From assembly GCA_035356975.1 (NCBI GenBank), contig DAORGW010000001.1, positions 4,951 to 68,950 on the forward strand: a DNA stretch of 64,000 nucleotides. The letters run 5' to 3'. The notes beneath the pieces were generated by a model, which ran no database searches, had not been told where the DNA came from, and saw only the letters and a list, made by a program, of their open reading frames with translations. This document shows positions 1-64,000 of this stretch, in pieces. Numbering within the stretch: position 1 is the stretch's first letter; every line of letters starts with the position of its first letter. A program made the translations under genes and the position numbers. This stretch comes from a bacterium. GTDB taxonomy: Bacteria > Patescibacteriota > Patescibacteriia > UBA1558 > S5-K13.

Positions 1-1145
1 ATAACGAACTCAATAATACTGTAAATGCTTATGAAGACGAAGTATCACTAAATAATTCTTGGGATTTTAATAATCATGGAAATTATTGGTATGATTATGA
101 TTCTAATTCTGGCACTCCAAACAATTATGTAATTACAGGGTCTGGGAATGGAATTGATAATTTTCCAAAACCAAGAAAAATGAATTTAAACTGTGGAGAC
201 ACAATTAATCAAAGCGTAACACTTTCAAATAATATTACATGTGTAGCAGATCAATGGGTTTCGCTAAATGTTAATTCAAATAATATAACAATTGATTGTG
301 AGAATCATAGCATTACAGGAAGTCCCGGAATTGATGATTGGGGAATTAATATAATTGGAAGAGATAATATTATAATAAGAAATTGTAATTTTTATGCACT
401 AAATTTTCCAATTTATCATGAAGATGGAAGTTATAATGTAATAGAAAATAATACTTTTAATGCTACTCGCCATGGTCCAATACTTAGAAAAGGAAGTTAT
501 AATATTATAAAAAACAATACAATACTAAACACAGAAATGGATGGAATTGGAGTAATAGGATATTTAAATGATGGAATTCCATCTCATCATAATCAAGTAA
601 TAAATAACACAGTTACAAATTGTGGAAGTGATTATGCAAGTATTGATATAAGTTATGGGTGGAATAATTTAATTGATGGAAATATTGTTACAGGCACGGG
701 TCAGTATGATAATAGTATTATAATGGTAAACGCAGTATCAAATAATAATATGATTTCAAATAATTGGGGAACTGGTGGTGATTATGGTTTTTGGGTAACA
801 ACTGGATCAAGTATGAATACATTTTTTCACAATTATATTTCAAATTCTGCTTATGTTGGAATTTATATTGATTCAGAAACATCTTCTTCAACAATTTATC
901 AAAATACTATTCTAAATAGTACACAGAATAATGCTTATCAAGAAGTTGCTCCAAATGAAGTTCAGTGGGAGTTAAATGGAGTTGGTAATTATTGGAGTGA
1001 CCATAATTGTATAGATTCTGACAATAATGGAATATGTGAAAATCCATATAATTTTCCAGGAGATACAGATTATCATCCACTCCTCACCTCAACCTGGAAT
1101 ACAGGAACTATAAGAAGTTTTTATAAGATAAATAAAAGAGACTAA
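1..1145 (+). CDS. Right-handed parallel beta-helix repeat protein (NosD/pectin-lyase-like fold), 5'-partial. The frame is open from the window start, so the ATG at 180 may be internal.
   Basis: Repeated N-x-x-[IV]-x-x-N beta-helix rungs (NNITIDCENH, IIIRNCNF, IENNTF, IKNNTI, INNTVTNC). Translation upstream of 180 in the same frame (NYWYDYDSNSGTPNNYVITGSGNGIDNFP) has no stop and mirrors the protein's own C-terminal motif (GNYWSDHNCIDSDNNGICENPYNFPGD), suggesting tandem domains of a larger protein. Confidence 0.5.
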   Translation, partial: NELNNTVNAYEDEVSLNNSWDFNNHGNYWYDYDSNSGTPNNYVITGSGNGIDNFPKPRKMNLNCGDTINQSVTLSNNITCVADQWVSLNVNSNNITIDCENHSITGSPGIDDWGINIIGRDNIIIRNCNFYALNFPIYHEDGSYNVIENNTFNATRHGPILRKGSYNIIKNNTILNTEMDGIGVIGYLNDGIPSHHNQVINNTVTNCGSDYASIDISYGWNNLIDGNIVTGTGQYDNSIIMVNAVSNNNMISNNWGTGGDYGFWVTTGSSMNTFFHNYISNSAYVGIYIDSETSSSTIYQNTILNSTQNNAYQEVAPNEVQWELNGVGNYWSDHNCIDSDNNGICENPYNFPGDTDYHPLLTSTWNTGTIRSFYKINKRD

Positions 1146-1207
1146 AAACACAATAAATCAAATAAAATTTTAAAAATACCGTTCATTGAATTTTGTTTTT
1201 TGGCTTA

Positions 1208-1235
1208 TTGACACAAGAAAAAATAATAAGATAAT
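1208..1235 (+). promoter_or_regulatory. Sigma70-like promoter (TTGACA, about 16-17 bp, GATAAT/ATAATA) upstream of the 1262 gene. GGGGG Shine-Dalgarno at about 1254.
   Basis: Read directly: ttattgacacaagaaaaaataataagataatataac followed by ctagggggaataATG. Confidence 0.4.
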
Positions 1236-1261
1236 ATAACTAAAATATTCTAGGGGGAATA

Positions 1262-1807
1262 ATGATAAGTTTTTGTAAAGAGCTATTACAGTGCTTTTTG
1301 TGTTGGAGAGTTTCGTTTGCAACAGAAGAATTTATTAAAAAAGCACAAGTTGTAATTACTTTTTCATTTGGTGAAAGAGATGAAACCAAATTATATTGTA
1401 GATCTAATGTGTTTCTTGCACATATAACTGAATTTATATTTAAAGAATATCAGATACCCGTTATATCTCAGGGGGAAATAGTTAATTTGGTTACCGGTGG
1501 AATTATTTTCAAAATTGAGCACGCTCGTATATCTGAAAAATATTTAGATACTTACGAAGTCGCTATCCAGGCATATGAATTATGTAGGCAGTATGGTTTT
1601 AATAATGTATTAGTTGTAGCCCACCCACATCATATATGGCGGTGTAAAAAGGCATTACAGAAATTTGGCCTTAGTGTATATGCAATAGATACAAATGCGT
1701 GTCCATATGATAAATTATCTAATCAGATATGGACAAGAAGTGCTTGGATTTTTATTCCAAGAGAATTTCTTACAAGAATAATATATCTTTTTCAAAAAAA
1801 GATATAA
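1262..1807 (+). CDS. Hypothetical protein, possibly DUF218/YdcF-SanA-like
   Basis: 181 aa. The motif VVAHPHHIWRCKKAL resembles the DUF218 VTSxYHMxRA region, and a GG motif (NLVTGGIIF) is present. The match is weak. Confidence 0.3.
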   Translation: MISFCKELLQCFLCWRVSFATEEFIKKAQVVITFSFGERDETKLYCRSNVFLAHITEFIFKEYQIPVISQGEIVNLVTGGIIFKIEHARISEKYLDTYEVAIQAYELCRQYGFNNVLVVAHPHHIWRCKKALQKFGLSVYAIDTNACPYDKLSNQIWTRSAWIFIPREFLTRIIYLFQKKI

Positions 1808-1813
1808 AAGATA

Positions 1814-1846
1814 AAAGCGTTCCCTGAATTATTAGGAACGCTTTTT
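1814..1846. terminator. Bidirectional intrinsic terminator between convergent genes
   Basis: Perfect 10-bp stem aaagcgttcc / ggaacgcttt with an 11-nt loop, an A-tract before it and a T-tract after it. Confidence 0.5.
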
Positions 1847-1849
1847 GAT

Positions 1850-2311
1850 TTATAGGTTGATTTGAAGTTCTTCTATTGGATATTCTTTTTCACAATATTT
1901 ACATTGTAAAAATATTCCATCTTGTTTTTGAATTACTATGAATTCTGTTTCTGTTTCTTTGTCTATGCGAGTTATGCATTTTGAGTTGTTGCAGACAATG
2001 AGATTACGTATTGTTGTAGGGAGTTGAATTTTTATTTTATCACAAACCTCTTTGTCTCTTATGATTGAAACAGTCACATTTGGAGCCAAAAGAGCAAGTA
2101 TGCTTGTTTCTTTCTGAGACAGCTCTCTATCTTCGATTTTGATGATATCTTTTTTTTCACCAAAAACTTTACTACTTTTAAGTCCGCTTCCTATAAGATA
2201 ATTATAGTTGCCACTTAAGTATAATATTTTTACAAGTAGTTCAGCTTTACCGTATGGAATATGATCAATTACAGTGCCGTTTGTTATAGCCTTTACTTTA
2301 TCGTCTTTCAT
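1850..2311 (-). CDS. pyrI: Aspartate carbamoyltransferase regulatory subunit
   Basis: N-terminus KVKAITNGTVIDHIPYGKA is typical of PyrI. C-terminal Zn ribbon CNNSKC...CKYCEKEY. Overlaps pyrB by 4 bp. Confidence 0.85.
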   Translation of the reverse strand: MKDDKVKAITNGTVIDHIPYGKAELLVKILYLSGNYNYLIGSGLKSSKVFGEKKDIIKIEDRELSQKETSILALLAPNVTVSIIRDKEVCDKIKIQLPTTIRNLIVCNNSKCITRIDKETETEFIVIQKQDGIFLQCKYCEKEYPIEELQINL

Positions 2312-3219
2312 GATTTTCCCTCCAATAATAAATGGTAAAGTATAGCCTTTCTTACTGTTATTCCCCCCTCTGCTTGTTGCCAGTAATAGGCATACGGGGT
2401 TTCATCTATTTCCCTGGGTATTTCCCCTCTTCGTGGCATTGGGTGGAGAATTTTTAGGTTTGGTTTTACGTTTTTGAGCATTTTTTGTTCAAGCACATAG
2501 AAACCTCTGACCTTGTTGTATTCATCTCCATCTGGTGGAAATCTTTCTTCTTGAATTCTGGTCATGTAACAAACATCAAGTACTTCTATAGCATCTTCAA
2601 TTTTTATGAGTTCTTCGAATTCAATACCCTGTTCTTGTAGATCCCTTATAAATGATTCTGGGATTTTTAAACTTGGTGGTGAAATGAGTTTGAATTTAGG
2701 ATTAAAAAATGACATTGACTTGATAAGCGAATGAACGGTTCTGCTGTATTTTAGATCGCCAACAAAACCTATTGTAAGATTTTCAAGTGTATTTTGAGTT
2801 TTTTTAATTGCATACATATCCAGCAATGCTTGTGTTGGGTGTTGATTAGATCCATCTCCACCATTTATGACTGGAACGTTAACTATTTCTGATGCAAGTC
2901 TCGCTAGGCCTTCTTCTGGCACTCTTAATACAATGAAATCCCCGTATATCCCCATTGTTTTAATAGAGTCATAGGCGCTTTCTCCTTTTTTGATAGAATT
3001 GTTTTCTGTTCCAGGAAAATCAATTGTTTGACCATTAAGTCTTTTAATGGCATATTCGAAAGATCCAAATGTTCTTGTAGATGGTTCTAAAAATGGCACA
3101 ACACCAATTTTTCCAGATAAGTCTGGTTTTAGTTTGCCGTTTTCAATTTTATGAGTAAGTTCAAGAATATGTAAAATATCTTCTTTACTTACATCGCTCA
3201 TTGAAATAAGATGTTTCAT
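2308..3219 (-). CDS. pyrB: Aspartate carbamoyltransferase catalytic subunit
   Basis: STRTR carbamoyl-phosphate binding motif (EPSTRTFGSFEYA) and an HPMP(R) motif. 303 aa. Confidence 0.9.
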   Translation of the reverse strand: MKHLISMSDVSKEDILHILELTHKIENGKLKPDLSGKIGVVPFLEPSTRTFGSFEYAIKRLNGQTIDFPGTENNSIKKGESAYDSIKTMGIYGDFIVLRVPEEGLARLASEIVNVPVINGGDGSNQHPTQALLDMYAIKKTQNTLENLTIGFVGDLKYSRTVHSLIKSMSFFNPKFKLISPPSLKIPESFIRDLQEQGIEFEELIKIEDAIEVLDVCYMTRIQEERFPPDGDEYNKVRGFYVLEQKMLKNVKPNLKILHPMPRRGEIPREIDETPYAYYWQQAEGGITVRKAILYHLLLEGKS

Positions 3220-3315
3220 TTTTCCTCCTTTTTGAAAAAAAGTTCCCCCCGGGAGCTTTTCTTTTTTGTTTATTTTCTGTTAAAAAGTATAACAGGTTTT
3301 AAATTTTTTGCAAAT

Positions 3316-4785
3316 TTATTTCAATTTGTCTCTAAGAATTTTTTCTATAATTTCAGGATTTGCACGACCACCCGTTTCTTTCATCGCAACCCCCACAAAA
3401 TATTTCATTAGATTTTCTTTTCCAGATTTATATTCATTTACCTGAATAGTATTTTCATTAATAATTTTTTGAGCTAATTTTTTAAGTTCATTTTCATTAT
3501 TAATTTGAGTAAAATTATTTTCTTTTATTATATTTTCTGGGTCAGTTCCTGTGTCAAACATTATTTTTAAAACTCTCTGAGCATTTGAACTGTTTATTGT
3601 ATTTTTATAAATTTCAAATATAAATTTAGAAAAATCATTGGGGCTAATTTTTATATTTTCTATGCTAGTGTTTTCTTTGTTTATTAATTTGAATAATTCA
3701 GAAGTAATCCACCCAGTTATTAATTTTGTAATTTTAGATTTTTCTTTTTTGTAATCATTTTGTGAGATAAGTGTTTGAAATTCAGATACAGTATTTTCAA
3801 AAAATTCAGATATTTCTATGGTGTTAGATAAAATCTCTGCATCGTTTATGCTAATTTCAAATTCATTAATAAATCTTTTTATTTTTTCATCTGCAAGTTC
3901 TGGAATTTCAATTTGTAATTTATCAATTTTTTCATCTGAAATAAAAATTTCAGGAATATCTGGTTCGGGGAAATATCTATAATCATTTGATTCTTCTTTT
4001 TCACGTTGTAATTCTGTAATCTGTTTTGCGTCTATATATCCACGAGTAGTTTGTATTTCTGGTTTTTCATTTTTTTCCCATAATTCAGTTTGTCTTTTTA
4101 TCTCGTATTCAAGTGCTTTTTCTACTGATTTAAATGAATTTAAATTTTTAATTTCAGTTTTTGGATAAAGTTTTAGATCTCCATTTGGACGAAGTGAAAT
4201 ATTTACATCACATCGTAGGTTTCCTTTCTCCATGTCAGCATCTGAAATATTTAAATATCTGCAAATTTGGCGTAGTTTTTGTAGAAATAATTTCGCCTGC
4301 CCAGGTGATCTAAAGTCAGGACAAGTTACAATTTCAGCAAGTGGAGTTCCCGCTCTATTAAAATCAACAAGAGTTTCCCCATCTATGTGCATACTTTTTG
4401 CACTATCATTTTCTATGTGTAATCTCTCAATCCCAATTCTTATTTTTTTATCATTTTCTTCTATGATAAAAAATCCATTTTGCGACAGTGGATACTCAAA
4501 TTGAGAAATTTGATAACCATGTGGTAAATCTGGATAAAAATAATTTTTTCTTTCAAAAACACTTCTGTGATTTATTTTTAAATTTAGCGCAAGTGCTAAT
4601 TTTATGGCATAATTTATAACTTCTTCGTTTAAATCGGGTAGTGTTCCGGGGTGACCCAAACAAATTGGACACACAACGCTATTTGGTTTTGTGTCATCAG
4701 AAATATTAGAACAACTACAAAACATTTTACTTTTTGTCTTTAATTGTACATGAATTTCTAATCCTATAATTGGTTCAAGATTCAT
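3316..4785 (-). CDS. gatB: Asp/Glu-tRNA(Asn/Gln) amidotransferase subunit B
   Basis: N-terminus EPIIGLEIHVQLKTKSKMFCSC and overall GatB architecture. 489 aa. Confidence 0.9.
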   Translation of the reverse strand: MNLEPIIGLEIHVQLKTKSKMFCSCSNISDDTKPNSVVCPICLGHPGTLPDLNEEVINYAIKLALALNLKINHRSVFERKNYFYPDLPHGYQISQFEYPLSQNGFFIIEENDKKIRIGIERLHIENDSAKSMHIDGETLVDFNRAGTPLAEIVTCPDFRSPGQAKLFLQKLRQICRYLNISDADMEKGNLRCDVNISLRPNGDLKLYPKTEIKNLNSFKSVEKALEYEIKRQTELWEKNEKPEIQTTRGYIDAKQITELQREKEESNDYRYFPEPDIPEIFISDEKIDKLQIEIPELADEKIKRFINEFEISINDAEILSNTIEISEFFENTVSEFQTLISQNDYKKEKSKITKLITGWITSELFKLINKENTSIENIKISPNDFSKFIFEIYKNTINSSNAQRVLKIMFDTGTDPENIIKENNFTQINNENELKKLAQKIINENTIQVNEYKSGKENLMKYFVGVAMKETGGRANPEIIEKILRDKLK

Positions 4786-4789
4786 AATT

Positions 4790-6478
4790 TTACATTTTGT
4801 TAACAGTATTTATTCCAAGTAAATTTAATCCATTTTTAATTACTTGTGATACGCAGAATACTAGAGCAATTTTTGCTTTTGTAGAGTTTGTATCATTTGT
4901 TATTACTCTAATGTTATTATAAAACTCATTAAAATCTTTTGCTAGATCAATTAGATAATTTGCTACTATATTTGGTTTATAATTCTCTGCTGATTTTATA
5001 AGCACATCTTTAAAATTACTTAAATCTTTTATAATTTTTATTTCTGAGTCTTCTTTTAATAATTTATAATCAATATTTGTTTCGGGTTTTAATTTATATT
5101 CTTTTTTAGCTTTTTCCAAAATACTTAAACACCTTACATAAGTGTATTGTAAATATGGAGATGTGTCTCCATCAAATGCCAGTACCCTATTCCAGTTGAA
5201 AATTATATTTTTGTTTCTATCATTTGATAAATCAGCAAAAATTACAGCACCAAGTCCAATTTTTTTGGCTATTTCTTGATCATCTTTTGCAATTGATTTT
5301 TTGTCTGTCATTATTTTTTTTGCTAAATTGATAGATTTATTCAAAACATCTTCTAGAAATATTATATTTCCTTCACGAGTAGACATTGTGTTATCAGAAA
5401 AACTGAACATTCCAAAATTTACATGTATAAATTTATCTTTATTGAGTTTCATCAAATCTAAAACGGTGAATAATTGTTTAAAATGTAATTCTTGTTCACA
5501 CCCCACAACATATAAAATTTTGTAGGGTTTGTATTTTTTTAATCTATAAATTGCCGCAGATAAATCTCGCAAGTGATAAGAACTTGTTTCATTTGATTTT
5601 AGTAAGAAAAATGGTGGCATTTTAAATTTTTCTAGATCAACTATAAGAGCCCCTTCAGATATTTTTGTATCTAATGATTTTTTTGCTAATTTTAAAGTCT
5701 CTTCTAGATGAGAATTATAAAATGCTTCTCCATCATATGAATCAAATTTTATATTTAAAATTTTATAAATTTTTTTGAATTCTTCAAGAGATAACGATCT
5801 GAAGCTTTTCCATAATTCTAAATTTTTCTTATCATGCTTTTCTAGTTTTTGAAATTGATCGCGCGCCGCATCATCAAGTTTTGGATTTTGTTTTGATTCT
5901 TTGTGAAATTTTACATATAAATCTAGTAAATGTTTTATTGGTTCTTTTTTTAATTCCATAGAACTTCCCCATGTTTTATAAGCATAAATTAATTTTCCAA
6001 ATTGTGTTCCCCAGTCACCCAAATGATTTATACCAATAACCTTATATCCCAATGATTTATATATTTTGTATAATGAGTTTCCTATCACAGTGCTTCTTAA
6101 ATGTCCAATATTAAGTGGTTTTGCAATATTTGGAGATGAAAAATCTATTACAATGACTTTGTTTTTTCCAACACTCTGTTTTCCGAAATTATTTTTTTCT
6201 TTAAAAATTTCATTTATAATATTTTTTGAAATTGAACTATAATCAATAAAAAAATTTACATAAGGACCAATGGCTCTTATTTCTTTTACAAAATTTGGTT
6301 TTTTTATTTTTTTAACTAAATCGTTTGCAATTTCCTGAGCTGATTTATTTAATTTTTTTGATAATTCAAAACATGGAAAAGCATAGTCACCCAATTCTTG
6401 TTTTGGTGGAATTTCAATTTCTGGATTTTTAATTCCGATTGTTTTTGAAATTAAATCTTTTATTTTTTTTTCAAACAT
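4790..6478 (-). CDS. argS: Arginine--tRNA ligase
   Basis: Class I HIGH-type motif PLNIGHLRS, followed by GDWGTQFG, which is typical of ArgS. 562 aa. Confidence 0.85.
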   Translation of the reverse strand: MFEKKIKDLISKTIGIKNPEIEIPPKQELGDYAFPCFELSKKLNKSAQEIANDLVKKIKKPNFVKEIRAIGPYVNFFIDYSSISKNIINEIFKEKNNFGKQSVGKNKVIVIDFSSPNIAKPLNIGHLRSTVIGNSLYKIYKSLGYKVIGINHLGDWGTQFGKLIYAYKTWGSSMELKKEPIKHLLDLYVKFHKESKQNPKLDDAARDQFQKLEKHDKKNLELWKSFRSLSLEEFKKIYKILNIKFDSYDGEAFYNSHLEETLKLAKKSLDTKISEGALIVDLEKFKMPPFFLLKSNETSSYHLRDLSAAIYRLKKYKPYKILYVVGCEQELHFKQLFTVLDLMKLNKDKFIHVNFGMFSFSDNTMSTREGNIIFLEDVLNKSINLAKKIMTDKKSIAKDDQEIAKKIGLGAVIFADLSNDRNKNIIFNWNRVLAFDGDTSPYLQYTYVRCLSILEKAKKEYKLKPETNIDYKLLKEDSEIKIIKDLSNFKDVLIKSAENYKPNIVANYLIDLAKDFNEFYNNIRVITNDTNSTKAKIALVFCVSQVIKNGLNLLGINTVNKM

Positions 6479-6507
6479 ATTATTAAAATATTTTAGAATT
6501 TATAGTT

Positions 6508-7695
6508 CTATAGTAATGTTTGTATGTGATTTAACATTTGATCAACTTTTTTTTCCCAAGTATGATCTTTTATAAATTTTATTCTGTTTTCTATTTTTTC
6601 TTGTGAATTATTATTTAATTCTTCCTGAATTAAAATATTAAATTTTTCAAAATCATTTGCAACAGAGACAATATTTTTAAATTGTTCTACTCCGGGTGCA
6701 TCAGTTGTAACAACCGGAACTCCACAAGCCAAATATTCATAAATTTTCATGGGGCATGTATATTTTATAAAATCATTTAGCAAATGTGGAATGATTCCCA
6801 CATCAAATTGATTTATGTAATCAGGGGTTTCTTTATAACTTTTTTTACCGAGTAGATATATATTTGAATATGCTTTTAATAATTTTTCGTGTTCTTTGTC
6901 CCATATCGGACCAATTAGAACTATTGATTTATCTAGATTTTTTTTAGCAATGTATTCAATTAAATCAAGATTTATTCTGTTTTCTTGAATTATTCCTACA
7001 TATCCAATTATAGGATGATGAATTTTAGCTATATCATTGTTTATTAATTTGCTTTTCATCATGTAGTGAGCCAAATCAACACCCTGGGTTATGTGAAATA
7101 TATTGTCTTTTCTTGGGCTAAAAATTTCTTCGCCACTTTTTGAAAGCACAAAAATTATATTTGCCCTTTCTTTGATTTTTTTATAATTTTCTTCTATTTT
7201 TATTTTGATTTTTTTATAACTTGCATGCTCACACCAATTATCAACAGTATCAAAAACAGACACAGAATATTCAATTCCATCAAAATATTCTACATTTATT
7301 GGATAATAGGACCACAGTATTATATTTTTATATCCATTTTTTTTCAAATATCTGTTTAGATTGCGAAGCATTTTTTTCATTGAGAAAATATTAAAAATAG
7401 TTGAGTAAACCGTGACTTTTTCTTCTGGTTGATAGATTTTTGTAAATCGTGATTTTTTTATTACAGTTCCTTTTGTGTTTTCTAATATATTTTCTTTATA
7501 ATTTCTTAAAGCCCTTTTTATGGTATATGGTAAATAATCAACAGTTAAAATTTTGTCGATTTTTGGATTATTTTTAAGTTGTTTAAAAATTTGAAAATTA
7601 CGATTACTTGTACCACTTTCCCATTCGCTGTAACTAGACATTGAAAACATAACTACATCAAATTTTTGTTCAGTTTTTTGTATTTTTTTAGGCAT
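6508..7695 (-). CDS. Glycosyltransferase, GT1/GT4-like
   Basis: C-terminal GT-B motif KIYEYLACGVPVVTT. 395 aa. Confidence 0.55.
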   Translation of the reverse strand: MPKKIQKTEQKFDVVMFSMSSYSEWESGTSNRNFQIFKQLKNNPKIDKILTVDYLPYTIKRALRNYKENILENTKGTVIKKSRFTKIYQPEEKVTVYSTIFNIFSMKKMLRNLNRYLKKNGYKNIILWSYYPINVEYFDGIEYSVSVFDTVDNWCEHASYKKIKIKIEENYKKIKERANIIFVLSKSGEEIFSPRKDNIFHITQGVDLAHYMMKSKLINNDIAKIHHPIIGYVGIIQENRINLDLIEYIAKKNLDKSIVLIGPIWDKEHEKLLKAYSNIYLLGKKSYKETPDYINQFDVGIIPHLLNDFIKYTCPMKIYEYLACGVPVVTTDAPGVEQFKNIVSVANDFEKFNILIQEELNNNSQEKIENRIKFIKDHTWEKKVDQMLNHIQTLL

Positions 7696-8767
7696 TTAAT
7701 TCTTTTATTAATTTCTGCGTAATTTTTCCCCAAGTAAAATTATTAATTGTTCTTTTGTATGCATTTTCTCCTAATTTTTCTCTTAAATTATCATCTTTTA
7801 ATAATTTTCTTATTGAATTTTTTAATTCTTCTAGATTTTCATCATTTATTAGTAGGCCGCTTACATTGTCAATAACAGCTTCTTTTGCACCACCTGAGTT
7901 TGAGGCTAAGCTTGGTTTTTTAAATAAGGCGGCCTCAAGATAAACTATTCCAAATCCTTCCGTATCATTTTTTGTCTCAAGGCTTACCATTGCAAAAATA
8001 TCACATATTGAATAAAAATAGGGTAATTCTTCATCTGTTACATCTTCTAAAAATATAATATTTTTGTTATCACGTGCTAAATTTTTCAAATATTCTAAAT
8101 TATCCCCAGTTCCAGCTATTAAATATATTAAATTTTGAAATTCATTTTTTAATTCATTTGTGGCTTTTATGATAAATTCGTGATTTTTTCTTTTTATAAT
8201 ACGCCCCACCGTTAAAATTATTTTTTTATTCTCCAAATTATATTTTTTGATAATTGCTAATTTTTTTTCTTCATTTATATTTTGAAATTTTTCATTTATC
8301 CCAGGATATAATATCTCTATAGGAGTTTTTGTTTTAATTATTGATTTAGTTGAATCACTATTTGCAAAAACAATGCGCGCATTATCTAAAATTTTCTTTG
8401 TTATAAATTTTTTGATGATTTTACTCTGAGCAAGTTTTATATCAAGTCCATGAATAAAAATATAATAATTTATTTTTAATGATTTTTTTATAAAATAAGC
8501 ATATTTTCCAATGGGCAAGATATTACCCACAATAATTTTTTCTATTTTTTCATCACTTACTATTTTTTTAATTTGATTTATGGTTGTAAAAAAATGGCAT
8601 ATTCCAAAATTTAAATCTTTTCTTATTATATTTTTTTCTTCTTCGCCTTTTACATTTGTAAGAACAACTAATTCATCATTAGGAAAATTTTTGAAAATAT
8701 TATAATAATAATTTGATATTCCACCACGATTTGGTAAAAAGTCAAGTGTTATTAAAAGTGTCTTCAT
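7688..8767 (-). CDS. Glycosyltransferase family 4
   Basis: EGFGIVYLEAALFKKPSLASNSGGAKEAV is the classic E-x7-E GT4 motif. 359 aa. Confidence 0.7.
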   Translation of the reverse strand: MKTLLITLDFLPNRGGISNYYYNIFKNFPNDELVVLTNVKGEEEKNIIRKDLNFGICHFFTTINQIKKIVSDEKIEKIIVGNILPIGKYAYFIKKSLKINYYIFIHGLDIKLAQSKIIKKFITKKILDNARIVFANSDSTKSIIKTKTPIEILYPGINEKFQNINEEKKLAIIKKYNLENKKIILTVGRIIKRKNHEFIIKATNELKNEFQNLIYLIAGTGDNLEYLKNLARDNKNIIFLEDVTDEELPYFYSICDIFAMVSLETKNDTEGFGIVYLEAALFKKPSLASNSGGAKEAVIDNVSGLLINDENLEELKNSIRKLLKDDNLREKLGENAYKRTINNFTWGKITQKLIKELNA

Positions 8768-8833
8768 AAATAAAAATAATATGCATTTATTGGTTTATTA
8801 TAGCATAAATACATATTTTTCGGAATTTGTAAT

Positions 8834-9454
8834 TTAAAAGTCGGAACGTGCTTTTTTAAGGAAATTTTTATATTCAGGATCGCTTGTCATGAGTTCTTCT
8901 AATACTTGTCTTACATATTCTGCTTTGGCTTTTTTTTCTGCCATTGATTTCCATGTTAAATATCTTTCTATTTTTGGTGAAATTCTTAGGGTAAATTTTA
9001 CATTCACTTTTTCTTTTATAAGAGAACCAGACTCAAGTAAATTTAGGAAATCAGAAATAATATTTTGATAAGTTAATTTTTCTTTATCATTTTTTGAATA
9101 AAATTTTAAGAAAAAGTTTTCTCCTAAATTAGGATCTTTTCTTATGTATTCAAGTTGTTCCGGAATTATGTGACCTTTTTCCATTAGATATAGTAATGGT
9201 TTTTTATAGGCAAGAGCTGTTGCTATAACATAAACCGAGTCAGGAGAAATATTTGTTCCCTCAATTATTACAGCCTCTATTTGATCATAGCTTATGCTTT
9301 TTTTTGCTTCATTTTCCCCTCGCGAAATTTTTTTCTCCAAATTACTTACTAAATTGATTCCGTTTTTTATTAAAAATTTATGAATATCAACGTATCTACT
9401 TTCCCAGTATTTGTCGCTTAATTTATCCAAATTTGTAAAATAATATATTTTCAT
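8834..9454 (-). CDS. Hypothetical two-domain protein. The N-terminus is a Rossmann-like (NDT/YtoQ/SLOG-like?) domain and the C-terminus is a ribbon-helix-helix DNA-binding motif.
   Basis: C-terminal KFTLRISPKIERYLTWKSMAEKKAKAEYVRQVLEELM fits the RHH beta-strand plus helix pattern (CopG/Arc-like). The N-terminus (MKIYYF..., VIATALAYKKPLLYL) loosely resembles nucleoside 2-deoxyribosyltransferase-like folds but lacks the catalytic Glu. Confidence 0.35.
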   Translation of the reverse strand: MKIYYFTNLDKLSDKYWESRYVDIHKFLIKNGINLVSNLEKKISRGENEAKKSISYDQIEAVIIEGTNISPDSVYVIATALAYKKPLLYLMEKGHIIPEQLEYIRKDPNLGENFFLKFYSKNDKEKLTYQNIISDFLNLLESGSLIKEKVNVKFTLRISPKIERYLTWKSMAEKKAKAEYVRQVLEELMTSDPEYKNFLKKARSDF

Positions 9455-9462
9455 TTAATTAT

Positions 9463-10446
9463 TTAGTTTTTATCGATTATATTTTCAAAAAATTCATTCA
9501 TTATTTCTTTTTTTAACATTTCTCTAATTTGGATTCTGTTTTTTGTTTGTCCTAGAATCCAGGAGAGTTTTGCATTTAAACACTCTGGTGTAATATTGCT
9601 TATTGTTACAATTGTGTGTTTGAAAAAATCTTTTGCAAAACCAACTTGATTATAAAAGATTATAATTTTATTATTTTTCTGACCCAATTTATACAGCTCA
9701 ATTAATTTACTTCTTTCTGTGATTTGATTTTCCCACGCTTCAAAAATTATTGCATTTAGTCCATTGTCTTTTTCAAGTAATTCTTCTAAAATTTTTATTC
9801 CTGGAATTGTTTTGAAAAAAACAAAATGTCTATCAAATTTTGAATAATATTCGCTTTCTTTTAACTTGTGATTTTTATCTTCAATTGATAATCCAAAATC
9901 AATTCTTGCAATATATTGTTTATTTACGGAATCAAAAATATTTAATCCTAATAATTCTGTTCTTTTTAGTCTTGTTGGACATATTACTCTACTTCCATAA
10001 ATTACACTAACCCTATTTATTTTACTCTCAACCAATTGAAAGGCATTTATCAGGTTTGCTTTAAATGACATATCGGGAATAATTTGAGTTTGTTTTTCAA
10101 TCGTATTTGCACCTGTTATTATTATTGGTTTTTCGGGAGATTGAATTTGCCAGAAAATTGTGTTTGCAAGCATTGGGATGGAGTCAACATCATGAAGAAT
10201 TATAATTCCATCATACTTTGGAAGATTTTCGGAAATTGTTATAAGTAGCTCTGTTACGTTTTCTTTTGAAAGTAGGTCTTTATTTTTGTCTATAACAGTA
10301 TAGTCAATGTCAGCCATAATTGATAATTCTGGAATTAATTTTAGCCAATCATATATATCTTCGTATTTTTCTACAAATTTAAGGTCAGTCTTTTTATCAT
10401 AAAGACCAGATCCTCCGTAAAATATTAAAAATACTTTTTTCACCAC
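9463..10446 (-). CDS. Asparaginase-fold protein with degenerate catalytic residues (probable pseudo-asparaginase)
   Basis: YDGIIILHDVDSIPMLANTIFWQIQSPEKPIIITGAN aligns to the type I asparaginase YDGFVILHGTDTM....KPVIVTGSQ region. The N-terminal FYGGSG sits in place of the TGGTIG nucleophile motif, so both catalytic Thr appear lost. Confidence 0.45.
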   Translation of the reverse strand: MVKKVFLIFYGGSGLYDKKTDLKFVEKYEDIYDWLKLIPELSIMADIDYTVIDKNKDLLSKENVTELLITISENLPKYDGIIILHDVDSIPMLANTIFWQIQSPEKPIIITGANTIEKQTQIIPDMSFKANLINAFQLVESKINRVSVIYGSRVICPTRLKRTELLGLNIFDSVNKQYIARIDFGLSIEDKNHKLKESEYYSKFDRHFVFFKTIPGIKILEELLEKDNGLNAIIFEAWENQITERSKLIELYKLGQKNNKIIIFYNQVGFAKDFFKHTIVTISNITPECLNAKLSWILGQTKNRIQIREMLKKEIMNEFFENIIDKN

Positions 10447-10538
10447 CCTAAATATTAATTTTTAAAATGTACCTATATTTTTTTATTATTTATTTTCCCA
10501 CTTTTTGTGAAATATTAAATAAACGACAAACTTCATTA

Positions 10539-11222
10539 TTAGTCTTTTTTGAATAATAAATAGGCAATTGAGAAATTCATTATTAGTATAAATATGGGCC
10601 CCAACCAGAAAAATTTAAATATATTTATATGTATTAAATACCAATCAAAGTAAAATCCCAAAATAAAAGACACCATTGTTCCAAATATTACAATAAATAC
10701 TCTTTTTTTATTAATACCTTGTGAATTTATATATTTCATAACTAAAATATAATACGCATAGAAAAGCATTAATGAAAATAAAATCCCATATATTAAATGC
10801 AATGTTGAATCTGGTATATATGATATTTGATTATTTTCTATGTAGATGTTTGTAACCATTTGATCAGAAAATAAAATATAAAGAGTTATTATAGATAGAA
10901 TAAATAATAATGCTTTAAACACTATTAAAATTTTATTTTTTACTGTATATAAAAAATAAACTGAAAACATAAAAAAATTTATTAAAATTAGTGTGCCCGT
11001 TGCATATGTTAGATTACTCAAAATTTTATAAATACTATTATTTTTTATAACAGAAAGTCCAGCTATATTAATTGACCAAAAAAAAGCACTAATACACAAC
11101 AAGGAAAAATACCTTGAAAATTTTTCCCTACCGTTATTTTTTTTCATTATTATAAATCCGATAGCAATATTTATTGTTGCAGTTAAGAAGATTACCCCAA
11201 ACTTTAACCATTGTATATTCAT
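10539..11222 (-). CDS. Polytopic membrane protein, hypothetical
   Basis: About 6-7 hydrophobic segments and no recognisable soluble domain. Confidence 0.4.
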   Translation of the reverse strand: MNIQWLKFGVIFLTATINIAIGFIIMKKNNGREKFSRYFSLLCISAFFWSINIAGLSVIKNNSIYKILSNLTYATGTLILINFFMFSVYFLYTVKNKILIVFKALLFILSIITLYILFSDQMVTNIYIENNQISYIPDSTLHLIYGILFSLMLFYAYYILVMKYINSQGINKKRVFIVIFGTMVSFILGFYFDWYLIHINIFKFFWLGPIFILIMNFSIAYLLFKKD

Positions 11223-11340
11223 ATTTTTAGAATAAATTTTAAATCGCTTTTTATATTAAACCGACGGCGTATAAATGCAAGACGGCTTATATTTTTAATT
11301 TACTGCTAGTAAAATTTTTTGTCAAGAAATGTTAATAATA

Positions 11341-11366
11341 AAAATAAGGCTTCAATGAAGAGCCCT
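11341..11366 (-). terminator. Possible intrinsic terminator downstream of serA
   Basis: Minus-strand hairpin agggctcttc-attg-aagcctt (1-nt bulge) followed by a U-rich stretch. Confidence 0.3.
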
Positions 11367-11389
11367 ATTTTATTGTATTTAATAAGAAA

Positions 11390-12310
11390 TTATTTATTTA
11401 CTTGAAATGTTGTATCTCCTGACTCAAAAAATTTTACAATTTGATTTGCAGAAGCAAGTCCAGCATTTATGTTTGCCTCAGATGTTTCAGCTCCCATTTT
11501 TTGTGGACTTGCAAAAACACGGTTTCCAAATTTTTCTTTGAGTTCACTGTAGTTATCTCCTGCAATATCAGTTATATATTTTAGATCATTTCTTTCTTCT
11601 AGGATCCTCATTAATTCTTCATCATTTATAACTTCTTTTCTTGCCGTATTAATTATACAAGCACCATTTGGTAATTTTGATAATATTTCATAGTCAATTG
11701 ATTTTTTTGTCTCATCATTTGCAGGAATATGAAGCGATAAATAATCTGATTTACTATAAAGTTCATCTACTGAGTTTGCAAATGTTACACCATCTTTTTC
11801 CATTACATCTATTGAAACATTTTTATCATATGCAATTATGTTCATTTGAAATCCTTTTGCAATGCGAGCTACTATTTTTCCAATATTTCCATAAGCATGA
11901 ACCCCTAATGTTTTTCCTTTTAATTCAATTCCCGTTCCTGGTGTAAAACAGTTTCTTGACATATAAATCATAAATCCAATTGCAAGCTCTGCAACTGCAT
12001 TAGAGTTCTGTCCTGGTGTATTCATTGCTACAATATTTTTTTCATTGCATGCATTTAAATCTAAGTTATCATATCCAGCGCCAGCACGAACTACAATCTT
12101 TAGATTTTGTGCGTGACTAATAAGTTCTTTTGTAACTTTATCGCTTCTTACAATTAAAGCATCTGTATCAGAAATTGCAGTGTACAATTCTTCTGGGTTT
12201 GTATATTTTTCAAGAAGAGAAAATTCATGGCCGGCATCAATTATAATTTTTTTAATTCCATCTACTGCAATAGGAGCAAATGGTTTTTCTGTCGCTACTA
12301 ATATTTTCAT
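11390..12310 (-). CDS. serA: D-3-phosphoglycerate dehydrogenase / D-isomer 2-hydroxyacid dehydrogenase (short form lacking ACT)
   Basis: NAD-binding GVHAYGNIGKIVARIA motif and the 2-hydroxyacid dehydrogenase family pattern. Adjacent to serC. Confidence 0.7.
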   Translation of the reverse strand: MKILVATEKPFAPIAVDGIKKIIIDAGHEFSLLEKYTNPEELYTAISDTDALIVRSDKVTKELISHAQNLKIVVRAGAGYDNLDLNACNEKNIVAMNTPGQNSNAVAELAIGFMIYMSRNCFTPGTGIELKGKTLGVHAYGNIGKIVARIAKGFQMNIIAYDKNVSIDVMEKDGVTFANSVDELYSKSDYLSLHIPANDETKKSIDYEILSKLPNGACIINTARKEVINDEELMRILEERNDLKYITDIAGDNYSELKEKFGNRVFASPQKMGAETSEANINAGLASANQIVKFFESGDTTFQVNK

Positions 12311-12314
12311 ATGT

Positions 12315-13388
12315 TTATGTGTTTAATTTTTCAAATTCTTGCATTGTTTCAATTAATGCTTTTACACTCTCAAGAGGACACGCATTATATAGTGAAGCAC
12401 GGAAACCACCAACTGATCTGTGGCCCTTTATTCCCACCATTCCACGTTCAGTTGCAAATTTTAAGAATTCCTCTTCTTTTTCTTTGTATTCATCAGCCAC
12501 TACAAAACATATATTCATTATTGATCTATCTCCTATCTCGGCTGTACCTTTAAACATTTTGTTTCTGTCAATTTCATTGTATAGAAGCTCTGCCTTTTCT
12601 TTGTTGATTTTCTGTATTTTTTCTAGACCACCAATATCTTTTAACCATTTTAATGTTTCGTTCATTACGAAAATTGAAAATACTGGCGGTGTATTAAACA
12701 TAGAGCCATCTTTAATGTGTGTTCTGTAATCAATCATAGCCGGGAGATGTCTGCTTACTTTTCCGAGTATTTCTTCTTTGATAATAACAAAAGTAACACC
12801 AGCTGGACCAACATTTTTTTGTGCGCCACCGTATATCATTGCATATTTTGAAACATCAACCGGTCTGCTCATTATGTCAGATGACATATCAGCCACTAAA
12901 TTACATGGAACGTTCATATCCTCATGAATTTCTGTTCCATAAATTGTATTATTTGTTGTTATATGAAAATAATCTAAATCATCCGCTACTTCATATCCTT
13001 TTGGAATGTATGAAAAATTTTTGTCAACTGATGTTGCAACACATATTGTTTCTCCTATTCCACTGGCTTCTTTGAGGGCTTTTTTTGCCCACTCTCCTGT
13101 TTCTAAATATCCAGCTTTTTTTTCAAGTAGATTCATCGCCAAATAGCTAAATTGTGTACTTGCTCCCCCACCCAAGAATAAAATTTTATAATTATCGGGA
13201 ATGTTTAACAATTCTTTCCATAAATTTCTACATTCTTCCATAACAGTTTCCCATTCTTTTGAGCGATGAGAAATTTCTATTACAGACATACCTGTTCCGT
13301 TAAAATCTTCTAGTGCTTGAATGGTGGCTTTTATGGCTTGTTTTGGAAGCACTGCCGGTCCTGCATTAAAATTATGAGTTACTTTCAT
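12315..13388 (-). CDS. serC: Phosphoserine aminotransferase
   Basis: N-terminus [11 protein letters not shown] is the SerC hallmark. 357 aa. Confidence 0.9.
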
Positions 13389-13490
13389 AAATTTTTTTTA
13401 TTTTTTAATTTTTATAAATTTTTAATCGCCTTTATTTTATTATTTATAGATTTTATTGTCAATAATATTTGTTTTCCGATTAACTTTAAA

Positions 13491-13506
13491 ATGGTATAAT
13501 AATCAT
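13491..13506 (+). promoter_or_regulatory. Extended -10 element (TGgTATAAT) ending about 6 nt before the radical-SAM ATG. The mRNA may be leaderless.
   Basis: aaaatggtataataatcATATG. No Shine-Dalgarno between the -10 and the ATG. Confidence 0.3.
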
Positions 13507-14532
13507 ATGCAAGAAGCATTATTATATAAAAAAAATAAAGATAAAAGCGTAAATTGTGAACTTTGTTTTCATTTTTGTAAAATCAGTGAATCTTGTACTG
13601 GAATTTGTGGAGTGAGGAGAAATATTGAAGGAAAATTGTATTCTTTAAATTACAATAAAATAATCGCAAAAAATATTGATCCAATTGAAAAAAAACCTTT
13701 TTTTCATTTTTTGCCAGGAACTTTATCATATTCAATCTCTGCAATTGGATGTAATTTTGAATGTTTAAATTGTCAGAATTGGCAAATCTCTCAAATCCAA
13801 AAAATTGAGAAATTGGACAATGAATTTCCAGGTGAATTAATAAAACCACAACAAATTCTTCAAGAAGCTATTAAATCAAACAGTGGTTCAATCGCATATA
13901 CTTATACTGAACCAACAGTTTTTTTAGAAACAGCGCTTCCGATAATGAAATTGGCTAAAGATAGTAATTTAAAAAATATCTGGGTTTCAAATGGATTTAT
14001 GAGTAAAAAATGTATTGATTTAATAATACCCCATCTTGATGCAATAAATATTGATTTAAAATTTTTTAATGATGAGAAATATAATAAAATAGCAAAAGCA
14101 AAACTAGATCCGATTTTAGAAAATTTAATTTATTTAAAAAAGAAAAAAGTTTTTATTGAAATTACAACACTTATTATTCCAGACGAAACAAATACACTAA
14201 ATCAAATTGAACAGATTGCAAAATTTATAAAAGAAAATTTAGGGGTAGATACTCCGTGGCATGTTTCAAGATTTTCCCCAGAAATTTCATATAAGCTATT
14301 GTCAAAATCCTCAACATCGTCAGAAGAATTAGAAAGTGTATATAAAATTGCTAAAAAAGTCGGATTAAATTATATTTATATTGGCAATATTGCAACAGAT
14401 TTGCGAGAAAATACTTATTGTCCTGAGTGTGAAATTTTAAATATAGAACGTCAGGGTTACATAATTTCAAGAAGTGATAAAAATGGACATTGTCAAAATT
14501 GTAATTATTATTTAAATATTATAGATAAGTAA
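13507..14532 (+). CDS. Radical SAM enzyme of the AmmeMemoRadiSam-system type (PFL-activase-like)
   Basis: MQEALLYKKNKDKSVNCELCFHFCKISESCTGICGVRRNIEGKLYSL followed by CNFECLNCQNW (CxxxCxxC). This matches the characteristic N-terminus of that family. The track ORF starts at 13456, but the family alignment suggests M18 (13507). Confidence 0.75.
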   Translation: MQEALLYKKNKDKSVNCELCFHFCKISESCTGICGVRRNIEGKLYSLNYNKIIAKNIDPIEKKPFFHFLPGTLSYSISAIGCNFECLNCQNWQISQIQKIEKLDNEFPGELIKPQQILQEAIKSNSGSIAYTYTEPTVFLETALPIMKLAKDSNLKNIWVSNGFMSKKCIDLIIPHLDAINIDLKFFNDEKYNKIAKAKLDPILENLIYLKKKKVFIEITTLIIPDETNTLNQIEQIAKFIKENLGVDTPWHVSRFSPEISYKLLSKSSTSSEELESVYKIAKKVGLNYIYIGNIATDLRENTYCPECEILNIERQGYIISRSDKNGHCQNCNYYLNIIDK

Positions 14533-14533
14533 A

Positions 14534-15955
14534 ATGAAGAAATTTCTATTAATTGTATTAATTGTTTTTACTTTTTGTATAATAAAAACATCTTCACAGG
14601 AATATGATTCTTTGTTTAATCCTAGTTTTATTATTTCTGATTATGAATTGGAAGATTATTCTTCAATGAATGTTTATGATATACAAGCTTTTTTAAATAG
14701 ACAAGCAGGACAATTAAAAAATTATATTACCAAAGATCCAGATAGTGGAAGATTGATTTCAGCGGCTGAAATAATTTACAACGCATCTCAAAAATATAAA
14801 ATTAATCCAAAGTATTTAATTGTTTTGCTTCAAAAAGAACAAAGTTTAATTACAGATCCAAATCCAACACAAAAACAATTTGATTGGGCAATGGGTTTTG
14901 CTATTTGTGATAGCTGTGCCATGAATGATCCAGCTTTGCAAAAATATAAAGGATTTTATAATCAGGTTTTTTATGCCGCACAAAGGAACAGATTTTATAT
15001 TGAAAATAAAGATCTTTTTTGGTTATTTCAAGTGGGTAGAGAATATAATATTGACGGAATAAAAATAAGTCCAATAAATCAAGCAACTGTTAATTTGTAT
15101 AATTATACCCCACACTACAATGGGAATTATAATTTTTGGAAAATTTGGCAGAAGTGGTTTACAAAAAAATATCCAAATGGTTCTATAATAAAAGCACACG
15201 GTTCTCCCGGTGTATGGATAATTGAAGAAGGCTATAAAAAACCATTTATAACGTGGTCGTCATTTATAAGTAGATATAAAAAATCTGATATAATTGATGT
15301 TTCATATAGTGATTTAGAAAAATATCCAATTGGTGATCCTATAAAATTTGAAAATTATTCATATCTTCGAACACCAGACGGAAGTTTCTATATGGTTGAT
15401 AATGATAAGTTAAGAAAATTTGAAACACGTGAAACCGCTAGATATTTTGGAGTCAATCCTGAAGAAGCTATAAATGTGTCTATCGATGATATTAATTACT
15501 ATCCAAAAGGAGAGAACATAACACTAAATAGTTTATATCCAAATGGAATTATTTTACAAAATATAAAAGATCAGCGGATTTATTATGTAAAAGATGGTAA
15601 AAAATCTTTAATATTAAACAATGATCTTTTAAAGATAAATTATCCAAATCAAGCAATAACAAAAGTAAGTGATGATGAAATTGATAAACTAGAGTCTGCT
15701 GACAATGTAATTATAAGGGATGGAGTTTTGGTAAAGTCACATAACAATAATGCAGTTTATTTTATATCAGATGGATTTAGAAAGCCCATTTTAAGTGAGG
15801 ATATATTTGAAAAATTAGGTTTTTCATGGGGAGATATAATTAGTATATCTGATAATATTTTAAATTTAAATAAATTGGGTGATGCAATAACAATTATCCA
15901 AGAAAATATAAACGAAAATGAACTTTTGCCAACACAAGAGTCTCATCCACTATAA
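14534..15955 (+). CDS. Secreted protein, hypothetical. Signal peptide, then a N-terminal domain with faint lysozyme/glucosaminidase-like resemblance and four repeats of about 22 aa.
   Basis: MKKFLLIVLIVFTFCIIKTSSQ signal. Repeats include GVWIIEEGYKKPF, SFYMVDNDKLRKF, RIYYVKDGKKSLI and AVYFISDGFRKPI. Starts 2 bp after the radical SAM stop. Confidence 0.5.
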   Translation: MKKFLLIVLIVFTFCIIKTSSQEYDSLFNPSFIISDYELEDYSSMNVYDIQAFLNRQAGQLKNYITKDPDSGRLISAAEIIYNASQKYKINPKYLIVLLQKEQSLITDPNPTQKQFDWAMGFAICDSCAMNDPALQKYKGFYNQVFYAAQRNRFYIENKDLFWLFQVGREYNIDGIKISPINQATVNLYNYTPHYNGNYNFWKIWQKWFTKKYPNGSIIKAHGSPGVWIIEEGYKKPFITWSSFISRYKKSDIIDVSYSDLEKYPIGDPIKFENYSYLRTPDGSFYMVDNDKLRKFETRETARYFGVNPEEAINVSIDDINYYPKGENITLNSLYPNGIILQNIKDQRIYYVKDGKKSLILNNDLLKINYPNQAITKVSDDEIDKLESADNVIIRDGVLVKSHNNNAVYFISDGFRKPILSEDIFEKLGFSWGDIISISDNILNLNKLGDAITIIQENINENELLPTQESHPL

Positions 15956-15960
15956 AAAAT

Positions 15961-16773
15961 ATGAAAGAAATTTATACAATTTTTTCACCACACAATCCTC
16001 TACTTATTTCTAAAATAGGTAAAGAGCACTCTGATAAGCTGAAAAAAACAATTACAGTATGGAAATATATAAGACAAAAAATTTACAGCATTGATCCTCA
16101 AAAAATTATTATAATAATGCCTGAATATAATAAGTTCAATAATATTTCCATAAATCAATGTGAGACATATAAAATAAATTTTAAAGAATTTGGTGATTTA
16201 TCTATTGAATTTGAGGTAAGAGGTGATTTAGATTTCTCAACTAGATTAAAATATTTTTTACGAAAAAATGATTTTCCTGTTTCTGTTTTTTCAGATACAG
16301 AAATAAATTATAAATCATTTGTTCCTTTGTATTATTTAAATAAATATCACACATCTTCTAAGGGCTTTGAAAAGGATATGAAGCACGAAGAAACAAATAC
16401 AGAGTTCGTTGTTATTAATTGTTCCCTAGGTGACACATCACAACACCTAAGATTTGGAGAATTATTATCAGATTTTATGGAAGAGACTAACGAGAGAATT
16501 GTTTTAATAGCTTGTGGAGATTTTGCTAAAGAAATAAAAGAAGAAAATATTTCAGAAGTAGATAGTTTATTACAAATTTTTATTGATTCTATCAAAAAGA
16601 GAAAATATGATAATATTTTTGATCATTATGAAAAATTTAAAAATGGAAACTACATGAGTCTTAAACCATTTGCTGTAATTTCACATAATTTATCTCACCA
16701 AAAATCAATACCAAAAATTTTATCACTCGACAGAGAGTTTAATGAAATTTATTTAACTTGTGAGTTCGAATAA
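15961..16773 (+). CDS. Hypothetical protein, weakly Memo/LigB-superfamily-like (possible AmmeMemoRadiSam protein-B homolog)
   Basis: IFSPHNPL resembles Memo IIAPHAGY, and IACGDFAKE resembles Memo SSDFCHWG. Several metal-ligand His residues appear absent. The match is weak. Confidence 0.3.
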   Translation: MKEIYTIFSPHNPLLISKIGKEHSDKLKKTITVWKYIRQKIYSIDPQKIIIIMPEYNKFNNISINQCETYKINFKEFGDLSIEFEVRGDLDFSTRLKYFLRKNDFPVSVFSDTEINYKSFVPLYYLNKYHTSSKGFEKDMKHEETNTEFVVINCSLGDTSQHLRFGELLSDFMEETNERIVLIACGDFAKEIKEENISEVDSLLQIFIDSIKKRKYDNIFDHYEKFKNGNYMSLKPFAVISHNLSHQKSIPKILSLDREFNEIYLTCEFE

Positions 16774-17591
16774 TTTTTAGAGCTGGGACAATTTTTTGGA
16801 AATTTAATGCCCCAATATTTTTTTGTATAATAAAGCCAGCTTTTTATATGAATTCGTGACAATTTATTTGTAAATATTGAAATAAATATATTTTTGTCAG
16901 CAGACATTTTTTGATGCAGATGAATTGCGCTTACTTCACCCGTATAATAAACGCTATATCCAGCACCCCAGACTCTGCGACATATATCCATATCATCTAA
17001 ATACATAAATATTTTTTCATCATATCCATTTATTTTATCAAAAACCTCTTTTTTTATCATAAAACAAGCGCCCTGCAACCAATCAACTTCAAAATTTTTT
17101 GTTCTGTCTTTATCTCTGAGTAAAAATTTATAAAGCCATTTTTGTCCTATTTTTGTTTCTCCTAAAAATGTTCTTCTAAATAATGGATAATAAATATCTG
17201 GAAAATTAAAGCTGGTTTCTTGTGTGGAACCATCTGCATTTATAAGGCGTGGGCCAATGATTCCAATGTCATTATTTAATTTTAGCGTTTCGCAAAGTTT
17301 TTCTATTGTAGATTGTTCTATTCTTATATCAGGATTCAATATCATTATATATTTTCCACCGCATTGTTTTACTGCTAAATTGTTTGCAGCACAAAGCCCT
17401 ATATTTTTTCCTGTTTGAATAAATTTAACATTAGGAAATTCTTTTACAATTTCTTGTATGTCATCCTGAGAATTATTATCAATAACAATAATTTCTGTAT
17501 CAAATTGAAAATTATAATTAGCCAATTTTTTTAACTGATATTTTATAAGTTTTGACGATTTATAGTTTAAAATTATTATTGATAAATCCAT
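16749..17591 (-). CDS. Glycosyltransferase family 2
   Basis: LSIIILNYKS...IIVIDNNSQD and a DxD-type region. Confidence 0.8.
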   Translation of the reverse strand: MDLSIIILNYKSSKLIKYQLKKLANYNFQFDTEIIVIDNNSQDDIQEIVKEFPNVKFIQTGKNIGLCAANNLAVKQCGGKYIMILNPDIRIEQSTIEKLCETLKLNNDIGIIGPRLINADGSTQETSFNFPDIYYPLFRRTFLGETKIGQKWLYKFLLRDKDRTKNFEVDWLQGACFMIKKEVFDKINGYDEKIFMYLDDMDICRRVWGAGYSVYYTGEVSAIHLHQKMSADKNIFISIFTNKLSRIHIKSWLYYTKKYWGIKFPKNCPSSKNYSNSQVK

Positions 17592-17596
17592 AGATT

Positions 17597-18613
17597 TTAT
17601 TTATACCAATTATACAATTCCTCGCTTTTAATATTTACTATGTTTTTAAATATATATTTTCTTTTTTGAAATATTTTTGAAATCAATTTTAAATTTTTAA
17701 AAAAGAAAGCAAGGGTTTTTGTCTCGAAAAATAATATATAAATAAATTTTTTAAATTCATAAATAAATAAATGAAAAAAACATTTTATAAAATTTGCGCA
17801 AAATTCATTTTTTATTAAAAGGTAAATATGATTTCTATATGAATATTCATTTACCCAAGAAGATCTATTTTTTCTATTTTTTATTGTATTTGTTCCCTTT
17901 TTTATAGATCTATCGTGATAAGCAATTACGTTTGGTAAAAAATAGCATTTATAGCCAGCTAGTTTCATACGAAATGCTAGATCAACATCTTCTTTGTAGG
18001 TAAAAAAATCTTCGTCAAAATATTCATTATTTATTTTTATGCTTTCAAGTGCCTTTTTAGAATATATGGGACACGCAGCTGATGTTCCAAAAACTTCTTT
18101 TACCTGATTGAATTCATTATTATTTTCTTCTAATTGTCCGATGTCTATAACTTTGTGATTTTTAAACACTTCAAATCCACAAGTATCAATTATATTTGTT
18201 TTCCCATATTTGTCTGCATTATATGGATCTTCATTATTAAATTCCCAATGAAATAATTTAGGAGCAATTACACCTATTTGATTTTTATTTTTATTATTAT
18301 CCAAGAAATTAAAAGCATTTTCTAAAAAATTAGGCTCCATTATTATATCTTGATTTAAGCACAATATATAATCAGATTTAGCCCAGGCAAATAATTTATT
18401 ATGAGCTGGTGCAAAGCCAATATTTTCTTTATTTTTAAATATTTTAAATTGCGGAAAGTTGTGTTCAATAATTTCAATTGTACTGTCATTTGAATTATTA
18501 TCAAAAATATTTACCTCATAATTTTTAAATGTTTGTTGTAATATAGAATTAATACAATGTTTAATGTATTTTTCTCCGTTCCACGTAACTAAATTTATGC
18601 TTATTCTAGACAT
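17597..18613 (-). CDS. Glycosyltransferase family 2
   Basis: ISINLVTWNGEKYIKHCINSILQQTFKNYEVNIFDNNSNDST. Confidence 0.8.
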   Translation of the reverse strand: MSRISINLVTWNGEKYIKHCINSILQQTFKNYEVNIFDNNSNDSTIEIIEHNFPQFKIFKNKENIGFAPAHNKLFAWAKSDYILCLNQDIIMEPNFLENAFNFLDNNKNKNQIGVIAPKLFHWEFNNEDPYNADKYGKTNIIDTCGFEVFKNHKVIDIGQLEENNNEFNQVKEVFGTSAACPIYSKKALESIKINNEYFDEDFFTYKEDVDLAFRMKLAGYKCYFLPNVIAYHDRSIKKGTNTIKNRKNRSSWVNEYSYRNHIYLLIKNEFCANFIKCFFHLFIYEFKKFIYILFFETKTLAFFFKNLKLISKIFQKRKYIFKNIVNIKSEELYNWYK

Positions 18614-18911
18614 ATAAATTTTTTATTTCTTCATAAAGATCTTTCCATTTAGGATTTTCTTTCCTAATTAGGCTAATTTTTTTCTCTCTTCTCCATCTTT
18701 TGATTTGTTTTTCTCTTTCTATCATCGCATATACATCGTTATCACTTTCAAAATATACTAATTTTTTGCATTTGTATTTTTGTGTAAATCCAGAAATTTT
18801 TCCAGATTTATGCTCTAATACTCTTCTAAAAATATCATTTGTGAAACCAACATACAATACTCCACTACGACTAGCCATAATATAAACAAAGTAATATTTT
18901 TCATACTTCAT
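18606..18911 (-). CDS. GIY-YIG nuclease superfamily protein (UPF0213-like)
   Basis: YFVYIMASRSGVLYVGFTNDIFRRVLEHKSG is the GIY-YIG motif. 101 aa. Overlaps the start of the GT2 gene by 8 bp. Confidence 0.8.
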   Translation of the reverse strand: MKYEKYYFVYIMASRSGVLYVGFTNDIFRRVLEHKSGKISGFTQKYKCKKLVYFESDNDVYAMIEREKQIKRWRREKKISLIRKENPKWKDLYEEIKNLYV

Positions 18912-18938
18912 AAATGCTTTTCTTATTTTTTATTCTTT

Positions 18939-19035
18939 GTCATTTCGACCGAATCCCGCATAGCGGGATGAGCGGAGAAATCTTGCTAGATCTCTCGACT
19001 CCGTCCCGATCAGCGGGACTGCGCTCGAGATGACA
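18939..19035. repeat. Hairpin-rich MITE-like element with TTGTCAT terminal inverted repeats (variant copy)
   Basis: tgtcatttcgaccgaatcccgcatagcgggat....cccgatcagcgggactgcgctcgagatgaca. The ends are an inverted repeat, and there are internal hairpins cccgc-ata-gcggg and cccg-atcag-cggg. Confidence 0.5.
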
Positions 19036-19038
19036 ATT

Positions 19039-20490
19039 TTATTTTATTTTATATTTTTCTATTATACAAATTAATAAAATTATAAATCCAAGTCCAAGTG
19101 GATGATCTAGATATGGTGAAAAAATATGAGTCACTAGTATGCTTATAAAAGAAAGTAATAATGAAATAAAAATTACATTATTACTATTTATCAATTTAAC
19201 AGAATCTTTGATTATTTTCAAGCTTAAAATTATATAAAATAATAGTCCAAAAATGCCTATTTTAAGCCAAAAATTGAGCCATCCCCACTCAAAGCTGTAA
19301 GTTGTAACTTGACCCGTGGGGTTGGTTTCGTTGAGATTTCTCGGATCTTTTGAGAAATATGTAATTTCATGAGCAAACCCATAGCCTAGTATAGGAGAAT
19401 TTTTTATATCACCTAACATAGGACTCAATAATTCCATTCTAGAATTACTACTTGCATCAGATTCACTAACTCTACCAGATAGCATATCAGCGAAATTTAT
19501 ATGAGTGTTTGGAATTTTTAATAAGATAAAAATAAAAACTACTGATGAAATTGTGATTACTAAAAATTTTAAATAATATTTTATAATATTTATAAATTTT
19601 TCTTTTTTGAAAATTAGTATTATAAATAAAATAAATAATGCACTAAAAATTCCAAGCCAAAAGCTTCTTGAGAAACTTATTATAATTGCACATAAATTTA
19701 AAATTAATAAGGTATAAAAAAATATTTTTTCATTTTTATTTAATTTTTGAAATATTAAAATTACGAAATTTATTATAAAAGCAATCATTAAATAGACTTG
19801 ACTCTGAAAAAATATACGATAAAAATGCTCATTCATTTTTGTAATTTCTCCTAGTCGCGTGTCACGAATCCACTTGTATAAAGTTGTAAAATCCAAGAAA
19901 TTAAAATGTTGAGAAAATAAATAAAAAGCAATTATTGTTTTAAGTGATAAAAAAAGTGTGGCAGAAATAAAAATATAAAATAAATTCATTAATACTTTTT
20001 TATCTTTTATAATTTGATAATAAATTGGAAGAATTAAGAAAAATATAAAATTATTTATATCTGAATATATATTTGAAATTTTTGTTTTATTAATTAGCGC
20101 AACAATTATTCCCAAAACAAGAATTAACATATAAAAAACATGAAACCACCTATAATTACTTTTTTTAAAATCAAATTTTTTGTTTTTTACAATATAAATT
20201 AATCCCGCAATAAATGAAATCAAGAAAATAAATATTCTAATTGATAGAGAGAATCCAAATAAATCAATACTTATTAATCTCCCAAAAGAACCAATAAATA
20301 ATTCTAAAAAACTAATGTAAATAATCCATTTTACATCGCGTGAAATTAGGTAAATTATTAAAATTGCAAGAAATGAAAATGCAATATAATTAAATATTGC
20401 AAATTCATGAGCAAAGAAAAAAATAACGTCTAATATTACAAGAGACAAAAATGTTACTGAAAAGCATTTATTTTTTAGAAAATTGAACAT
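19039..20490 (-). CDS. O-antigen ligase/polymerase-like polytopic membrane protein
   Basis: About 10 or more TM segments with a Wzy_C-like loop region (SFSRSFWLG). 483 aa. Sits in the glycosyltransferase cluster. Confidence 0.45.
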   Translation of the reverse strand: MFNFLKNKCFSVTFLSLVILDVIFFFAHEFAIFNYIAFSFLAILIIYLISRDVKWIIYISFLELFIGSFGRLISIDLFGFSLSIRIFIFLISFIAGLIYIVKNKKFDFKKSNYRWFHVFYMLILVLGIIVALINKTKISNIYSDINNFIFFLILPIYYQIIKDKKVLMNLFYIFISATLFLSLKTIIAFYLFSQHFNFLDFTTLYKWIRDTRLGEITKMNEHFYRIFFQSQVYLMIAFIINFVILIFQKLNKNEKIFFYTLLILNLCAIIISFSRSFWLGIFSALFILFIILIFKKEKFINIIKYYLKFLVITISSVVFIFILLKIPNTHINFADMLSGRVSESDASSNSRMELLSPMLGDIKNSPILGYGFAHEITYFSKDPRNLNETNPTGQVTTYSFEWGWLNFWLKIGIFGLLFYIILSLKIIKDSVKLINSNNVIFISLLLSFISILVTHIFSPYLDHPLGLGFIILLICIIEKYKIK

Positions 20491-21380
20491 TATAGATATT
20501 TCTTTTTTTTAGGTAATATGTGTAATTTTACACCGAGTATAACAAGTCTTACAATAAACCAATTTATTACAATAAAAAATCTTAAAATTAAAACTTGTAA
20601 TTTACTTTTATGTTTTTTAAAATATACTAGTAAACTATTATTAAAAGTTTTCTGATTTTTTAGGATTTTTTCTTGTTTAAAACTTTCACCTTTGTGATGT
20701 TTTATGCTTGTAATTGGCGTAAAAATTATGTCTAATCCATGTTTTCTTATTCTTGTACATAAATCAACTTCTTCAAATAAAAGCCAGTAATCCTCGTCTA
20801 ATAATCCGCCAACACTCTCTATTACTTTTTTGCTCGTTAATAAAAATGCACCCATAACTTGATCAACTTTTTTCTCACTATTATAGTCAAAATCTAACAT
20901 ATAATATTTTCTTATTGCAGGAATTAATCGTGGAAAAAAATTGTGTAATTTTAAAAGAATAAAAATTTGTGATGATAAAGTTGGTAATCTTCTACATGAT
21001 GGTTGAAGTGTAGAGTCACTATTTAATAATTTACATGCAATTGCTCCAATATTTTCGTGCGAGTCAAAAATTTCAATTAATTCTTTAAGTGAATCAAATT
21101 CAATAAATTCTGTATCAGGATTTAGAAGTAAAATGTGATCGTATTTTGATAGTTTATAGCCTATATTATTTGCTTTTGCAAAGCCAAGATTTCCGCCCGA
21201 TGGAATATATCTAGCCTGTGGATATTTTGATTTCACCATTTCCTCGCTTCCGTCATTTGAATCATTATCAACTACAATAACGTCTAAATCAATATTTTTG
21301 TTAAATTCAAAAAGCGAAGATAATGTTTTATCAAGCAAATCTTTTACTTTGTAATTTACGATTATGATTGAGATTGACAT
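20490..21380 (-). CDS. Glycosyltransferase family 2
   Basis: ISIIIVNYKVKDLL...DVIVVDNDSNDGS. Confidence 0.8.
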   Translation of the reverse strand: MSISIIIVNYKVKDLLDKTLSSLFEFNKNIDLDVIVVDNDSNDGSEEMVKSKYPQARYIPSGGNLGFAKANNIGYKLSKYDHILLLNPDTEFIEFDSLKELIEIFDSHENIGAIACKLLNSDSTLQPSCRRLPTLSSQIFILLKLHNFFPRLIPAIRKYYMLDFDYNSEKKVDQVMGAFLLTSKKVIESVGGLLDEDYWLLFEEVDLCTRIRKHGLDIIFTPITSIKHHKGESFKQEKILKNQKTFNNSLLVYFKKHKSKLQVLILRFFIVINWFIVRLVILGVKLHILPKKKKYL

Positions 21381-21381
21381 G

Positions 21382-21639
21382 CTAATTAAATTTACACCCT
21401 TCTTTTCTTAAAATTTCAATTTTTTTCATCTCTCCCCTGTTATATCCGCCAATTTTTCCATCAGATCTTATTACTCTATGACATGGAATTTTTGGATCAT
21501 AATTTTTATTTAAAATATTGCCTACAGCTCGGTAGGCTCGAGGCTTACCGACTGCAATAGCGACTTCTTTGTAAGTCATTACTTCTCCTTTTGGAATCTT
21601 GGAAACAATTTTATATACTTCTTCAGAAAATTTGGACAT
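21382..21639 (-). CDS. Methylated-DNA--protein-cysteine methyltransferase (MGMT/Ogt) DNA-binding domain protein
   Basis: IPCHRVIRSDGKIGGY contains the PCHRV active-site Cys motif. 85 aa. Confidence 0.8.
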   Translation of the reverse strand: MSKFSEEVYKIVSKIPKGEVMTYKEVAIAVGKPRAYRAVGNILNKNYDPKIPCHRVIRSDGKIGGYNRGEMKKIEILRKEGCKFN

Positions 21640-22635
21640 TTAAATTTTTTGACATAGTTCTATCATTCTATTTGAAAAACCCCATTCATTGTCATACCAA
21701 GAAACAAGTTTTATTAAATTTCCATCCATTACATTTGTAAGTGATAAGTCCAAAATTGATGAATGTGGGTTTCCTATTATATCGCATGATACAACTGGAT
21801 CGTTTGTTGTCATTAAAATTCCTTTGAATTTTTTATCTTTTGAGCATTTCACAAACAATTCATTGATTTGTTCTACTGTAACTTTTTCTTTTAATTTTAT
21901 TGTTATATCTGATAGCGATCCATCAACAACAGGAACTCTGATTGCAAATCCATCAAATTTTCCTTTTAATTTTGGAATGGCACGGGTTACAGCAATTGCT
22001 GCTCCAGTTGAAGTTGGAATAATATTCATGGCAGCAGCGCGGGCTCTTCTTAGGTCGCTGTGTGGGCCATCCATGAGGTTTTGATCTGCAGTGTAAGCAT
22101 GAACTGTAGTCATAAGAGCTTTTTCTACTTCGAAATTATCACTAATTATTTTCATAACTGGTGCAATACAATTTGTTGTGCACGACGCTAAATCATAAAC
22201 ATTTGTAGATTTTTTAATTTTTTCTTCATTTACGCCTAAAACTACTGTTTCTACATTTTCACCTTTTGCAGGAGCAGAAATTATAACTTTTTTGGCCCCT
22301 GCCTTCATATGCTTTTGTGCATCTTCATAAGTTCTAAAAATTCCAGTACATTCTAAAACTACATCAACTTTTAAATCTTTCCAAGGTAATAATGTTGGAT
22401 CTTTTTGAGCATATACTGGATATGCAATTCCATCAACTACAATTCCATTTTTATTGGCTGTTACCTTATTCTCGATTCTTTTTTGAGCACTGTCATATTT
22501 TAGTAAGTGTGCTAGAGTAGCTGAATCAGCTAAATCATTAATTGCAACAACTTCAACATCTTTTTTTGTAAGTGCTACTCTAAATGCCATACGGCCAATA
22601 CGACCGAAACCATTTATTGCGATACGTTTTTTCAT
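21640..22635 (-). CDS. gap: Glyceraldehyde-3-phosphate dehydrogenase
   Basis: INGFGRIGR Rossmann motif and the SCTTNCIAP catalytic Cys motif. Confidence 0.9.
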   Translation of the reverse strand: MKKRIAINGFGRIGRMAFRVALTKKDVEVVAINDLADSATLAHLLKYDSAQKRIENKVTANKNGIVVDGIAYPVYAQKDPTLLPWKDLKVDVVLECTGIFRTYEDAQKHMKAGAKKVIISAPAKGENVETVVLGVNEEKIKKSTNVYDLASCTTNCIAPVMKIISDNFEVEKALMTTVHAYTADQNLMDGPHSDLRRARAAAMNIIPTSTGAAIAVTRAIPKLKGKFDGFAIRVPVVDGSLSDITIKLKEKVTVEQINELFVKCSKDKKFKGILMTTNDPVVSCDIIGNPHSSILDLSLTNVMDGNLIKLVSWYDNEWGFSNRMIELCQKI

Positions 22636-22696
22636 ATTTTTTTATTATTAATTATTTATTAATTTAGAAAAATTTTTGCTTTATTAGCTATTAAAC

Positions 22697-22790
22697 AATT
22701 TTGTCATTCTGAACTTGATTCAGAATCTCAAAATTGTTTTGTGTTCTGGATTCCGGATCAAGTCCGGAATGACAAAGAGCAAAAATTTCT
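22697..22790. repeat. MITE-like inverted-repeat element, copy A
   Basis: ttttgtcattctgaacttgattcagaatctcaaaattgttttgtgttctggattccggatcaagtccggaatgac. Two hairpins (ttctgaa/ttcagaa and ttccgga/tccggaa) and TGTCATT/AATGACA termini. Near-identical to the copy at 24279-24374. Confidence 0.6.
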
Positions 22791-22792
22791 AT

Positions 22793-23578
22793 TTATTTTT
22801 TTACTTTTAAATCATTAAAGACGCCTCTTTTGTCTAATTCATCGTAATATCCACGTGGATCATGTAATAAAACCCTTGTTATTATTCCGTTTATATTATG
22901 TGTTTTTTGTTTTTGTATATTTTTACGTCCAAAAAACATAATAAAGACAAGTATTGGAATCATAATTAACATAAAAATTATTGCAGTAAAATCTTTAAAC
23001 AACACTGCAAATACTAAAAACATTATTACGATTATCAATGGTCCAAATAGTGTCCATGTTAATATTTCTTTTTTATTAAATTCTAATGTTCCCCATTCTT
23101 TTATTGTTGTTTTATTATCTAATATTTTTTTTATTAAATTAGTTGGTAAATAGCCAAATATTGAACTATAGTATGGTTTACCGTTTATAAAAGTAACATT
23201 TGCTTTTGTTAATGGATCAAATTTTTCAAAAATTAAACTTCTATAGTAATGAAATGGATCTGTAACAAAAGAATTAAAATCATATATTTCTATTTGTTTC
23301 CCATTGTAAGTTCCTTTTATAATATTTTTCTTTTGTGAAAAATCTAACTTTCTAAATTTCTTTTTTTCATCTTCTAGAAGCTGTAAATTATATTTTTTTG
23401 CAAATTTTTTTATTTCTTTTTTTCTAGAAAAAAGTTTTGAGATATTCCAAGCTATAATAACTATTAATGCAATTATACATATTATTAATAGCCAAAAAGA
23501 AGAGCCATTTGTAAATATTTCTTCTTTTATGATATCTAAAAAACCTTTTATATCACCCCAAAAACTATAATCTTCCAT
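22793..23578 (-). CDS. Membrane protein, hypothetical
   Basis: N- and C-terminal TM segments. 261 aa. Confidence 0.4.
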   Translation of the reverse strand: MEDYSFWGDIKGFLDIIKEEIFTNGSSFWLLIICIIALIVIIAWNISKLFSRKKEIKKFAKKYNLQLLEDEKKKFRKLDFSQKKNIIKGTYNGKQIEIYDFNSFVTDPFHYYRSLIFEKFDPLTKANVTFINGKPYYSSIFGYLPTNLIKKILDNKTTIKEWGTLEFNKKEILTWTLFGPLIIVIMFLVFAVLFKDFTAIIFMLIMIPILVFIMFFGRKNIQKQKTHNINGIITRVLLHDPRGYYDELDKRGVFNDLKVKK

Positions 23579-23589
23579 ATTTTTAAAAA

Positions 23590-24246
23590 TTATTTTATTA
23601 AATTAACTTTTTGAATCTTTTTATAATATAAGATAAATAATATGCCTCCTATTAATGTTATTAATGAAAGAATTATAAATATTGGTTCTTGTATGGACTT
23701 AATTCCATTTCCAATATAGGCCAAGCTTAAACTTCCGCTTACTTGTCCTATAATCACTAATGTTAAGAAAATTTTTGGAGAAATTTTTGAAAAACCAGCA
23801 AGATATGATATCTCGTCATCTGGAAATAAGGGTAAAAAGTAAGCTAAAAATATTAATAATTTTCCTTTTTCAAAGAAATAGTCATATTTTTCAATGGTTT
23901 CTGTTTTAATAACCCTTTTTATTATTTTTCTACAAAATATTCTTCCTAAATAAAATGCAATTGCCGTTCCCATCACTCTACCAATAAAATTATAAATAAA
24001 ACCCCACCAAAGTCCAAAAATAAATCCACCCGCAATTGATATTGTATAATGGCTAATCGGAGTAATTACTACTTGCAATATTTGAATCAAAATAAATATT
24101 ATTGGTGCAAAAATACCAAATTGATTTATAAAAGTTCTAATTGATTCTTGGTTAGAAAAGAATTTAATAGGAAAAATATAACCAAGTATTAATAAAATAA
24201 TGGGAATGAATGTTAGTAAATACCAAAATAATTTATTTTTTTTCAT
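23590..24246 (-). CDS. TVP38/TMEM64 (DedA-related) family membrane protein
   Basis: GGFIFGLWWGFIYNFIGRVMGTAIAFYLGR is the SNARE-associated/DedA-type motif. Confidence 0.6.
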   Translation of the reverse strand: MKKNKLFWYLLTFIPIILLILGYIFPIKFFSNQESIRTFINQFGIFAPIIFILIQILQVVITPISHYTISIAGGFIFGLWWGFIYNFIGRVMGTAIAFYLGRIFCRKIIKRVIKTETIEKYDYFFEKGKLLIFLAYFLPLFPDDEISYLAGFSKISPKIFLTLVIIGQVSGSLSLAYIGNGIKSIQEPIFIILSLITLIGGILFILYYKKIQKVNLIK

Positions 24247-24278
24247 TCTACTTTCTTGGAAATTTTTGCTCTTTTAGT

Positions 24279-24374
24279 CTTCAAACTATTTTGTCATTCT
24301 GAACTTGATTCAGAATCTCAAAATTGTTTTGTGTTCTGGATTCCGGATCAAGTCCGGAATGACGGGGTGCAAAA
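24279..24374. repeat. MITE-like inverted-repeat element, copy B
   Basis: Identical core to copy A over about 80 bp. The flanking gcaaaaattt is also shared. Confidence 0.6.
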
Positions 24375-24378
24375 ATTT

Positions 24379-24924
24379 TTATTTTATTAAAGTATATCCA
24401 AGTTCAAGCGCTTTTTCATTTAAAATTTTCAAATTCGGATTTTTTATATATTTATCTTCAAAAACATGATTTATTGAATTTTTTGCATCGCTCAAATTTA
24501 TAAAATCTTTTATTGTTTTCATAATTGCGCCAAGTACTAACATGTTCATAACACGCTGAGAGCCAATTTCTTTTGAAAGTGTATCAAATGCAAAACCATG
24601 TGAATTTTTTATTTTTTTAATATCTGGATCATTTATCAAATCAGTATTATAAATTACAATAGAATCTTTGTTGATATAATCATTTGCACGTTTAAAAGCA
24701 CGTTCTGATAAAATTACCATAATATCTGCTTTTAGAAATTTTGGATAATAAATAATTTCATTTCCGAATTGAATATACCCCATAGATACTCCCCCACGTT
24801 GTTCTACTCCGTAATTTGGTACAAAGCTTATGTGAAAATCTTTATTATTTAAAATATCCAATAAAATTTTACTAAGTGATTGAACTCCTTGACCGCCCTC
24901 ACCCGCTATTAATATTTTTTTCAT
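24379..24924 (-). CDS. 2-oxoacid:ferredoxin oxidoreductase, gamma subunit
   Basis: N-terminus KILIAGEGGQGVQSL is the PorC/KorC-type start. 181 aa. Confidence 0.8.
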   Translation of the reverse strand: MKKILIAGEGGQGVQSLSKILLDILNNKDFHISFVPNYGVEQRGGVSMGYIQFGNEIIYYPKFLKADIMVILSERAFKRANDYINKDSIVIYNTDLINDPDIKKIKNSHGFAFDTLSKEIGSQRVMNMLVLGAIMKTIKDFINLSDAKNSINHVFEDKYIKNPNLKILNEKALELGYTLIK

Positions 24925-24925
24925 A

Positions 24926-25657
24926 TTATTTGTTCTCCTTTGTAAATTCCTTAACCGGATATATTGATTTTAATTTATTCATAAATTCAATTGTGGCTTT
25001 TGCGTCTGTTTTCCAGTTTGTAGGACAAAATGATAAGACTTCTACAAATGAAAATCCCTTTCCTTGCATTTGCCATTCAATTGCTTTTTTAATAAATCCT
25101 TTGAGTTGAATTGGATTATCTACTGATCCACGAGCAATATAAGCTGGTAATTCACTTGCATTTGATAATAATTCAGGGCCTTGTATAAAAAATTCATCAG
25201 CCCCTGACTGAGTTGTTGCTGTAATTTGCTGAGGTATTGTTGTCGGTGCTTCCTGACCTCCTGTCATTCCATAGTTTGCGTTATTTACAATAATAACAGT
25301 AATATTTTCATTTCTTATTCTTGCGCTTATTAAATGTTGCATTCCTATTGCATAAGCACCACCGTCTCCTAAATATGCAATTGCAACCATATTGGGGCGA
25401 GACCTTTTTGCGCCCGTTACAACGGGAATTGTTCTTCCATGGTGAGTTTGCATTGTATCAACATTGAAAAAATTCCAAGCCAACAGTGAGCAACCAATAT
25501 CAATTCCAAATAGTGTATTACTTTGAATTTCTAATTCATCAACTATATAACCCAATTGTTTAAGTAGTATTGGATGACCACAACCAGGACAAAAATTATG
25601 AGGTTTAGATGAGTGTTTCCAACATTTTGGCCAAGAAAGATTATTTTTATTTTCCAT
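24926..25657 (-). CDS. 2-oxoacid:ferredoxin oxidoreductase, beta (TPP-binding) subunit
   Basis: CPGCGHP and the GDGG TPP motif. Confidence 0.85.
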   Translation of the reverse strand: MENKNNLSWPKCWKHSSKPHNFCPGCGHPILLKQLGYIVDELEIQSNTLFGIDIGCSLLAWNFFNVDTMQTHHGRTIPVVTGAKRSRPNMVAIAYLGDGGAYAIGMQHLISARIRNENITVIIVNNANYGMTGGQEAPTTIPQQITATTQSGADEFFIQGPELLSNASELPAYIARGSVDNPIQLKGFIKKAIEWQMQGKGFSFVEVLSFCPTNWKTDAKATIEFMNKLKSIYPVKEFTKENK

Positions 25658-25662
25658 ATATT

Positions 25663-26718
25663 TTATTTATTCTTTTTAATTAACTCAATAATTTCTTCGG
25701 GTGTTATTCCAAGTGCTGGTTTATTGTAAGTAATTATTGGAATATTTAATCCGTATAAATTTTCCTTTACAAGTTTTAACAACTGATTATATGCTGATTC
25801 AGTTACAATTATCTGTTTGATTCCCTTTAATTCTTTTTTAAGTGCAGAATTAGGAAATGGATTTATTGTAATTGGACGAAATAATTTTACAGATTTTTTC
25901 TTTGTATCATATAATGCCTGTTTTACAGATGAAGCAACATTTCCATGAGCAATTATAAGAGTATCTTTTTTGGATTTATCAAATTCATAGACTTCATGCT
26001 CTTCAATTTGAGATCTTATTTTATTCCATTTTTCAATTAAAATTTTATTGTTTTCAAAGCATTCTTCTTCAACTGAATAAGTATTTCTTAAATTTATATA
26101 TTCTTTTTCATCATTTCCCCTTTTATCTGATTTTAAAATTAAAGGAAAACTTTTTTCTAAATTTTTTGCTTGTTTGATTTCTACATTTGTTCTTGTCTTT
26201 AGTGTGTATCCATCAGTTAAAACAAAAGTTGGGGTCGTGTATTTCCAAGCTGTGTTAAATGCTTTTATTGTGTAATCATATAATTCTTGAATTGTTGATG
26301 GACTGTAAACGATTCTATAACCCTCTCCATTTCCTCCGAATGCTGTTAATGTTAATTCTTGCTGGGAGTAAATAACCGAAGCAGTTGATGGTCCCCCACG
26401 TTGGCCTATAATAGCAACAATCGGAATTTGCATTGCTTCGGCCATTGAAAATGCGTCTTGCATTAAGATATTCCCAGGTCCAGCAGTAGCTGTAAATGCC
26501 TTTTTTCCTGTCATAACCGCTCCTATTGTTGTAAATCCAGCAGACATTTCATCTTCTGTTTGAAGAAAAATCAAGTTTTTTTTATTCTTCTCATAAATAG
26601 TGTCCCATCCCGCCATTATTTCCGTTGCTGGAGTAATTGGATAACCAAAAAAAGCCGTTGCACCAGCATTTAGTGCGGCATGCACAACAATTTCATTTCC
26701 TGTTAATAATTCTTTCAT
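25663..26718 (-). CDS. 2-oxoacid:ferredoxin oxidoreductase, alpha subunit
   Basis: PorA/KorA-like domain order. Immediately upstream of the beta and gamma subunits. Confidence 0.8.
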   Translation of the reverse strand: MKELLTGNEIVVHAALNAGATAFFGYPITPATEIMAGWDTIYEKNKKNLIFLQTEDEMSAGFTTIGAVMTGKKAFTATAGPGNILMQDAFSMAEAMQIPIVAIIGQRGGPSTASVIYSQQELTLTAFGGNGEGYRIVYSPSTIQELYDYTIKAFNTAWKYTTPTFVLTDGYTLKTRTNVEIKQAKNLEKSFPLILKSDKRGNDEKEYINLRNTYSVEEECFENNKILIEKWNKIRSQIEEHEVYEFDKSKKDTLIIAHGNVASSVKQALYDTKKKSVKLFRPITINPFPNSALKKELKGIKQIIVTESAYNQLLKLVKENLYGLNIPIITYNKPALGITPEEIIELIKKNK

Positions 26719-26746
26719 TTTATTTAAAATTTATTAATTAATTATT

Positions 26747-27322
26747 TTATTCTTCAAATATGTAATCATCATCTTCATCTCTTTCCTTTTTTTGAGTATC
26801 AATTTCTTCTTTAGAATTATCTTGTATGTAAATTTTTTGAGGTTGTTTTTCTAAATTTTCTGAATCAATTTTAATTTGTTTTTCTTCGCTTTCTTCTATG
26901 GTGGGTTTTATTTCATTTGTGTCATTTACAGAATAAATAATTTCATCATTTTCAGACACCTCTTTGTCTTTTGATTTTATTTTATTTTCATATATCTTAA
27001 ATTCTCTATCCATGCGGGATAATTTTTTAAATAATCTTATTAAAATTCCTAGAATTAAAATTAAAGAAAAAAGTAGAGCCCAAAAATAAGGTTTTTTGTA
27101 ATTTATTATATTTATTGAGGTAGATTCTTCATCATCTATTCCGCTTATTTCATTTGCAAGTTTTCCCGCTTCACGCTCTGGAAATGTTAATTCAAGTTCT
27201 TGTGCTGTGCTTGTAGTTATTTCTGTTCCATCTTCATTTACCTTGTGGTATTCAGCAAAACAAATATTTATTGCAAATATATTTATAAACACCAAAAAAA
27301 TTATTGTTTTTATTTGTTTCAT
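26747..27322 (-). CDS. Hypothetical exported/membrane protein with an acidic tail
   Basis: Signal peptide, a single TM (FWALLFSLILILGILI) and a D/E-rich C-terminus. Confidence 0.4.
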   Translation of the reverse strand: MKQIKTIIFLVFINIFAINICFAEYHKVNEDGTEITTSTAQELELTFPEREAGKLANEISGIDDEESTSINIINYKKPYFWALLFSLILILGILIRLFKKLSRMDREFKIYENKIKSKDKEVSENDEIIYSVNDTNEIKPTIEESEEKQIKIDSENLEKQPQKIYIQDNSKEEIDTQKKERDEDDDYIFEE

Positions 27323-28437
27323 TGTATTTTTGATAACATTAACATGTATTTTTCTTCATTGGATTTTACAACTAGAGTTTTTACATGACGCAATATTTTT
27401 AAATCTTTTAGAATTAAATTTCTAATATCAGAATTTCTTTCTCCAATTCCACCGGAAAAAACTATTGCATCAATTTTATTATCAAATAAAGTGATGTAAC
27501 TTGAAATTTGTCTTTGAATGCTATAAATAAACATATTTAATGCTAATTTAGCAAGATTTTTTAATTTATTATTGGGTTTTATTTTTGATTTATATCCAGG
27601 AATTTTATAGCCACATAAAATCATAATATCTCTTAAATCTTTTATTTTTGTAATTCCATATAATCCAGAACCAAAATTTAAAATATCTTTTATCTCTTGG
27701 TTTTTTAATCCGAGATTAGAAAGATAAAAAATTATTTCACTATCAATTGTCCCAGATCTACTCATCATCATTAAACCTGAATTTGGTGAAAATCCCATTG
27801 AAATTTCAATTGCTTTACCATTTTTTATAGCACTTATACTTGCTCCTCCACCAAGATGACAAGTAATCAAATTTAAATCACCTATTTTTTTATTTAATTT
27901 TTTACTAGCTTCTTTCAGCATTCCATAATGAGAAAATCCATGAAATCCAAATTTTCTGATTTTATATTTTTTTGCAATTTCATAATTTATTGGATATAGA
28001 TATGTTTTTTCATCTAGTGTTTTAAAAAACATTGTATCAAAAACTCCAACATGATCACATTTTTTCCATAAATTTATTGCGGATTTTACCGTTTTTAGAT
28101 TTATAGGGTTGTGAAGTGGAGCAAGCGGACTAAATTTTTCAATTTGTTTTATAATAGTAGAATTTAATTTTATTGGTTTTTGAAATTTATCTCCGCCGTG
28201 AACAATTCTATGAATTATTGATTTAATTTTTATTTTTTTAAAATTTAGATAATTATTTACAATTTTAAGTGCTTCATCGTGAGAAGAAATATTTTTAATT
28301 TCTTTTTTATTTTTAAATTCAATAATTGAATGTTTGTCTCCTATTTTTTCTATAATACCAAAATCTAATTCCTGATATTTTTTATCAAAAACTTTGAATT
28401 TTAATGATGTGCTCCCACTATTTATTACTAAAAACAT
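27319..28437 (-). CDS. ackA: Acetate/butyrate kinase family protein
   Basis: N-terminus FLVINSGSTSLKFKVF is the ASKHA acetate-kinase phosphate-1 motif. 372 aa, which is short for AckA. Confidence 0.7.
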   Translation of the reverse strand: MFLVINSGSTSLKFKVFDKKYQELDFGIIEKIGDKHSIIEFKNKKEIKNISSHDEALKIVNNYLNFKKIKIKSIIHRIVHGGDKFQKPIKLNSTIIKQIEKFSPLAPLHNPINLKTVKSAINLWKKCDHVGVFDTMFFKTLDEKTYLYPINYEIAKKYKIRKFGFHGFSHYGMLKEASKKLNKKIGDLNLITCHLGGGASISAIKNGKAIEISMGFSPNSGLMMMSRSGTIDSEIIFYLSNLGLKNQEIKDILNFGSGLYGITKIKDLRDIMILCGYKIPGYKSKIKPNNKLKNLAKLALNMFIYSIQRQISSYITLFDNKIDAIVFSGGIGERNSDIRNLILKDLKILRHVKTLVVKSNEEKYMLMLSKIQ

Positions 28438-28439
28438 CT

Positions 28440-28556
28440 TGTTAATTTATTATTTATTATTTTCAATTTATAATTGATTTATTATTTGGCTATTTTTAAT
28501 TCAATAGTAAATTATTAAATAGTAAATGAATTGAAAATTGCAAAATAGTAAATTGA
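28440..28556. repeat. AT-rich ~115-bp intergenic repeat element (family 2), copy 1. Contains three AATAGTAAAT motifs.
   Basis: About 75% identical to the reverse complement of 36396-36510. Shared blocks: aatttattatt, attgatttNNtatttggctattt, aatagtaaat. Confidence 0.5.
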
Positions 28557-28558
28557 AA

Positions 28559-29125
28559 TTAGATTATGAGCTCTCCCTCATCGTTTTGATTAATGTTTAA
28601 TGCATTTGCCTCATCCATGTCTAAATGAACCCTTAATTGAAAACCTTCGCCTATTCTTACAATTATTTCATCAAGTATTCCCGCCCTATCACCTTCAAAC
28701 TTCAATTTTACAACTTGTCTATCTTTTAAATTGAGTTCTTTGGCTTCTTCAGGAGAAATATGTAGGTGTCTTTTTGCTATAATTACACCTTTTTCTAAAT
28801 TAACTTCATTTAATTCATTTATAATTTTAATCCCAGGGGTGTTTTCAATGTCCCCAGATAATTTAATAGGAGCGTTAATTCCTAATTTATATGCATCAGA
28901 TTTTGATATTTCAACCTGAGTTTGATTTCTATATGGACCAAGAATTCTTACATTTTCTATTGATGTTTTTGGTCCCATTATTGTTACTGTTTCTTGAGCT
29001 GCAAAATCATCATTTTGTGATAATTTTTTAAAGAAATTTAATTCGTATCCCTCTCCATATAATTGCTCTATTAATTCCTTTGTTGGGTGAATATGTCTGT
29101 TTGAATACTCTATTTTTACTTTCAT
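28559..29125 (-). CDS. pduL: PduL-type phosphate acyltransferase (phosphotransacetylase function)
   Basis: Two RHxH repeats (SNRHIHP and AKRHLHISPEEA) typical of PduL/EutD-II. 188 aa. Confidence 0.8.
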   Translation of the reverse strand: MKVKIEYSNRHIHPTKELIEQLYGEGYELNFFKKLSQNDDFAAQETVTIMGPKTSIENVRILGPYRNQTQVEISKSDAYKLGINAPIKLSGDIENTPGIKIINELNEVNLEKGVIIAKRHLHISPEEAKELNLKDRQVVKLKFEGDRAGILDEIIVRIGEGFQLRVHLDMDEANALNINQNDEGELII

Positions 29126-29136
29126 GTTTTTTATAG

Positions 29137-30153
29137 TTAAAGTTTAATGTGATTTTTTGTTAAAAGTCCAGATTGTGCACCAATGTTTGATACAACGCCT
29201 CCACTTCTAAGCATTGCTAGTTTTAAAGATTTTTTAATATCATTATTATAAATAATAAGTCCCGCGACAAAACTCGAATTAAATGCATCACCCGCTCCTG
29301 TTGTGTTTATTGATTTTTGTTTTGTGGCTTTTTCAAAATATATATTTTTTCCATCATAGACGTATGCGCCTAAATGTCCATAAGTTATAACACAGGTTTT
29401 TAGTCCCCACGAACACATTGTTTTTAATAATTTTTCTGCATTATCGGTTTTTATACCACTACTTTTTACTAAATCAATTGCTTCGGATTTATTTAAGCAA
29501 AAAATTTCTATATTTTTAAAATATTTTTTAAAAAATTTATAACCCAAGTTTAATTGTGGAACACCGGGATTCCAGGCTATTTTTATATTTTTATTTTTAG
29601 CAACTTCAAAAATTGTATTTATGTTTTTTGTAAATAAATTTTGTTTTCCACCAAGTGACGCAATATAAAACCATTTGGAATTTATGTTAGATAATTTTTG
29701 TTTTGAAATATTAAGTAGTGAATTTGCTCCACGATGTGTGAATAAAATGTGCTCATTATAATTTCCAAAATTTATAATAAAAGAAAATCCCGCATGAATT
29801 TTCTGTGATTTTGTAATATTTGATATGTCAATTTTTTTATTTTTAAGTTCTTTCATGATTGCATCAGAAAACCAGTCATCACCTAAATTTGTGAATATTG
29901 AAGTTTTGAGCTCTAAGTTTGAAAAACTTACAGCTGTATTCATACCACCACCTCCAAATGTCATATGAACATCATCCGAATTTATTTTTCCACCATATTC
30001 AAATGCTAAAAGTTCTGGTGCTAAAATATTTTTTTTATTCTTTATAATTATAGCTTCTTTTGTGTAGTACATTATATCTTGAGTTGCTCCACCAAAAGTT
30101 ACCATATCAAATTGTTTTTTCATAAAATAAATAAAATTAGTTTCTAAAACCAT
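29137..30153 (-). CDS. PfkB-family carbohydrate kinase (ribokinase-like)
   Basis: TGAGDAFNSSFVAGL matches the PfkB signature. The true start is probably M17 (about 30105). Confidence 0.75.
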   Translation of the reverse strand: MVLETNFIYFMKKQFDMVTFGGATQDIMYYTKEAIIIKNKKNILAPELLAFEYGGKINSDDVHMTFGGGGMNTAVSFSNLELKTSIFTNLGDDWFSDAIMKELKNKKIDISNITKSQKIHAGFSFIINFGNYNEHILFTHRGANSLLNISKQKLSNINSKWFYIASLGGKQNLFTKNINTIFEVAKNKNIKIAWNPGVPQLNLGYKFFKKYFKNIEIFCLNKSEAIDLVKSSGIKTDNAEKLLKTMCSWGLKTCVITYGHLGAYVYDGKNIYFEKATKQKSINTTGAGDAFNSSFVAGLIIYNNDIKKSLKLAMLRSGGVVSNIGAQSGLLTKNHIKL

Positions 30154-30381
30154 TATTATTATAGCACAATATTTTGATTGAGAAAAATTACAAAATATAA
30201 AAAAATAGCCAATAATTGACCATTTTTTATTTTATTATTTGCCTTTTTGTTGTGTGCCAATGCGTGGAGTTTTTATTAATACTAATTGTTTTATTTAAAA
30301 TTGTATTTATTTATTACCTACTCAATCACACCTCCCTCTGTATAATCAGAAAACAATGACTCATCTAGATCATATACTAAC

Positions 30382-30678
30382 TTATTCCAAATTATTGTCA
30401 TAATCTCCTATAGGAAGCCAACCAGTTCCTGTTGTCATTGCTGTTTTGAATTCAGAAACACTAGAATATCCATCTGGAATTGTTAAGTCATAACTATTAT
30501 CATCATTGAAATCTAGATCTGTAACTAGTTCATAGTTGCCATTTAATGTACTTCTTACATTATATAGATCTTGAATACTACTTATTGTAGTTGTTGCTGC
30601 TTTTGTGGTATTTATACTTATTATAAAGAATAAAAATACAACACAAAAGAAGATTAAATATTTGTTTAGTTTATTCAT
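30382..30678 (-). pseudogene. Truncated N-terminal fragment of a large surface protein (signal peptide plus start of a repeat/GLUG-like region)
   Basis: Signal peptide, then ISSIQDLYNVRSTLNGNYELVTDLDFNDD, a motif that usually opens much larger adhesin-like proteins. The ORF stops after 98 aa. The +1 frame continues for about 20 more codons before stopping. Confidence 0.35.
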
Positions 30679-30720
30679 AAAAATTAATATTATTATTTAA
30701 TAATATTATTATAACATAAA

Positions 30721-30960
30721 TTACATGGGGGGGTAGATATTCCCCCAACCTCGCAGGTTGGCAACCTCGAAGGTTGAAAATATATAAATAATAAAAACCG
30801 GGCCATAAACCCAGTTTTTGCAATATCTGAAAGTCCAGTGTGGAAAGACTCCAAACATTAATTTTGGGTTGAGTTCTGAGATTAGCACCATGGTGCTAAA
30901 ACTACCCGAGCTCCCAACGTTGTAGATGTAAAGTTCCAAATTCTGAACCATCAGACAATT
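30721..30960. ncRNA. GC-rich structured non-coding region, class unassigned (candidate ncRNA or leader)
   Basis: Non-coding GC island in an AT-rich genome. Hairpins gggggg-tagatatt-ccccc, caacctcgcaggttg, caacctcgaaggttg and agcacc-atg-ggtgct. The 76-aa track ORF here looks spurious. Confidence 0.25.
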
Positions 30961-31040
30961 TAATTATATCATGAATGAAAATAATTAAAAAACGGGTTTC
31001 CTGCCCAGAAAACTCGTTTACTATTTTATCAAAGATAAAA

Positions 31041-31634
31041 TTAATCTAAAATTCCATCAAGATTTACATCGTAAAGAATTTTTTCATTTAAGTGTGTGTA
31101 TTTTATAATCTCATAATCTTTAAACCAAACATTTATTTCTCTTTGTGCTTCTTCTACTTCATCGGAGCAATGAACTAAGTTTCTTACACATCTTGCATCA
31201 ATATTCGCTAGCTCATATGAATCAATTGTATAATCACTTCTTATTGTTCCAACGTCTGATGTAAGTGGTTCTGTGCCACCAACTAGTTTTTTAACAATTC
31301 CAATAGATTTGTTTCCCTCGAAAACCATTACTAATATTGGCCCAGCTGTTATAAAAGAAACATTTCCTTCTAACATATCTTTACCATATTCTAATTCCGT
31401 TTTTTCAATTGGTAGATTTTTATTTTTTCTATTTTCTACTGTTTTAGTGCCAACTTTTAAAAACCAAGCTTCATCTTTATTATAATGGGCTAGTGCTTGT
31501 TCTCTTGTTGCTACTGTAAATTTTGCTGCAACCATTTTTAGACCAGTTTTTTCAATTCTAGATATTATTTCACCCATTAGACTTCTTTGTATTGAGTCCG
31601 GCTTTAGAATAACTAATGTTCTTTCGTTTTTCAT
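31041..31634 (-). CDS. ndk: Nucleoside diphosphate kinase with a 30-45 aa internal insertion
   Basis: ERTLVILKPD, GTIRSDY and NLVHCSD (active-site His) are conserved. An extra segment sits between the helix-hairpin and the Kpn loop. Confidence 0.75.
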   Translation of the reverse strand: MKNERTLVILKPDSIQRSLMGEIISRIEKTGLKMVAAKFTVATREQALAHYNKDEAWFLKVGTKTVENRKNKNLPIEKTELEYGKDMLEGNVSFITAGPILVMVFEGNKSIGIVKKLVGGTEPLTSDVGTIRSDYTIDSYELANIDARCVRNLVHCSDEVEEAQREINVWFKDYEIIKYTHLNEKILYDVNLDGILD

Positions 31635-31678
31635 GATTTTGTTTGGAGTTTGATCGAGTTAAACCCGATTAGCTCGTA

Positions 31679-32086
31679 TTATTTTAATATTTCTTTAACT
31701 TTATCAACAACTTGAGCTGGAGTAAGATTTGCTTTAACTAGATAATCTTTCGCACCCAACTCATTTCCTTTTTTAATATCTTCGTCTTGACCTAGATTTG
31801 TAAGCATTATAACTGGAATATTTTTGGTCTTTGCGTCTGATTTTAATTCTTTTAAAACCATAAACCCGTCCATTTCAGGCATTATTACATCAAGTAAAAT
31901 TATGTTTGGATTTTCTTTTTGCGCTAATTCTAAACCAGTTTTTCCATTTGATGCTTTCATTGGTTCAAATCCTTCTTTTTCAAATTTAGAAATATACATA
32001 TTTACCAACATTTCCTCGTCTTCCACTATTAAAACTTTAATTTTTTTATTTGTCATAGCTTTTATTTTAACATTAAAAAATCCCAT
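31679..32086 (-). CDS. Single-domain response regulator (CheY-like receiver)
   Basis: KVLIVEDEEMLVNMY...ILLDVIMPEMDGF. 135 aa. Confidence 0.8.
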   Translation of the reverse strand: MGFFNVKIKAMTNKKIKVLIVEDEEMLVNMYISKFEKEGFEPMKASNGKTGLELAQKENPNIILLDVIMPEMDGFMVLKELKSDAKTKNIPVIMLTNLGQDEDIKKGNELGAKDYLVKANLTPAQVVDKVKEILK

Positions 32087-32125
32087 TAGAGATTGTTTTT
32101 ATTATATATTAATCAATTAAAAAGG

Positions 32126-33001
32126 TCAATTTTTATATTCTGTATAATAATTTTCTCCGTCTGATTTTATTATAATATTTCCCAGCTCATCATTTCTTAA
32201 AATTTTTGAGCCATTTTTTATAATTCTATCAAGTGCTTCTTTATGTGGATGTCCAAATTTATTATCAGATCCAGATTGAATTATTGTAATTTCTGGCTTT
32301 ATTGTATTTAATAAATTGTCACAATTTGAATATTTTGAGCCATGGTGAGATGCTTTAAAAATTTCTGATTTTAAATTCGTATTATCTTTTAAAATTATAT
32401 TTTCAATTTCACACGATGCATCTCCATTAAAAATAGCATCAAAATTTTTGTAAGTTAATTTTATTGAAACACTTGCATCATTTAAATTTTCTACTGTTTT
32501 TGTTTTTGGCATATAAATAATAGACAAATATAAATTTTCATCAATTTCATATCTGTCTCCTAGTTTTGGTTTTGTAATTTCTAAATTATAATCATTTATA
32601 ATTTTTTTCATATAATTATAATCAGATAAATTAACATCAATCCCTGAATAAATTATTTTTTGAGTTTTGTATTTTTTAATTATGGGAATTAGCCCATAAT
32701 AATGATCTTTATGTGGATGGGTAATAATTATTAAATCAATTTTATTATTTCTATAAGCTATGAATTTGTTTATTTTTTCTGGTAAATCTGAGTCGGGTCC
32801 ACCATCAATTAAAATATTTTTTCCGGTTTGAGTTTTTATTAAAATCGCGTCACCTTGACCAACATCAATGAAAATAATATTTAATAATTTGTCATTTTTT
32901 TCGTATGTATAATAAAATCCTAAAATCAAAACTATAATTATTATAAAAATTATTTTTTTAGTCATATTGTTTTTTAGATTTTTTAAAAACAAAATAAACA
33001 A
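32126..33001 (-). CDS. comEC: ComEC C-terminal metallo-beta-lactamase domain protein
   Basis: DVGQGDAILIKT and HPHKDH (HxHxDH). Overlaps the upstream competence-domain ORF by 44 nt in a different frame. Confidence 0.7.
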   Translation of the reverse strand: MFILFLKNLKNNMTKKIIFIIIIVLILGFYYTYEKNDKLLNIIFIDVGQGDAILIKTQTGKNILIDGGPDSDLPEKINKFIAYRNNKIDLIIITHPHKDHYYGLIPIIKKYKTQKIIYSGIDVNLSDYNYMKKIINDYNLEITKPKLGDRYEIDENLYLSIIYMPKTKTVENLNDASVSIKLTYKNFDAIFNGDASCEIENIILKDNTNLKSEIFKASHHGSKYSNCDNLLNTIKPEITIIQSGSDNKFGHPHKEALDRIIKNGSKILRNDELGNIIIKSDGENYYTEYKN

Positions 33002-34427
33002 TCACAACATATGAAAAAAACATAAAAAGCAATGAAAAATTATTTATCGAAATACTCGCAAAAGTTATTTTTGATAATTCATTTGCTGTTTTTATCATTA
33101 ATTGTAAATTTGCATAATTAAAAAATCCAATTATTTTGGCAAAATCTAAATTTATATAAGAAAAAACAACAGCAAAAAACGAAACCAACATATTAATTGA
33201 AATAAGTGGCAAAATTAAAAGATTTGATATAGGAGAAATAATTGATAATTGTTTGAATTGATAAATCAAAATTGGTGTGGTTGTAATTATTGCAGAAATA
33301 CTTGATGTAAGCGATGAGCGGATTTCAAGTGATTCTGGTAAAAATTCGAAATATTTTTCTATAAGTGGACTTATATAAATTAATCCATAAGTTGCAAAAA
33401 AACTAAGTTGAAATCCCACGTCATAGAAAATTGTATATGGGTTTATCATAGCAATTATAAATGTGCTGTATGATAAAAGTAGTGAATTTTTCATTATTTT
33501 TCCAATGTTTTGAGAAAACATAAGGATTATTGCCATAATTGCTGCTCTTATTGTCGAAGCACCGAGTCCTGATAAAAACACGAATCCAATTACAATAAAG
33601 CAAATTATTATAAATGATTTTTTTCTGTTTACCCCAGCTGATATAAGTAAATTTAAACAAACCAGGGAAATTATACTTACATGCATTCCAGAGACAACAA
33701 TTATGTGACTTATTCCAATTCTTTTGAAGTCGTTTTTTATTCCTTCTGACACGATATTTTTTCCAAATAATAATCCGTTTATAAAAGATGAATATGGCTC
33801 GGGCCAAATTGAATCAGAGTGGTCAAATAAATTTTTTCTAAGTTTATAAATTAAACCTATGATTTTGTTTCCATTGTTGTGTGATATAATCTCTATATTT
33901 CTCGATGAACAAATTGAATAAATGTTTTGTTTCATTAGGTATTTGTCATAAGAAAAGTTTTCAATTTTTTCGGGGCGCTTCAGCTCACAATCAAAGACTA
34001 TTTCATCCCCGTAATTATATTGTGGATATAAATCTGTTGTTACAAGTAGGTTTCCAGAGATTTCTTTGTTTTCCTCAATAATTGCCTTTGTTTCTATGGT
34101 TAATTTTTGATAATTGATTCTTTCATCTGGAAGCGCCCCCACAACGCCTTTTATTTTTAAAAATTTCCCAGTATAAAACCAGATTTTTGTGTTATCATTT
34201 CTTTCAATTTTTAAAACATTAGTTCTATAAAATCCAAGAATTAAAAAAATAAATATTAAAAAAATAATACTTATTTTAAATTTATTTAAAGTTACAAATA
34301 ATACAAAAAATAGTATTATTGCATATATAAGATAGTTTTTTTCAATTGAAATATTAGAAAAACATGAAATCGCGATTCCAATTAGAAATGTAATGCAGAG
34401 TATTATATTTTTTAATGTTTTGTTCAT
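32958..34427 (-). CDS. comEC: ComEC/Rec2 competence membrane channel domain protein
   Basis: GISHIIVVSGMHVSII is the competence-domain motif. Polytopic. Confidence 0.7.
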   Translation of the reverse strand: MNKTLKNIILCITFLIGIAISCFSNISIEKNYLIYAIILFFVLFVTLNKFKISIIFLIFIFLILGFYRTNVLKIERNDNTKIWFYTGKFLKIKGVVGALPDERINYQKLTIETKAIIEENKEISGNLLVTTDLYPQYNYGDEIVFDCELKRPEKIENFSYDKYLMKQNIYSICSSRNIEIISHNNGNKIIGLIYKLRKNLFDHSDSIWPEPYSSFINGLLFGKNIVSEGIKNDFKRIGISHIIVVSGMHVSIISLVCLNLLISAGVNRKKSFIIICFIVIGFVFLSGLGASTIRAAIMAIILMFSQNIGKIMKNSLLLSYSTFIIAMINPYTIFYDVGFQLSFFATYGLIYISPLIEKYFEFLPESLEIRSSLTSSISAIITTTPILIYQFKQLSIISPISNLLILPLISINMLVSFFAVVFSYINLDFAKIIGFFNYANLQLMIKTANELSKITFASISINNFSLLFMFFSYVVIVYFVFKKSKKQYD

Positions 34428-34482
34428 ATTTTAGGAATTAGGAACTGGGATTTAGGATTTGGGAACCGGGAATTGGGATGCG
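34428..34482. repeat. 7-mer tandem array (about 7 units, GGRWYYR) abutting the comEC start codon
   Basis: ggaatta ggaactg ggattta ggatttg ggaaccg ggaattg ggatgcg. On the coding strand this gives TCC every 7 nt, directly 5' of the ATG. Confidence 0.45.
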
Positions 34483-34486
34483 CAAT

Positions 34487-34855
34487 TCATTTTGTTCTTA
34501 AAGAACTTATTAATTTATTTAGCATTTTATGAATTATCACTATCTTTTCTATTATTTCTTTTAACTTTTCTCGTGTTATATAATTTAAATCCATTGATAC
34601 AAAAACTTGACTTTGTAATTCTATTTAAAGAACCAAGTGCTATTCTATAAAAATATATCTTATCTCTGTGTGATATTCTTCCAAATCCTTCTCTTATGTT
34701 TGATATTATAGATCCGAAGATCTTCTCATTTGATTTTTTAATGAAAATAATTCATCTTTTGGAAAGTTTTTGGTTATTTTGTAAATTTCTAAAACTAAAA
34801 CTCTCCCATGTTTCCAAACATTGAAGTTTTCAAAATTCAAAAAATCGCCTTTCAT
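34487..34855 (-). pseudogene. Four-helix-bundle protein (23S rRNA intervening-sequence protein family, TIGR02436-like) disrupted by about two frameshifts
   Basis: Three frames together give MKGDFLNFENFNVWKHGRVLVLEIYKITKNFPKDELFSLKNQMRRSS / SIISNIREGFGRISHRDKIYFYRIALGSLNRITKSSFCIN / DLNYITREKLKEIIEKIVIIHKMLNKLISSLRTK. This matches the family consensus (FPKEE.Y.LTSQLRRAA.SI.SNIAEG....IA.GS..E..TQL.IA..LGYI...E......I.KML..LI.SL). No minus-strand ORF of at least 60 aa is listed here. Confidence 0.55.
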
Positions 34856-34996
34856 ATTATTTAAAATTAGTTATTAACCCTATGCATGTCCTGAGTCCTA
34901 AATCTCAATAAAAAAAGCCACCTGCTCGTATTCTACGCAAAGCGTTGTAAACGAGATTGGCGACCTATTTGTATATTAGAACTATTATTTAAAAAG

Positions 34997-36046
34997 TCAA
35001 ATTTTATTTTTCAATACACTTTCAATAAAATTCAATATTTCTCCATCAAGTACTCTTTGAGTATCACTTGTTTCATATTTACTGCGTAAATCCTTTACCA
35101 TTTTGTATGGATGAAGAACATAAGATCTAATTTGATTTCCCCAGGCAGCTTGTTTTATTTCTCCCTTTATTTTTTTCTTTTCTTCGTCTGATTTTTCTTC
35201 GTAATATTTTGCAAGTTTAGATTTCAAATATTTCATTGCAGTTTCTTTGTTTTGTGATTGAGACCTTTGGTTTTGACATGTTACAACAATTCCAGTTGGA
35301 ATATGTGTGATTCTAACCGCAGAATCAGTTGTGTTTACATGTTGACCACCTGCGCCGGATGCTCGGTAAGTATCAATTTTTAAATCCTTTTCATTTATTT
35401 CTACTTCGATATCTTCAATTTCGGGAAAAACATTTACCATTGCAAATGAAGTGTGCCTAGCATTGTCAGCGTCAAATGGTGAAAGACGAACTAATCTGTG
35501 AACCCCATCCTCGGCTTTTAGATATCCATAAACATAATTACCTGTAATTTCTATTGTTATACTTTTATATCCAGCTTCTTCGCCTTTGTTTTCATCAATA
35601 ATTTGCGTATCCCAATTCATTTTTTCTGCGAACCTTAAATACATTCTAAGCAACACTTCTACCCAATCTTGGGATTCTGTGCCACCCGCTCCCGCAAAAA
35701 TATTTATAATTGCATTTTTGTCATCATATTTATCTCTAAAAAGTAATTTTATTTCAAATGATTTTAATTTTTTTTCTAAATCATAAATTTTTTGTATTTC
35801 AGTTTTTTCTGAGAGTTCATTAATTTCTTTTTCTAGTGAATTAATTGTTGTAATTTCACTTTCCAAAAATTTTAATTTTTGTGATAATTTTTTTGCATTT
35901 TCTTGATTAGTCCAAAAATTAGAATCAGACATTTTATTTTGAATTTCACTAATTTCTTTTTCATATTTTTTTAAATCAAAAAATGGTTTTAGTTTTTCGA
36001 AGCCAATTTGTAATTGTTTAATTTTGTCTTGCAATTCTTGATCCAT
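34997..36046 (-). CDS. prfB: Peptide chain release factor 2, uninterrupted ORF
   Basis: SPF tripeptide and GGQ motif (GAGGQHVNTTDSAVR). 349 aa with no in-frame UGA. Confidence 0.9.
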   Translation of the reverse strand: MDQELQDKIKQLQIGFEKLKPFFDLKKYEKEISEIQNKMSDSNFWTNQENAKKLSQKLKFLESEITTINSLEKEINELSEKTEIQKIYDLEKKLKSFEIKLLFRDKYDDKNAIINIFAGAGGTESQDWVEVLLRMYLRFAEKMNWDTQIIDENKGEEAGYKSITIEITGNYVYGYLKAEDGVHRLVRLSPFDADNARHTSFAMVNVFPEIEDIEVEINEKDLKIDTYRASGAGGQHVNTTDSAVRITHIPTGIVVTCQNQRSQSQNKETAMKYLKSKLAKYYEEKSDEEKKKIKGEIKQAAWGNQIRSYVLHPYKMVKDLRSKYETSDTQRVLDGEILNFIESVLKNKI

Positions 36047-36157
36047 TGATTTTTTGATTTAAAAGGGGTTATGATTAAATTATAAAGCATGTTTGTAATT
36101 TATCATAGATTTTTTTTGGTAGCAACTGAGTGGAGTCAATGCTCAGTAGGAGGAAAA

Positions 36158-36331
36158 ATGGGAGAAAACAGAAACAGAGACAGGAGGAACAACAAGAGAA
36201 AGCGCGAACAGAGAAAAGTGTTTGGTCACAGTTCAAATGAAACAAAGACCAATCAAGTGAGAATTCACAAACAGAAAAAACACAGACACAATAAGAGTGA
36301 TAAAAAATATCACCAAGGAGGCACACATTGA
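36158..36331 (+). CDS. Candidate small, highly basic protein (57 aa, R/K/H-rich)
   Basis: gtaggaggaaaaATG is a perfect Shine-Dalgarno at ideal spacing. MGENRNRDRRNNKRKREQRKVFGHSSNETKTNQVRIHKQKKHRHNKSDKKYHQGGTH. A strong hairpin terminator follows immediately. Confidence 0.35.
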   Translation: MGENRNRDRRNNKRKREQRKVFGHSSNETKTNQVRIHKQKKHRHNKSDKKYHQGGTH

Positions 36332-36352
36332 AGACTTATTTTAATCCCAACT

Positions 36353-36392
36353 AAAAAGGGTTTGCTATATTTAACAAAGCAGACCCTTTTCA
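36353..36392. terminator. Intrinsic terminator hairpin (11-bp stem, one G-U pair)
   Basis: aagggtttgct-atatttaacaa-agcagaccctt, flanked by A-run and T-run. It could serve the small plus-strand ORF and the minus-strand hydrogenase operon. Confidence 0.45.
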
Positions 36393-36395
36393 TTT

Positions 36396-36510
36396 ACCAT
36401 TTTCTATTTTCAATTTCCAATTGATTTACTATTTATAAATTTTTCAATTGTAAATAAATAATAAATAGCCAAATAGAAAATCAATTCAAAATAAAAAATA
36501 ATAAATTGAA
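36396..36510. repeat. AT-rich ~115-bp intergenic repeat element (family 2), copy 2, in inverted orientation
   Basis: Its reverse complement aligns at about 75% identity with 28445-28556. It abuts the hydrogenase stop codon. Confidence 0.5.
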
Positions 36511-36512
36511 AA

Positions 36513-38207
36513 TTATAGACTGCATTTGGATTTATCAGAATACTTTGTGTGCAATAATTTTTTTGATAATTTTCCAAGTGGTTTTCCCAAAAATTCCATG
36601 TAAATTTTTATAATATTTGGGTTTTTATGGGCTTGTCTGAATTCCAAAGATTTATCTTCTTCATAAGTTGCTTTTGCTCTTTTTCGTATTATTTCCATGG
36701 TTGTTGGCTTTGGTTGTCCTCCACCACCTATGCATCCCCCTGGACATGCCATAATTTCGATAAAATGATACTTTTTAGGCATTTTCTTTATGATTTCAAG
36801 TATTTTACGGGCATTTGATAAACTGTGTATTACAGCTAAATTTAGGGTTGTATTTCCGATTTTTATACTTGCTTCTCTGAATCCTGAATCACCTCTTAAA
36901 ATTTTAAAATCTATCTTTGAATATTCTCTGCCAGTCATAAAATAATGAGCTGTTCTTATGGCTGATTCCATAACTCCGCCAGATGAGGCAAAAATTGCTC
37001 CTCCACCAGAACCCGGCCCCATTGGATTATCAAATTGTAATTTCCTTTCATCTTTTAGATCAATTCCAAAACTTTTTATGAGTTTCGCGCACTCTCTTGT
37101 TGTTATTACAAAATCAACATCACGGACTCCGTCAACCGACATTTCATCACGACATGATTCATATTTTTTTGCTGTGCATGGCATTATACTTACTAGTATA
37201 ATATCGCGTGGATTAATTTTTGCTTTTTGTGCATAATAAGTTTTTATTAGTGCACCAAACATTTGGTGGGGTGACTTACAGCTTGATAAGTGATTTAATA
37301 ATTCAGGATAAAATGTTTCAATAAAATTGACCCAGCCAGGACAGCATGATGTTATAAGTGGCAAATATTTATTTTGTTTGATTCTCTCAATTAATTCACT
37401 GGCTTCTTCCATTATTGTAAGATCAGCTCCGAAATTTGTATCAAAAACTTTTTTAAAGCCAGCCTTTTTAAGTGCGCCTACCATTTGTCCGGTTACGGAA
37501 ATCCCAGGCTCTAATCCGAATTCTTCTCCCAGTGCAACTCTAATTGAGGGAGCGGTTTGTGCTATTACATGTTTCTTTGGATCTTTTAATAATTCTTTAA
37601 TTTCTTTATAGAATTCTTTTTCCCTGATTGCATTTGTTGGACAAACTAGTGAACACTGACCACAACCAACACAGTTTGTGTCAGCCAATTTTTTATTTAA
37701 TGATTTTGAAACAACGGTTGCGTTAGCTCTGTTTTTATAAGAAATTGCATTTACTGTTTGAAGTTCCCTACATTTTTGTATGCATCTTCCACATAAAATA
37801 CATTTTTCAAAATCCATTACAATATCATGAGAAGAGTCGTCTAATTCTTCTGAAATATGTGGTTTAAATTTTAATTCCTCAATGTCTGGTAAATTTTCTA
37901 ATTTTAACCATTTTCTAAATTCTTCTTCTTTTTCAAAATTACATCCTATTAATTGAGCATTTATTTTTCTTTGTTTCTGTATCTCAGGATTATTTGTCTC
38001 AATTATCATGCCCTCACAAATTTCGTTATTACAACTCGTTATAAATTTTCCGTTAGCCATAACTACACATATGCCACATCTCCCCTCTGACCTTAGATCT
38101 GGATGGTAACAAAGAGTGGGAATTTTTATTCCACTTTTTAGAGCCGCTTCAAGTATCGTGCATTTTTTATTTATTTTTATTTTTTTACCGTCAATCGTTA
38201 TTTGCAT
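36513..38207 (-). CDS. [FeFe]-hydrogenase catalytic subunit (HndD/HydA-like) with N-terminal 2Fe-2S and 4Fe-4S domains
   Basis: H-cluster motifs TSCCPGW, MPCTAKKYE and EIMACPGGCIGGGGQP. Confidence 0.85.
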   Translation of the reverse strand: MQITIDGKKIKINKKCTILEAALKSGIKIPTLCYHPDLRSEGRCGICVVMANGKFITSCNNEICEGMIIETNNPEIQKQRKINAQLIGCNFEKEEEFRKWLKLENLPDIEELKFKPHISEELDDSSHDIVMDFEKCILCGRCIQKCRELQTVNAISYKNRANATVVSKSLNKKLADTNCVGCGQCSLVCPTNAIREKEFYKEIKELLKDPKKHVIAQTAPSIRVALGEEFGLEPGISVTGQMVGALKKAGFKKVFDTNFGADLTIMEEASELIERIKQNKYLPLITSCCPGWVNFIETFYPELLNHLSSCKSPHQMFGALIKTYYAQKAKINPRDIILVSIMPCTAKKYESCRDEMSVDGVRDVDFVITTRECAKLIKSFGIDLKDERKLQFDNPMGPGSGGGAIFASSGGVMESAIRTAHYFMTGREYSKIDFKILRGDSGFREASIKIGNTTLNLAVIHSLSNARKILEIIKKMPKKYHFIEIMACPGGCIGGGGQPKPTTMEIIRKRAKATYEEDKSLEFRQAHKNPNIIKIYMEFLGKPLGKLSKKLLHTKYSDKSKCSL

Positions 38208-38208
38208 T

Positions 38209-39288
38209 TTATTCTATTAATTTATCAAACTCATTTTTAAAATATTTTATTGCTGATTTTAGTGTTGTTGTTGAACTTTTTCCCAGCCCGCATTGAGATC
38301 CATTTGGAATAAAATCAATTAAATCTTCTATTATTTGAAATTCTTCTTTGCTCCATTTGCGTTCTAGTATAACTTGAAATAACTGCAATAATCTAAAATT
38401 TCCCTCTCTACATGGAAGACATTTGCCACAATTTTCATCATTAAAAAATTGAGTTATTGATCTACATATATCAGGAATACTTTTTTCATGATTTACAAAA
38501 ACTATTCCTGTTTGAAAGTAATTTCCTGTTTTTGATATTTCTTTGCATGAAAGAATTAAATCTTTTTGAAATGGAAGACAGCCTCCTGATGCACAAAAGA
38601 AAATTGCTTTTGGATCTATTGCCCCCACTTTTTCTGATAAATATTCTAATGTAATACCTTGCTTTTCTTCGTAAACTCCAGGATTTTGAACATCACCAGA
38701 AATTGAAAAAAGCATGTTATCATTTTCATAATCATCTTCGAAAACTAAACTAGCTCTACATAAAGTTTCAATATTATTTATACAGGTTTTTTCTCCATAT
38801 AGACCAAATTCACTTGGATATGGAGGTTTATGTCTAGTCTCTGCTCTTAAACCTTCAATACTATTTAGAATTGCTGTTTCTTCACCACATATATAAGAAC
38901 CAGCACCAATTATAATCTGTATGTCGTATTTTGATTTTTCTTTTATGATTTTTTCTAAAACTGTTTTAAATTTTGAATATTCTTCTCTTAAATAAAAAAA
39001 ACATTGTTCTGCTTTTAATGCATACATGGCAATATTAATACCCTCTATTGCAAGTTCAGGATTATTTTCTAAGATAAATTTGTCCTTAAATCTTCCCGGT
39101 TCACTTTCATCAGCATTACAAATTAAATATTTTGCAGGTTTACACATTTTCCATTTGAGTCCTGTAGGAAAATTAGCACCTCCGCGACCACAAAGACCAG
39201 ATTTTTCTATTTTTTGTATTACTTTTTCTGGTGATATTTTTTTGGCTTTTTTGAGATTTTCAAAATTTGTTTTTCTTTTTATTTGCAT
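38209..39288 (-). CDS. NuoF/HndC-like flavoprotein subunit (NADH-binding, FMN, 4Fe-4S)
   Basis: GLCGRGGANFPTGLKW motif and a C-terminal cysteine cluster CGKCLPCREG. 359 aa. Confidence 0.8.
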   Translation of the reverse strand: MQIKRKTNFENLKKAKKISPEKVIQKIEKSGLCGRGGANFPTGLKWKMCKPAKYLICNADESEPGRFKDKFILENNPELAIEGINIAMYALKAEQCFFYLREEYSKFKTVLEKIIKEKSKYDIQIIIGAGSYICGEETAILNSIEGLRAETRHKPPYPSEFGLYGEKTCINNIETLCRASLVFEDDYENDNMLFSISGDVQNPGVYEEKQGITLEYLSEKVGAIDPKAIFFCASGGCLPFQKDLILSCKEISKTGNYFQTGIVFVNHEKSIPDICRSITQFFNDENCGKCLPCREGNFRLLQLFQVILERKWSKEEFQIIEDLIDFIPNGSQCGLGKSSTTTLKSAIKYFKNEFDKLIE

Positions 39289-39332
39289 TGTGTTAAATAA
39301 GCTGTCAGCTATCAGCCCCCAGCATCGGAAAA

Positions 39333-39737
39333 TTATATTAATTTTTGTTCTTTTAGTATTTGTTCTAATTTTTTTTCCGTTAAATTTGTAAATAGCTCAT
39401 TGTCTATCATCATGACAGGACCCCTATCACACTCACTTAAACATTGGCAAGATTCTAGTCTAAATTTTTGTTCGTTTTGTCCTATTTTTGTTTTTAATAA
39501 TTTTTCTGCAATACGTAACAATTTTTCCCCATTTTTTATGTGACAAGTTGGGCTATCGCAAATTTTGATTATTTTTTTAGGACCATTAAATAGATTAAAT
39601 TTAGAATAAAAAGAAATTACTTCATAAATTTCAGCCGGTGATTTAGAAAATTTTGAAGAAGTTTTTATAATATCTTCTTGAGCAATGAATCCATTTTTAT
39701 CTTGAATTTTTTGTAGGTGTTGTAATAAAATTTCCAT
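39333..39737 (-). CDS. NuoE/HndA-like thioredoxin-fold [2Fe-2S] subunit
   Basis: CDSPTCH...CQCLSECDRGPVMMID cysteine pattern. 134 aa. Confidence 0.8.
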   Translation of the reverse strand: MEILLQHLQKIQDKNGFIAQEDIIKTSSKFSKSPAEIYEVISFYSKFNLFNGPKKIIKICDSPTCHIKNGEKLLRIAEKLLKTKIGQNEQKFRLESCQCLSECDRGPVMMIDNELFTNLTEKKLEQILKEQKLI

Positions 39738-39814
39738 ATTAATATTTTGTAATTTTATTGTATCATAAAACCCAGTTTTTTATAATAACTGGGTTTTATT
39801 CTGTTAAGTTTTGT

Positions 39815-40849
39815 TTATTGTGTGGCTCGACAGCGTTTTAAAATATACTTTAGATATCTATTGGCATCTCTTGCAGACTTACTTACTAATTTTAATTCAT
39901 CAGATGTTGGTTTGTAGTTGAATGAATATTTATCTGGATCTCCTGGATTAGTCCATGCTGTTGATATAAGATTTTCTGATCTTTCAAGGTGTTGCCTTAA
40001 ATTAGTTCTCGCAAGTTCTAGTGCATCCCACTGATCTTTGCATTGATTATTGTAATGAAAATCCTGAAGATTTTTGTTAATTACCACCTCAATATCTCTA
40101 AAGCCTTTAATTTTTTTGTAATACGGAATTTCTTTATATACTCCTTTAATTCTGTCTTTAATCCACTTTACTCTCTTTTTTAATTGTGCTTTTAGTGTGT
40201 TATATTCCTCAATTGTATTAACTGTGACATTATCGGCTATAAGATTTTTTGCTTCAGTTACATTTCCTCTAATTTGTACAACTCTTTGTAATAGCATAGT
40301 TGAATCAGATTCTCTCATTTTGGATTTGTCTTTATTTATTTTAATTACTGCTTTTCCTTCATCAGAAAGTTGTGTTTCTAGTTTTGTAAAAGATTTAGAG
40401 TAGCTTTTTTTTAGAGAATTAAGTTTTTTAATAAGCGAGCTATTGGTTGTGCTTGCCGAAACTGTTTGAGAGTAACGAGATTCTCCATTTTCATTAACTG
40501 CCGTTACATAATAATATTTAGTTGTTCCTTTTGGAAGACCCGTATTTTCATATGAAAGTTCTGAGAGTTGTTCCAAAGTATATATTTTTACAAATGATCC
40601 GTCTCTTGTGTCACTACGATAAATGTTATATGATGTAGCTCCAGTAGAAGCATGCCAGGATATTTTTATTGTTGAATCATTGATGCCCGAAGCGGTAACG
40701 GATGTTGGTGGTGTTGGAGGAACTTCATTTATTTCATCTGCTGGTATATCACCCGTTGGGGGATGAATTTGGGCCAAAACACTCGTAATAAATATTACTG
40801 GCAACAATATTGTGAGAAATATTATCACTAATAAATTAATTTTTTTCAT
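39815..40849 (-). CDS. Secreted fibronectin type III domain protein, hypothetical
   Basis: Signal peptide, then an FN3-like segment (PTSVTASGINDSTIKISWHASTGATSYNIYRS...YYYVTAVNENGES) and a helical C-terminal half. Confidence 0.5.
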   Translation of the reverse strand: MKKINLLVIIFLTILLPVIFITSVLAQIHPPTGDIPADEINEVPPTPPTSVTASGINDSTIKISWHASTGATSYNIYRSDTRDGSFVKIYTLEQLSELSYENTGLPKGTTKYYYVTAVNENGESRYSQTVSASTTNSSLIKKLNSLKKSYSKSFTKLETQLSDEGKAVIKINKDKSKMRESDSTMLLQRVVQIRGNVTEAKNLIADNVTVNTIEEYNTLKAQLKKRVKWIKDRIKGVYKEIPYYKKIKGFRDIEVVINKNLQDFHYNNQCKDQWDALELARTNLRQHLERSENLISTAWTNPGDPDKYSFNYKPTSDELKLVSKSARDANRYLKYILKRCRATQ

Positions 40850-40899
40850 GGTTTTATTTTTAATTATTTATAATAATAGATATTTTTAGTTTTTATAAA

Positions 40900-41226
40900 T
40901 TATTCTTCGTCTGCAAAATCTTCTTCTATTGAATCAACATCTTTTATGTCAGCATCATTTTCATTATCAATGTTATCAATATTAGATAAAAGTTTGTCAA
41001 TGTCATCAAAGTCTGAGGTTTTATTAATTTCATCTATTTCGCTTTCATTTAGTCTTTCCCCGATTTCATTATTTTCATTAGGGGTTCCATCACCACTTTC
41101 CGGAAAACCCATATTTTGCTTTTGTTGTATTAAGTCTTGTTGTTCTTGTGTTTTGTTTTGTTTTGTACACCCAGTAATCGTGAAACAAAATAAAACAATC
41201 AGAAATAAATAAAAAGCTTTTTTCAT
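40900..41226 (-). CDS. Small acidic lipoprotein, hypothetical
   Basis: Lipobox LFCFTITGC, then a Q/D/E-rich low-complexity tail. Confidence 0.4.
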   Translation of the reverse strand: MKKAFYLFLIVLFCFTITGCTKQNKTQEQQDLIQQKQNMGFPESGDGTPNENNEIGERLNESEIDEINKTSDFDDIDKLLSNIDNIDNENDADIKDVDSIEEDFADEE

Positions 41227-41343
41227 TTTTTTGTTTTTTTAATTATTATTTTAATATATATTTAATTATAATACTTTTAAAAATTTACACAAATTATTGA
41301 CTATTGATTATTTATATTGTAAGATGTCATATAATCGATATCC

Positions 41344-41892
41344 ATGGGAGGAATCATGATTGAACAAGTAAAAGTTGGGACTGATAATGTCCTATCGCTC
41401 GAAGATCAGGCTGAAATTTATGTACAATTAGGCCAATTATTAAAAAAATCCAATCTCTCAGCATCAAAGTCCTTTAAGAGGTTAATTAATGAAATGATCT
41501 CGGACTTCAAGGGCTTTAAACCATGTGGAAATATGGGAGATGTTGTTGTTTGGCCCAAGATGCCATTAAGGTTTCTCAATTTTCGTGAGATTGGATTATT
41601 TCAACACTATTTTTATGTTGAACAAGATGTTGTTTTAAATTCCATCCAGGAAATGAGCCAAGTAAAAATAGAACCCTATGTTCTACGTATGAATAGTCAC
41701 GAAACAATGGGAACCCTCATTGAACTGGCAACCGCAATTCAATTCGGAATTATTAAATATTTTCCAGGAGACTGCATATCGGTATCCGGGGATATATATT
41801 TTTATTTGTCTAATTGTAATACTAATCCATGCTGGAGAATTCACAATGGTCTTCCAAGCACAGCGTTTCAAAAATTTAGAGTGGGACGCTAA
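41344..41892 (+). CDS. Hypothetical protein (orphan plus-strand gene with higher GC than its surroundings)
   Basis: GGAGG Shine-Dalgarno 6 nt upstream and its own hairpin terminator. 182 aa with no recognisable motif. Cys, Trp and Met residues and G/C codons are noticeably commoner than in neighbouring genes. Confidence 0.5.
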   Translation: MGGIMIEQVKVGTDNVLSLEDQAEIYVQLGQLLKKSNLSASKSFKRLINEMISDFKGFKPCGNMGDVVVWPKMPLRFLNFREIGLFQHYFYVEQDVVLNSIQEMSQVKIEPYVLRMNSHETMGTLIELATAIQFGIIKYFPGDCISVSGDIYFYLSNCNTNPCWRIHNGLPSTAFQKFRVGR

Positions 41893-41908
41893 GAAAAAAT
41901 ATTTATCT

Positions 41909-41945
41909 ATAGCTGGTCTTGTAGGGACCAGCTATTGTTTTTTAA
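41909..41945. terminator. Hairpin terminator (9-bp stem tagctggtc/gaccagcta) overlapping the stop codon of the convergent CYTH gene
   Basis: tatagctggtc-ttgtagg-gaccagctat followed by tgtttttt. Confidence 0.45.
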
Positions 41946-42456
41946 ATTTTTTAAGTAACTCAACTGTCGATATTAAAAGACACTTATTCTTTTTTATTCC
42001 TAGTAATTTTGCATATTCATAAATCATATCTAAATCATTTGCCTGAATTTCAAAAAATTCCGGAACAGATTCATATTTATCGTAATATTTATCAAATTTA
42101 AAGGTTAAATCTTTTAATGTATAGATTGCTCTATGGAATCTAGTCGATTCATACTCTACCAGCCCCAATGATTTAATTATATTTTTTGTTTCATGAAAAT
42201 CTGAGGTTGAAAAGCTATATTCCTCACGAAATTCAACAGCAGAATTTGTAATAGGTTTTTTAACAGTTATAAGAGTTTTATTTTCTATTTTTCTTACAAT
42301 TAATTTTGATTCATTGTTTTTATCTTGACCTTCTTTTATGTCAAAAAAAGATGCACATATTTCACCTTCAAAAGTTTTTATAGCACCAAGGGCTAAAAGT
42401 TTTTTTTCTATTTTATCTCTTTTTATTTTTAGAACCTTTACTCTTACTTCTTTCAT
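41932..42456 (-). CDS. CYTH-domain protein (CyaB/thiamine-triphosphatase-like triphosphate tunnel metalloenzyme)
   Basis: N-terminus MKEVRVKVLKI fits the ExExK start of CYTH. 174 aa. Confidence 0.55.
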   Translation of the reverse strand: MKEVRVKVLKIKRDKIEKKLLALGAIKTFEGEICASFFDIKEGQDKNNESKLIVRKIENKTLITVKKPITNSAVEFREEYSFSTSDFHETKNIIKSLGLVEYESTRFHRAIYTLKDLTFKFDKYYDKYESVPEFFEIQANDLDMIYEYAKLLGIKKNKCLLISTVELLKKFKKQ

Positions 42457-42493
42457 ATTTAGAGATTGTCAATTATTTTTTAGTTGTTATTGT

Positions 42494-43378
42494 TTACCAA
42501 CCACCAGATGCACCTCCTCCTCCAGATCTTCCGCCACCAAAGCCTCCAAAACCACCTCCGAATCCACCTCCAGATCTTCCGCCACCCAAGAACCAAAATC
42601 CACCACCAGTTCCAGGTTTACCATTATTTTTTGAAACAGCATAATCAAATAATAGTCCTAGTATTGTTAAAATTATAGTAATTATTGTTCCTATTAATAA
42701 AGTACCAATTATTAATCCAATTATTGCGCCCAGTATCCCACCAATTACACCACCCAGCCAAAACGATTTTGTTTTACCAAGTAATCTAGCGAAAATATTA
42801 AGAAAAAAAATGAATATAGCAATAAAGAAAGATATGGTATTTTCTGTTATTTTTGAGTTTACTTTTGTTTGTGATGTTAGTTCTATTCCTTGTGTTGAGG
42901 AAATTATTTGATCAACGGCTTTATCTATGCCGCCATAATAATTATTGTTTCTAAATTCTGGCTTCATGGTTTCATCTATTATCCAAAAAGATTGCGCATC
43001 TGTTAAATACCCCTCCATTCCATAGCCGGTTTCAATTCTTATTTTTCTATCCTCTATTGAAATTAGAAGCAAAACTCCATTATCATTATTTTTTTTACCT
43101 ATTTTCCAGTCTTCAAATAATTTTACAGCAAAATTTTCTATTGTATCGCCCTCTAGACTTTGAATTATTACTACACTAATTTCATTTGTTGTTTGTTTTT
43201 CAAAATCAGATAATTTTTGCTCTAAAGATTGTTTTTCTTGTGTGGTTAATGTATTTGTATAGTCATTAACAAACCCAGTTGGATTTCCTGGGTTTTGATA
43301 TGCATGTGTCTTATTAAAAATTATCAAAATAAAGATACACAAAAAATATATATTTATTTTGAAAACATTTTTTATCAT
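42494..43378 (-). CDS. TPM-domain (YgcG-like) membrane protein with a Gly-rich C-terminus
   Basis: TPM phosphatase-like fold region (VNDYTNTLTTQEKQSLEQKL...VLLLISIEDRKIRIETGYG), a TM segment, then GGGFGGGFGGFGGG. Confidence 0.7.
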   Translation of the reverse strand: MIKNVFKINIYFLCIFILIIFNKTHAYQNPGNPTGFVNDYTNTLTTQEKQSLEQKLSDFEKQTTNEISVVIIQSLEGDTIENFAVKLFEDWKIGKKNNDNGVLLLISIEDRKIRIETGYGMEGYLTDAQSFWIIDETMKPEFRNNNYYGGIDKAVDQIISSTQGIELTSQTKVNSKITENTISFFIAIFIFFLNIFARLLGKTKSFWLGGVIGGILGAIIGLIIGTLLIGTIITIILTILGLLFDYAVSKNNGKPGTGGGFWFLGGGRSGGGFGGGFGGFGGGRSGGGGASGGW

Positions 43379-43384
43379 AAAATA

Positions 43385-43939
43385 TTATAATTCAACTTTT
43401 GGAGCATTTTCTGTGCCCTCTTGTGCCTCAAAATATGTTTTTTCCGAAAATCCCATCATATTTGAGATTAAATTTACGGGAAGTTTTTTTATCAGTATAT
43501 TAAATGATTTTACTGTATCGTTGTATCTTTGTCTTTCTACTGCAATTCTATTTTCTGTGCCCTCTAATTGAGTCATCAGTGTTTGTACATTTTCTGCTGA
43601 TTTTAATTGAGGGTAATTTTCCATTATAACTAATAATCTAGATAACGCACCGTCAAGTTGAGTGGCTGCTTGAATTTTTTGATCAGTTGTTTGTGCTCCG
43701 GAATACTGTGTTCTTGCTTCTGCGATTTTTCCAAACACTTCTTGTTCTTGTTTCATTATTCCTTTTACAGATTCAACTAAATTTGGAATTAGATCAAATC
43801 TTCTTTGATATTGACTTTCTACTTGTGCCCATTGATTAGTGACTCCTTCGTTTGCATTTACAAGTTTGTTATATGTTGTCCAAAAGAATCCCGCTACCAA
43901 GACAACAAGAATTAAAATAATTAATAGTGTTTTTTTCAT
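43385..43939 (-). CDS. lemA: LemA family protein
   Basis: N-terminal TM, then NKLVNANEGVTNQWAQVESQYQRRFDLIPNLVESVKG. Confidence 0.85.
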   Translation of the reverse strand: MKKTLLIILILVVLVAGFFWTTYNKLVNANEGVTNQWAQVESQYQRRFDLIPNLVESVKGIMKQEQEVFGKIAEARTQYSGAQTTDQKIQAATQLDGALSRLLVIMENYPQLKSAENVQTLMTQLEGTENRIAVERQRYNDTVKSFNILIKKLPVNLISNMMGFSEKTYFEAQEGTENAPKVEL

Positions 43940-44007
43940 TTGTTTTTTATTTATTGATTAAAATATTTATATAGTATATCAAATTTTTGAGAATTTAGAA
44001 ATAAAAT

Positions 44008-44643
44008 TTAAAATTTTTCAAATATAGATTTTTTTCTTTTTTTCTTTTTGTATAAGATGAAAAATATGATGATTATAAATATTATAATCGAACCATAAGA
44101 AATTTCTCTATAATAAGTTTTAAAAATTCCACTATTTGCTCCCAAAAAATATCCCAATAAAGCTAGAATAATATTCCATATTAAAGATCCAAGAGTTGTA
44201 AAAATTATAAAATTTCCGATGTTCATTTTTGAGAGTCCCGCTGGAATAGAAATTAATTGCCTTATTTCAAAAACTAATCTACCAATAAAAGTCGCTAATT
44301 TATCATATTTGAGAAAATAATCCTCTGCTTTTTGAATTTTATGTTCATTTATAAGAAGTAATTTTGCAATTTTTGTATTTGCTAATTTATAAATAATTGC
44401 TCGACCAAGTGTCAGTGCAAGAAAATAATTAAATAGAGCACCAATTAAACTTCCCAATGTGCCACACAAAATTACTAAATATAGGTTTAATTTTCCTTGG
44501 GCTGCTAAATATGCCGCTGGAGGAATTACAATTTCAGATGGAAATGGAATAAAAGAACTCTCAATAGCCATAAGAGCGGTGATGTTAAAATAATTTAACT
44601 GTGAGAAAATTGTTGTAAAGAATGAGGTGATGGAGTGAATCAT
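44008..44643 (-). CDS. DedA/VTT-domain family membrane protein
   Basis: FIPFPSEIVIPPAAYLAAQGKLNLYLVILCGTLGSLIGALFNYFLALTLGR. Confidence 0.7.
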   Translation of the reverse strand: MIHSITSFFTTIFSQLNYFNITALMAIESSFIPFPSEIVIPPAAYLAAQGKLNLYLVILCGTLGSLIGALFNYFLALTLGRAIIYKLANTKIAKLLLINEHKIQKAEDYFLKYDKLATFIGRLVFEIRQLISIPAGLSKMNIGNFIIFTTLGSLIWNIILALLGYFLGANSGIFKTYYREISYGSIIIFIIIIFFILYKKKKRKKSIFEKF

Positions 44644-44664
44644 AGTTTTATAATTTATAAATTT

Positions 44665-45357
44665 TTATTTACCGAGTCTTCTTTGTCTTTTGTTATATTC
44701 TAAAATTGCTTTATCTAATTCTTTTTCATCAAAATCTGGCCAATGTACTTTTGGAAAATAAAGCTCTGCATATGAAGATTGCCATAATAAAAATCCAGAA
44801 AGTCTTTTCTCACCAGATGTTCTGATCATTAAATCAGGATCTGGTAGCTCACCAGTGTCGAGATTTTTAGATATTAAATTTTCCGTGATTTCGGTTTCTT
44901 TTATTTTTTGTTTAATTATTTTTTGAATAGCTCTCTTTATATCATCTCTCCCACCATAATTAAGTGCTATTTGAATAATCATTTTTCCATTGTGTTTGGT
45001 TGTATTTATTGCACTTTTAATTTTTTTTTGAAGAGAAATTGGTAGTTTTTGTAAATCACCGATGTGTCTAATTTGAATTTCTTTTTTATGGAGTTTTTTA
45101 GTATTTTTATCTAAAAATTTTTCAAAAAGCATCATGAGGTTTTTTACTTCTTTTTCGGATCTTTTCCAGTTTTCAGTTGAAAAAGCATAGATTGTAACAA
45201 TTTTGATTCCTAATTTTTGCGCATAAAGACAAATTTTTTTTACATTCATTATTCCTTTTGTATGCCCAATCAGAGTTGATAATCCTTTATTTTTTGCCCA
45301 ACGGCGATTTCCATCAATTGTAATGCTAATATGATTAGGTATTTTTTTTGTTTTCAT
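44665..45357 (-). CDS. uppS: Isoprenyl transferase (undecaprenyl-diphosphate synthase)
   Basis: HISITIDGNRRWAK motif. 230 aa. Confidence 0.85.
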   Translation of the reverse strand: MKTKKIPNHISITIDGNRRWAKNKGLSTLIGHTKGIMNVKKICLYAQKLGIKIVTIYAFSTENWKRSEKEVKNLMMLFEKFLDKNTKKLHKKEIQIRHIGDLQKLPISLQKKIKSAINTTKHNGKMIIQIALNYGGRDDIKRAIQKIIKQKIKETEITENLISKNLDTGELPDPDLMIRTSGEKRLSGFLLWQSSYAELYFPKVHWPDFDEKELDKAILEYNKRQRRLGK

Positions 45358-45409
45358 TATTTGTGATTTAATTTTAAATAATTATAATCTAATTTTTATA
45401 AATCAAAAT

Positions 45410-46156
45410 TTATACTTGAATTTTTGAAAATAAATAAGATCCAATTAAAAATAATAAAAAAGTTATTATTAAAAGTACTATTAAATCAGTTGTGAATGTA
45501 AATTGATAGAATCCTGTAAGAGAGCCTCGTAATCCGTCAACTCCATAAGATAATGGATTTATTTTTGAAACTATTGCAATTGATTTGGGGAGCCCATTTA
45601 ATGGAAAAAGTGCGCCTGATAAAAAAAAAGTTGGCATTACTAAAAAATTCATAATTAATTGAAATCCTTGCATGTCTTCTAAAACAGATGCAATAGCTGT
45701 TCCAAGTGCTGTGAATAAAACAGCGATCATAAAGATAAAAATAAATGCACCAAACAATAAAGAAAAAGAATTAATTTTAAATCCTATTAAAAGTGAAATT
45801 AAAAGAACTAAAATTCCCTGTAAAATTGAAGTTGTCGCACCTCCCAAAGTACGACCTATCATTATTTCAAATCTTGAAACTGGGGCAGCAAGCGTTTCTT
45901 TTAAAAATCCAAATTGTTTATCCCAGATAATATCCATTCCTGAAAAAATTGCAGAAAATAAAACACTCATTGCGATTACACCTGGTGCAAGGAATTGAAT
46001 ATAATTTCCCTCGCCAGCTTTTTGAAAAGTTGGTCCAAGACCATAACCCAGAGCAACTAAAAATAAAATTGGTTGTGAGAGAGAACCTATCATTCTAGAC
46101 TTTGAACGTAAATATCTTTTTATTTGTCTTAACCAAAGTATATATATTGTATTCAT
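45410..46156 (-). CDS. ABC-2 type transporter permease
   Basis: Six TM segments in the ABC-2 pattern. Immediately downstream of the ATPase gene. Confidence 0.65.
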   Translation of the reverse strand: MNTIYILWLRQIKRYLRSKSRMIGSLSQPILFLVALGYGLGPTFQKAGEGNYIQFLAPGVIAMSVLFSAIFSGMDIIWDKQFGFLKETLAAPVSRFEIMIGRTLGGATTSILQGILVLLISLLIGFKINSFSLLFGAFIFIFMIAVLFTALGTAIASVLEDMQGFQLIMNFLVMPTFFLSGALFPLNGLPKSIAIVSKINPLSYGVDGLRGSLTGFYQFTFTTDLIVLLIITFLLFLIGSYLFSKIQV

Positions 46157-46160
46157 ATTT

Positions 46161-46955
46161 TTATCTTTTAATTCTTCGATTATGTCTCATTCTCATTCTA
46201 TCAATACTGTTAGCAGATTCTTCTCTTAAATTATATCCGGTAAAATGTAGAAAAGCATTTTCTAATGAATTTGTATTTGCTTTTTGATTTAGTTCTTCAA
46301 CAGTTCCCAGAACTATGATTTTCCCATGATCAATAATCGCCACTCTATCAGCGACTTTTTCTGCTTCTTCCATGTAATGAGCAGTAAGAAGAACTGTGAT
46401 TTTTTCCTCTTTATTTAGTTTATTTATATAATCCCAGATATGATTTCTTGTTTGAGGATCTAGACCTATTGTTGGCTCATCTAGAAAGAAAATTTTTGGG
46501 TGATGTAATAATCCTCGAGCTATTTCTAATCTTCTTTTCATTCCACCAGAAAAAGTTTTTACAAGATAATTTCTTCTATCCCAAAGCTCAACAATATTTA
46601 AAAGTTTCTCTATGCGCTCTTTTCTTGTTTTTTTTGGAACTTTATAGAGAGCCCCATGAAATTCCATATTTTCGTAAGCTGTTAATTCATCATCTAAGCT
46701 ATAATCTTGAAAAACTATCCCAAATGAATGTCTTACTTCATCTGATTGTTTTTCTGTGTCATATGAATTTACAATAATTTTTCCACTTGTTGGTCTTAGA
46801 AGCGTCGTTAACATTTTAATAGTTGTAGATTTTCCAGCTCCATTTGGTCCTAAAAATGCAAATATTTCACCCCCATTTACACTAAAAGAAATATCATCAA
46901 CGGCTTTTATTTCTTTAAAATATTTTTTTAAATTTTTTACTTCTATTATTGTCAT
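46161..46955 (-). CDS. ABC transporter ATP-binding protein
   Basis: Walker A GPNGAGKSTT, signature LSGGMKRRLEIARGL and Walker B IFFLDEPT. Confidence 0.85.
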   Translation of the reverse strand: MTIIEVKNLKKYFKEIKAVDDISFSVNGGEIFAFLGPNGAGKSTTIKMLTTLLRPTSGKIIVNSYDTEKQSDEVRHSFGIVFQDYSLDDELTAYENMEFHGALYKVPKKTRKERIEKLLNIVELWDRRNYLVKTFSGGMKRRLEIARGLLHHPKIFFLDEPTIGLDPQTRNHIWDYINKLNKEEKITVLLTAHYMEEAEKVADRVAIIDHGKIIVLGTVEELNQKANTNSLENAFLHFTGYNLREESANSIDRMRMRHNRRIKR

Positions 46956-47108
46956 TTATATTTAGATTTTTTTTGTGTAACTTTAAATATTTTGATGTTT
47001 TTTTATATTATTTAATTTAAGTATATAAAAAAACATTATTAAAATCGAATAATGTTTTTGATTTCAGTTTTAAGACTATAGGAATATGGATTATCATGCT
47101 CTTATGAT

Positions 47109-47199
<91 letters not shown>

Positions 47200-47238
47200 G
47201 TGTTTTATATTTAATTTATTTTTTAAAGAATTTTTATT

Positions 47239-47313
47239 TGGCTGGGGAGGTAGGGTTCGAACCTACGAATGTCGGCTTCAAAGGCCGATGCCTTACCACT
47301 TGGCTACTCCCCA
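47239..47313 (-). tRNA. tRNA-Gln (anticodon UUG), U1-A72, CCA encoded
   Basis: The reverse complement reads TGGGGAGTAGCCAAGTGGTAAGGCATCGGCCTTTGAAGCCGACATTCGTAGGTTCGAACCCTACCTCCCCAGCCA. Anticodon stem TCGGC/GCCGA with loop CUUUGAA. Confidence 0.8.
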
Positions 47314-47376
47314 ATAAAAATGATAGACGTAAAATATTATCTCTCATTTTTTGGGAAATGTCAATATTTATTATAT

Positions 47377-49074
47377 TTATTCAAATACTTTTTCTTGTTT
47401 GCTTCCAAATTTTTTGGCTGACTGTAGGAATTCTATAAAAAGTGGATGTGGATTTAGGGGGCGTGATTTGTATTCTGGATGACCCTGCGTCGCTATAAAA
47501 AAAGGATGAATATTGCGCGGAAGTTCTATAATTTCAACAAAAAAATCATCAGGAGATGTTCCAGAAAAAATCATGCCACTATATTCCAATTGTTTTCTGT
47601 AATCATTATTAAATTCATATCTATGTCTGTGGCGTTCTGATATTTTTAAATTTCCATCTGATAATTTTTCACCAATTCCATATTTTTGATAAATAGAGTA
47701 AGCATAGGTATTTTTTTTTACAATACAATCAAATTTACCAAGACGCATTGAAGTTCCCTCGCCTTTTATTTTTTGATATTTTTCATCCATTGGGATATCG
47801 TGAATAATTTTGTATTGCGTTTTTGGATTTAATTCTGTTGAATTTGCATTTTCAAGTCTTAAAACATTTCTTGCAAACTCTACACATGCTAATTGCATTC
47901 CAAAACACAATCCTAAATATGGGATTTTTTTCTCCCTAGCGTGTTTTATTGCCATTATTTTTCCTTCTGATCCGCGCTCACCCCAACCAATAGGGACTAT
48001 AATTCCATCCATGTTTTCAGGAATTAAATTAATTCCATGTTTTTCAATATTTTCGCTATTTACAAATTTAATATTTGTTTTAAATTTATTTTTCCAAGAA
48101 GCATGTTTTATTGCCTCAATTAAAGAAGCATAAGAGTCAAGTAATTCAAAGTCGCCAGTTGCAATATATTTTCCCACAATACAAATATTTATTTCTTTAT
48201 TAACTTTTTGTTTTATTGATCTATTAAATTCGCGCCACTTATTTAATTGCAATTTATTAAAATTTAATTTTAACTTTTTAAGAATTTTTGTGTCAAATAA
48301 TTGTTTTTCAAATAGTAATGGTAATTCATAAATATTTTCTAAATCTGGCGCCATTATAACATTTTCGCCTTCAATTCCACATTTTAATCCAAGCAGATAC
48401 CTTCTCCTTTTGTCTATTTCCATGTTTCCTCGAAGAACTAGAAAATCAGGCATTATTCCCATGGACATTAGAGTCCTTACGGACATTTGGGTTGGCATTG
48501 TTTTTGGTTCACCAAGGTGATTTGGAATTGGAACATAGGTTGCGTGAATATTTATAACATCATTTGGCATTTTTGTTTTCATAATTCTACAGGCCTCATA
48601 ATATAACATGTTTTGATATTCACCGGCGGTTCCACCCAACTCTATTACAACAATATCTTTTTCTTCTCCAGCTTTTTTAATTCTTTTTATAATTTCGTCA
48701 GATACGTGGGGAATTGCCTCAACATCCTCACCGTCGTATCCAAAATTTCTTTCTCGTGTTATTACTGAATTATAAATTTGGCCCATTGTTGTAAAATTAC
48801 GATGCCCCATATCTTCATTTAAAAACCTTTCATATGTGCCTAAATCCATATCAGCCTCTAATCCATCTTCACATAAAAAAGGATCCCCATGTTCTATGGG
48901 GTTAATTGTGCCCGAATCTATATTTATATAGTTTTCACACTTTAAAACACCGACTTTATATCCCCTACTTTTTAGTAATAATCCAACTGAAGCAGCTATA
49001 ACACCCTTGCCTAATCCAGAAAGAACTCCACCTGATACGAAAATATATTTTACGTTTTTATTTTTTTTTGCCAT
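47377..49074 (-). CDS. pyrG: CTP synthase
   Basis: N-terminus KYIFVSGGVLSGLGKG. C-terminal glutamine amidotransferase domain with GLCFGMQ and HPE. Confidence 0.9.
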   Translation of the reverse strand: MAKKNKNVKYIFVSGGVLSGLGKGVIAASVGLLLKSRGYKVGVLKCENYINIDSGTINPIEHGDPFLCEDGLEADMDLGTYERFLNEDMGHRNFTTMGQIYNSVITRERNFGYDGEDVEAIPHVSDEIIKRIKKAGEEKDIVVIELGGTAGEYQNMLYYEACRIMKTKMPNDVINIHATYVPIPNHLGEPKTMPTQMSVRTLMSMGIMPDFLVLRGNMEIDKRRRYLLGLKCGIEGENVIMAPDLENIYELPLLFEKQLFDTKILKKLKLNFNKLQLNKWREFNRSIKQKVNKEINICIVGKYIATGDFELLDSYASLIEAIKHASWKNKFKTNIKFVNSENIEKHGINLIPENMDGIIVPIGWGERGSEGKIMAIKHAREKKIPYLGLCFGMQLACVEFARNVLRLENANSTELNPKTQYKIIHDIPMDEKYQKIKGEGTSMRLGKFDCIVKKNTYAYSIYQKYGIGEKLSDGNLKISERHRHRYEFNNDYRKQLEYSGMIFSGTSPDDFFVEIIELPRNIHPFFIATQGHPEYKSRPLNPHPLFIEFLQSAKKFGSKQEKVFE

Positions 49075-49519
49075 TATCTTTTATAATATTAACCACTAAG
49101 AAGGGTTCATTTTTTTGTCCTAATTTTATTGCTATTTTATGTTCACCCAGTGTTTTTAAGTGATGTTCTAATTCAATTTTTAAGGGGGAAATTTCTATGT
49201 TGTGTTTTTCTTTTAAAATTTTAGATAAATCCTGTGGCGTTATTCCGCCAAATAAAATCCCCTCTTCATTTGCTTTTGCAGGAATTGTAATTTTTATTTT
49301 TGAAATTCTATTTGATAAAAGATCTAAGTTTTTTTCATGCTTTATTTCTTTCTGTTTCGCATTGTGGATTTGTTTTTCTAATTCTTTTATTTTTTTGTCA
49401 TCAGCTGGTTCTGCTAATTTTTGTGGAAATAAATAATTTAAAGCATATCCATTGGATACCTCTTTTATGTCATCTTTTTTTGCTACATTTTTTACATCTT
49501 TTAAAAATATTACTTTCAT
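49058..49519 (-). CDS. rplI: 50S ribosomal protein L9
   Basis: MKVIFLKDVKNVAKKDDIKEVSNGYALNYLFP is the L9 N-domain. 153 aa. Overlaps pyrG by 17 nt. Confidence 0.85.
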   Translation of the reverse strand: MKVIFLKDVKNVAKKDDIKEVSNGYALNYLFPQKLAEPADDKKIKELEKQIHNAKQKEIKHEKNLDLLSNRISKIKITIPAKANEEGILFGGITPQDLSKILKEKHNIEISPLKIELEHHLKTLGEHKIAIKLGQKNEPFLVVNIIKDNGKKK

Positions 49520-49559
49520 ATATTTCCAATTTTAATATTCTAAAATTAAGAGTTTTTAG

Positions 49560-50834
49560 TTATTTCAATAATTCAATTGCTTTGTCTAGTTGTGGATCTC
49601 TATCTTTATTGTAGTCATCATCAGATAATTTTATTTCAATGTCTGGTTTAATACCTTCTTTGTCTATTGCTCTATCGTATGGAGTTAGCCATTTTGCAAT
49701 TGTTAGTTTAATTGAAGATCCATCTGGGAATTTTGTTAAATCTTGTACGCTTCCCTTTCCAAATGTTGTTTCTCCAATAATTGTTGCAATTTTATAATCT
49801 TGAAGTGCGCCAGCAACTATTTCTGATGCACTTGCTGATCCTTTATTTACCAAAACTACGGTTTTTTTATCCTTTAATTTTGCAAAACCAGCAGATGAAT
49901 AATTTTGTGTTTTTTCTTTATTCTTTGAAGTCTCTTTTACTATTATATTATTATCTATCCAATAACTTGAGATTTTTATTGCTGTTGTCAGATATCCACC
50001 CGGATTATTTCTTAAATCTAATATTATATATTTTTTGTTTAGAGAATTATTTACAGCTTTTTCAAATAAACTCTCTGTGTCTTGATTGAAGTGAGTTATT
50101 CTAATATAGGCGACACTCCTATCGTTTAAAAGTTTATCTATTTCTGGTTTTCCAGTATTTGTTTTTATGCTTTCATAATGAATTTCATCTCTTGTAATGA
50201 CTATATCTTTTTCTTTGTCGGTGCCATTTTGTATTGTAAGTGTTACTTTAGTTCCTTTTTCTCCTCTTATCATTTCTACAGCATTGTTTAGGCTTATATA
50301 TGATGCATCAATCTTATCTATTGCAATAATTATATCTCCAGCCTTGAGACCAGCTTTTTCTGCAGGAGAATTTGGAAGAGGGGCTATTATTGTTAGCTTA
50401 TCATCTTTTATGCCAAGTTCCGCACCAATTCCATTAAATTTACCCTCTAACTCACTGTTAAATTCTTCTGATATGTCTGGTGGTAAAAATATTGAATATG
50501 GGTCATTTAAAGATGCCACTAATCCAGACAAAGCTCCGTAAAACATTTGAGAATCTTTGGTTCCGCCAGAGTCAATATATTTTTCTCTAATTGTATCCCA
50601 TGTTTTCCAAAATAATTTAAAGTCAACATTTTTTGATAAATAACTTGGAGTTTCTGCGTCTTTATTTTTTAATTCACCCTGATTATTTTTGATTATAAAA
50701 TTAGAATTTTCAGATCCAGATACTCCAATTAAAAGCCCAACAAAAAAACTTATTATTATAAGAACAGCAATAAAAATTATTTTTTTTGTTTTTTTTGTCT
50801 CTGAGTTTTGATTGTGTATTATTGTTTCTTGCAT
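49560..50834 (-). CDS. ctpA: Carboxyl-terminal processing (S41) peptidase
   Basis: PDZ region plus the S41 catalytic region (NKGSASASEIVAGAL, TFGKGSVQ). N-terminal TM. Confidence 0.8.
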   Translation of the reverse strand: MQETIIHNQNSETKKTKKIIFIAVLIIISFFVGLLIGVSGSENSNFIIKNNQGELKNKDAETPSYLSKNVDFKLFWKTWDTIREKYIDSGGTKDSQMFYGALSGLVASLNDPYSIFLPPDISEEFNSELEGKFNGIGAELGIKDDKLTIIAPLPNSPAEKAGLKAGDIIIAIDKIDASYISLNNAVEMIRGEKGTKVTLTIQNGTDKEKDIVITRDEIHYESIKTNTGKPEIDKLLNDRSVAYIRITHFNQDTESLFEKAVNNSLNKKYIILDLRNNPGGYLTTAIKISSYWIDNNIIVKETSKNKEKTQNYSSAGFAKLKDKKTVVLVNKGSASASEIVAGALQDYKIATIIGETTFGKGSVQDLTKFPDGSSIKLTIAKWLTPYDRAIDKEGIKPDIEIKLSDDDYNKDRDPQLDKAIELLK

Positions 50835-50838
50835 TTTT

Positions 50839-52095
50839 TTATTCTTCTCTTTTTATGTTTGCACCTAATTTATTTAATCTTTTTTCTATGTCTTCATATC
50901 CTCTATCTATTTGTTGAATATTATCAATTTGTGTTGTTCCTTGTGCTATTAATCCCGCTATAAGCATTGCAAGTCCAGCTCTTATGTCAGGACTTTCCAT
51001 TTTTTTACCAGATAGTTTAACCGGGCCATTTATTACAACTCTGTGTGGATCACATAAAACAAGTTTAGCACCCATTCTTGATAAAAAATCAGTAAAAAAT
51101 AGTCTACTTTCATAAATTGTTTCATGCATCATACTCATTCCGTTTGCTTGCGTCAAAAGAACAGTATAACAGCTTTGTAAATCCGTAGGGAATCCAGGAT
51201 ATTCATGTGTTGTGATATCTGCATGTTTTAATTTTTTATAATCCTTTATTTGTATATGATTTTTTCCTATTTCTAAATTGACACCCATATTATGTAAAAT
51301 TTTTATAGGAATATCTAGGTGATTAGGATCACATTTTGTAATTTTTATATTGCTTTTAGTGGCTATTCCAATACATAAAAAGCTCCCAGCTTCAATTCTA
51401 TCTGGAATAATTGTAAATTCCGTTCCCTTTAATTTTTTAACTCCATTTATAATTATATTGTGAGTTCCTGCTCCTTTTATATCAGCGCCCATTTGATTTA
51501 ACATATTTGAAAGCGCTGTTACTTCTGGTTCGCATGCTGCATTTATTATTTCAGTTTTTCCACTAGCTAAAACCGCCGCCATAATAATAGCTTCTGTTCC
51601 CGTGTGGGAAATTTTTGGAAACACATACTTACATGCTCTTATGCCACTATTTGTAAATCTATATAAACCATTTTTAATTTCAATTTTTATGTGCATGTCT
51701 TTTAGAAAATCCAAAAAGAAATCAATGGGTCTTTTTCCTATTACACAACCACCTGGATGAGGAATTTCTACAACTTTAAATCTATGAAGTAGTGGCGGAA
51801 CAAACATAAGAGATGTTCTGATTTTTTTTGCCGTATCAGAATTTAATTTTTTTGGATTTAAATTTTTTGCAGTTACCGCTATTGAATCTTTACTTAATTT
51901 CTCTACTTTTGCACCCAGGTCTTTCAAAATTTCTATAGATAGGTTAACATCAATAATATTGGGTAGATTTTTTAGAACAATTCTTTCTTGAGTTAAAAGT
52001 GTTGCGGGTATTGCTTTTAGGGCATTATTCTTGGCTCCTTTTACATCAATTGAGCCGTGTAATTTTACGCCACCTTGAATAATAAATTTTGACAT
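50839..52095 (-). CDS. murA: UDP-N-acetylglucosamine 1-carboxyvinyltransferase
   Basis: N-terminus KFIIQGGVKLHGSIDVKGAKNNALK and length are typical of MurA. Confidence 0.9.
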   Translation of the reverse strand: MSKFIIQGGVKLHGSIDVKGAKNNALKAIPATLLTQERIVLKNLPNIIDVNLSIEILKDLGAKVEKLSKDSIAVTAKNLNPKKLNSDTAKKIRTSLMFVPPLLHRFKVVEIPHPGGCVIGKRPIDFFLDFLKDMHIKIEIKNGLYRFTNSGIRACKYVFPKISHTGTEAIIMAAVLASGKTEIINAACEPEVTALSNMLNQMGADIKGAGTHNIIINGVKKLKGTEFTIIPDRIEAGSFLCIGIATKSNIKITKCDPNHLDIPIKILHNMGVNLEIGKNHIQIKDYKKLKHADITTHEYPGFPTDLQSCYTVLLTQANGMSMMHETIYESRLFFTDFLSRMGAKLVLCDPHRVVINGPVKLSGKKMESPDIRAGLAMLIAGLIAQGTTQIDNIQQIDRGYEDIEKRLNKLGANIKREE

Positions 52096-52185
52096 ATTAT
52101 TATTATAATTAGGTTTCTTATATCAGATATTTTACCCGAAATTTACGCCTTATGCAACTTTTTAATTTTATAATTTTTAAAATTT

Positions 52186-53505
52186 ATGCACATTATTTTT
52201 AGAAGATTTTTGACTTATTTTGCAATAGCAATTTTTGTTATTGCATCTTCTTTTTTTGTATTTATATCTTTTGGTTACAGATATAATTTTACAAAGAATA
52301 AATTTGAAAAAACCTCTGTTTTGTATATTAAGTCATATCCAAGAGAAGCAAGTGTTTTGTTAAACGATAAAAAATACAAAAAAACAACCCCAACTCAGAT
52401 AAATTATTTAAAACCAGATGTTTATAAAATTGAAGTAGGAAAAGAAAAATATCAAAACTGGGAAAAACAAATTAATATAAGAGTTGATGAAACTGTTTTT
52501 CTTGAAAATATTTCTTTATTTTTTAGTGAGCCAAAAATTACAGTAATTAAAGACGGGAATTTTCAAGAGATTTCAATATCACCAAACAAAGAAATGATAT
52601 TATTTTATGATAACAACAATAAGAGTTTAAATATTTTTGATATTAAATCAAACAATATTGCAAATATTGAAAAAAATATATCTGAAATAAATTATTCTTT
52701 GTGGTCTTCTGATAATCAGAAAATACTTTTTGAATCAAATAATAAATATTTTGTTTCTTTTCCCTACTTAAATAAAGATATATTGGATTTGTCAAAACAT
52801 ATAAATTTTAAAATAAAAAGTTTCGCCTGGGATAAGTTTAATTCCGATATCCTTTATATAATTGATTTTTCGGATAATTTATATAAATTTGATGTTGTTA
52901 ATATAAAATTAGAAAATACAGAATTGAAAAATATTTTAGCCATTAAGCCAGAAGGAGATAAAATATTTTATGTTCAAAAACAAAAAGATCACACAATTTT
53001 TACATTTTATAGAAAAAACTCCAAAGATTCTGATTTTATTGTTATCCCACATAGCAGTAATTATAAATTTTTAGAACCATATAGGGATTATTTTTGTCTC
53101 TTAGATGGTAGCTCTAATAAAATGTATTTAATGGATCCAAATCAAAAAGATTATATACTAAAAACAATTTATAATATAGATGATGTGTCTTGGGATTTAT
53201 ATAATAGAATTTTATTATTAGAGAATGATTTTGAAATAAGAATTTATGATATAAAAACTCAAGAAGAGAAAACTATATTAAGGTCAAGTCAAAAAATAGA
53301 TACAGCTTTTTGGCATAGAAATAATAATCATGTTTTTTATAAATTAAATAATGAATTAAAGGTTTTAGAATTAGATGATAGATGGGGAAGAAATGAATTT
53401 TTAATTCAAAAAGATATGATTTCAAATAATATTTTAGCAAATAGGAGAGGAAATATAATTTATTACATCACAAAAGAAGGATTAATAAAAAATACTATTC
53501 AATAA
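52186..53505 (+). CDS. Membrane-anchored PEGA-domain protein with a probable beta-propeller C-terminal region, hypothetical
   Basis: N-terminal TM. PEGA-like segment (SYPREASVLLNDKKYKKTTPTQINYLKPDVYKIEVGKEKYQNW). The remainder is repeat-like and beta-rich. Confidence 0.4.
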   Translation: MHIIFRRFLTYFAIAIFVIASSFFVFISFGYRYNFTKNKFEKTSVLYIKSYPREASVLLNDKKYKKTTPTQINYLKPDVYKIEVGKEKYQNWEKQINIRVDETVFLENISLFFSEPKITVIKDGNFQEISISPNKEMILFYDNNNKSLNIFDIKSNNIANIEKNISEINYSLWSSDNQKILFESNNKYFVSFPYLNKDILDLSKHINFKIKSFAWDKFNSDILYIIDFSDNLYKFDVVNIKLENTELKNILAIKPEGDKIFYVQKQKDHTIFTFYRKNSKDSDFIVIPHSSNYKFLEPYRDYFCLLDGSSNKMYLMDPNQKDYILKTIYNIDDVSWDLYNRILLLENDFEIRIYDIKTQEEKTILRSSQKIDTAFWHRNNNHVFYKLNNELKVLELDDRWGRNEFLIQKDMISNNILANRRGNIIYYITKEGLIKNTIQ

Positions 53506-53527
53506 TTAGTTTGAGCCACAAGAAAAT

Positions 53528-53562
53528 TTTTAAATAAAAAACAACGATTTTTTATAAGTCGT
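53528..53562. terminator. Bidirectional terminator between convergent genes (12-bp AT-rich perfect stem)
   Basis: aaaaaacaacga ... tcgttgtttttt. Confidence 0.4.
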
Positions 53563-53589
53563 TGTTTTTTATAGATTAAATATATTTTT

Positions 53590-54561
53590 TTAATCTTTTT
53601 TGTAATAATTATTTATATCAAATGGTGCATCTTCTTCGTCATTGGCTATGCTTTTGAAAAGATTTTCTTTTTCTGGCTCTTCGGTTTTGTCTTGCGTTGG
53701 TTCATAAATTTTTTTATATTTTGAAGAAAAATCATTTATTGTGTCATTTGCCTGAGATTTCATTAGTTTCATTGTCTCTTTTACTATTTTTTCGGTTGTT
53801 TCTCTTATAATTAATTCAATATCCTCCGGAATTGATGTTTTGCTTTTTCTTGCAAGTAGGTTATTTGCCTCAAGCCATGTATCAATTGATTCTCCACCAT
53901 CAGCCCACCATCCAGGTAATATATCAAATTTCATTGTGCCCTGTTGTACATAAAAATTATTAACATCTGTTATTTCTAGTTCTCCACGACCAGATGGTTT
54001 TAAATTTTTTATTACATCCCAGACTTGATTATCATATAAATATAGTCCTGTGACAGCTAAGTTTCCCATGAATTGTTTAGGTTTTTCAACAATTTCTAAA
54101 ATTTTATCTCCATCAATACGAGCAATTCCATAATGTTCCGGATGTTCAACTTCTTTTAAAAATACTCTTGCACCAATTGGTGTTTTTTTAAATTCTTCTA
54201 TGGCTTCAGATAAATTATCTTCAAAAATATTGTCCCCTAGTATTACAACCATTTTATCATTATCAACAAATTCTTTTGTAAGAGATAGGGCTTGGGCAAT
54301 TCCACCAGCCTCTTCTTGAATTGCATAAGATAAATTAACACCAAATTCTCTTCCTGAGCCAAGTAATTCTAAGAAATGTCCTGCGTGCCCTTTTCCAGAT
54401 ACAATCATTATATCTTTGATTCCAGCATCACGAAGAGTTTCTATTGGATAATAAATCATAGGTCTGTCATAGACAGGAAGTAAGTGTTTGTTTGTAACTT
54501 TTGTAAGTGGAAATAATCTTGAGCCGGTTCCACCCGCTAAAATAACACCTTTTAATTTCAT
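53590..54561 (-). CDS. rfbA: Glucose-1-phosphate thymidylyltransferase-like sugar nucleotidyltransferase with a C-terminal extension
   Basis: MKLKGVILAGGTGSRLFPLTKVTNKHLLPVYDRPMIYYPIETL matches the RmlA N-terminus. 323 aa. Confidence 0.75.
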   Translation of the reverse strand: MKLKGVILAGGTGSRLFPLTKVTNKHLLPVYDRPMIYYPIETLRDAGIKDIMIVSGKGHAGHFLELLGSGREFGVNLSYAIQEEAGGIAQALSLTKEFVDNDKMVVILGDNIFEDNLSEAIEEFKKTPIGARVFLKEVEHPEHYGIARIDGDKILEIVEKPKQFMGNLAVTGLYLYDNQVWDVIKNLKPSGRGELEITDVNNFYVQQGTMKFDILPGWWADGGESIDTWLEANNLLARKSKTSIPEDIELIIRETTEKIVKETMKLMKSQANDTINDFSSKYKKIYEPTQDKTEEPEKENLFKSIANDEEDAPFDINNYYKKD

Positions 54562-54715
54562 ATTTTTTTAGTTTTTAGTAATTATTTTGCCCAGAGATAG
54601 TCATCCCTCGAAATAAGGCAATTATTAATTAGCTAAAGAATTATTTTTTAATTTAATATATCTTAAGTTAATATTTATAAATTTGCAAGTGAATTTTTAA
54701 CATTTTTTACACACT

Positions 54716-54743
54716 TGACTTTTTTTAATTTTTGTGTAATATA
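54716..54743 (+). promoter_or_regulatory. Sigma70-like promoter TTGACT-16-TAATAT for the small zinc-ribbon gene
   Basis: cacacttgactttttttaatttttgtgtaatatataatc. GGAGG Shine-Dalgarno at about 54755. Confidence 0.4.
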
Positions 54744-54766
54744 TAATCATATATCAATTCTAGTTT

Positions 54767-54967
54767 ATGGAGGAAATCATGAAAGTTTATCCAGGTTTGA
54801 GTCAAACATCTCCAAGAGTTATTTGCCCTGTTTGTGGAGTTGTTTTAGATGATGGTGGTACAAAGACTCAATCCGAAACGACCGAAGTGTGTTCGGAGTG
54901 CAAAAAAAAACAAACAGAAAAAATCCCCAGGGTTAGTTTGGCCCCGGAAAGTAATAAAAACATTTAG
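54767..54967 (+). CDS. Small zinc-ribbon protein (66 aa), hypothetical
   Basis: CPVCG...CSECKK cysteine pairs. Own promoter, Shine-Dalgarno and a strong terminator. Higher GC than its surroundings. Confidence 0.45.
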   Translation: MEEIMKVYPGLSQTSPRVICPVCGVVLDDGGTKTQSETTEVCSECKKKQTEKIPRVSLAPESNKNI

Positions 54968-54971
54968 TATT

Positions 54972-54999
54972 GGCGCATTGTGCGCCTTTTTTATTTTTT
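54972..54999 (+). terminator. Intrinsic terminator ggcgca-ttg-tgcgcc plus a T-run
   Basis: GC stem followed by ttttttattttttg. Confidence 0.6.
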
Positions 55000-55001
55000 G
55001 T

Positions 55002-55844
55002 TTAAGAATCTAGGTAATCTTTTAATGCTTCTTTAAAACTACGAAGTTTTGGAAATTTTGTGTTATTTAATATAGCATTTTTTGGTCTTTTTGCTTTTGT
55101 GTGAAAATCGGAAGAGCCAATTTGATTTAGCTTTATATTTTTAATATTTTTTATTTTAAAGATTTCTTGTGCGAATTCATGTGGGGTAACAGCATCTTCG
55201 TTTGTAAGATGATAAATTCCAAAAGGATAATTTTCTTCTATTAATTGTTTTATTGCAAGACTTAAGTCTTTTGTATATGTTGGTTTAGAAATTTGATCTA
55301 TGATTAAATTTAATTCATCTTTTTCAGTGGCTAATTTTAGCATTGTTTCTACAAAATTCATTCCCCTTTCTTTTCCTTTTTGAGGATTTTTTCCATAAAG
55401 CCATGAACTTCTTATTATATAAAAATTATTTAAATTTTTTTGTAATAATCTTTCTCCATCAGCTTTTGATTTTCCATAAATATTTATTGGGTTAGTCGGA
55501 GAGTCTTCATTATAACCAGATTTATTTTCCCCATCAAAAACATATTCAGTGCTTATGTGTGCTAATATACAGGAATTATTTTTACAAATTTTTGCTAGAT
55601 TTAAAACCGCTTCTGTGTTTATTTTACTTACAATTTCTTCTTCATTTTCAGCTTTTTCAACATCAACAAAAGCAGCACAATTTATAATAACATCAGGATT
55701 TAGTTTAATAATTTTTTTGTTCAATTCTTCTAAATTTGTGATATCTAATTCTTCTTTGTCGGTCAAAATTAAATCATGATTGGAAAAAGCTATGGCAATA
55801 TCTTTACCGAGCATGCCATCTGCACCAGTTATTAGAATTTTCAT
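55002..55844 (-). CDS. rfbD: dTDP-4-dehydrorhamnose reductase
   Basis: MKILITGADGMLGKDIA Rossmann start. Length 280 aa. Within the rhamnose cluster. Confidence 0.7.
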   Translation of the reverse strand: MKILITGADGMLGKDIAIAFSNHDLILTDKEELDITNLEELNKKIIKLNPDVIINCAAFVDVEKAENEEEIVSKINTEAVLNLAKICKNNSCILAHISTEYVFDGENKSGYNEDSPTNPINIYGKSKADGERLLQKNLNNFYIIRSSWLYGKNPQKGKERGMNFVETMLKLATEKDELNLIIDQISKPTYTKDLSLAIKQLIEENYPFGIYHLTNEDAVTPHEFAQEIFKIKNIKNIKLNQIGSSDFHTKAKRPKNAILNNTKFPKLRSFKEALKDYLDS

Positions 55845-55885
55845 AGTATTTTATATTGTTATTTTATCAATATGAAAATATTTTT

Positions 55886-57361
55886 TTATTTTCTATTTAT
55901 GTATTGCTCTTCGTAGTATCTTTGATAATCACCGGATTTTATTTCTCTCCACCATGATTCATTATCTTTGTACCACTGTAGGGCTTGTTTTATCCCATCT
56001 TCAAATTTTATTTTTGGTTCCCAACCAAGTTCATTTTTAATTTTTGAAAAATCAATTGCATAGCGTCTATCATGACCACGTCTATCTGGAACACGTTCTA
56101 TCATTTCCTCTCCTTTTCCAAAATATTCTAATACTAAATTTGTTATCTCTAGGTTTGTTTTTTCACTATCACCTCCAACACAATATGTTTCTCCTATTTT
56201 TCCGTTGTGTAATATTGTATCAACGGCATTTGAGTGATCATCAACATGAATCCAATCTCGAATATTTAAGCCATCTCCGTATAGAGGAACTTTTTTACCC
56301 TCGATTAAATTTGTTGCGAAAAGTGGGATTAATTTTTCAGGAAATTGATATGGTCCATAGTTATTTGAACAATTTGAAATAGTAATAGGAAGTCCAAATG
56401 TATGAAAATAGGCTCTTACTAGATGATCTGATGCTGCCTTTGAAGAAGAATACGGACTTCTTGGATCATATGTTGTGTTTTCTGTGAATTTTCCTGTTGG
56501 CCCCAAGGCACCAAAAACTTCATCAGTTGAAATATGATGAAATTTTTTTATACCAAGTTCATTTGCTATGCGAAGTAATACATTTGTGCCTAGTATATTT
56601 GTTCTTATAAAGGTATCCGGATCCATAATGGATCTATCAACATGAGATTCTGCCGCAAAATGTACCACCCAATCACACCCAGTCATCGCTGTTTTTACTA
56701 TTTCCTCATCACAAATATCTCCCTTTATAAAAGTGTAATTCGGATTATTTTTTAATAATTCTAGGTTTTTTAAATTTCCAGCATAAGTTAATTTATCAAG
56801 ATTTATAATTTTATAATCTGGATATTTATTTAGCATATAATAAATAAAATTTGTTCCTATAAATCCAGCTCCACCAGTTACAAGTATTGTTTTTGAAGTT
56901 AATTCTTTTCTTAACTTCATCCAAATTTTTCCAAGTTCATTTCTGCCATCTTTATTCTCTCCCCAACCCCAAAAATCATCATAAGGAGAATCTTCAATTA
57001 TTAATTTATGGCCAGTTTGTAAAAGTTTGTGTTTTATGTATGGATTTTGTTCTAATTTACATCTTATTATCTCCTCCATCATTTCAACTTTTATATTTTC
57101 CCAATTTTTAGGTATTTTATCTGCATTTTCCCTGGCTAATTTATAGGCATCATGAGCAGATTTTGCATTATAAATTTTTTCTACTAAATCCGGTGCTGTT
57201 TCGAAAAAATGAGAAGCCTGATATGCGTGTTCAGATGTTTGCCACAATTTTCCCCTCCACTCAAGCTGAAAACTTGAAAAATTAGAAAAAACAAAGAATT
57301 CTCTTTCATAAAATCCTATTATATTTCCAGATGTTTCAAGTAATGGGTCTCTAAATTGCAT
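55886..57361 (-). CDS. rfbB: Fusion protein: N-terminal NADAR (YbiA/DUF1768) domain plus C-terminal dTDP-glucose 4,6-dehydratase
   Basis: N-terminal domain FYEREFFVFSNFSSFQLEWRGKLWQTSEHAYQASHF is the NADAR signature. C-terminal domain ILVTGGAGFIGTNFIYYMLNKYPDYKIINLDKLTYAGN is RmlB. Confidence 0.75.
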   Translation of the reverse strand: MQFRDPLLETSGNIIGFYEREFFVFSNFSSFQLEWRGKLWQTSEHAYQASHFFETAPDLVEKIYNAKSAHDAYKLARENADKIPKNWENIKVEMMEEIIRCKLEQNPYIKHKLLQTGHKLIIEDSPYDDFWGWGENKDGRNELGKIWMKLRKELTSKTILVTGGAGFIGTNFIYYMLNKYPDYKIINLDKLTYAGNLKNLELLKNNPNYTFIKGDICDEEIVKTAMTGCDWVVHFAAESHVDRSIMDPDTFIRTNILGTNVLLRIANELGIKKFHHISTDEVFGALGPTGKFTENTTYDPRSPYSSSKAASDHLVRAYFHTFGLPITISNCSNNYGPYQFPEKLIPLFATNLIEGKKVPLYGDGLNIRDWIHVDDHSNAVDTILHNGKIGETYCVGGDSEKTNLEITNLVLEYFGKGEEMIERVPDRRGHDRRYAIDFSKIKNELGWEPKIKFEDGIKQALQWYKDNESWWREIKSGDYQRYYEEQYINRK

Positions 57362-57367
57362 ATATTT

Positions 57368-57778
57368 TTATTTTAAATTTTTAATAATCTCATTATAAGT
57401 TTCCCCTACTTTTGATTTTTCATTTTCATTGGCTTTCCACAATTTTAATCCGTCACCATCAAATCTTTGAACAATATGAAAATGTGTATGCATTATTTCT
57501 TGACCAGCATATTTATCATTGTTAATGTTTATATTAAAACCATCTGATTTTAATATTTTTCTGATTTTTTTTCCTAAATTTTTTGAAACTACAATCATTT
57601 TCTCAAGTATTTCATTATCAGTATTTTCTGTCATATCAAAATGTTTCTTTGGTAATACCAAAACATGACCACGTGATGTTGGATTTATATCAAGAATTGC
57701 AAAAGTAAATTCATCATCATAAATTTTATATGAAGGAATCTCACCATTTATAATTTTACAAAAAATACAATTTTTCAT
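57368..57778 (-). CDS. HIT-family (histidine triad) protein
   Basis: HTHFHIV histidine triad. 136 aa. Confidence 0.85.
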   Translation of the reverse strand: MKNCIFCKIINGEIPSYKIYDDEFTFAILDINPTSRGHVLVLPKKHFDMTENTDNEILEKMIVVSKNLGKKIRKILKSDGFNININNDKYAGQEIMHTHFHIVQRFDGDGLKLWKANENEKSKVGETYNEIIKNLK

Positions 57779-57782
57779 AATT

Positions 57783-58355
57783 TTATTCCCACTCAGGCTT
57801 AAATGTTTTTATAAACCATTTGGTTACTAATGTTAAAATAATTATTGTTATAAAAAATGTAAACCATTCTTTAATATAATTGGGATTAAAAAATTTATCA
57901 TTTATAAATGCTAATATTAGTGATATTGCAATAGCACCCCAGTAATCTGTTGGTAAATTTAATAGCCACTTACTGTGCCAAAAAATATGATCTCCTTTAA
58001 AATCTTTGATTGTAAAATGCGGGTTTATTACAAACCATAAATAATCCCAAGTTATTATAAATATTAAAAAAATACATAATATATTTAATTCCTGAGAAAT
58101 ATTCCATTTTAAATTAAAGAAAAATGATAAATGAAATATTAAAAAAACAAAACTAAATATAAAAAAGTGATAACCTGTTAATTCTTTTCCGCCCATTATT
58201 TTTTTATACAATTTTGAATACCATTTATTTGGATCTGGGCGCCAGGTTGGAATGTTTTTGGCCCAACCATTACCAGCCTCAATTTGCACTTCTAATGCCG
58301 CTAAAACAACAGCCATTACAAATATATACATTGTTCTTATAATTATCACGCTCAT
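57783..58355 (-). CDS. Polytopic membrane protein, hypothetical
   Basis: About 5 TM segments and many Trp residues. Within the rhamnose/glycan operon. Confidence 0.4.
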   Translation of the reverse strand: MSVIIIRTMYIFVMAVVLAALEVQIEAGNGWAKNIPTWRPDPNKWYSKLYKKIMGGKELTGYHFFIFSFVFLIFHLSFFFNLKWNISQELNILCIFLIFIITWDYLWFVINPHFTIKDFKGDHIFWHSKWLLNLPTDYWGAIAISLILAFINDKFFNPNYIKEWFTFFITIIILTLVTKWFIKTFKPEWE

Positions 58356-58371
58356 CTTATTTGATTTTTAT

Positions 58372-58869
58372 TTAATTAATTTTAAATGGTGAATTTTCAA
58401 CCTGTTCCCATCTTATTTCATCAACTTCCTCTGTTTTGCCAGGACCTTTGTATAGTTTATCTGGTAAATTTATTGACCAAGCAGGAACATCTGAAATGCA
58501 TTTATAACCATGTACTATTCCAGGAGGAACAATTACACACATTGGGTTGATTTCCCCCACCTTCATTTCAATGTATATTCCGTATGTTTCGCTATCTTTT
58601 CTGTTGTCCCAGAGGCAAAGTGAAAAGTTTCCGGGTCCAGTAAAAACAAAACAATCTGATTGAAATTTATGTTCGTGAGGACCGCGAACTATTCCAGGAT
58701 TTGTTACAGAAACATAAGTCATAACAGGTTTATAAGTATCAAATTGTGAATTTTCATTTTTTGAAATTATATTTTTTATCTCATCTTCTCTGTATACCTC
58801 ACAAAGCCATCCACGATCATCATGATATTTTTCTAGTTTTTTTATAATTAATCCATTAAATAATTCCAT
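58372..58869 (-). CDS. rfbC: dTDP-4-dehydrorhamnose 3,5-epimerase-like cupin
   Basis: DDRGWLCEVYR and GPHEHKFQSDCFVF...VPPGIVHGY fit the RmlC pattern. Confidence 0.55.
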   Translation of the reverse strand: MELFNGLIIKKLEKYHDDRGWLCEVYREDEIKNIISKNENSQFDTYKPVMTYVSVTNPGIVRGPHEHKFQSDCFVFTGPGNFSLCLWDNRKDSETYGIYIEMKVGEINPMCVIVPPGIVHGYKCISDVPAWSINLPDKLYKGPGKTEEVDEIRWEQVENSPFKIN

Positions 58870-59138
58870 AATTTTAGAATTTATATATTATTTATTCTTG
58901 ATTTTTAAGTATATAACTATAATTATTTTTAATCAATAATTGACTAAATAGTCAAAATATTATGTAATTTTTTTAATTTGTGAAACCAATGTTGTGAAAA
59001 TAATTACTCCAAATAAAATTAAGAATAATTTATTGAGGTCAATATAGTTTGAAACAAGCCCGGGCTTTATAAATTCAAAAATAAAAAACACTACATAAGA
59101 AAATGTACAAAAAATTGTAAAATCTAGTAACAATATTT

Positions 59139-60671
59139 TTATTTTATGTGCCATATATTGGGAATTTTATTTACTAAATTATTATAATTTGTTGATATTT
59201 TTTTTAAAATTGGGTCAAGTAGTTTTTTATACGCCTCATGTTTTGAAATTTTTTCATCATTTATTAATTTTACGGAAATATTTTTTATTTTTATGAATCC
59301 TTTGTTGAATTTTAATTTAGGAGAGGAAATTATGAATTTTAAATTTCCGTTTTCTATTTTTGCATCATCTAAATCAAAATACACAGTGTTTTTATACCAA
59401 TTATCTTTTGTTTTTTCAGGTATTTTATATTGAGCAATTAAATATTTTATATCATGTGATTCAGAATAATTTTCTAGATTTATTATTTCTGGATTAAAAT
59501 ACGTGTCTTTTGAAAATGACATAACTCCACGGGTTGAAATTTTTATATCATTTTTTGGAATAATAATTTTTGCCATTTGTGAACCATTTTCAAAATTATA
59601 CCAATTGTGTTGTTTTGTAACAGATAGATTTTTTCCGTTTATAGAAATATTTTGTAGGCCATTTTTATGTGCGGTATAGAATGATAAAGTATTTCCTACA
59701 GCATAAAGCTCGGTTGTTTTAAATCCCAAATTAAAAAATTTATATGCATATTCTGGATTATCACACAAATAAACCACGTCTATTATTGAAAATAGGTTTT
59801 GCGATGTTTTAATGTTTCTTATTATATTGTCATCATTTGTTAAAAATTCTATTTTATACGCACCCTCCTTTAAATTGGGTATTAAAATTGATATATATTT
59901 TGCGTTTTCATCCGCCCCATCTGTTTTTTTATTTGGATCTTCAATCATTTTTGAATAAATTACTTTATTCATGTTGTTGTAAACTTTGATAAATATATTA
60001 TCACTACCATTTGTTCTGTTTATATCATAAACTGTAAATGTAAAATCCAATGGCTCGTCTTTTATGTATGTATAAAATTTTAATTCTCCACGCAAACAAT
60101 TATTTATTTCAATTTGTTTTTGGGATTTTTTATAATCTTTTATATAAAAATGTTCCCCAAGATTAAAATCATGAGCAGCAACTCCATCTAATTTTTGTAG
60201 TTTTTGATAAAAATCATCTATTGATTTAAAATTTTCGTCTTTTTGCCATAAAGTGTTTATTTCATCAGTTAGTGTGGGCCACTTTATATTATTTAATGTT
60301 TCATTATAAAGAGTGTGTATTTTATAGCTCCAACCCTCTTTATTATCCGCATATCCTAGGGAAATTGATTCCTGTTCTCCCGGATCAAATTCAATATTTA
60401 CTTCAGCCCTATTAAAATTTATAGGACTTCTAACCGTGAAATAAACAGGTTCATCATTTATTTCATAGTAATTATCTTTTTTTATAGCACGGTGTTCGGG
60501 GAATATTACAGATATAAAAGGATTTTGTTTGTTTAGACTTGATACAATTTCCAATTTTCCGTCTAGAGTTAGGTCTTTTTGTATTAGATTGTATATAATA
60601 ACAGAAAAAATTCCTAAAAGTATGGCATTAAAAAATATTCTAAAAATTAAAAATTTTGTATTATGTTTCAT
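59139..60671 (-). CDS. Membrane-anchored protein with a large extracytoplasmic domain, hypothetical
   Basis: Single N-terminal TM, then about 480 aa with no recognisable motif. Overlaps the upstream GT-C gene by 11 nt. Confidence 0.4.
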   Translation of the reverse strand: MKHNTKFLIFRIFFNAILLGIFSVIIYNLIQKDLTLDGKLEIVSSLNKQNPFISVIFPEHRAIKKDNYYEINDEPVYFTVRSPINFNRAEVNIEFDPGEQESISLGYADNKEGWSYKIHTLYNETLNNIKWPTLTDEINTLWQKDENFKSIDDFYQKLQKLDGVAAHDFNLGEHFYIKDYKKSQKQIEINNCLRGELKFYTYIKDEPLDFTFTVYDINRTNGSDNIFIKVYNNMNKVIYSKMIEDPNKKTDGADENAKYISILIPNLKEGAYKIEFLTNDDNIIRNIKTSQNLFSIIDVVYLCDNPEYAYKFFNLGFKTTELYAVGNTLSFYTAHKNGLQNISINGKNLSVTKQHNWYNFENGSQMAKIIIPKNDIKISTRGVMSFSKDTYFNPEIINLENYSESHDIKYLIAQYKIPEKTKDNWYKNTVYFDLDDAKIENGNLKFIISSPKLKFNKGFIKIKNISVKLINDEKISKHEAYKKLLDPILKKISTNYNNLVNKIPNIWHIK

Positions 60672-62265
60672 TTGTAAAATTTATTTTATATAAAAAATAT
60701 TCATCACTTATAAAAACCGATTCTAATTCTATATTTTGTTTTGTATTTTTTAATTCCTTTTTATTATCAAAATAATATATAGGAATTTTTAGATCTTTAA
60801 ATTTTTTTAAATTTTCATAATTGTAAATATCATAATCATATAAAAATACGACATTTCTTTCAGGGAATATAAATTTATCAGATCTATTAGTAAATATTAT
60901 TGCATTATCCTCTGTTTTTGTAATAATTAATTTTTTTAAATTATAAAATTTACTAATATTTTTACTTATCATTTTTTCTCCTTCAATTTTAGAATTATAA
61001 ACCATTGAATAGGAAATATTTGCAAATATTGCTATTAAAATGCCTATAATTAGCGCTGTTAATTTGTTGTTTTTTAATTTATTTATTGATATTGCTATTA
61101 GAATATTTGATAAAACAAAAAATATTAATAAGTATCTTATATAGGAACTTCCAACTGTAACAGAATTTATTATTGCCGTATCAGATATTTTCCAACTGCC
61201 GTAGTAAATAAATAAATAGCTGTTTATTAAAAACCATAAAATTATAAATCCAAACTCTTTTTTTGTAATATTTTTTCTTTTTATAAATAAAATTATAATT
61301 CCCAAAAATAATAATAAACAAAAAATCCAGTTTAATTTTAGAAAAAAATTATAGATTACATAAATGATGTTTTTAATATTTATTCCAAATGGAAAAATAA
61401 TATTAATTACTCTTGTTGGTATATTTGTTTTTGTGTTTGATATTTGTGAAGAAACAACGTTTGTATCAATGTTATTGGCATAGGAAAATTCAAAATAAGA
61501 TGAATTGTGTATTTTATTAAAATAAAAGACCGGAATAAATACAAAAATAAATATCAAAAAAGTTAATAGAATTTTATAATTTATTTTTACTTTATAAAAA
61601 ATTAAAATAAGTATTATGCTTAATAAAACCCATAAAAATTCAGAAGTTCTGGTGATAAGTGATAGTCCAAGAAAAAATCCCCATAAGATAAAGTTTATTA
61701 TTTTTTTATTTTGTATTGATAAAATTAAAAAATAATAAGAAATAATTAAAAGTGAAATAAAAAGTATATTATGCATTAAAAGTTTTGATGAAAAATACCA
61801 AAATCCAGGATTTATTAGAGTTAAAATTGAAGAAATTATAGCAATTTTTTTATCAAATAATTTCTTTATTAATAAATAAAGAAAAATTACAGCAATTATT
61901 GAAAAAATAGGAGTTAAGTATTGTATAATCCAGACCCCAAAAATTTTTGCGATTAGACCATAAATTAAAATAAGACCTATAAAACTAATTGGAATTAAAT
62001 TGAAATTATTTACTGCTATACTTCTGGGGTGAATTAAATCAGAAACATTTGAAATTTCATTTGAGCTATAGCTTAATTTTCTAGATATTGAATTATTCTC
62101 AGTAAAATTTTTAATAAAAAAATAATTAGAAGTTTCATCGGGTGAATTAAAAATAGGCGGATTATAATTATTATTAATATTGAAATAATTGTAAAAACAG
62201 AAAAATAGGCCAAGTATAAATATGGCTAAAATAAGCGAAATAATCTGATATTTGCTAAAATTCAT
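60661..62265 (-). CDS. GT-C fold membrane glycosyltransferase (ArnT/PMT-like, GT39/GT83-type)
   Basis: About 12 TM segments. The first loop motif SPDETSNYFF resembles the DE-x-x-Y motif of ArnT/PMT family enzymes. Confidence 0.5.
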   Translation of the reverse strand: MNFSKYQIISLILAIFILGLFFCFYNYFNINNNYNPPIFNSPDETSNYFFIKNFTENNSISRKLSYSSNEISNVSDLIHPRSIAVNNFNLIPISFIGLILIYGLIAKIFGVWIIQYLTPIFSIIAVIFLYLLIKKLFDKKIAIISSILTLINPGFWYFSSKLLMHNILFISLLIISYYFLILSIQNKKIINFILWGFFLGLSLITRTSEFLWVLLSIILILIFYKVKINYKILLTFLIFIFVFIPVFYFNKIHNSSYFEFSYANNIDTNVVSSQISNTKTNIPTRVINIIFPFGINIKNIIYVIYNFFLKLNWIFCLLLFLGIIILFIKRKNITKKEFGFIILWFLINSYLFIYYGSWKISDTAIINSVTVGSSYIRYLLIFFVLSNILIAISINKLKNNKLTALIIGILIAIFANISYSMVYNSKIEGEKMISKNISKFYNLKKLIITKTEDNAIIFTNRSDKFIFPERNVVFLYDYDIYNYENLKKFKDLKIPIYYFDNKKELKNTKQNIELESVFISDEYFLYKINFTNET

Positions 62266-62313
62266 TATTTTTATTATATCATTTAAGTATATATAAAAAA
62301 AGTTAAAGTATTG

Positions 62314-62841
62314 TTATATTTTGTAGAAGTAAAACTTACTATTTCTGAAATTTATAGTTTTTTCTAATTTGATATTTGGTATTGAAAATCTGTAGCTAAT
62401 AATCAATGTATTAATTTTACATTCATTTTTTAATTTTTGACTTAATTTTTCCATTACATCTGGTATGAGATAACAATAAATTATGTCTGCATCTTGTAAA
62501 TTAGTTTTCAGAAAATTTTCACAAACAATTTTTATTTTACTTTTAATGAGCTTAAGTTTTATTTTCGTAAGTAGATATGGTAGAAATGAATATTCTATGC
62601 CAATATATTTTGAATTAGGCAGAATTTTCTCAGCCATTATTAAAAATTTGGCAAATCCACACCCAAGTTCATAAATATTATAGATTTGATTTTTTTCTAT
62701 TTCCCCTAGTATTTTTTTAATAAAAATTTTATTTGTCGAAAAAAGTGGAGCATATCCACGAAATAAAATATTAAAAAATTGAATAACAGAGAATACAAGC
62801 AAAATAAAAACTATTATTAATATTGGTATTGTTAAAATCAT
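62314..62841 (-). CDS. Class I SAM-dependent methyltransferase-like protein
   Basis: YELGCGFAKFL resembles motif I (E/DxGxGxG). N-terminal TM. First gene of the minus-strand glycan operon. Confidence 0.45.
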   Translation of the reverse strand: MILTIPILIIVFILLVFSVIQFFNILFRGYAPLFSTNKIFIKKILGEIEKNQIYNIYELGCGFAKFLIMAEKILPNSKYIGIEYSFLPYLLTKIKLKLIKSKIKIVCENFLKTNLQDADIIYCYLIPDVMEKLSQKLKNECKINTLIISYRFSIPNIKLEKTINFRNSKFYFYKI

Positions 62842-62939
62842 AATGTAAAATTATATTTATATATTCTCATTTTTTTAATTAAAAGTAAATATGAGAATTT
62901 ATTTAAATATGCTATTTTTTGTGTTAAAATAATTGTATC

Positions 62940-64000
62940 ATGACAATCAATTGGAAAACGTATTATATAATTTGTGTTGTGCTGCTTTTAGCCCTAATTT
63001 TTAATTTTTTTTATTTCCAGGGTCAAATTTCATCAATTATAATAGGGGTTTTATATTTTTTGTTTTTTGGGTTATTTTTCGGACATTTATTTTTTAGAAA
63101 ATACAATATACTATCAAAGCTTGTTTTTGGTATAATACTTCTTGTTTCATATATAATGATTTTGGGAGGTATTTTTTATTATTTATGGGGAATTTATAAT
63201 ATTTCAATAGTAATTATTTGTGTTCTCGCCCCTTTATTTTTAGGGTTTTCTCTGATTCACCACCCACTAAAAATCAAGTTTAATATTAAAAAACCAACAT
63301 ATTTATTAATTGTTAAAATAGTACTAGCTATAATTTATTTGATTTTGTTTTATTTTCAAATTAAATATTTATATTCAAAGGGTACAAGTGATTCAATAAA
63401 TACTCCCTGGAAAATTATTTCTAGTAATTTTTTTATATCCTATTTTATAGGAACAGTTGTTTTATTTTTGCTTTTTTTGGTTAGTAAACAAAGAATTTTT
63501 TTAATATTTGCAAGTATTCATTATTTTTTGTCTTTTTCTGTTATTTTATTTATTTATAAGCTTGGTTTTGGTTATGATCCTTATTTACATCAAGCATCTG
63601 AAAAAATGATTTTTAATAATGGAATCTTTTTACCAAAACCTTTTTATTATATAGGTCAGTATAGTTTAGTCGTGTTTTTATCAAAGATTTTTATGTTTCC
63701 CGTTCAATTTTTTGATAAAATTTTACTTCCACTGCTATCCTCAATTTTTTTACCAATAGTTGTGTTTCAATCACTTAAAGACAATTTAAATATAAATAAA
63801 AAAGTAATTTTTTCTTGTGTTTTGATATTTTTAATTATTCCTTTTTCAAATTTTACCTATACTACCCCCCAAGCACTCGCCAATTTACTTACAATAGTTT
63901 TGATATTTTTATCAATTTCTTATGTTAATAGAAAATTATTTAGTATTATACCTCTTTTTATAATTGCAATTTCAATTTGTTTTATTCATCCAATAAGTGG
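62940..64000 (+). CDS. Polytopic membrane protein, 3'-partial (runs off the window). Possibly another GT-C/membrane glycosyltransferase.
   Basis: ATG at 62940, then at least 350 codons with 10 or more hydrophobic segments and no stop before the window end. Divergent from the methyltransferase operon. Confidence 0.4.
   Translation, partial: MTINWKTYYIICVVLLLALIFNFFYFQGQISSIIIGVLYFLFFGLFFGHLFFRKYNILSKLVFGIILLVSYIMILGGIFYYLWGIYNISIVIICVLAPLFLGFSLIHHPLKIKFNIKKPTYLLIVKIVLAIIYLILFYFQIKYLYSKGTSDSINTPWKIISSNFFISYFIGTVVLFLLFLVSKQRIFLIFASIHYFLSFSVILFIYKLGFGYDPYLHQASEKMIFNNGIFLPKPFYYIGQYSLVVFLSKIFMFPVQFFDKILLPLLSSIFLPIVVFQSLKDNLNINKKVIFSCVLIFLIIPFSNFTYTTPQALANLLTIVLIFLSISYVNRKLFSIIPLFIIAISICFIHPIS

Follow-up and report, generated by a model that had tools for sequence, protein, structure and literature searches.

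A NADAR–RmlB fusion in a small clade of Patescibacteria, probably tolerated within an ordinary rhamnose and GT-C surface-glycan cluster

In the window, i.e., the 64,000-nucleotide stretch of patescibacterial DNA analyzed here, a NADAR domain of the YbiA family and dTDP-glucose 4,6-dehydratase (RmlB) are encoded by one ORF. Comparison with related genomes documents the fusion, its distribution, its origin from neighboring genes and the selection acting on both halves. The ORF is probably a lineage-specific, tolerated bifunctional fusion within an ordinary rml/GT-C surface-glycan cluster, and it has the look of a side effect of dense gene packing, not of a new sugar-nucleotide chemistry.

Gene content of the cluster

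A sequence-only reading of this DNA had listed nine ORFs, all of which lie on the minus strand at the coordinates given below; the 64-aa gene and the zinc-ribbon ORF were absent from that list. The features are as follows:

62314..62841, minus strand: putative small methyltransferase, 175 aa, with an N-terminal transmembrane (TM) helix; first minus-strand gene of the cluster
60661..62265, minus strand: GT-C glycosyltransferase (PMT_2/ArnT-like), 534 aa, polytopic
59139..60671, minus strand: 510-aa protein with an N-terminal TM anchor; 11-nt overlap with the GT-C gene
58960..59154, minus strand: small membrane protein, 64 aa; 16-nt overlap with the end of the 510-aa gene
58372..58869, minus strand: RmlC-like cupin, 165 aa; probable, divergent dTDP-4-dehydrorhamnose 3,5-epimerase
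57783..58355, minus strand: mem190, a Patescibacteria-specific membrane protein of 190 aa
57368..57778, minus strand: HIT (HinT-like) nucleotide hydrolase/transferase, 136 aa
55886-57361, minus strand: NADAR–RmlB fusion ORF, 491 aa, uninterrupted in the window
56900..57361, minus strand: NADAR (YbiA-family) domain, fusion residues 1-154
56888..56899, minus strand: fusion junction, four-residue linker TSKT
55886..56887, minus strand: RmlB (dTDP-glucose 4,6-dehydratase) domain, residues 159-491 and stop
55002..55844, minus strand: RmlD, dTDP-4-dehydrorhamnose reductase; adjoins RmlB
54767-54967, plus strand: zinc-ribbon ORF, 66 aa (CPVC...CSEC), with a hairpin extending to 54986
53590..54561, minus strand: RmlA-like glucose-1-phosphate thymidylyltransferase, 323 aa; C-terminal tail of low complexity

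All four steps of the rhamnose pathway had been read from the sequence. RmlB and RmlD are confirmed at equivalog level, RmlD matching TIGR01214 with 272 bits (cut-off 224) and PF04321 with 280 bits, whereas the RmlA-like and RmlC-like proteins pass the Pfam models but stay below the equivalog cut-offs. The RmlA-like protein passes NTP_transferase PF00483 (192 bits), its best matches among rmlA models are TIGR01207 (244 bits, cut-off 361) and TIGR01208 (237 bits, cut-off 320) with an alignment that spans residues 4-245 only, and it is 70-97% identical in syntenic relatives. The RmlC-like protein scores 49.9 bits with PF00908 (cut-off 27) and 42 bits with TIGR01221 (cut-off 156). Its best PDB match is S. 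tokodaii RmlC (2b9u, E 1e-9), with which the His of the RGxH motif is aligned and the alignment of the catalytic Lys and Tyr is ambiguous.

Other proteins named in the sequence-only reading were also recovered. The HIT protein passes PF01230 (92.5 bits, cut-off 21.5) and carries HTHFHIV as its HxHxHxx motif; its score with the HinT-specific model NF045834 is 94.5 bits, below the cut-off of 130. The ArnT/PMT-like GT-C transferase passes PF13231 PMT_2 over residues 102-248 (38.5 bits, cut-off 26.1), shows multiple hydrophobic segments and a weak LA_3751/3752 family match, and is syntenic in L003, L007, L008, L086 and L091. Two membrane proteins described as unknown are present as well. The 510-aa protein matches no family above threshold in Pfam, NCBIfam or PADLOC, and in relatives, too, its gene follows the one for the GT-C transferase; homologs of the 64-aa gene occupy the same position in L003, L002, L086, L090 and L091. 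None of the 97 homologous clusters of mem190 has a Pfam domain; its invariant residues are E22, E26, H63, H75, D104, H127 and the C-terminal KPEWE, and its AF2 model (pLDDT 82.7) finds no PDB match with E<1 in Foldseek. The methyltransferase assignment stands only in part: the 175-aa ORF, present among relatives in L002/L008/L093 only, contains ELGCGFAKF, presumably a SAM-binding-type motif, but has no Pfam match and reaches only 49.5 bits with the archaeal protein-lysine N-methyltransferase model NF041081 of NCBIfam (cut-off 200).

The region had been described as a single operon building a rhamnose-containing glycan on a lipid or protein acceptor, and neither part of this description found support. 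A single operon is improbable because the opposite-strand zinc-ribbon gene separates rmlD from rmlA, with a GC-rich hairpin and T-run (terminator) right past its stop codon. This ORF is conserved: L002/L008 have homologs (48% identity) in the same relative orientation, and L007 carries it twice. At 27% GC, a promoter scan gave no useful information (88 sites found, 88.9 expected), and the only Rfam matches in the window are two tRNAs far from the cluster. The glycan product is not established, since no Leloir rhamnosyltransferase is encoded within 53590-62841.

Architecture and active site of the fusion

Both halves of the fusion exceed the curated family cut-offs, and the NADAR–RmlB architecture proposed from the sequence is therefore upheld. 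The N-terminal region passes both NADAR profiles, PF08719 (residues 17-154; 101 bits, cut-off 35.1) and TIGR02464 (98 bits, cut-off 73.7). The C-terminal 333 residues pass the RmlB/RfbB equivalog TIGR01181 (residues 159-474; 477 bits, cut-off 365) and contain the NAD-binding and catalytic motifs GGAGFIG, STDE and YSSSK, corresponding to GxxGxxG, S/T-D-E and YxxxK of SDR enzymes; they are 68-97% identical to stand-alone Patescibacteria RmlB. As would be typical of RmlB/RfbB, this half adjoins rmlD and lies near RmlC- and RmlA-like genes, and it differs in carrying the 154-aa NADAR domain on a four-residue linker. At the junction, the last NADAR helix (...IWMKLRKEL) is followed by the first RmlB strand (ILVTGGAGFIG).

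The closest characterized relative of the N-terminal half is E. coli YbiA (PF08719, TIGR02464; 2B3W), with which it shares ~32% identity (phmmer, E 5.5e-23). An AF2 model of the domain (pLDDT 80.6) has the five core helices and small flanking sheets of the YbiA fold and matches 2b3w (Foldseek E 1.5e-9, TM 0.77) and 8bau (E 5.5e-7, TM 0.72). Like YbiA, it is a "naked" domain of ~155 aa without extensions. Conserved residues of the fusion NADAR are E44, E123, W87, W131, D128 and K91, and those shared with YbiA include the catalytic Glu (TSEH motif), the last-strand Glu (IIEDS), Trp87, Trp131 and Asp128. The last-strand residue, E123, is invariant in 17 homologs and aligns with the glutamate of YbiA LVEHT; being Glu, neither Asp nor His, it places the domain in the YbiA family. 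Of the Glu/Lys pair represented by E88/K95 in E. coli C7 NADAR and E43/K50 in that of P. nicotianae, Glu44 is kept, but the phosphate-/adenine-binding Lys (Glu+7) is replaced by His51 in all 17 aligned homologs and throughout the Patescibacteria clade. This His variant is highly conserved across Patescibacteria (~70% identity). As judged from alignment and model, the active site is of YbiA type and largely intact. A further difference from YbiA is the covalent joining to RmlB.

Occurrence and origin of the fusion

The fusion is real. An independent metagenome-assembled genome (JAQVMR010000035; L001) has the identical short junction at 90% nucleotide identity, and three further assemblies (L008, L093 and L002) carry a longer-linker version whose junction is identical among sources from NCBI, JGI and ENA. 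That an assembly or sequencing error merged two genes, a concern already raised on first reading and nourished by the low coverage (1.8x) and many frameshifts of the L002 assembly, is therefore extremely unlikely: the ORF is open in the window, and each of the two junction types recurs in independent assemblies. The fusion is also rare, and the view of NADAR as an unusual partner of RmlB was substantiated. Of 1.84 billion representatives, the top 150 include no further NADAR–RmlB fusion; in the matches listed, other long RmlB proteins carry GT4, CoA_binding_3, RmlD, DegT or inteins, never NADAR. Literature searches returned no report connecting NADAR with rhamnose genes.

In the syntenic relatives L003-5, L007, L009 and L092, NADAR and rmlB are separate genes, and in unfused close relatives of the same gene order the two are in the same frame. 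The anchor interval is 138 nt in the long-linker fusions (L008/L093/L002) and also exactly 138 nt in L007/L009, where in-frame stops lie within it; the long-linker fusion thus arose through loss of in-frame stops without change of length. In the window and L001 the interval is 93 nt, 45 nt shorter. Loss of the stop codons between the two neighbors and a subsequent 45-nt deletion explain the fusion. The fused genomes form one clade in a neighbor-joining tree of RmlB, although this tree is rough. Among them, NADAR has a dN/dS of 0.10-0.17 and RmlB one of 0.03-0.08, indicating purifying selection on both domains (0.03-0.17 overall). The fused state has been kept across dS of ~0.7-1.1 with both halves conserved, a persistence also expected from a functionally advantageous coupling.

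According to the PGAP annotation of the sister genome GCA_028703545.1, the orthologous ORF encodes a 345-aa RmlB that starts at the internal ATG of Met148. If only RmlB were made from this start, the NADAR part would be an untranslated or decaying remnant. This is very unlikely. Every fused genome has an open frame through the 147 codons before this ATG, the NADAR part retains all invariant family residues under the constraint just given, and Met148 is no new start but an invariant NADAR-family residue (IWM motif). Moreover, the fusion ORF begins 6 nt past the HIT stop codon, as separate NADAR genes do.

Functional reading of the NADAR half

The position between HIT and rmlB is a variable slot. 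HIT is immediately upstream of it in every syntenic cluster, including those of the distant Falkowbacteria. Nothing occupies the slot in L090, whose RmlB is 85% identical, or in L091/L102. A 183-aa Nudix gene fills it in L100/L104, a 146-aa Nudix gene in the Falkowbacteria L086/L094/L095, and a MazG-like gene together with NADAR in L092. The best match of the Falkowbacteria Nudix is GDP-mannose mannosyl hydrolase (44.6 bits) and that of the 183-aa Nudix is NudE/YffH-AdpP, both below curated cut-offs. Wherever the slot is filled, its genes are without exception of nucleotide or NDP-X hydrolase type (NADAR, Nudix and MazG-like) and adjoin HIT, which hints at a theme shared with nucleotide-sugar metabolism. 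The closest NADAR orthologs were surveyed at the best 80 of 462 genome loci, each representing a species. Within flanks of up to 10 kb, rml genes occur at four of these 80 loci and at none of the other 76 from Patescibacteria, and the other neighbors are heterogeneous. Neither HIT nor NADAR occurs in the rml clusters of Moranbacteria and CPR2. Since the slot is empty or otherwise filled in sister genomes and 76 of 80 loci lack rml genes, NADAR is dispensable for the cluster and no integral step of the rhamnose pathway. The "unusual nucleotide-sugar processing step" of the sequence-only reading is not supported, given these sister clusters and unlinked orthologs, and stop loss with the 45-nt deletion suffices as an explanation of the fusion.

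HIT and the slot gene may nevertheless form a unit that is dedicated to the dTDP-rhamnose pathway, serves quality control or regulation of nucleotides or nucleotide-sugars, and is tethered to RmlB by the fusion. Its counterpart would be the Nudix GDP-mannose hydrolase of colanic-acid clusters. The constant position of HIT, the restriction of the slot to nucleotide-hydrolase-type genes, the Nudix best matches and the purifying selection that maintains the fusion speak for such a unit, which is unlikely all the same: every Nudix match is below its curated cut-off, the slot is empty in L090 and L091/L102, which have otherwise the same rml genes, most NADAR orthologs are unlinked to rml, and other CPR rml clusters do without HIT and NADAR. 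Furthermore, the known chemistry of NADAR proteins, which act on ribosyl-N bonds, has no obvious substrate among dTDP-hexoses (PMC11543638, PMC11125620). An extended form of the proposal, in which HIT and the variable slot gene are a dedicated surveillance module of ABY1-type Patescibacteria and the fusion physically links the first committed step to a His-variant YbiA hydrolase that acts on a new substrate, is decidedly unlikely. This substrate would be a nucleotide-sugar that is damaged or wrongly made, or else its base-ribose adduct. A role in defense, with NADAR as the antitoxin or defense part of a toxin–antitoxin pair of the DarT1-NADAR or YarT-YbiA type and only incidental to the cluster, is most improbable. 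YbiA-family proteins can be antitoxins to ADP-ribosyltransferase toxins (PMC11125620), the domain belongs to the same superfamily as both systems and to the same subfamily as YarT-YbiA, and it weakly matches the NADAR anti-phage protein model NF053876 (72.5 bits, cut-off 240). However, family searches and PADLOC revealed no ART-fold toxin, DarT/YarT gene or defense-system match adjoining NADAR, whose neighbors are HIT and RmlB; the PADLOC matches are weak and generic, and the catalytic acid is Glu, as in the YbiA family, instead of the Asp of DarT1-linked NADARs.

Other comparisons set the fusion apart from systems in which the partners are linked by chemistry. RibA/RibD-NADAR (COG3236) is the classic NADAR fusion to a biosynthetic enzyme, in which the partner pathway supplies the riboflavin intermediates used by NADAR (PMC11125620, PMC11543638); in contrast, no substrate tie to dTDP-sugars is evident here and only one small clade has the fusion. 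Stand-alone homologs bear the JGI name "ribA/ribD-fused uncharacterized protein". The Nudix enzyme Gmm/WcaH (GDP-mannose mannosyl hydrolase) is likewise encoded by a small nucleotide-sugar hydrolase gene within a polysaccharide cluster, but it has another fold and cleaves pyrophosphate/glycosyl-phosphate rather than N-glycosidic bonds, so that the analogy is one of gene position only. A riboflavin-intermediate role of the NADAR half was considered and is unlikely, because CPR bacteria generally lack cofactor biosynthesis and the hosts probably have no riboflavin synthesis.

The tolerated fusion would thus have arisen within an ordinary Patescibacteria cell-surface glycan set, comprising RmlC-like, RmlB, RmlD, RmlA-like and GT-C proteins with accessory membrane proteins, in which the interval from HIT to rmlB received small nucleotide "house-cleaning" genes. 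One small clade of these ultra-small bacteria lost the in-frame stops of a spacer of ~20 nt between NADAR and rmlB, and the resulting form of 491+15 aa had a linker of 22 residues; in the lineage of the window, the 45-nt in-frame deletion then left four linker residues. The product is most likely bifunctional, with halves that would work independently. The C-terminal half would convert dTDP-glucose to dTDP-4-keto-6-deoxyglucose, and the N-terminal half, as a YbiA-family enzyme, would hydrolyze ribosyl-N (glycosylamine-type) bonds. Hydrolysis of ADP-ribosyl-guanine is the best-documented NADAR activity (PMC11543638, PMC11125620). In the auxotrophic host, NADAR would probably serve the reversal of nucleic-acid base ADP-ribosylation or metabolite clean-up, not rhamnose synthesis.

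Public annotation conceals the fused form by calling it RmlB alone. If the surveillance module did exist, it would give NADAR a new substrate class and nucleotide-sugar synthesis a quality-control step. Gene fusions are often taken as "Rosetta stone" evidence for a shared pathway. The present case shows how, in densely packed CPR genomes, a fusion may arise stepwise without a pathway link, from same-frame neighbors through loss of stops to loss of the spacer, and it cautions against over-reading rare architectures.

Organization of the gene cluster

The window has a GC content of 27%, and its close relatives are all Patescibacteria/CPR metagenome-assembled genomes (MAGs), including the Komeilibacteria genome L009; Falkowbacteria are more distant relatives that share the synteny of the cluster. 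The window probably derives from a bacterium close to these MAGs. Protein families were assigned by Pfam and NCBIfam profile matches against curated cut-offs.

Features of the cluster; the minus-strand series runs from 62841 to 53590
about 62941-64000 (+): divergent polytopic membrane ORF, incomplete at the window end
first in the series (-): putative methyltransferase, 175 aa
second (-): GT-C transferase, 534 aa (PMT_2, 38.5 bits vs 26.1)
third, after the GT-C gene (-): 510-aa protein with no assigned function
58960-59154 (-): small membrane ORF, 64 aa, absent from the list of the sequence-only reading
after the 64-aa ORF (-): RmlC-like cupin
57783-58355 (-): mem190, a membrane protein of 190 aa
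between mem190 and the NADAR-RmlB ORF (-): HIT gene (PF01230, 92.5 bits)
after the HIT gene, before rmlD (-): NADAR-RmlB ORF, 491 aa
after the NADAR-RmlB ORF (-): RmlD (TIGR01214, 272 bits vs 224)
54767-54986 (+): 66-aa zinc-ribbon ORF (CPVC...CSEC) with hairpin, in the rmlD-rmlA gap
last in the series, 440 bp after rmlD (-): RmlA-like gene

The sequence-only reading had described a rhamnose operon with all four pathway steps, and the profiles make the presence of the four steps likely rather than proven. RmlD and the RmlB half of the fusion (residues 159-474, TIGR01181, 477 bits vs a cut-off of 365) score above their cut-offs, whereas the RmlA-like and RmlC-like proteins have these families as top matches, yet reach only 244 bits (equivalog cut-off 361) and 42 bits (cut-off 156), respectively. 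Alignment of the RmlC-like protein with Sulfolobus tokodaii RmlC showed that the catalytic His is kept. The HIT protein and GT-C transferase named in that reading were recovered by their profiles; the putative methyltransferase was assigned from a weak NCBIfam match and a visible ELGCGFAKF motif.

Stop and start codons overlap from the GT-C gene through the 510-aa gene to the 64-aa ORF, which shares 16 nt with the 3′ end of the 510-aa gene and has homologues at the equivalent position in five relatives (L002, L003, L086, L090 and L091). The 510-aa protein and the small membrane protein are probably partners of the GT-C transferase. Orthologues of the divergent membrane ORF are 550-700 aa long without a Pfam match, and in L002, L003 and L086 two GT4 glycosyltransferase genes lie downstream of them; the glycan cluster probably extends past the window end. 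The zinc-ribbon ORF, followed directly 3′ by a hairpin terminator (GGCGCATTGTGCGCC) and a T-run, is kept in L002 and L008 and occurs in two copies in L007. Two tRNA genes at 47113-47313 (-) are the sole Rfam matches within the window.

The mem190 family comprises 97 clusters (homologues P0391-P0487), found in Patescibacteria only and none with a Pfam domain. Its invariant residues are E22, E26, H63, H75, D104, H127 and a C-terminal KPEWE. A confident AF2 model (pLDDT 82.7) gave no fold match in a PDB search, and in distant lineages the gene adjoins GH42-like (faint), EamA and DUF6938 genes, not rml.

Reality and origin of the NADAR-RmlB fusion

The nearest database protein, P0001, is 97% identical and annotated as a 345-aa RmlB. 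On its contig, L001 (GCA_028703545.1, JAQVMR010000035; 90% nucleotide identity to the window), positions 106-1581 form one unbroken ORF of 491 codons whose junction, ...KELTSKTIL(V/I)TGG, matches that of the window, and no stop interrupts it in either sequence. The public annotation begins at the internal Met148, which belongs to the NADAR IWM motif and is invariant there, and leaves the NADAR half unannotated, in effect hiding the fusion from users of protein databases. In another fused form, present in L008 (an NCBI MAG), L093 (JGI) and L002 (ENA), the linker has 22 residues (...REELYQQKTKDNYLSQSTNKERKILITGG). With the short junction in two genomes and the long-linker form in three others, an assembly artefact is excluded, and the fusion noticed from the sequence alone is real, both of its domains scoring above their cut-offs.

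Relatives share the gene order GT-C, 510-aa protein, small ORF, RmlC, mem190, HIT, a variable slot, RmlB and RmlD, continuing with RmlA, PEGA, MurA, Ctp, L9 and PyrG. L003-L005, L007, L009 and L092 carry NADAR (157-167 aa) and rmlB (336 aa) as adjacent separate genes, which in L007 and L009 share one reading frame. Two conserved anchors, GRNELGKIWM and TGGAGFIG, lie 138 nt apart in L007, L009 and the long-linker fusion, and 93 nt apart in the window and L001. These spacings therefore point to a two-step origin, in which in-frame stops would have been lost at unchanged length and an in-frame deletion of 45 nt would have followed in the lineage of the window. The fused genomes form a single clade in a neighbour-joining (NJ) tree of RmlB. 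Both halves are maintained, since pairwise dN/dS is low among fused genomes (NADAR 0.10-0.17, RmlB 0.03-0.08); the unfused values are 0.07-0.09 and 0.08-0.12, respectively. In L003/L004/L005 (11601-15218), a 1205-aa ORF without a Pfam match lies between rmlB and rmlD; it is absent from the window.

The NADAR domain and its active site

The NADAR assignment of residues 17-154 holds in profile searches (PF08719, 101 bits; TIGR02464, 98 bits vs 73.7), and phmmer found E. coli YbiA (2B3W) with this domain at E 5.5e-23. An AF2 model built from 17 homologues (pLDDT 80.6) has the YbiA fold (TM 0.77 to 2B3W; 0.72 to the ADP-ribose complex 8BAU). Residues were mapped with the help of published structure-function work (PMC11543638); in this mapping the catalytic Glu is E44, within TSEH. 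The Lys at Glu+7, which binds phosphate and adenine (K95 in E. coli C7, K50 in P. nicotianae; PMC11543638), is present in YbiA and largely conserved across the NADAR superfamily, whereas the fusion has His51 (window about 57209-57211), as do 17/17 Patescibacteria homologues in the NADAR alignment A1; His is thus a variant common to the aligned clade. Judged by sequence, the active site appears essentially intact but for this one clade-wide substitution, because E44, the last-strand Glu of the YbiA family (E123), W87, K91, D128 and W131 are kept and Lys to His51 is the sole change.

Relation of NADAR to the rhamnose pathway

NADAR had been proposed to add an unusual step of nucleotide-sugar processing to the operon, and several lines of evidence say that it is not part of the rhamnose pathway. 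No gene lies between the HIT gene and rmlB in L091/L102 or in L090, which is sister to the fused clade. This slot holds NADAR alone in the other separate-gene relatives, MazG-like and NADAR genes in L092, a 183-aa Nudix gene in L100/L104 (best matches NudE and YffH/AdpP, sub-threshold) and a 146-aa Nudix gene in the Falkowbacteria L086/L094/L095 (best match GDP-mannose mannosyl hydrolase, sub-threshold). It resembles a small island of variable content, made up of nucleotide-hydrolase genes. Across Patescibacteria, NADAR is a highly conserved gene that stands alone, with about 800 homologues at 65-79% identity. Among the 80 closest species-representative loci, with flanks of up to 10 kb, rml genes lie near NADAR in only four, all from the clade of the window, and the neighbours in the remainder are heterogeneous. 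In the window, no ADP-ribosyltransferase or defence gene lies next to NADAR. The rml clusters of Moranbacteria and CPR2 contain none of HIT, mem190 and NADAR. When the full-length fusion protein was searched exhaustively with HMMER against 1.84 billion representatives, no second NADAR-RmlB protein turned up among the best 150 matches, where long RmlB proteins are joined to GT4, CoA_binding_3, RmlD or DegT, or interrupted by an intein.

Intein-interrupted RmlB homologues (Intein_splicing, LAGLIDADG) among the best matches include P0308, P0318 and P0340. The HIT-rmlB spacer of L091 (5438-5732) contains a short duplicated remnant of the rmlB 5′ end (MKIFITGGA) upstream of the true start. Many NADAR loci of oral Saccharibacteria (L032-L081) are flanked by a recurrent 281-aa protein, which by eye we take to resemble Bro-N/DinD proteins; at some the neighbour is a 368-aa protein with an RSPLEH motif, presumably ThyX-like.

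The fused gene probably encodes a bifunctional protein whose two activities do not depend on each other, the fusion being a neutral or mildly beneficial outcome of gene packing. The RmlC-like and RmlD enzymes would receive dTDP-4-keto-6-deoxyglucose from the RmlB half, on the way to a surface glycan whose assembly enzymes are partly inside the window (GT-C) and partly further upstream in relatives (GT4), and the NADAR half would carry out clade-wide housekeeping hydrolysis. The fusion would have arisen from same-frame, translationally coupled neighbours in a compact genome. An island for nucleotide or nucleotide-sugar 'house-cleaning' associated with rmlB is an unlikely reading, kept as a minority one because the slot occupants are solely nucleotide or NDP-X hydrolase types, always adjoining HIT, and the fused state has persisted; against it, NADAR proteins are known to cleave ribosyl-N bonds, both in riboflavin intermediates and in ADP-ribosyl-guanine or -cytidine, and no dTDP-hexose is an obvious substrate for such chemistry (PMC11125620, PMC11543638, PMC12945103). 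The original observation is therefore confirmed and its interpretation supported in part: the fusion joins domains of two known families in a new combination, limited to a few closely related genomes, and its origin is well explained and mundane.
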